Source: a virus
Lineage: Duplodnaviria > Heunggongvirae > Uroviricota > Caudoviricetes
Virus record (IMG/VR): IMGVR_UViG_2700989428_000001
Direction: 5' to 3' (one strand)
DNA: 11,666 bases
In this document: positions 1 to 11,666 of the stretch, in pieces
How the letters are laid out: each line of letters starts with the position of its first letter
Position numbering within the stretch: the first letter of the stretch is position 1
Position numbers and translations under genes: made by a program
The notes under the pieces: model-generated
What the model was told of the DNA's origin: nothing
The model's database searches: none
What the model saw: the letters and a program-made list of their open reading frames with translations, nothing else

Positions 1-651
1 ACCGTCTGCGGTTTTACGCTCCAGTTCCAGGTAAAACGCCATATGGTTGATACCTGCGCAACGGTAACGCAGCGTAGCCGGGTCGATATTGAGGTCACGC
101 GCCAGCTCTTCCGCCGTTCCCTGCACCGAATGGCACAGCCCTACCTGCTTGATATGCGGATAGCGGGCATACATCGCCCAGGTATTCATCGCCATTGGAT
201 TAACGTAGTTGAGCATGGTGGCATCGGGGCAGACTTCCGTCATGTCCTCGCAAATTTGCCACAGGTGCGGAATGGTACGTAGCGCGCGCATAATACCGCC
301 CGGCCCCAGCGTATCGGCAATGGTTTGTTCCAGACCATGCCGCTTACAGACCTCGAAATCAGTCACCGTGCAAGGTTCATAACCGCCAATCTGAAATGCC
401 ACCACCACAAAATCAGCATCCTGTAAGGCTTCTTTCTGTTGGGTGTGGCAGGTGATTTTGCCGCTGGCCCCTGCTGAATCCATCAGCTTACGCACCACAA
501 TGTGCGACTCTTCCAGGCGGGTGGGATCGATATCCATCAGGGCAATATGCGCCGTTTTCAGCGCCTCACGATGGAACACATCACCAAGAATATTTTTAAC
601 GAAAATCGTCGAACCAGCGCCGATAAATGTAATTTTAGGTGCAGACATCAT
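1..651 (-). CDS. melA: alpha-galactosidase (melibiase), N-terminal ~217 codons; 3' end lies beyond the window start
   Basis: Reverse-complement translation from 651 reads MMSAPKITFIGAGSTIFVKNILGDVFHREAL..., with the Rossmann GAGS motif of family 4 glycosidases and matching E. coli MelA as I recall it. AGGAG sits 6 nt upstream of the ATG on the minus strand. The frame stays open to position 1. Confidence 0.9.
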   Translation of the reverse strand, partial: MMSAPKITFIGAGSTIFVKNILGDVFHREALKTAHIALMDIDPTRLEESHIVVRKLMDSAGASGKITCHTQQKEALQDADFVVVAFQIGGYEPCTVTDFEVCKRHGLEQTIADTLGPGGIMRALRTIPHLWQICEDMTEVCPDATMLNYVNPMAMNTWAMYARYPHIKQVGLCHSVQGTAEELARDLNIDPATLRYRCAGINHMAFYLELERKTADG

Positions 652-934
652 GCAGATCTCCTGGCTTGCTTGAATGACTTCATCATGGCAGGCGATATCG
701 CAGAAAACCTCCGGTTTCCCGGTTGAGCATTCCCAAAAACTCAGATCCTAAGTGGCACATCAATAGATCTGAGTTTATGGGAATAAATTACCTGAAAAGC
801 TGAATAATCGACCCCAGTCTTCTCATCCGCTCTCCTCGCACCTCCAGGGAGAGAAATAAAAACCGTGCGCCTGTTCGCAGTCATCCTCCCTCACTCCTGC
901 CATAATTCTGATATTCCAGGAAAGAGAGTCATCC
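652..934. promoter_or_regulatory. divergent melAB / melR promoter region (expected MelR and CRP operator sites)
   Basis: 283-bp non-coding gap between divergently oriented melA and melR. Established knowledge places the MelR sites and CRP sites of both promoters here. Individual sites were not mapped; only the palindromes listed separately were seen directly. Confidence 0.5.
737..776. promoter_or_regulatory. perfect 11-bp inverted repeat (aaactcagatc ... gatctgagttt) with 18-bp spacer in the mel control region
   Basis: Arms at 737-747 and 766-776 are exact reverse complements. Location is about 90-125 bp upstream of the melA start. It may correspond to a pair of inverted MelR half-sites or another operator, but this is not resolved. 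Confidence 0.35.
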
Positions 935-1849
935 ATGAATACAGATACGTTTATGTGCAGCAGCGACGAAAAGCAGACCCGTAGCCCACTGTCGCTGTAT
1001 TCAGAATACCAGCGGATGGAAATTGAGTTTCGCGCACCGCATATCATGCCCACCAGCCACTGGCATGGTCAGGTCGAAGTGAATGTGCCTTTCGATGGCG
1101 ATGTGGAATACCTGATCAACAATGAAAAAGTGAATATCAATCAGGGTCATATCACGCTGTTCTGGGCCTGTACACCGCACCAACTAACAGATACCGGAAC
1201 CTGTCAGAGCATGGCGATTTTTAATCTGCCGATGCATCTGTTTCTCTCCTGGCCGCTGGATAAAGACCTGATTAACCACGTCACTCACGGCATGGTGATC
1301 AAATCACTGGCGACACAGCAACTTAGCCCGTTTGAAGTGCGCCGCTGGCAGCAGGAATTAAACAGTCCGAACGAGCAAATTCGCCAGCTCGCCATTGATG
1401 AAATTGGCCTGATGCTCAAGCGATTTAGCCTCTCTGGCTGGGAACCGATTCTGGTCAATAAAACCTCGCGCACACACAAAAACAGCGTCTCGCGCCATGC
1501 CCAAACTGATCGGCATTACAGCCAGATGCTGGGCTTTATTGCCGAAAACTATGATCAGGCGCTGACCATCAACGATGTGGCTGAGCACGTCAAACTTAAC
1601 GCCAACTATGCAATGGGGATATTCCAGCGGGTCATGCAATTGACGATGAAACAGTACATTACCGCGATGCGCATCAACCACGTTCGCGCGTTACTGAGCG
1701 ATACCGATAAAAGTATTCTCGATATTGCCCTGACGGCAGGCTTTCGTTCGAGTAGCCGTTTTTACAGCACGTTCGGCAAATATGTCGGCATGTCGCCGCA
1801 ACAATACCGCAAACTTAGCCAACAGCGCCGCCAGACGTTTCCCGGCTAA
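935..1849 (+). CDS. melR: AraC/XylS-family transcriptional activator of the melibiose operon
   Basis: 304-codon ORF beginning MNTDTFMCSSDEKQTRSPLSLYSEYQRMEIEFRAPHIMPTSHWHGQVEV..., with a C-terminal AraC-type double HTH (..ALTAGFRSSSRFYSTFGKYVGMSPQQYR..). It is divergent from melA, as in E. coli. Confidence 0.9.
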   Translation: MNTDTFMCSSDEKQTRSPLSLYSEYQRMEIEFRAPHIMPTSHWHGQVEVNVPFDGDVEYLINNEKVNINQGHITLFWACTPHQLTDTGTCQSMAIFNLPMHLFLSWPLDKDLINHVTHGMVIKSLATQQLSPFEVRRWQQELNSPNEQIRQLAIDEIGLMLKRFSLSGWEPILVNKTSRTHKNSVSRHAQTDRHYSQMLGFIAENYDQALTINDVAEHVKLNANYAMGIFQRVMQLTMKQYITAMRINHVRALLSDTDKSILDIALTAGFRSSSRFYSTFGKYVGMSPQQYRKLSQQRRQTFPG

Positions 1850-2047
1850 AGACGATATCAGTATCAGCCAAAAAAATAGTTTAGCCGTCGATAATAAGCA
1901 GTGAAAATAATTTAAAATAATCACATAACGTATTGTTTATAAAAATAAATATTTCAAAAATGTTTGTTTTTCACGCGCTTTACAGCCCGAAAAGGCCGGA
2001 AGATACTTGCCCGCAACGAAGATTCCTTCATAACCGGGTAAGCAATG
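1850..2047 (+). promoter_or_regulatory. AT-rich adiA upstream region (expected acid/anaerobiosis-responsive adiA promoter)
   Basis: About 200 bp of AT-rich non-coding sequence (aataatttaaaataatcacataacgtattgtttataaaaataaatatttcaaaaatg) between the melR stop and the adiA start. Promoter elements were not mapped. Confidence 0.3.
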
Positions 2048-4344
2048 ATGAAAGTATTAATTGTTGAAAGCGAGTTTCTCCATCAAGACACCTGGGTCGG
2101 TAACGCCGTTGAGCGTCTGGCAGATGCTTTAAGCCAGCAAAATGTTACCGTGATTAAATCCACCTCCTTTGATGATGGTTTTGCCATTCTCTCTTCAAAC
2201 GAAGCCATTGACTGCCTGATGTTCAGCTATCAAATGGAACATCCGGACGAACATCAAAACGTCAGACAATTGATCGGTAAGCTTCATGAGCGCCAACAAA
2301 ACGTGCCGGTCTTCCTGTTGGGCGATCGGGAAAAAGCCCTCGCCGCAATGGACCGGGATCTGCTGGAGCTTGTCGATGAATTCGCCTGGATTCTGGAAGA
2401 TACCGCCGACTTTATCGCCGGACGCGCCGTTGCCGCGATGACCCGCTACCGCCAGCAGCTATTGCCGCCACTGTTCAGCGCGCTGATGAAATATAGCGAC
2501 ATCCATGAATATTCCTGGGCAGCGCCAGGCCACCAGGGCGGCGTTGGTTTTACCAAAACACCCGCCGGACGTTTCTACCATGACTATTATGGTGAAAATC
2601 TGTTCCGCACCGACATGGGTATCGAACGCACTTCCCTCGGTTCTTTGCTTGACCATACTGGCGCATTTGGCGAAAGCGAAAGATATGCCGCACGCGTATT
2701 TGGTGCCGATCGCTCCTGGTCGGTAGTCGTCGGTACTTCCGGCTCTAACCGCACCATCATGCAGGCTTGCATGACCGATAACGATGTAGTGGTCGTTGAC
2801 CGTAACTGCCATAAATCCATCGAACAAGGCTTGATGCTGACAGGCGCGAAACCGGTCTACATGGTGCCAAGCCGCGCTACAAGGTCTACATGGTGCCAAG
2901 CCGCAACCGCTACGGCATTATCGGGCCAATCTATCCGCAGGAAATGCAACCTGAAACCTTGCAGAAGAAAATCAATGAAAGCCCGCTGACCAAAGACAAA
3001 GCCGGGCAAAAACCGTCTTACTGCGTGGTGACCAACTGCACCTATGACGGCGTGTGTTATAACGCTAAAGAAGCACAGGATCTGCTGGAAAAAACCTCCG
3101 ATCGTCTGCACTTTGACGAAGCCTGGTACGGCTATGCACGTTTCAACCCGATCTATGCCGATCACTATGCCATGCGCGGCGAACCTGGCGATCACAACGG
3201 TCCTACCGTTTTCGCCACCCACTCCACCCACAAACTGCTGAATGCGCTGTCACAGGCCTCTTATATTCATGTACGTGAAGGTCGTGGGGCGATTAACTTC
3301 TCCCGCTTCAACCAGGCCTACATGATGCATGCCACCACCTCCCCGCTGTATGCCATCTGCGCATCCAACGACGTGGCGGTGTCGATGATGGACGGCAACA
3401 GCGGCCTGTCACTGACCCAGGAAGTGATCGACGAAGCGGTTGATTTCCGTCAGGCGATGGCGCGGCTATATAAAGAGTTCACCGCTGACGGTAGCTGGTT
3501 CTTCAAACCGTGGAACAAAGAAGTCGTCACCGACCCACAAACCGGCAAAACCTATGACTTTGCTGACGCACCAACCAAACTGCTGACCACCGTTCAGGAC
3601 TGCTGGGTCATGCATCCGGGCGAAAGCTGGCACGGCTTCAAAGATATTCCGGATAACTGGAGTATGCTCGACCCGATTAAAGTCAGCATCCTTGCTCCGG
3701 GAATGGGTGAAGATGGTGAACTGGAAGAAACCGGTGTTCCGGCGGCGCTGGTCACAGCCTGGCTTGGTCGCCACGGCATTGTGCCTACCCGTACCACTGA
3801 CTTCCAGATTATGTTCCTGTTCTCTATGGGCGTGACCCGTGGGAAATGGGGGACTCTGGTTAACACCCTTTGCTCCTTCAAACGCCACTATGATGCCAAC
3901 ACACCGCTGGCGCAGGTGATGCCGGAACTTGTTGAACAATATCCTGACACTTACGCGAACATGGGGATTCACGATCTGGGTGACACCATGTTTGCCTGGC
4001 TGAAAGAAAACAACCCTGGCGCACGGTTGAATGAAGCCTATTCCGGCCTACCGGTGGCGGAAATCACCCCGCGTGAAGCGTACAACGCGATTGTCGACAA
4101 CAATGTCGAACTGGTATCCATTGAAAATCTGCCAGGACGTATCGCGGCAAACTCAGTTATCCCGTATCCGCCAGGAATCCCGATGCTGCTGTCTGGTGAA
4201 AACTTCGGCGATAAAAACAGTCCGCAAGTAAGTTATTTACGCTCGCTGCAATCCTGGGACCATCATTTCCCTGGATTTGAACACGAAACAGAAGGGACAG
4301 AAATTATTGACGGTATTTACCACGTTATGTGTGTGAAAGCGTAA
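2048..4344 (+). pseudogene. adiA: biodegradative arginine decarboxylase, frameshifted by a 29-bp insertion at 2876-2904
   Basis: ORF 2045-2989 encodes the N-terminal ~277 residues (MKVLIVESEFLHQDTWVGNAVERL...LTGAKPVYMVPSR) and then runs out of frame into a stop. ORF 2890-4344 in another frame resumes MVPSRNRYGIIGPIYPQEMQ... through the C-terminus ...IIDGIYHVMCVKA. Removing 29 bp restores one 755-codon frame (2297 - 29 = 2268 nt = 756 codons including stop). Confidence 0.85.
2854..2904 (+). repeat. imperfect tandem duplication: 22-bp unit ggtctacatggtgccaagccgc twice (2854-2875, 2883-2904) separated by 7-bp filler gctacaa
   Basis: Read directly from the sequence. The period is 29 bp, not a multiple of 3. 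The filler resembles the downstream native cgctac, suggesting a templated or slippage-type event. Confidence 0.85.
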
Positions 4345-4360
4345 CCACTATTCCGCTGAA

Positions 4361-4387
4361 GGCGTAATTGTTAAATAACATTACGCC
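4361..4387 (+). other. imperfect hairpin just 3' of the adiA stop
   Basis: ggcgtaattgtta / taacattacgcc arms form a ~12-bp stem with one bulge. No U-tract follows, so it is a structured 3'-UTR element rather than a clear terminator. Confidence 0.3.
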
Positions 4388-4461
4388 GCCTGGCTTGAGG
4401 CCTTTTAAGTATGGCAACGTTTTCATAAAAATTGCTGCAAACAAAAAATGTCATGCTTTTT

Positions 4462-4488
4462 GCGCGGTCCCACCCCGCGCTTTTTTTT
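4462..4488 (+). terminator. rho-independent terminator downstream of adiA
   Basis: GC stem gcgcgg (4462-4467) / ccgcgc (4475-4480) with 7-nt loop tcccacc, followed by T8 (4481-4488). Confidence 0.6.
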
Positions 4489-4560
4489 GCCTGTTATTTA
4501 TCCTTTTTTGCCTGTTATTTATCCTTTTTTTAGCCTGTTATTTATCCTTTTTTTAGCCTG
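4489..4560. repeat. tandem repeat array, about 3.3 copies of a 21-23-bp unit gcctgttatttatcc(t)6-7(a)
   Basis: Copies at 4489-4509, 4510-4532 and 4533-4555, plus a partial copy gcctg at 4556-4560. It starts immediately after the terminator T-tract. Confidence 0.8.
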
Positions 4561-4563
4561 TAA

Positions 4564-4632
4564 AAAAATATGTACATGAGAAATTACTATAAAAATTTGT
4601 ACATGAGAAATTACTATATAAAAATTTGTAAT
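4564..4632. repeat. tandem repeat, about 2.4 copies of a 27-28-bp unit aaaaat(a/t)tgtacatgagaaattactat(a)
   Basis: The 20-nt core tgtacatgagaaattactat is identical at 4571-4590 and 4598-4617 (period 27). A third partial copy taaaaatttgta follows at 4619-4630. It lies in the adiY upstream region. Confidence 0.75.
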
Positions 4633-4752
4633 ATTAGTAAAACTCGTTATTTTTATGCATGTTTATATTCATCATACAATTATATAACCATTTCCCGGTA
4701 TCGCTTCGCTTTAGCGAGAACTGGTCTTTTATTCGCACTCAGGAGTACATGT

Positions 4753-5514
4753 ATGAGGATTTGCAGCGACCAACCTTGTATTGTTTTATTGACTGAAAAA
4801 GATGTCTGGATAAGGGTGAATGGGAAAGAACCTATTAGCCTTAAAGCTAACCACATGGCGTTATTAAATTGTGAAAATAATATTATCGACGTCTCCTCTC
4901 TTAATAACACTTTGGTTGCTCATATTAGTCACGACATCATCAAAGATTACCTCCGGTTTCTGAATAAAGATCTCTCGCAAATACCAGTATGGCAACGTAG
5001 CGCTACGCCCATCCTCACCCTTCCATGCCTGACGCCAGACGTCTTTCGCGTTGCCGCGCAGCATAGCATGATGCCCGCTGAAACTGAGTCAGAAAAGGAA
5101 CGAACACGTGCATTATTATTCACTGTGCTATCCCGTTTTCTCGACAGTAAAAAATTCCTTTCACTAATGATGTATATGTTACGTAATTGTGTAAGTGACA
5201 GCGTTTATCAAATTATTGAAAGCGATATCCACAAAGACTGGAATCTTAGTATGGTAGCCAGTTGTTTATGTCTTAGCCCAAGTCTGTTAAAGAAAAAGCT
5301 GAAAAGCGAAAACACCAGTTATAGCCAAATAATCACCACCTGCCGCATGCGTTATGCCGTAAATGAATTAATGATGGACGGTAAAAATATCTCTCAGGTA
5401 TCACAGTCCTGCGGCTACAACAGTACGTCGTACTTTATTTCTGTCTTTAAAGACTTCTACGGTATGACGCCGCTGCATTATGTTAGTCAGCACAGAGAAC
5501 GCACTGTCGCCTGA
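4753..5514 (+). CDS. adiY: AraC-family transcriptional regulator of the adi system
   Basis: 253 codons beginning MRICSDQPCIVLLTEKDVWIRVNGKEPISLKANHM..., with AGGAG 7 nt upstream of the ATG at 4753 and a C-terminal AraC-type HTH. The six-frame ORF from 4570 is an in-frame 5' extension through the repeat region and is not the real start. Confidence 0.88.
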   Translation: MRICSDQPCIVLLTEKDVWIRVNGKEPISLKANHMALLNCENNIIDVSSLNNTLVAHISHDIIKDYLRFLNKDLSQIPVWQRSATPILTLPCLTPDVFRVAAQHSMMPAETESEKERTRALLFTVLSRFLDSKKFLSLMMYMLRNCVSDSVYQIIESDIHKDWNLSMVASCLCLSPSLLKKKLKSENTSYSQIITTCRMRYAVNELMMDGKNISQVSQSCGYNSTSYFISVFKDFYGMTPLHYVSQHRERTVA

Positions 5515-5650
5515 TTTTTAACCTTAACGAAGAGCTATATTAATAACGGCATCAGCGATAACCCGGCCGATAATAATTCAACTATCGAATGCAGGCGTAT
5601 GATATGACGTAATTTATTGTCACGAAGCTCGCCTTCGCAGGAGTTTAATT

Positions 5651-6228
<578 letters not shown>

Positions 6229-6229
6229 T

Positions 6230-6307
<78 letters not shown>

Positions 6308-6316
6308 TTGCAGATA

Positions 6317-6706
6317 TTACTCTTTTTTCTCCGTATCTGCATCGGGTTCATCAGCAAATAGCTTGCCCTGCATCCGATCCAGTTCTTCTTTTCTTACCCG
6401 CTTAACCACGCTGTAGACCCACTGAAGCGAAACACCAAATTTGCGGGCCAGTTCGTGGTGGTTGCGTCCGTTAAACTCCCTGAAGATTTCCCGGTCGCGC
6501 TGACTGACCTTCCATACCATGCCCATCGGGAAATAAACGTTTTGCCCGCCCCAGACCTGCATCATTCGGTTCGCGACGGCCTGACCAATCTGGTCGGCAA
6601 CTTCGGGCTCAATATCAATAATCTCGCGAACGGTCTCAGAGGTATGCTGTGCCAGTTCCACCAGGAGTTCCGGCCCCTTACTTCGAAACTGATTCAGGTC
6701 GCTCAT
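6317..6706 (-). CDS. Mor/C-family-like small transcriptional activator (middle-operon-regulator position)
   Basis: 129 codons (MSDLNQFRSKGPELLVELAQHTSETVREIIDIEPEVADQ...FNGRNHHELARKFGVSLQWVYSVVKRVRK...), with GGGAG 6 nt upstream. Size, acidic N-terminus, C-terminal HTH-like segment and position after a GemA-like gene fit Mu Mor. The assignment is from recall, not a search. Confidence 0.55.
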   Translation of the reverse strand: MSDLNQFRSKGPELLVELAQHTSETVREIIDIEPEVADQIGQAVANRMMQVWGGQNVYFPMGMVWKVSQRDREIFREFNGRNHHELARKFGVSLQWVYSVVKRVRKEELDRMQGKLFADEPDADTEKKE

Positions 6707-7127
6707 GTTTGACTCCCGCAGCTCTGCGCTGCCACTTCTTCAGTTTCTCAATAACACTGCTTGCCTGTTCAGTACTGAGCCAGCGCAGGGCGCTGATGCC
6801 CGTTTCCCGCTTGATCCACCTCGCTAATGCATTTTCTGAACGGTCACGAACAATGCCGGCAGCAGCCATTTCAAGCCATAGCGCACGAATTTTCCTGGAC
6901 TGCGGATGGTTATCAAGCGGTAAACCGGAGCTGGCTTTTCTGGCTGGTTTAACGCGAAAGCCTTTCTTTTTCATGGATTCCAGCACGCAGTTTAGTTGTG
7001 TGGTATCCATTCCTTTGGTTGAGGCTTTACCGGTCAGCCCCTGTAACATCTGGCGGTAGGTGTCTTCATCCATACCCAGTTCATTACGGGCAATATGGAT
7101 AAGCTGTATCAGGCGTTTTTTCTGCAT
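6678..7127 (-). CDS. GemA-like (Mu gp16 / DUF1018-type) regulatory protein
   Basis: 149 codons (MQKKRLIQLIHIARNELGMDEDTYRQMLQGLTGKASTKGMDTTQLNCVLESMKKKGFRV...), with GGAG 5 nt upstream. Its 3' end overlaps the next gene by 29 nt. Position immediately upstream of the Mor-like gene is as in Mu. Confidence 0.5.
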   Translation of the reverse strand: MQKKRLIQLIHIARNELGMDEDTYRQMLQGLTGKASTKGMDTTQLNCVLESMKKKGFRVKPARKASSGLPLDNHPQSRKIRALWLEMAAAGIVRDRSENALARWIKRETGISALRWLSTEQASSVIEKLKKWQRRAAGVKHERPESVSK

Positions 7128-7128
7128 A

Positions 7129-7335
7129 TCATCTCCTTTTTTTCAGTCTGTCGGCAACAATGTCGGTTGCAGCTGGCAGGGTGACTGGCCAGAACAACAT
7201 GACGGCGGTCATGTACAGGATGTAATGCGCGGTGTCGTAGTGCCTGCCATAGCCCAGGGAACGATGAAGTCTTGCGCTGCATGATCCTGCGTACATATAC
7301 CAGAAAAGAAAACAGACAATGGTTTCAGTAGTCAT
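7129..7335 (-). CDS. small hydrophobic (membrane) protein, 68 aa
   Basis: Internal start MTTETIVCFLFWYMYAGSCSARL... is preceded by GGAGG with an 8-nt spacer. The stop is 1 nt before the GemA-like ATG. The 120-codon six-frame ORF is probably an over-extension. Confidence 0.4.
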   Translation of the reverse strand: MTTETIVCFLFWYMYAGSCSARLHRSLGYGRHYDTAHYILYMTAVMLFWPVTLPAATDIVADRLKKRR

Positions 7336-7555
7336 TCTGAATACCTCCCCATTCGATATGAATATTACGGGCAGCAATGACAGGGTCGTTATTCCACCAT
7401 GCACCTGACATGTATTTTTCAACCTGTTCGCGTCCGGCAATAACACCAATTGTGATCCCCGGCCTGACGTTCTTAAAAAAGGCGCGGGCAAAAAGGTATC
7501 TGGCAGATATTCGGCAGGCTTTTAATTTCCGGCTTTTACCTGATAGCGTAATCAT
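7325..7555 (-). CDS. hypothetical protein, 76 aa
   Basis: MITLSGKSRKLKACRISARYLFARAFFKNVRPG.... Its ATG overlaps the upstream stop as ATGA, GGAGG lies upstream, and its 3' end overlaps the next start by 11 nt. Confidence 0.4.
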   Translation of the reverse strand: MITLSGKSRKLKACRISARYLFARAFFKNVRPGITIGVIAGREQVEKYMSGAWWNNDPVIAARNIHIEWGGIQNDY

Positions 7556-8235
7556 CTGGCCTCCAGTTTCTGTTGTTCCTGCCCACTGACCGGGCGGTGC
7601 AGTCTGACGTTCTGCCCTTCACGAAACCCCGCATAGCGCGAGGCGTCGCCATTGCGGCTTCTTCCCGGTTTACGCGCCCTGGTGGTTTGCGTCTGCGGGT
7701 ATTTATGTTCCAGCCACTGCTGCATCAGTTCACGCTCATCATCGGTCAGGGCAAAGGACTGTATTTCACTGATAACGGCCAGCACCCAGCCTTCGGCAAA
7801 CTGGTCTCCACGGCTGGTGCGGGTGGCGGTTTTTATTCTTTTGTTCTGTGCACTGATATACTGCTGACGCGCCTTTTTCAGCTGACGGGCCAGCACTTCC
7901 CAGGTGTATGCAGCCAGTGCCGCACGTTCCCGGTTGCCGTAGAACCCCACAGACGGATGCGTGCCGGGGTGAATGATGGAGTTAACACCAAATACCTCGC
8001 GGATGATGTTCATCAGGCCCAGCATGTAGCGCGGTGGACGGAGACTGCCTGTCGGCCAGTAGTGACTGATGGTTTCATCAATATCACTCATAGCAATGTC
8101 GGAATGTGTGATGCCGTGAACATCCATCAGTTTACGGGCTCGGCGCAGTGCCAGAGCGGCCTCGTGCGGGTTGCCGGATGCGGCCAGCGCCAGCAACTTT
8201 TTCAGTTTCTCAATGTGTTTATTCTGGTCTGTCAT
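7552..8235 (-). CDS. hypothetical protein with DUF2786-like N-terminal helix (KLKKLLALAASGNPHEAALALRRARKLM), about 227 aa
   Basis: Start chosen at the ATG at 8235, which overlaps the upstream stop as ATGA; the six-frame ORF extends 12 codons further to 8271 with no SD. The basic C-terminal tail is rich in R/K/Q. Confidence 0.5.
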   Translation of the reverse strand: MTDQNKHIEKLKKLLALAASGNPHEAALALRRARKLMDVHGITHSDIAMSDIDETISHYWPTGSLRPPRYMLGLMNIIREVFGVNSIIHPGTHPSVGFYGNRERAALAAYTWEVLARQLKKARQQYISAQNKRIKTATRTSRGDQFAEGWVLAVISEIQSFALTDDERELMQQWLEHKYPQTQTTRARKPGRSRNGDASRYAGFREGQNVRLHRPVSGQEQQKLEAR

Positions 8236-8447
8236 TGTTCTGTATCTCCGGTATTTTTCTGCCGTTTCCATGCCCGGACAGCGTCGGACAGCTCTTTCAG
8301 GCTGTATGCTGCTTTAAGCTTTTCCCATAACCACTGTGTTGTTATGTGCATCAGCAGGGCAGCCAGGGCTGCCCCCGCACTGAGGCATGTCGCCAGGCCA
8401 GTAAGAATCAGTGTCCATGCGGTGATTTCCCTGAGTATGTCAGCCAT
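8232..8447 (-). CDS. small membrane protein, 71 aa (one predicted TM segment LILTGLATCLSAGAALAALL)
   Basis: MADILREITAWTLILTGLATCLSAGAALAALLMHITTQW..., with GGGAGG 6 nt upstream of the ATG. Confidence 0.45.
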   Translation of the reverse strand: MADILREITAWTLILTGLATCLSAGAALAALLMHITTQWLWEKLKAAYSLKELSDAVRAWKRQKNTGDTEQ

Positions 8448-8461
8448 TGAATGCCTCCCGG

Positions 8462-8758
8462 TTACTCGTTCGTGTAAATCACGCCCAGTCGTGCAGCCAG
8501 ACGTTCCAGTTTTTTCTGTTTGTGGAAGTCAATCAGCCGGTCCATCCCCTGAAGGCGCAGTTGCTCTGTCATGATTTCCACGTCTGCCAGCTCTGCCGCG
8601 AGGTCACTTTCGCTGCCCTGTCCGTTCAGGTTGCGGGCGGCACTGGCCGCCAGTTCAGCGGCCTCTTCTGCCAGTTTCAGGGCCTGTGCGTCCGGCCCGA
8701 AACGCTGCAGGGCCAGACGGTAGAGGGCGGTGCGGGTGAGTTCGGTGTTTCGTGTCAT
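8462..8758 (-). CDS. MazG-like all-alpha nucleoside triphosphate pyrophosphohydrolase domain protein, 98 aa
   Basis: MTRNTELTRTALYRLALQRFGPDAQALKLAEEAAELAASAARNL...DLAAELADVEIMTEQL.... The paired motifs LAEEAAEL and AAELADVEI resemble the metal-binding EExxE ... ExxD helices of MazG/HisE-type NTP-PPases. GAGGG lies upstream. Confidence 0.45.
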   Translation of the reverse strand: MTRNTELTRTALYRLALQRFGPDAQALKLAEEAAELAASAARNLNGQGSESDLAAELADVEIMTEQLRLQGMDRLIDFHKQKKLERLAARLGVIYTNE

Positions 8759-8767
8759 GCCGCGCCC

Positions 8768-9040
8768 TCAGTGCTTCCGGCTGACGGTGATGTGCAGGCC
8801 GCCTTCTGCAGTGGTTTCCATCCGGTACGGCACCTCATGCTCTGCCGTGTGGGTGAGTGTGTTCATCAGTACCTGCAGGGCAGCCTCCTTTCCGTTGGTC
8901 GCCACAATGGCCTGTGTGGCCATGCTGATTAGCGCCGTCAGGACGTGCTTCACATCGGTGAGGTCGCGGCATTCACACTCGTTGACATAGTGTTCAACAA
9001 GAGTTCGGGTGCGCTGTCGTGCTTCCTGTGGGGTAATCAT
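8768..9040 (-). CDS. hypothetical protein, 90 aa
   Basis: MITPQEARQRTRTLVEHYVNECECRDLTDVKHVLTALISMATQ.... GGGAGG is 7 nt upstream, and the ATG overlaps the upstream stop as ATGA. Confidence 0.45.
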   Translation of the reverse strand: MITPQEARQRTRTLVEHYVNECECRDLTDVKHVLTALISMATQAIVATNGKEAALQVLMNTLTHTAEHEVPYRMETTAEGGLHITVSRKH

Positions 9041-9231
9041 TGCGCGTCCTCCCTGTCAGGGCGGGAGAATTCCATGACGGGCACGTCCGCCGAAAAATGC
9101 TGGCTGCAGTACGGGCAGACCAGGGTGACACGTACTGCAGGTATGTGATACTTACCGGACATCACGGCGATGGCGCTGTGAAAACGCAGGGCTGTTATAT
9201 CCCTCTCGCACTGAATACATTTAAATATCAT
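9037..9231 (-). CDS. small zinc-ribbon-like protein, 64 aa (CxxC ... CxxC)
   Basis: MIFKCIQCERDITALRFHSAIAVMSGKYHIPAVRVTLVCPYCSQHF..., with Cys pairs CIQC and CPYC about 30 residues apart. Strong SD GAGGAG with a 9-nt spacer. Confidence 0.45.
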   Translation of the reverse strand: MIFKCIQCERDITALRFHSAIAVMSGKYHIPAVRVTLVCPYCSQHFSADVPVMEFSRPDREDAQ

Positions 9232-9251
9232 AATTTAATTCTCCTCTGTTT

Positions 9252-9284
9252 CCGGCGTGCAGAAGCCCGCGGCGCTGACGCCGG
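9252..9284. other. GC-rich hairpin in the only sizeable intergenic gap of the phage operon (between gam and the zinc-ribbon ORF)
   Basis: 7-bp stem ccggcgt (9252-9258) / acgccgg (9278-9284) with a further paired inner segment. It is flanked by AT-rich sequence and is not a canonical terminator in either orientation. Confidence 0.3.
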
Positions 9285-9328
9285 AATAAAAAAGAAAATG
9301 TTTTTATTAAATAATTAACGTGGTGTGT

Positions 9329-9859
9329 TTACTGCACATCCTGCTCAAAAGGAATTATTGAAAAATCCTCAATATCACTTTTTATGGTAATACCGGGAAT
9401 ATTTTTCACAGCCTCTTTTTCATTCAGAATGGCATCTTTATTTATTTCCTCCTTTACACGAATAAAGCGCTCAAGCCCCAGACGTCTCAGCAGTTCAATG
9501 ACATTATCCGCCCCGCGAATGCTGACTGACGGCGGACGGTTTCGCCACTGCACCTCGCCGGTGGTGAGGTTAGCGAACTTCACCTTCCCGTTGCCGGTCA
9601 GTTCATCACGGTGCGCCTCACACCATGTCTGGATACCGGACTGCAGTTCGGCCATGCGTTTTTTCAGGCTCTCGGTGAGCGGGGCATAACGTGCAGTGAT
9701 GTCGCCAATGGTGTCATTCATTTCTGTTTCAGCCCTGACCAGTTCACGTTGCGCGTCACCAAGCAGTCTGATTCCCTCAATGACCTCTTCGCGTGTCCCC
9801 GGCACCCAGAGTGCTGCTGCGGCTTTGATACGTTTTGCCCCTTTTGTACTTTTTGCCAT
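9329..9859 (-). CDS. gam: Gam-like host-nuclease inhibitor protein (Mu Gam family, DNA-end binding)
   Basis: 176 codons: MAKSTKGAKRIKAAAALWVPGTREEVIEGIRLLGDAQRELVRAETEMNDTIGDITARYAP...SVSIRGADNVIELLRRLGLERFIRVKEEINKDAILNEKEAVKNIPGITIKSDIEDFSIIPFEQ. This closely matches the Mu Gam family as I recall it. GGAGGAG 9 nt upstream. Confidence 0.8.
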   Translation of the reverse strand: MAKSTKGAKRIKAAAALWVPGTREEVIEGIRLLGDAQRELVRAETEMNDTIGDITARYAPLTESLKKRMAELQSGIQTWCEAHRDELTGNGKVKFANLTTGEVQWRNRPPSVSIRGADNVIELLRRLGLERFIRVKEEINKDAILNEKEAVKNIPGITIKSDIEDFSIIPFEQDVQ

Positions 9860-9886
9860 ATTTTATGACTCCTCCTGTTGTGCTGA

Positions 9887-10156
9887 TTACCACAAAGATT
9901 CCGGCCACACGACGCGACAGCCGTGCAGTTCGAAAACGCCCTGACGGAAATGTCCCCTGTGGTCATGACCGGTATACAGATAACAGGCCTTTCCCTGCTC
10001 AAGCATGCGCATGCAATGCGCACTCCGGGAAACGCGGATGACAGGTTTGTTACCCCTGATGGTGATGCTTTGTACATCCGTGTTCGTCGCCTTAAGCGCC
10101 ATAATGGCTGACTGCACTTTGCTGATTTGCTGGTTGATACCTGTGGTGGATTTCAT
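9887..10156 (-). CDS. hypothetical protein, 89 aa, in the position of Mu kil (between B and gam); His/Cys-rich C-terminal half
   Basis: MKSTTGINQQISKVQSAIMALKATNTDVQSITIRGNKPVIRVSRSAHCMRMLEQGKACYLYTGHDHRGHFRQGVFELHGCRVVW. It starts 2 nt after the B-like stop. Function is unknown. Confidence 0.45.
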   Translation of the reverse strand: MKSTTGINQQISKVQSAIMALKATNTDVQSITIRGNKPVIRVSRSAHCMRMLEQGKACYLYTGHDHRGHFRQGVFELHGCRVVWPESLW

Positions 10157-10158
10157 TA

Positions 10159-11325
10159 TTAAACCCCTTTGACAACGTCAGCGTTGACCTGTGGAACCCC
10201 GATTTCAGCGGCCAGATTCATGGCGGCTATTACCAGGTTACTGACGGCCAGCGGATACAGCAGGCTGACCATATTTTTACGATGACTTCCCGGATTGCTC
10301 AGGCGGGCACGTATGGCATCCACTGCGCTGGCGTCCATAATGTCCGTCAGTTGTTTACCGGCCCGTTGCAGTTTGAACGTCAGAAACTCTTCAAGGTTAT
10401 TGTCCAGAGGCAGAAGTTCGACCACCTCACAGCGCTGAACGACTTCACGGACTTCCATATTGCGTTCAGACAGTTTTGTCGCCAGTTCCGGCTGGCCAAT
10501 CAGCACGATGGACAGCAGTTTTTTGAAACCGGACTCCAGCTCAAAAAAGCGTTTGAGGTGTTTCAGTGTCGGAATGGGCAGACTGTGGGCCTCCTCAATC
10601 ACCAGAACGTGGCTGAACCCCGCCTGGCTGCTGTCTTTCAGGACGCGATGCAACTGGCGAAAGCGGGCGTCCTGACTGCGTCTGATGCTTTCCAGTGGTG
10701 CGATGGTACTGATAATGGCTTCGGCAATCGCTGCTGCCTTCAGGGTTTTCCCTTTCACATCGTTGTCTTCCATAGCGATGATGTATGGCTCGATAACAAT
10801 TACCGGCGCATTCTCGCGGTTGATACGTTCAGTCAGGTCGCGGCGCAGCGTGGATTTACCCGCACCGGACTCACCGATGACGGCCATAAACCCACCATGA
10901 CGGGCTGTCTGGTACAACGCCTCACGCACGTAGCGAATATCCGGGGTGGTGAACACATCATCAGAACCCTGCATGGCTTCGTCGGCGAACGGGTCACGGA
11001 AAAGACCAAACGCTTTTTTGGTTGCTGGAAATAACACCTGTTTTTTGAGTAACATATTCTCTTCCTCACTGAGGCTCGTTTTATCTGTGGTACCCGCTGT
11101 ACGGGGCGTGGCCGCGCCCTGTACAGCATCAAAACTCTTCGTTGTATCAATCCCCTGACTTTCCAGCCAGGACGCAAGACGCCGGCGCACTTCTCCGGGG
11201 CTGGTGCGGGGCCACGCGTTATGATTCACAATCTGGGCCAGCGTGGCCTCAGAAACATCGACAGCTCTCGCCACCACCGCCTGTGGAATACGGGCCTCTT
11301 TCAGTTGCTGCTTCAGTACCAGCAT
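10159..11325 (-). CDS. Mu B-like transposition ATPase (AAA+ target-DNA activator) with N-terminal HTH-like segment
   Basis: Walker A GESGAGKS, Walker B-like hhhhIEEAH (HVLVIEEAHSL), and an N-terminal IPQAVVARAVDVSEATLAQIV HTH-like stretch. ATG at 11325 is preferred because GGAGG lies 5 nt upstream; the six-frame track starts at a GTG at 11364. It directly follows a transposase-like ORF. Confidence 0.7.
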   Translation of the reverse strand: MLVLKQQLKEARIPQAVVARAVDVSEATLAQIVNHNAWPRTSPGEVRRRLASWLESQGIDTTKSFDAVQGAATPRTAGTTDKTSLSEEENMLLKKQVLFPATKKAFGLFRDPFADEAMQGSDDVFTTPDIRYVREALYQTARHGGFMAVIGESGAGKSTLRRDLTERINRENAPVIVIEPYIIAMEDNDVKGKTLKAAAIAEAIISTIAPLESIRRSQDARFRQLHRVLKDSSQAGFSHVLVIEEAHSLPIPTLKHLKRFFELESGFKKLLSIVLIGQPELATKLSERNMEVREVVQRCEVVELLPLDNNLEEFLTFKLQRAGKQLTDIMDASAVDAIRARLSNPGSHRKNMVSLLYPLAVSNLVIAAMNLAAEIGVPQVNADVVKGV

Positions 11326-11335
11326 GTTTCCCTCC

Positions 11336-11666
11336 TCAGTTGCCGTTAACAATGCTGATAACACTGCTGCGGGCCGGTGTGGTCAGCGTGGCCATGACTT
11401 CATCCAGTGCGGCTTCCGGTACGCCGTCCGGGTACTGTGCCGTTAACTGGCGGTAATGTTCCGGCGTCCAGGTAAGGCCGTCGGCGCTGAACTTATCGCG
11501 CAGGGCTTTCGCGGCCTCCACATGAGTCATGGGACGTTGTTCAGTGCGCGGCCCGCGTACGTCAGAGGCCTGACCACGCTTCGGCATATAGGCCGGAAGT
11601 GTGGTGTCGTCGATATGTTTATACGGGTCAAGCCGCCCGCCGAACGGCAGCGCCTTCGCCTTGCTT
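11336..11666 (-). CDS. C-terminal ~110 codons of an upstream gene, probably Mu A-like DDE transposase (partial; 5' end beyond window)
   Basis: The frame is open from the window edge to the TGA at 11336-11338 (...LDPYKHIDDTTLPAYMPKRGQASDVRGPRTEQRPMTHVEAAKALRDKF...SVISIVNGN*). The call rests on position immediately upstream of the B-like gene; no catalytic motifs are visible in this fragment. Confidence 0.45.
   Translation of the reverse strand, partial: SKAKALPFGGRLDPYKHIDDTTLPAYMPKRGQASDVRGPRTEQRPMTHVEAAKALRDKFSADGLTWTPEHYRQLTAQYPDGVPEAALDEVMATLTTPARSSVISIVNGN

Follow-up and report, generated by a model that had tools for sequence, protein, structure and literature searches.

A 29-bp duplication that splits adiA in the Escherichia coli TOP379 draft assembly is most likely not a feature of the organism

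In the draft assembly of E. coli TOP379 the gene adiA, coding for the biodegradative arginine decarboxylase, is split by an imperfect tandem duplication of 29 bp. Most likely the organism itself lacks this duplication: the data presented below argue with good probability for an assembly, gap-closure or consensus artefact of the TOP379 draft. On the same contig, the interruption of adiC by a BcepMu-type transposable prophage is well-supported biology of the locus.

Source contig and data sets

The stretch of DNA analyzed (the window, 11,666 bp) is the entire contig AOQB01000082.1 of GCA_000397225.1, the draft assembly of E. coli TOP379 released in 2013. TOP379 is a clinical isolate, reportedly from the recurrent-UTI cohort of Chen et al. 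2013. The gene order in the window is melA' (minus strand), melR, adiA, adiY and adiC', followed by phage genes; an Rfam scan of the window yielded no structured RNA at the gathering score. In the taxonomy list, TOP379 stands immediately ahead of TOP382-1, TOP382-2 and TOP382-3, in a batch comprising 25 or more "TOP" strains, and AOQB01 has been named as E. coli TOP379 in print (PMC5060011).

The population comparison covered 5,426 complete E. coli genomes, 5,410 of which carry adiA. Gene products were looked up in a 153-billion-gene index that includes the Logan read-level assemblies of public runs. For comparison within the clone, the reference UPEC132, the sister contig L005 and Logan contigs from runs SRR6537xx were used.

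The duplication in adiA and its effect on the reading frame

As deposited, adiA extends from position 2045 to 4344 on the plus strand and is split into an N-fragment of 314 aa (2045-2989) and a C-fragment of 466 aa (2944-4344). Within it, the 22-nt unit GGTCTACATGGTGCCAAGCCGC occurs on the plus strand as copy 1 at 2854-2875, which is in the native frame and encodes ...(P)VYMVPSR, and again as copy 2 at 2883-2904, which is read in the +2 frame. The two copies are separated by a 7-nt filler on the same strand, GCTACAA (2876-2882), which is not in any reference. The unit has two exact matches in the window, both on the plus strand, and since none of 200 dinucleotide shuffles produced any match to the 22-mer, the pair is not due to chance. 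At the junction the window reads ...CCAAGCCGCGCTACAAGGTCTACATGG... where the native sequence is ...CCAAGCCGCAACCGCTACGG...; the strings GTGCCAAGCCGCGCTACAAGGTCTACATGGT and GTGCCAAGCCGCAACCGCTACGGCATTATCG are diagnostic for the duplicated and the native arrangement, respectively.

The net change against the closest references is a 29-bp insertion. When positions 2854-2882 are removed, an adiA ORF is obtained whose DNA is identical to the adiA of UPEC132 and L005, and the repaired AdiA aligned to PDB 2VYC, the solved E. coli enzyme, over residues 1-755 (E=0). A sequence-only reading of the window had described an imperfect tandem duplication of 22+7 bp, adding 29 bp and shifting the adiA frame; for the sequence as deposited its coordinates were exact, and alignment to the reference adiA gave the single 22-mer copy and the 755-codon ORF that it had predicted.

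The deposited frame follows the native ...GAKPVYMVPSR to the end of copy 1 and then continues through 37 wrong-frame codons (ATRSTWCQAATATALSGQSIRRKCNLKPCRRKSMKAR). The frame is broken after AdiA residue 277 and the stop codon, at 2987-2989, lies 28 codons beyond copy 2; the distance of 28 codons given in the sequence-only reading is correct when counted from the end of that copy. The native frame reopens as an ORF that runs to 4344, with an ATG at 2944 as the start of the 466 aa. The STHK motif with Lys386 (numbering by identity to PDB 2VYC), which we take to be the catalytic PLP lysine of AdiA, is located downstream of the lesion and is out of frame as deposited.

The intact adiA of the sister contig matches three domains: PF03709 (N-terminal wing), PF01276 (PLP major domain) and PF03711 (C-terminal domain). 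The N-fragment of the window matches PF03709 and PF01276, and the C-fragment matches PF01276 and PF03711. The earlier statement that the PLP fold lies downstream of the lesion is thus right for the STHK lysine motif but not for PF01276 as a whole, which is split and is matched by both fragments. The three-domain architecture, the full-length identity and the melR-adiA-adiY-adiC context all identify the gene as adiA; an unbroken frame through the STHK motif is the one expected property that the deposited sequence lacks.

Copies left by fresh slippage are perfect, stand head to tail and have the microhomology as their join. In the native sequence the 22-mer is flanked on both sides by AACC, so that the unit is bounded by a direct repeat, but perfect copies joined through microhomology were not found: slippage on AACC would be expected to give the join GCCGC-AACC-GGTC and a perfect 26-bp duplication, whereas the actual join is GCCGC-GCTACAA-GGTC. 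Extended by the two bases that follow, the filler becomes GCTACAAGG and looks like a degenerate restart of the unit (GTCTACATGG). No template of at least 11 nt for the filler was found on either strand of the window, the 18 kb reference or the phage locus, where only chance-level 10-mers occurred; a quasi-palindrome or other templated mutation from local sequence was rejected on these grounds. The event had been called small and clean; this description does not hold, as slippage would have yielded the perfect 26-bp duplication and GCTACAA is without a local template.

Distribution of the adiA allele

A 43-nt probe spanning the junction had no match in the 5,426 complete E. coli genomes, and the native single-copy arrangement was present at the lesion site in 5,410 of the 5,410 genomes carrying adiA. 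In the gene index, Logan included, the 314-aa product was found on AOQB01000082.1 only. A repeat-driven tangle of the assembly graph was ruled out, the native 81-nt stretch being single-copy (median of 1 place per genome).

Truncated AdiA N-fragments of other kinds (P0026 and P0027) occur in other lineages, each with about 100 contigs; the presence of such alleles speaks against an artefact. In other contigs sharing the 466-aa C-fragment, adiA has an N10 scaffold gap (nt 814 or 844) or an additional A (nt 824). A lesion hotspot in adiA was not concluded from these, since the look-up itself favours lesions located just upstream of the start codon of the C-fragment.

Other private anomalies on the contig

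Positions 1-6160 of the window were compared with UPEC132 and, independently, with L005. Five events only were found, with zero isolated SNPs: the insertion of an A at 858, the replacement of 12 by 18 nt in melR, the 29 bp added to adiA, and insertions of 44 and 29 bp in the adiA-adiY spacer. They span approximately 3.8 kb (858-4616), and the contig has none in its remaining 7.9 kb. A set of five indel or complex changes within 3.8 kb, with no SNP among them, is not what accumulating mutations yield.

The additional A at 858 (plus strand) extends an A-run in the melA-melR intergenic region from AAAA to AAAAA. At 1501-1518 (plus strand), the native 12 nt of melR, GCAATTTTATGT, are replaced by the 18 nt CCAAACTGATCGGCATTA, which changes QFYV to QTDRHY in frame. 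The resulting 304-aa MelR variant was found in the gene index on this contig alone. No template of at least 11 nt for the patch was identified in the window, the 18 kb reference or the phage locus. An ectopic or foreign source for the melR 20-mer was also discarded: among 185,579 species genomes there was a single match, to an unrelated MAG, about as many as chance would give.

Both spacer insertions, on the plus strand, are repeats of local sequence. In the 44 bp added at 4489-4532, the 23-nt unit GCCTGTTATTTATCCTTTTTTTA is present three times, with one copy of 21 nt, and GCCTGT bounds the unit natively. The 29 bp added at 4588-4616 consist of a 27-nt tandem duplication and an extra TA, with TGTA as the native boundary. 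The melR patch and the spacer duplications were absent from the approximately 5,400 complete E. coli genomes. The spacer repeats do not represent a natural VNTR, as more than one copy was found in no complete genome and none in the sister contig.

The untemplated 7-nt filler in adiA, the spacer copy that is 2 nt short and the extra TA are not predicted by simple slippage, which is in favour of an artefact. The short native direct repeats bounding each unit (AACC, GCCTGT and TGTA) are as in genuine slippage and count against one.

adiC is interrupted by a transposable prophage

The adiC gene (5651-6160, plus strand) is truncated after approximately 168 of its 445 codons by a prophage end, leaving a 169-aa product. 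The gene is cut at 6154/6155 by a 5'-TG phage end (5'-TGATTAGACTTGAG...). From 6154 to 11666, on the minus strand, lies the early region of a BcepMu-type prophage, with genes for Mor, GemA/gp16, Gam, a MuB-like ATPase and the start of a DDE transposase. Every prophage gene on the contig points towards the end at 6154, a layout that corresponds to the BcepMu arrangement of Mu-like phage. The DDE transposase, MuB-like ATPase, Gam, Mor, the TG terminus and the occurrence of copies at different sites place the element among the Mu-like phages, for which 5'-TG...CA-3' termini and near-random insertion are expected.

A single genome holds up to 4 matches to the prophage query, and 619 genomes cover at least 80% of it. 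The 5.5-kb prophage part of the window is 100% identical to copies that unrelated E. coli carry elsewhere in the genome. In ETEC L4_E1441 a lambdoid tail gene is interrupted by a complete copy of approximately 37 kb, which has tail genes of the P2-like type and an invertible tail-fibre segment; the phage ends are identical in adiC of the TOP379 clone and in this tail gene. The 100% identity of 5.5 kb of the contig to copies in complete genomes is a point against an artefact; the rest of the contig being clean, the assembly is not uniformly poor. The interruption of adiC, in the same window, had been missed by the sequence-only reading.

Clone-mates and read-level assemblies

The 169-aa truncated AdiC, a rare marker specific to the clone, was found on 11 contigs, namely the window, four NCBI/ENA contigs of 20-50 kb and seven Logan contigs (SRR6537xx). 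All assemblies of the clone, seven independent read-level ones among them, carry the adiC lesion, which is real because the same product is encoded by the sister contigs and the seven Logan contigs.

The sister contigs with the same adiC::prophage junction are without any of the five events. L005 begins at the same melA start base as the window and is identical to it through the phage part; it has a 302-aa MelR, an intact AdiA called at 756 aa and the native spacer. Logan contigs L007 and L008, from runs of the clone, are native across the spacer; L006, which stands for one class of Logan contigs, has its start within the second spacer event (window position 4601) and is native there as well. 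The 304-aa MelR and the 314-aa and 466-aa AdiA fragments were found in none of the SRR6537xx assemblies, which are from runs of the clone. For the adiA lesion this read-level evidence is strong, though indirect.

At the adiC/phage junction, L005 reads GATTAGAC-CTGGTTCCG-AGATGAAATG. This is contradicted by GATTAGACTTGAGATAAATG, which is present at the junction in the window, in four Logan contigs and at the phage end of a complete genome. The L005 string equals a column-wise merge, in which the phage base is kept where both are present and native adiC bases appear as extra columns; it is clearly the outcome of calling a consensus from a mixed or misaligned pile-up at this breakpoint. With this error in L005, each assembly of the clone has its own private errors, in different places.

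Origin of the duplication

The sequence-only reading had left three origins side by side: a recent slippage or templated mutation, a sequencing or assembly artefact, and an engineered lesion. The artefact is now clearly favoured: the event is confined to a single assembly, with neither close relatives nor the population carrying it, it belongs to a cluster of other private anomalies without SNPs, the sister contigs are native, and a consensus error does occur in a sister assembly of the batch. We infer that the insertion arose at an assembler step. Short de novo contigs over melR-adiA-adiY may have been joined or gap-filled, or a misaligned pile-up may have made the consensus. Truly overlapping sequence ends would then have been placed end to end, separated by some junk bases, which would leave a short direct repeat with filler, and the same process could have generated the other four private anomalies. 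The true adiA of TOP379 would be the intact 755-codon gene, as in the sister isolates.

That the duplication is a real, isolate-specific mutation, in either of two forms, is improbable, though not to a negligible degree. Most of this modest weight falls on a TOP379-specific adiA mutation, by slippage or template switching between the AACC repeats with some mis-synthesised bases, tolerated after the loss of adiC; taken singly, we consider it unlikely. The native AACC on both sides of the 22-mer is in its favour, as are the true inactivation of adiC in the whole clone, by which selection on adiA would relax, and the occurrence of adiA pseudogenes, seen as truncated N-fragments in other lineages. 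However, slippage on AACC predicts 26 bp in perfect copies and not 22 bp with GCTACAA, the gene is intact in sister isolates of the clone, the 314-aa product is in no Logan read-level assembly, and the contig carries four more private non-SNP anomalies, among them a melR replacement without a plausible simple mutational origin. In the other form all five events would be real, produced by a local burst of error-prone, template-switching synthesis over approximately 3.8 kb, perhaps by repair synthesis following a break or the phage integration 1.5-5.3 kb away. The events are alike in that most of them are short, imperfect tandem duplications, and all of them lie in 858-4616, beside the prophage end at 6154; but the clustering is only weakly significant (approximately 0.05, roughly estimated for five uniformly placed events confined to 3.8 of 11.7 kb) and the spacer is native in the read-level contigs examined. 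Moreover, the sister isolates have the same prophage insertion and none of the events, so that integration itself was not the cause. We know of no bacterial process that gives this spectrum without base substitutions, nor of any such signature described in bacteria. A burst of this kind is therefore very improbable.

An engineered lesion, or the footprint of a transposon or recombinase, would account for a small, discrete insertion in a gene of experimental interest. The insert consists of a local copy and 7 nt, with no FRT, lox or vector scar; the isolate is clinical, and further anomalies lie in intergenic DNA that would not be a target. To our knowledge, a target duplication of 22 bp fits no common IS or transposon. 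The engineered origin proposed in the sequence-only reading found no support in scar or vector sequence, and we regard it as extremely improbable. Integration of the kind seen in CRISPR adaptation was also considered and does not fit an insert made of local sequence and 7 nt only.

Implications for arginine-dependent acid resistance

Loss of the antiporter AdiC alone abolishes arginine-dependent acid resistance. Judging from the position of the transposable phage in adiC, the recurrent-UTI clone should lack this resistance. A survival assay at pH 2.5 with arginine, suggested in the sequence-only reading as a check, cannot tell a real from an artefactual adiA lesion because adiC is disrupted clone-wide. 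If the adiA lesion were real, it would be one more slippage-type frameshift pseudogene, in a clone already without adiC. The preferred reading, an artefact of the draft, makes the contig a warning on data quality: it invites the calling of an adiA pseudogene and of a novel 304-aa MelR in a uropathogenic reference isolate, and both calls are probably wrong.

Comparison with known systems

The element in adiC resembles BcepMu-type prophages in its early operon, which points to the nearer end and in the complete copy precedes P2-like tail genes, in its 5'-TG terminus and in the presence of GemA; on this contig it is seen by one end only.

The duplication itself may be compared with slipped-strand duplications, such as those at lacI-type hotspots or in polA or rad27 flap-processing mutants. 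In these, as here, short direct repeats bound the unit and lengths of 20-30 bp are typical; unlike these, every event on the contig is imperfect, and the adiA join has GCTACAA instead of AACC.

Natural pseudogenes of adiA, found in E. coli and Shigella lineages that have lost arginine-dependent acid resistance (AR3), share with the window a truncated adiA reading, and N-fragments are common in public assemblies. Such pseudogenes, however, recur on many contigs per lineage, whereas the TOP379 allele is a singleton absent from its clone-mates.

Join, gap-closure and pile-up errors of short-read assemblies differ from the present case in some respects: there is neither an N-run nor another explicit sign of joining, and the duplicated lengths of 22, 21/23 and 27 nt correspond to no fixed k-1, although two of the events have a net length of 29 bp. 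In other respects the likeness is close. A direct repeat with junk filler is expected of abutted overlapping ends, and errors of this class are, as found here, private to one assembly, clustered in their sites, and in disagreement with the sister assemblies and, at the spacer events, with the read-level assemblies.

Interruption of adiC by the prophage

The truncated adiC gene occupies window 5651-6160; the 5'-TG end of the prophage cuts it after about 168 codons. Because the window shares the identical adiC/prophage junction with its sister contigs and with seven read-level assemblies from Logan, the interruption of adiC is a real lesion. This lesion alone should be enough to deprive the clone of arginine-dependent acid resistance.

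At the same junction, the sister contig L005 carries a mosaic sequence, GATTAGACCTGGTTCCGAGATGAAATG (L005:6046-6075), in which the phage end and native adiC are merged column by column. Since the mosaic is contradicted by the window and by four Logan contigs, it is clearly an artefact of pile-up consensus.

Private changes in the melibiose region and in the adiA-adiY spacer

In melR, a stretch of 12 native bases has given way to 18 unrelated ones (window 1501-1518). The replacement is private to the window contig and in frame; it turns QFYV into QTDRHY where the AraC-type HTH domain begins. A search for the source of the 18 bases found none; the replacement is probably junk consensus. In the melA-melR divergent promoter region, a private additional A in a run of four (window 858) is of the kind typical for a homopolymer-length error or a mutation.

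Two imperfect tandem duplications, likewise private to the contig, lie directly 3' of the adiA terminator and 5' of adiY. The first (window 4489-4532) consists of three copies of a 23-nt unit, one of them shortened; the second (window 4588-4616) consists of two copies of a 27-nt unit plus TA and has a net length of 29 bp, the same as that of the adiA duplication. Neither spacer duplication was found in about 5,400 genomes, in the sister contig or in the Logan contigs legible across the spacer.

Contig end within melA

The window contig and its sister contig L005 begin at the identical base, 651 nt into melA. The fact that both contigs start at one base within this single-copy gene suggests that the melA of this clone carries an interrupting repeated element, for instance an IS; the melibiose operon may therefore be broken too.

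Split adiA genes in other public contigs

Lesions were located at adiA nt 814-844 in three further public contigs whose adiA is split (L010:3930-3945, L012 and L014): N10 scaffold gaps in two metagenome scaffolds, and an additional A in one Logan contig. All of them lie within 35 nt of the adiA lesion of the window. These contigs had been retrieved through the C-terminal ORF, and the co-location is probably a selection effect of that look-up. They show, however, that assembly gaps account for many of the "split adiA" calls in public data.

The prophage and its copies in other genomes

One end and the early region of a BcepMu-type transposable prophage occupy window 6154-11666. Matches to this region were found at up to four places per genome, and at least 80% of it was covered in 619 genomes. 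The 5.5 kb of the early region are 100% identical to copies at other loci of unrelated E. coli; the prophage looks like an actively transposing phage in circulation among E. coli. A complete copy of approximately 37 kb is present in ETEC L4_E1441 (NZ_LR883012.1 3765037-3802400), where it lies within a lambdoid prophage, inside the latter's gpK-like tail gene.

Follow-up and report, generated by a model that had tools for sequence, protein, structure and literature searches.

The window, by which we mean the whole 11,666-nt stretch of viral DNA analysed (IMG/VR record IMGVR_UViG_2700989428_000001), carries a BcepMu-type (Bcepmuvirus) transposable prophage inserted in adiC and 99.6% identical to Escherichia phage PhiKM (PQ738613; classified Bcepmuvirus). 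Its genes follow the order ExeA/MuB-like protein, an 89-aa gene, Gam, seven small genes named O1 to O7, GemA and Mor (Table 1), and the prophage ends at ~6154, where it abuts a truncated adiC (junction 6153-6155). The early arm is inverted and terminates at the prophage end, as in BcepMu; the phage is not of the Mu type. A truncated prophage, suggested by the position of Mor beside host DNA, was rejected, because BcepMu shares the identical layout and the terminus reads ...CA; the ends of Mu also finish in CA. The full operon context was obtained from E. coli AZ 191, in which a divergent repressor lies upstream and the cassette is downstream of the transposase. The early promoter lies outside the window. 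The Gam protein is 60% identical in amino acids to Mu Gam, a DNA-end-binding protein and inhibitor of host nucleases, and a DUF3164 protein stands in its place in 30 of the 56 related loci or prophages that we compared, a set that includes 24 GTDB-species loci of other genera.

Table 1. Features of the early cassette and its flanks, in the direction of transcription.
Feature	Position	Strand	Description
Gam (upstream flank)	9329-9859	minus	PF07352 1e-40
Leader element	9229-9306	minus	in the 97-nt gam-O1 spacer
U-rich tract	9285-9300	minus	5' of the hairpin stem
GC hairpin	9252-9284	minus	arms CCGGCGT and ACGCCGG, then AAACAG
O1 Shine-Dalgarno	9241-9246	minus	GAGGAG, then the O1 ATG
O1	9037-9231	minus	64 aa; zinc-ribbon protein; cassette gene no. 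1
O2	8768-9040	minus	90 aa; soluble; orphan
O3	8462-8758	minus	98 aa; single-domain MazG-like (all-alpha) nucleoside triphosphate pyrophosphohydrolase (predicted)
O4	8232-8447	minus	71 aa; one transmembrane segment
O5	7552-8235	minus	227 aa; basic; DUF2786 + DUF7168; raw ORF reaches 8271
O6	7325-7555	minus	76 aa; basic; orphan
O7	7129-7335	minus	68 aa; small membrane protein; raw ORF reaches 7491 with a TTG start
GemA (downstream flank)	6678-7127	minus	PF06252 and PF08765 matched by the GemA/Mor pair
Mor (downstream flank)	6317-6706	minus	PF06252 and PF08765 matched by the GemA/Mor pair

The original prediction had described seven co-directional ORFs of 64-227 aa between gam and gemA, and these were confirmed by ORF calling, by NCBI's PGAP, whose annotations of other E. 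coli strains contain the same seven, and by dN/dS ratios (Nei-Gojobori) below 1 in all seven. The genes are tightly packed, as described there. A GGAG-type Shine-Dalgarno site lies 5-12 nt upstream of every start, and ATGA overlaps are read at the junctions O1/O2, O4/O5 and O5/O6; O6/O7 overlap by 11 nt, and the remaining junctions are gaps of 9 nt (O2/O3), 14 nt (O3/O4) and 1 nt (O7/gemA). The overlapping stops and starts fit translational coupling. In a promoter and terminator scan, neither strand of the cassette showed a terminator-like site, nor did its coding strand show a promoter-like one; the sole match in the interval was a chance-level one on the plus strand. None of the seven proteins matched in an NCBIfam scan or, as a defence system, in a PADLOC scan (a chance-level JetC, E 0.026, was the only return), and no Pfam family scored above its cutoff for O1, O2, O4, O6 or O7.

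Coding constraint is evident in O5 (dN/dS 0.08-0.15), O1 (0.11-0.2), O3 (0.12-0.19), O6 (0.13-0.17) and the O7 family (0.14-0.16), and is relaxed in O2 (~0.40) and O4 (~0.39, from only 8 allele pairs). These last values, the lack of family annotation, and the few alleles and dispensability of O4 would be expected if O2 and O4 were decaying or fortuitous frames that a prophage of recent spread had brought with it. We think this unlikely: each is an intact frame with a Shine-Dalgarno site, in register with its neighbours, the ratios of both are well below 1, and both give full-length matches to PHROG families, though to ones without assigned function (phrog_3691 for O2, 4e-56; phrog_3958 for O4). 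Moreover, an O2 homologue of 50% identity occupies the same position in Apirhabdus (L023). A 67-aa gene at the equivalent Limnobaculum position matches O2 weakly (BLASTP E = 0.02).

The spacer between gam and O1 contains a structured leader element (fold -29.5 kcal/mol, z = -3.9) whose 7-bp stem is 93.6% paired, with 2 compensatory pairs. This element is single-copy in 55 IMG/VR contigs, is kept in relatives with a different upstream gene, and has a homologue in phage Mu, in the spacer after gam. It is not an intrinsic (Rho-independent) terminator, because the U-rich tract precedes the stem on its 5' side and what follows on the 3' side is AAACAG and no U-tract, the opposite strand being equally devoid of one; the terminator scan did not report it either. 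No Rfam family matched between 6100 and 10200, and a covariance model of the hairpin found no match in the Xenorhabdus, Photorhabdus, Dickeya, Salmonella diarizonae, Aeromonas and BcepMu loci. A third hairpin class (L109/L117), recognised by a loose flank pattern, was dropped as a chance match, given its unrelated context. A position at a recombination joint could account for part of the conservation of the hairpin, which probably determines what share of the early transcript, or of its translation, continues into the cassette. Literature searches on Mu-like prophages in ST131, BcepMu in E. coli and Mu early terminators returned nothing on the cassette genes or the hairpin.

Among the seven proteins, O3 is the one for which the original statement that functions cannot be assigned from sequence proved too pessimistic, since its biochemical class is that of a small MazG-like NTP pyrophosphohydrolase, a predicted activity in line with the MazG-like label given to it at first. 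O3 matches phrog_2245 (5.5e-34) and has an intact acidic metal-binding motif, EExxE(12-28)ExxD, whose residues E31, E32, E35...E56 and D59 are invariant or at least 90% conserved (alignments A2 and A4, and the 35 distant relatives of A5). It is predicted to be all-helical and appears, in the structural model, to adopt a helical bundle like that of solved MazG proteins, which are its best structural matches; the closest are Sulfolobus SSO3215 (1vmg), integron iMazG (2q5z) and B. subtilis YpjD (2gta). It shares with such single-domain proteins its size (~90-100 aa), its helices and the EExxE...ExxD motif, but only 17-24% sequence identity. Pfam MazG (PF03819) and PRA-PH (PF01503) gave nothing above the gathering score for O3 and its relatives, distant ones included; below threshold, PRA-PH was matched by 12 of 17 family members (best E 0.0017) and MazG by 8 of 17 (best E 0.019). 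Searches of solved structures with the O3 sequence, singly or as a profile, returned chance matches only, and hhalign aligned just 9 columns of the O3 alignment with E. coli MazG. O3 belongs to a large clade outside Pfam coverage, with > 10,000 cluster-level relatives, and we consider it somewhat likely that it is an active MazG-type enzyme. A lone phage MazG domain can act in counter-defence: by hydrolysing (p)ppGpp, which it depletes, the MazG-like Atd1 of Pectobacterium phage PcCB7V counteracts abortive infection driven by TIR (bioRxiv 10.1101/2022.06.09.495361), and the concept of such a role for O3 is taken from it.

O5, announced as a DUF2786-like protein, indeed matches PF10979 (DUF2786; 4.8e-11, 42.9 bits, cutoff 23.9) and, C-terminal to it, PF23771 (DUF7168; 1.1e-25, 90.4 bits, cutoff 25.5), the two-domain architecture of other DUF2786 + DUF7168 phage proteins. 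The protein (pI 10.1) consists of an N-terminal DUF2786 helical hairpin, the DUF7168 alpha/beta domain and long basic helices. A KH (K-homology) domain was rejected for the central part, which did not show the beta-alpha-alpha-beta-beta-alpha fold with a GxxG loop, and sequence searches of solved structures, with the single sequence or a profile, gave only chance matches. Phages of many hosts have the same fold, and homologues are known from numerous virulent phages as well as from prophages, Mu-type and non-Mu alike, where they lie in early regions. In the literature we found listings of DUF2786 and DUF7168 but no functional work on either; O5 therefore gains a name and no mechanism, the family having no described function. 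It is a basic two-domain protein that probably binds nucleic acid, or else a protein partner, in lytic development.

The zinc-ribbon protein of the original prediction is O1, with the pattern CxxC...30...CPxC, in which none of C5, C8, C39 and C42 varies among 11 sequences of identity down to 21%. O1 matches phrog_3401 (1.2e-40), another PHROG without assigned function, as are those matched by O6 (phrog_3681) and O7 (phrog_6436). Since no specific Pfam family reaches cutoff, O1 cannot be placed in a functional subfamily such as Mu Com. Two single-TM peptides had also been announced, which is roughly right: hydropathy gives O4 one segment (~residues 12-37), but O7 has, besides one clear segment, a probable second one, short and N-terminal. 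O7 exists as two allelic types ~40% identical, that of the window in 3 of the 56 loci and the other, 'O7b', in 46. O6 (pI 10.2) has 43 homologues, mostly 62-99% identical and restricted to Enterobacterales, among which no Pfam domain was detected save one partial match to PF13177 (P0151). Judging from size, charge and hydropathy, O1 is most likely a putative small zinc-ribbon binder or regulator, and O4 and O7 are most likely putative inner-membrane peptides of a type that phages employ in takeover of the host or in exclusion; no role is proposed for the orphans O2 and O6.

The cassette is the positional counterpart of the semi-essential early region of Mu, as had been proposed. In Mu (gp11, gp12, gp13, gp14, gp54; AF083977), this region has the same position and orientation, after B/gam and before gemA/mor, likewise contains small, tightly packed and largely uncharacterised genes, and also begins after the homologous hairpin-containing spacer downstream of gam, although the early arm of the window is, unlike that of Mu, inverted and ends at the prophage terminus. 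With BcepMu (AY539836) the window shares Mor (gp01) and GemA (gp02) at the left end and, upstream, an ExeA-type ATPase (gp08) and an rve-type (Tn552/IS1604-like) transposase (gp09), and its proteins match those of BcepMu at 7e-146 (ExeA), 1e-44 (Mor) and 4e-34 (GemA). The genes between the flanks are different in each phage. Phmmer detected no similarity between O1-O7 and Mu gp5-gp14, gp54 and gp18-20, the best match being O1 against gp6 (E = 0.022 in a tiny database), and the BcepMu slot (gp03-gp07) holds SSB, HU, a 205-aa conserved gp05 and two hypothetical genes, none similar to O1-O7. The notion of an accessory region could have failed if the genes were familiar Mu semi-essential genes or lacked coding constraint; it stands on both counts, because no Mu or BcepMu early gene was matched and constraint is present.

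The content of the region is variable, as anticipated: the 56 loci display 19 cassette architectures between conserved flanking genes, and mean identity across related loci is 90% for the MuB-like protein and 84% for GemA. At the threshold used, O7 was present in 49 loci, O5 in 47 and O1 in 45, so that O1 is among the most widely retained members and O5 and O7 are similarly frequent; O3 was present in 41, O2 in 23, O6 in 22 and O4 in 11. O2, O3, O4 and O6 are each missing from many intact relatives in this set, and O4, the rarest, is found in none of the 24 GTDB-species loci of other genera, its IMG/VR carriers having no host label. The cassette is therefore a patchwork of separate genes and not one system, a mosaic of single-gene modules independently gained, lost and replaced.

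The original prediction had pointed here to a previously uncharacterised system, and the seven genes might be read as one coordinated multi-component machine, for instance for anti-defence or host takeover. Their tight packing and translational coupling would suit such a machine, and so would their distribution in E. coli: the cassette is present in 629 of 5,426 complete genomes (~12%), ST131 being well represented, 400 of the 629 copies are at least 99% identical, and the seven-gene order is essentially unchanged in most. High identity among these copies, however, comes from one prophage having spread recently, phage early operons are tightly coupled as a rule, and the members occur independently, O1 being the sole cassette gene retained in Photorhabdus relatives. 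Even within E. coli, strain GABEEC10 has lost O4 through an in-frame O3/O4 deletion and carries divergent alleles of O2 and O7 with the remainder kept, its O2 allele being 76% identical against 96-97% for the neighbouring genes. Genes that come and go singly, with no PADLOC match, speak against a system, and we regard a single machine as very improbable.

Nor are the phage and its cassette new, being already annotated in hundreds of genomes. PhiKM and the prophage of the 629 E. coli genomes share the cassette at 99.6-100% nucleotide identity, with all seven proteins 98-100% identical to O1-O7. Existing annotations are hypothetical throughout except for DUF2786 and, in recent PGAP runs, an NTP pyrophosphohydrolase family protein. 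The PhiKM annotation places an opposite-strand ORF where O1 lies, but PGAP and sequence conservation favour O1.

Taken together, the seven genes are genuine, and we consider it likely that they form a variable accessory segment in the leftward early operon of a BcepMu-type prophage in adiC. They lie on one strand between the transposase, the ExeA/MuB-like ATPase and Gam on one side and the regulators GemA and Mor on the other, and the layout and the analogy with Mu suggest that they would be co-transcribed with the transposition genes from the early promoter at the onset of lytic development. Expression in the lysogen, if any, would be low. Mu semi-essential genes are transcribed at low level in lysogens from the early promoter, on the long Pe transcript, and are largely uncharacterised (PMC3820752), which leaves some room for the view that O1-O7 are lysogenic-conversion or superinfection-exclusion cargo, expressed in the lysogen against other phages; the variability of the region and the presence of O4 and O7, small membrane proteins of a kind that often mediates exclusion, agree with it. 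We find it improbable, given that the genes are downstream of the transposase in a repressor-controlled operon, that neither a promoter of their own nor a PADLOC match was found, and that virulent phages, which do without lysogeny, have O5-type proteins too.

Within the accessory segment of an early lytic operon, each gene may act separately on host physiology or on phage DNA metabolism. O3 might remove alarmone/(p)ppGpp-type nucleotides, which would keep the host permissive, or else non-canonical (d)NTPs, which would keep the precursor pool clean. Tentatively, we propose that at least one cassette gene is a so far unrecognised counter-defence or host-takeover effector and that expression of the accessory region is gated by the post-gam hairpin common to Mu and BcepMu-type coliphages; O3 and the phage-wide O5 are the best candidates for such an effector. 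An equally tentative reading makes O1, O3 and O5 accessory factors of replication or transposition in the service of phage DNA metabolism, through nucleotide-pool sanitation or DNA/RNA binding, and not counter-defence. It draws on the SSB and HU genes of the BcepMu slot, on the action of the flanking Gam and GemA at DNA ends, on the classical house-cleaning role of MazG-type enzymes, to which the nearest structures of O3 belong, and on the occurrence of O5 homologues in virulent phages and prophage early regions. Yet a considerable minority of relatives that are intact in other respects lack these genes, which are therefore not required for transposition, and this reading overlaps with the account of an accessory segment preferred here, from which it differs just in the presumed target.

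The seven genes are thus accessory early genes of a prophage very common in E. coli. They can be exchanged one by one, already stand in databases as hypothetical, and are as such an ordinary finding. The value of the region is that of a well-delimited test bed, with seven genes, natural presence/absence variants, and flanks recently tied to a known defence in a related phage: in the Mu-like phage JBD30, Gam and GemA each license targeting by Gabija (bioRxiv 10.1101/2025.08.30.673261). The leader hairpin shared with Mu could in turn explain how the expression of semi-essential genes is dosed in Mu-type phages.

The left 6.1 kb of the window is E. coli chromosome, carrying melR, adiA, adiY and the first 169 codons of adiC. 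Matches to adiC from other E. coli genomes end at about 6155, and from about 6154 rightwards lies a transposable prophage with all its genes on the minus strand. The segment 6153-9400 shares 99.6% identity with Escherichia phage PhiKM, classified as a Bcepmuvirus. We rejected the possibility of a truncated prophage, since the Burkholderia phage BcepMu shows the same layout, in which Mor (gp01) and GemA (gp02) occupy the left end and the transposase and ExeA-type ATPase are placed further in; the early arm is simply directed at the end of the genome. The same prophage adjoins ycaL in E. coli AZ 191, and there the operon continues upstream with the transposase gene, three more genes and a gene for a small DNA-binding protein, followed by a divergent repressor.

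The prophage is inserted within adiC (5651-6160), and its minus-strand end, ...TAATCA, has a CA-3' terminus resembling the ends of Mu. Other strains carry it at other chromosomal sites (adjoining ycaL, ybjD or ybtA), as expected under random transposition. We also observed a 29-nt insertion at 2880-2908 that divides adiA (2045-4344, plus strand) into two ORFs; it consists of GTCTACATGGTGCCAAGCCGC repeated after an 8-nt spacer, GCTACAAG, and is absent from the best-matching E. coli genomes. Provided that the insertion is genuine and no assembly artefact, arginine-dependent acid resistance of this strain would have been inactivated twice, once by the split of adiA and once by the prophage in adiC.

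Features of the prophage early region, and occurrence of the cassette genes among 56 related loci
Feature	Coordinates	Strand	Length or match	Loci with cassette gene
ExeA/MuB-like ATPase	10159-11364	minus		
89-aa gene, between ATPase and gam	9887-10156	minus	89 aa	
Gam	9329-9859	minus		
Leader element, in 97-nt gam-O1 spacer	9229-9306	minus		
O1	9037-9231	minus	64 aa	45/56
O2	8768-9040	minus	90 aa	23/56; 8 more with a possibly related 67-aa gene
O3	8462-8758	minus	98 aa	41/56
O4	8232-8447	minus	71 aa	11/56
O5	7552-8235	minus	227 aa	47/56
O6	7325-7555	minus	76 aa	22/56
O7	7129-7335	minus	68 aa	49/56 (either allele)
GemA	6678-7127	minus		
Mor	6317-6706	minus		
DUF3164 gene in gam place	L003-L014, L023 (collected loci), about 7830-8560		203 aa; PF11363 at 7.6e-80	

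The seven small ORFs between gam and gemA (O1 to O7, with O1 nearest gam) form a compact cassette, as the original prediction had described. ATGA overlaps join O1/O2, O4/O5 and O5/O6, the overlap of O6 with O7 is 11 nt long, gaps at the remaining junctions measure 1-14 nt, and a GGAG-type Shine-Dalgarno site precedes all seven starts. PGAP called exactly the same seven CDS in two other strains, and each ORF matches a full-length PHROG family, with homologue alignments favouring shorter starts for O5 and O7. The dN/dS values (Nei-Gojobori) are 0.11-0.2 for O1, 0.12-0.19 for O3, about 0.11 for O5, 0.13-0.17 for O6, 0.14-0.16 for the O7 family and about 0.4 for each of O2 and O4. In a consensus scan, the cassette showed no promoter-like site on the coding strand, and both strands were free of terminator-like sites; the sole match there was at chance level (plus strand, 9125-9152). 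A 333-aa TTG-initiated ORF on the plus strand (7573-8574), antisense to O3-O5, was taken as fortuitous, since PGAP does not call it and the constraint fits the minus-strand frames. The PhiKM record annotates a plus-strand hypothetical CDS over O1 (L001 8945-9166, window about 9097-9318). The PGAP calls, the conserved cysteines and the dN/dS values favour the minus-strand zinc-ribbon O1, and the PhiKM CDS is probably a mis-call in the GenBank record.

The cassette sequence is already widespread and annotated: it is present in 629 of 5,426 complete E. coli genomes, 400 of them at an identity of at least 99%, and many belong to ST131. GemA led us to 24 loci of other species and the leader element to 55 viral contigs; we then compared the architecture of the 56 loci in which the MuB-like gene and GemA are both present. 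These two flanking genes are well conserved (average identity 90% for the MuB-like protein and 84% for GemA) and the interval between them is variable, taking 19 different architectures. The 89-aa gene, which received no family assignment, is kept in 51 of these loci at an average identity of about 73%. Photorhabdus relatives carry only O1 and a 49-aa ORF. In E. coli GABEEC10 an in-frame deletion (L029 3577-3882, compared with window 8232-8758) has removed O4 and fused the end of O3 to the last O4 residues, generating a 101-aa O3 that ends in GDTEQ; the same locus holds divergent alleles of O2 (76% identity) and O7 (38%) among neighbouring genes at 96-97%. Gam is itself exchangeable, its position being held by a DUF3164 gene in 30 of the 56 loci. 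Given the 19 architectures, the unequal gene counts, the GABEEC10 replacements and the exchange of Gam, the cassette shows the pattern of a mosaic accessory region of single-gene modules and not that of a co-inherited system; a single previously uncharacterised system is not supported. As a side observation, the early region of a Mu-type Aeromonas prophage (L031) also includes a DUF3164 gene, located between Kil and GemA, and no Gam was called there. Targeting by Gabija is reportedly licensed by Mu-type Gam (bioRxiv 10.1101/2025.08.30.673261), and the gam/DUF3164 swap might reflect defence pressure.

Clear counterparts of Gam, GemA, Mor and the ATPase emerged when the early genes were compared with those of Mu and BcepMu. 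O1-O7 resemble none of Mu gp5-gp14, gp54 and gp18-20, nor BcepMu gp03-gp07, and in BcepMu the slot is filled instead with SSB and HU genes. The proposed placement in an accessory early region holds, as the cassette is the positional equivalent of the Mu semi-essential region, which lies on the long early transcript and has been termed largely uncharacterised (PMC3820752).

The leader element upstream of O1 is also common to the prophage and Mu. Along the spacer, a U-rich tract is followed by a 7-bp GC stem (9252-9284), the sequence AAACAG and the O1 Shine-Dalgarno site, and its predicted RNA fold (-29.5 kcal/mol, z = -3.9) pairs the Shine-Dalgarno region with the U-rich tract. The element matches no Rfam family. 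An intrinsic terminator was rejected, as the hairpin is without terminator features; translational control of the first cassette gene is one candidate role. Pairing in the stem is 93.6% across 20 distinct sequences, with four invariant pairs and two pairs showing compensatory UA/CG exchanges, each of which is probably a single evolutionary event. The element occurs once per genome in the 55 viral contigs, and is nearly unchanged in relatives that carry DUF3164 upstream in place of gam and an O1 only about 55% identical. Its upstream gene is Gam or DUF3164, and its downstream gene is O1 in 64 cases, Mu gp11 in 22 and another gene in 2. In Mu itself (AF083977 6345-6426, L027) the homologous element follows that phage's own gam and precedes the unrelated gp11. 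Against the relatives that have DUF3164 upstream, the Mu element is 83% identical in the 5' flank and 72-76% in the 3' flank, and its hairpin sequence differs, with the GGCG/CGCC base in common. Against the window variant all three segments reach only 54-59%; by comparison, the gam DNA of Mu and the window is 62% identical. The other candidate roles for this element, common to BcepMu-type coliphages and phage Mu, are a conserved recombination joint and a hairpin acting in processing or stability where core and accessory early genes meet.

Among the cassette proteins, O3 matches phrog_2245, 'nucleoside triphosphate pyrophosphohydrolase', at 5.5e-34. Of 17 O3 family members, 12 show a match to Pfam PRA-PH and 8 one to Pfam MazG, all of them below threshold. 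Close relatives show little or no change in the O3 acidic motif (E31-E32-x-x-E35 ... E56-x-x-D59), which is also kept in 35 distant ones at 32-54% identity. At E <= 1e-3 an exhaustive profile search returned 10,695 cluster representatives, most of them 90-100 aa long, and ten sampled from these had no match to Pfam MazG. We conclude that O3 is a small MazG-like enzyme, probably active, of a clade not covered by Pfam. Small related MazG proteins are regarded as house-cleaning enzymes. The phage MazG-like protein Atd1 reportedly hydrolyses (p)ppGpp and blunts TIR-driven abortive infection (bioRxiv 10.1101/2022.06.09.495361). O3 may act in either manner, and we rank neither reading above the other.

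O5 scores above threshold for DUF2786 and DUF7168, and a literature search on both found no description of function. It is basic (pI 10.1), and a good structure model built from 31 homologues (pLDDT 84.7) predicts a helical hairpin at the N-terminus, followed by a beta-alpha-beta-beta-alpha domain and by long helices, on which lies the most conserved, basic stretch (K132-W150). Foldseek searches against viral models recovered the fold from phages of many hosts, both temperate and virulent; every one of these matches is uncharacterised. Homologues occur in a Mu-type prophage of Aeromonas, placed between the MuB and GemA genes, and in an unrelated Komagataeibacter element, within its early region.

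O1, always first in the cassette, has four invariant cysteines (CxxC...CPxC) kept down to 21% identity. O4 has one transmembrane segment; in O7 one is clear and a second probable, and the loop that separates them is conserved. O6 is basic and limited to Enterobacterales; O2 is under relaxed constraint. PADLOC and NCBIfam scans of O1, O2, O4, O6 and O7 gave no match. O2 carries no annotation and O6 no family assignment. Of the seven genes, two (O3 and O5) could be placed in families, O3 with a defined biochemical class. The main residual value of the cassette lies in the MazG-like O3, the phage-wide O5 family and the leader hairpin in common with Mu.
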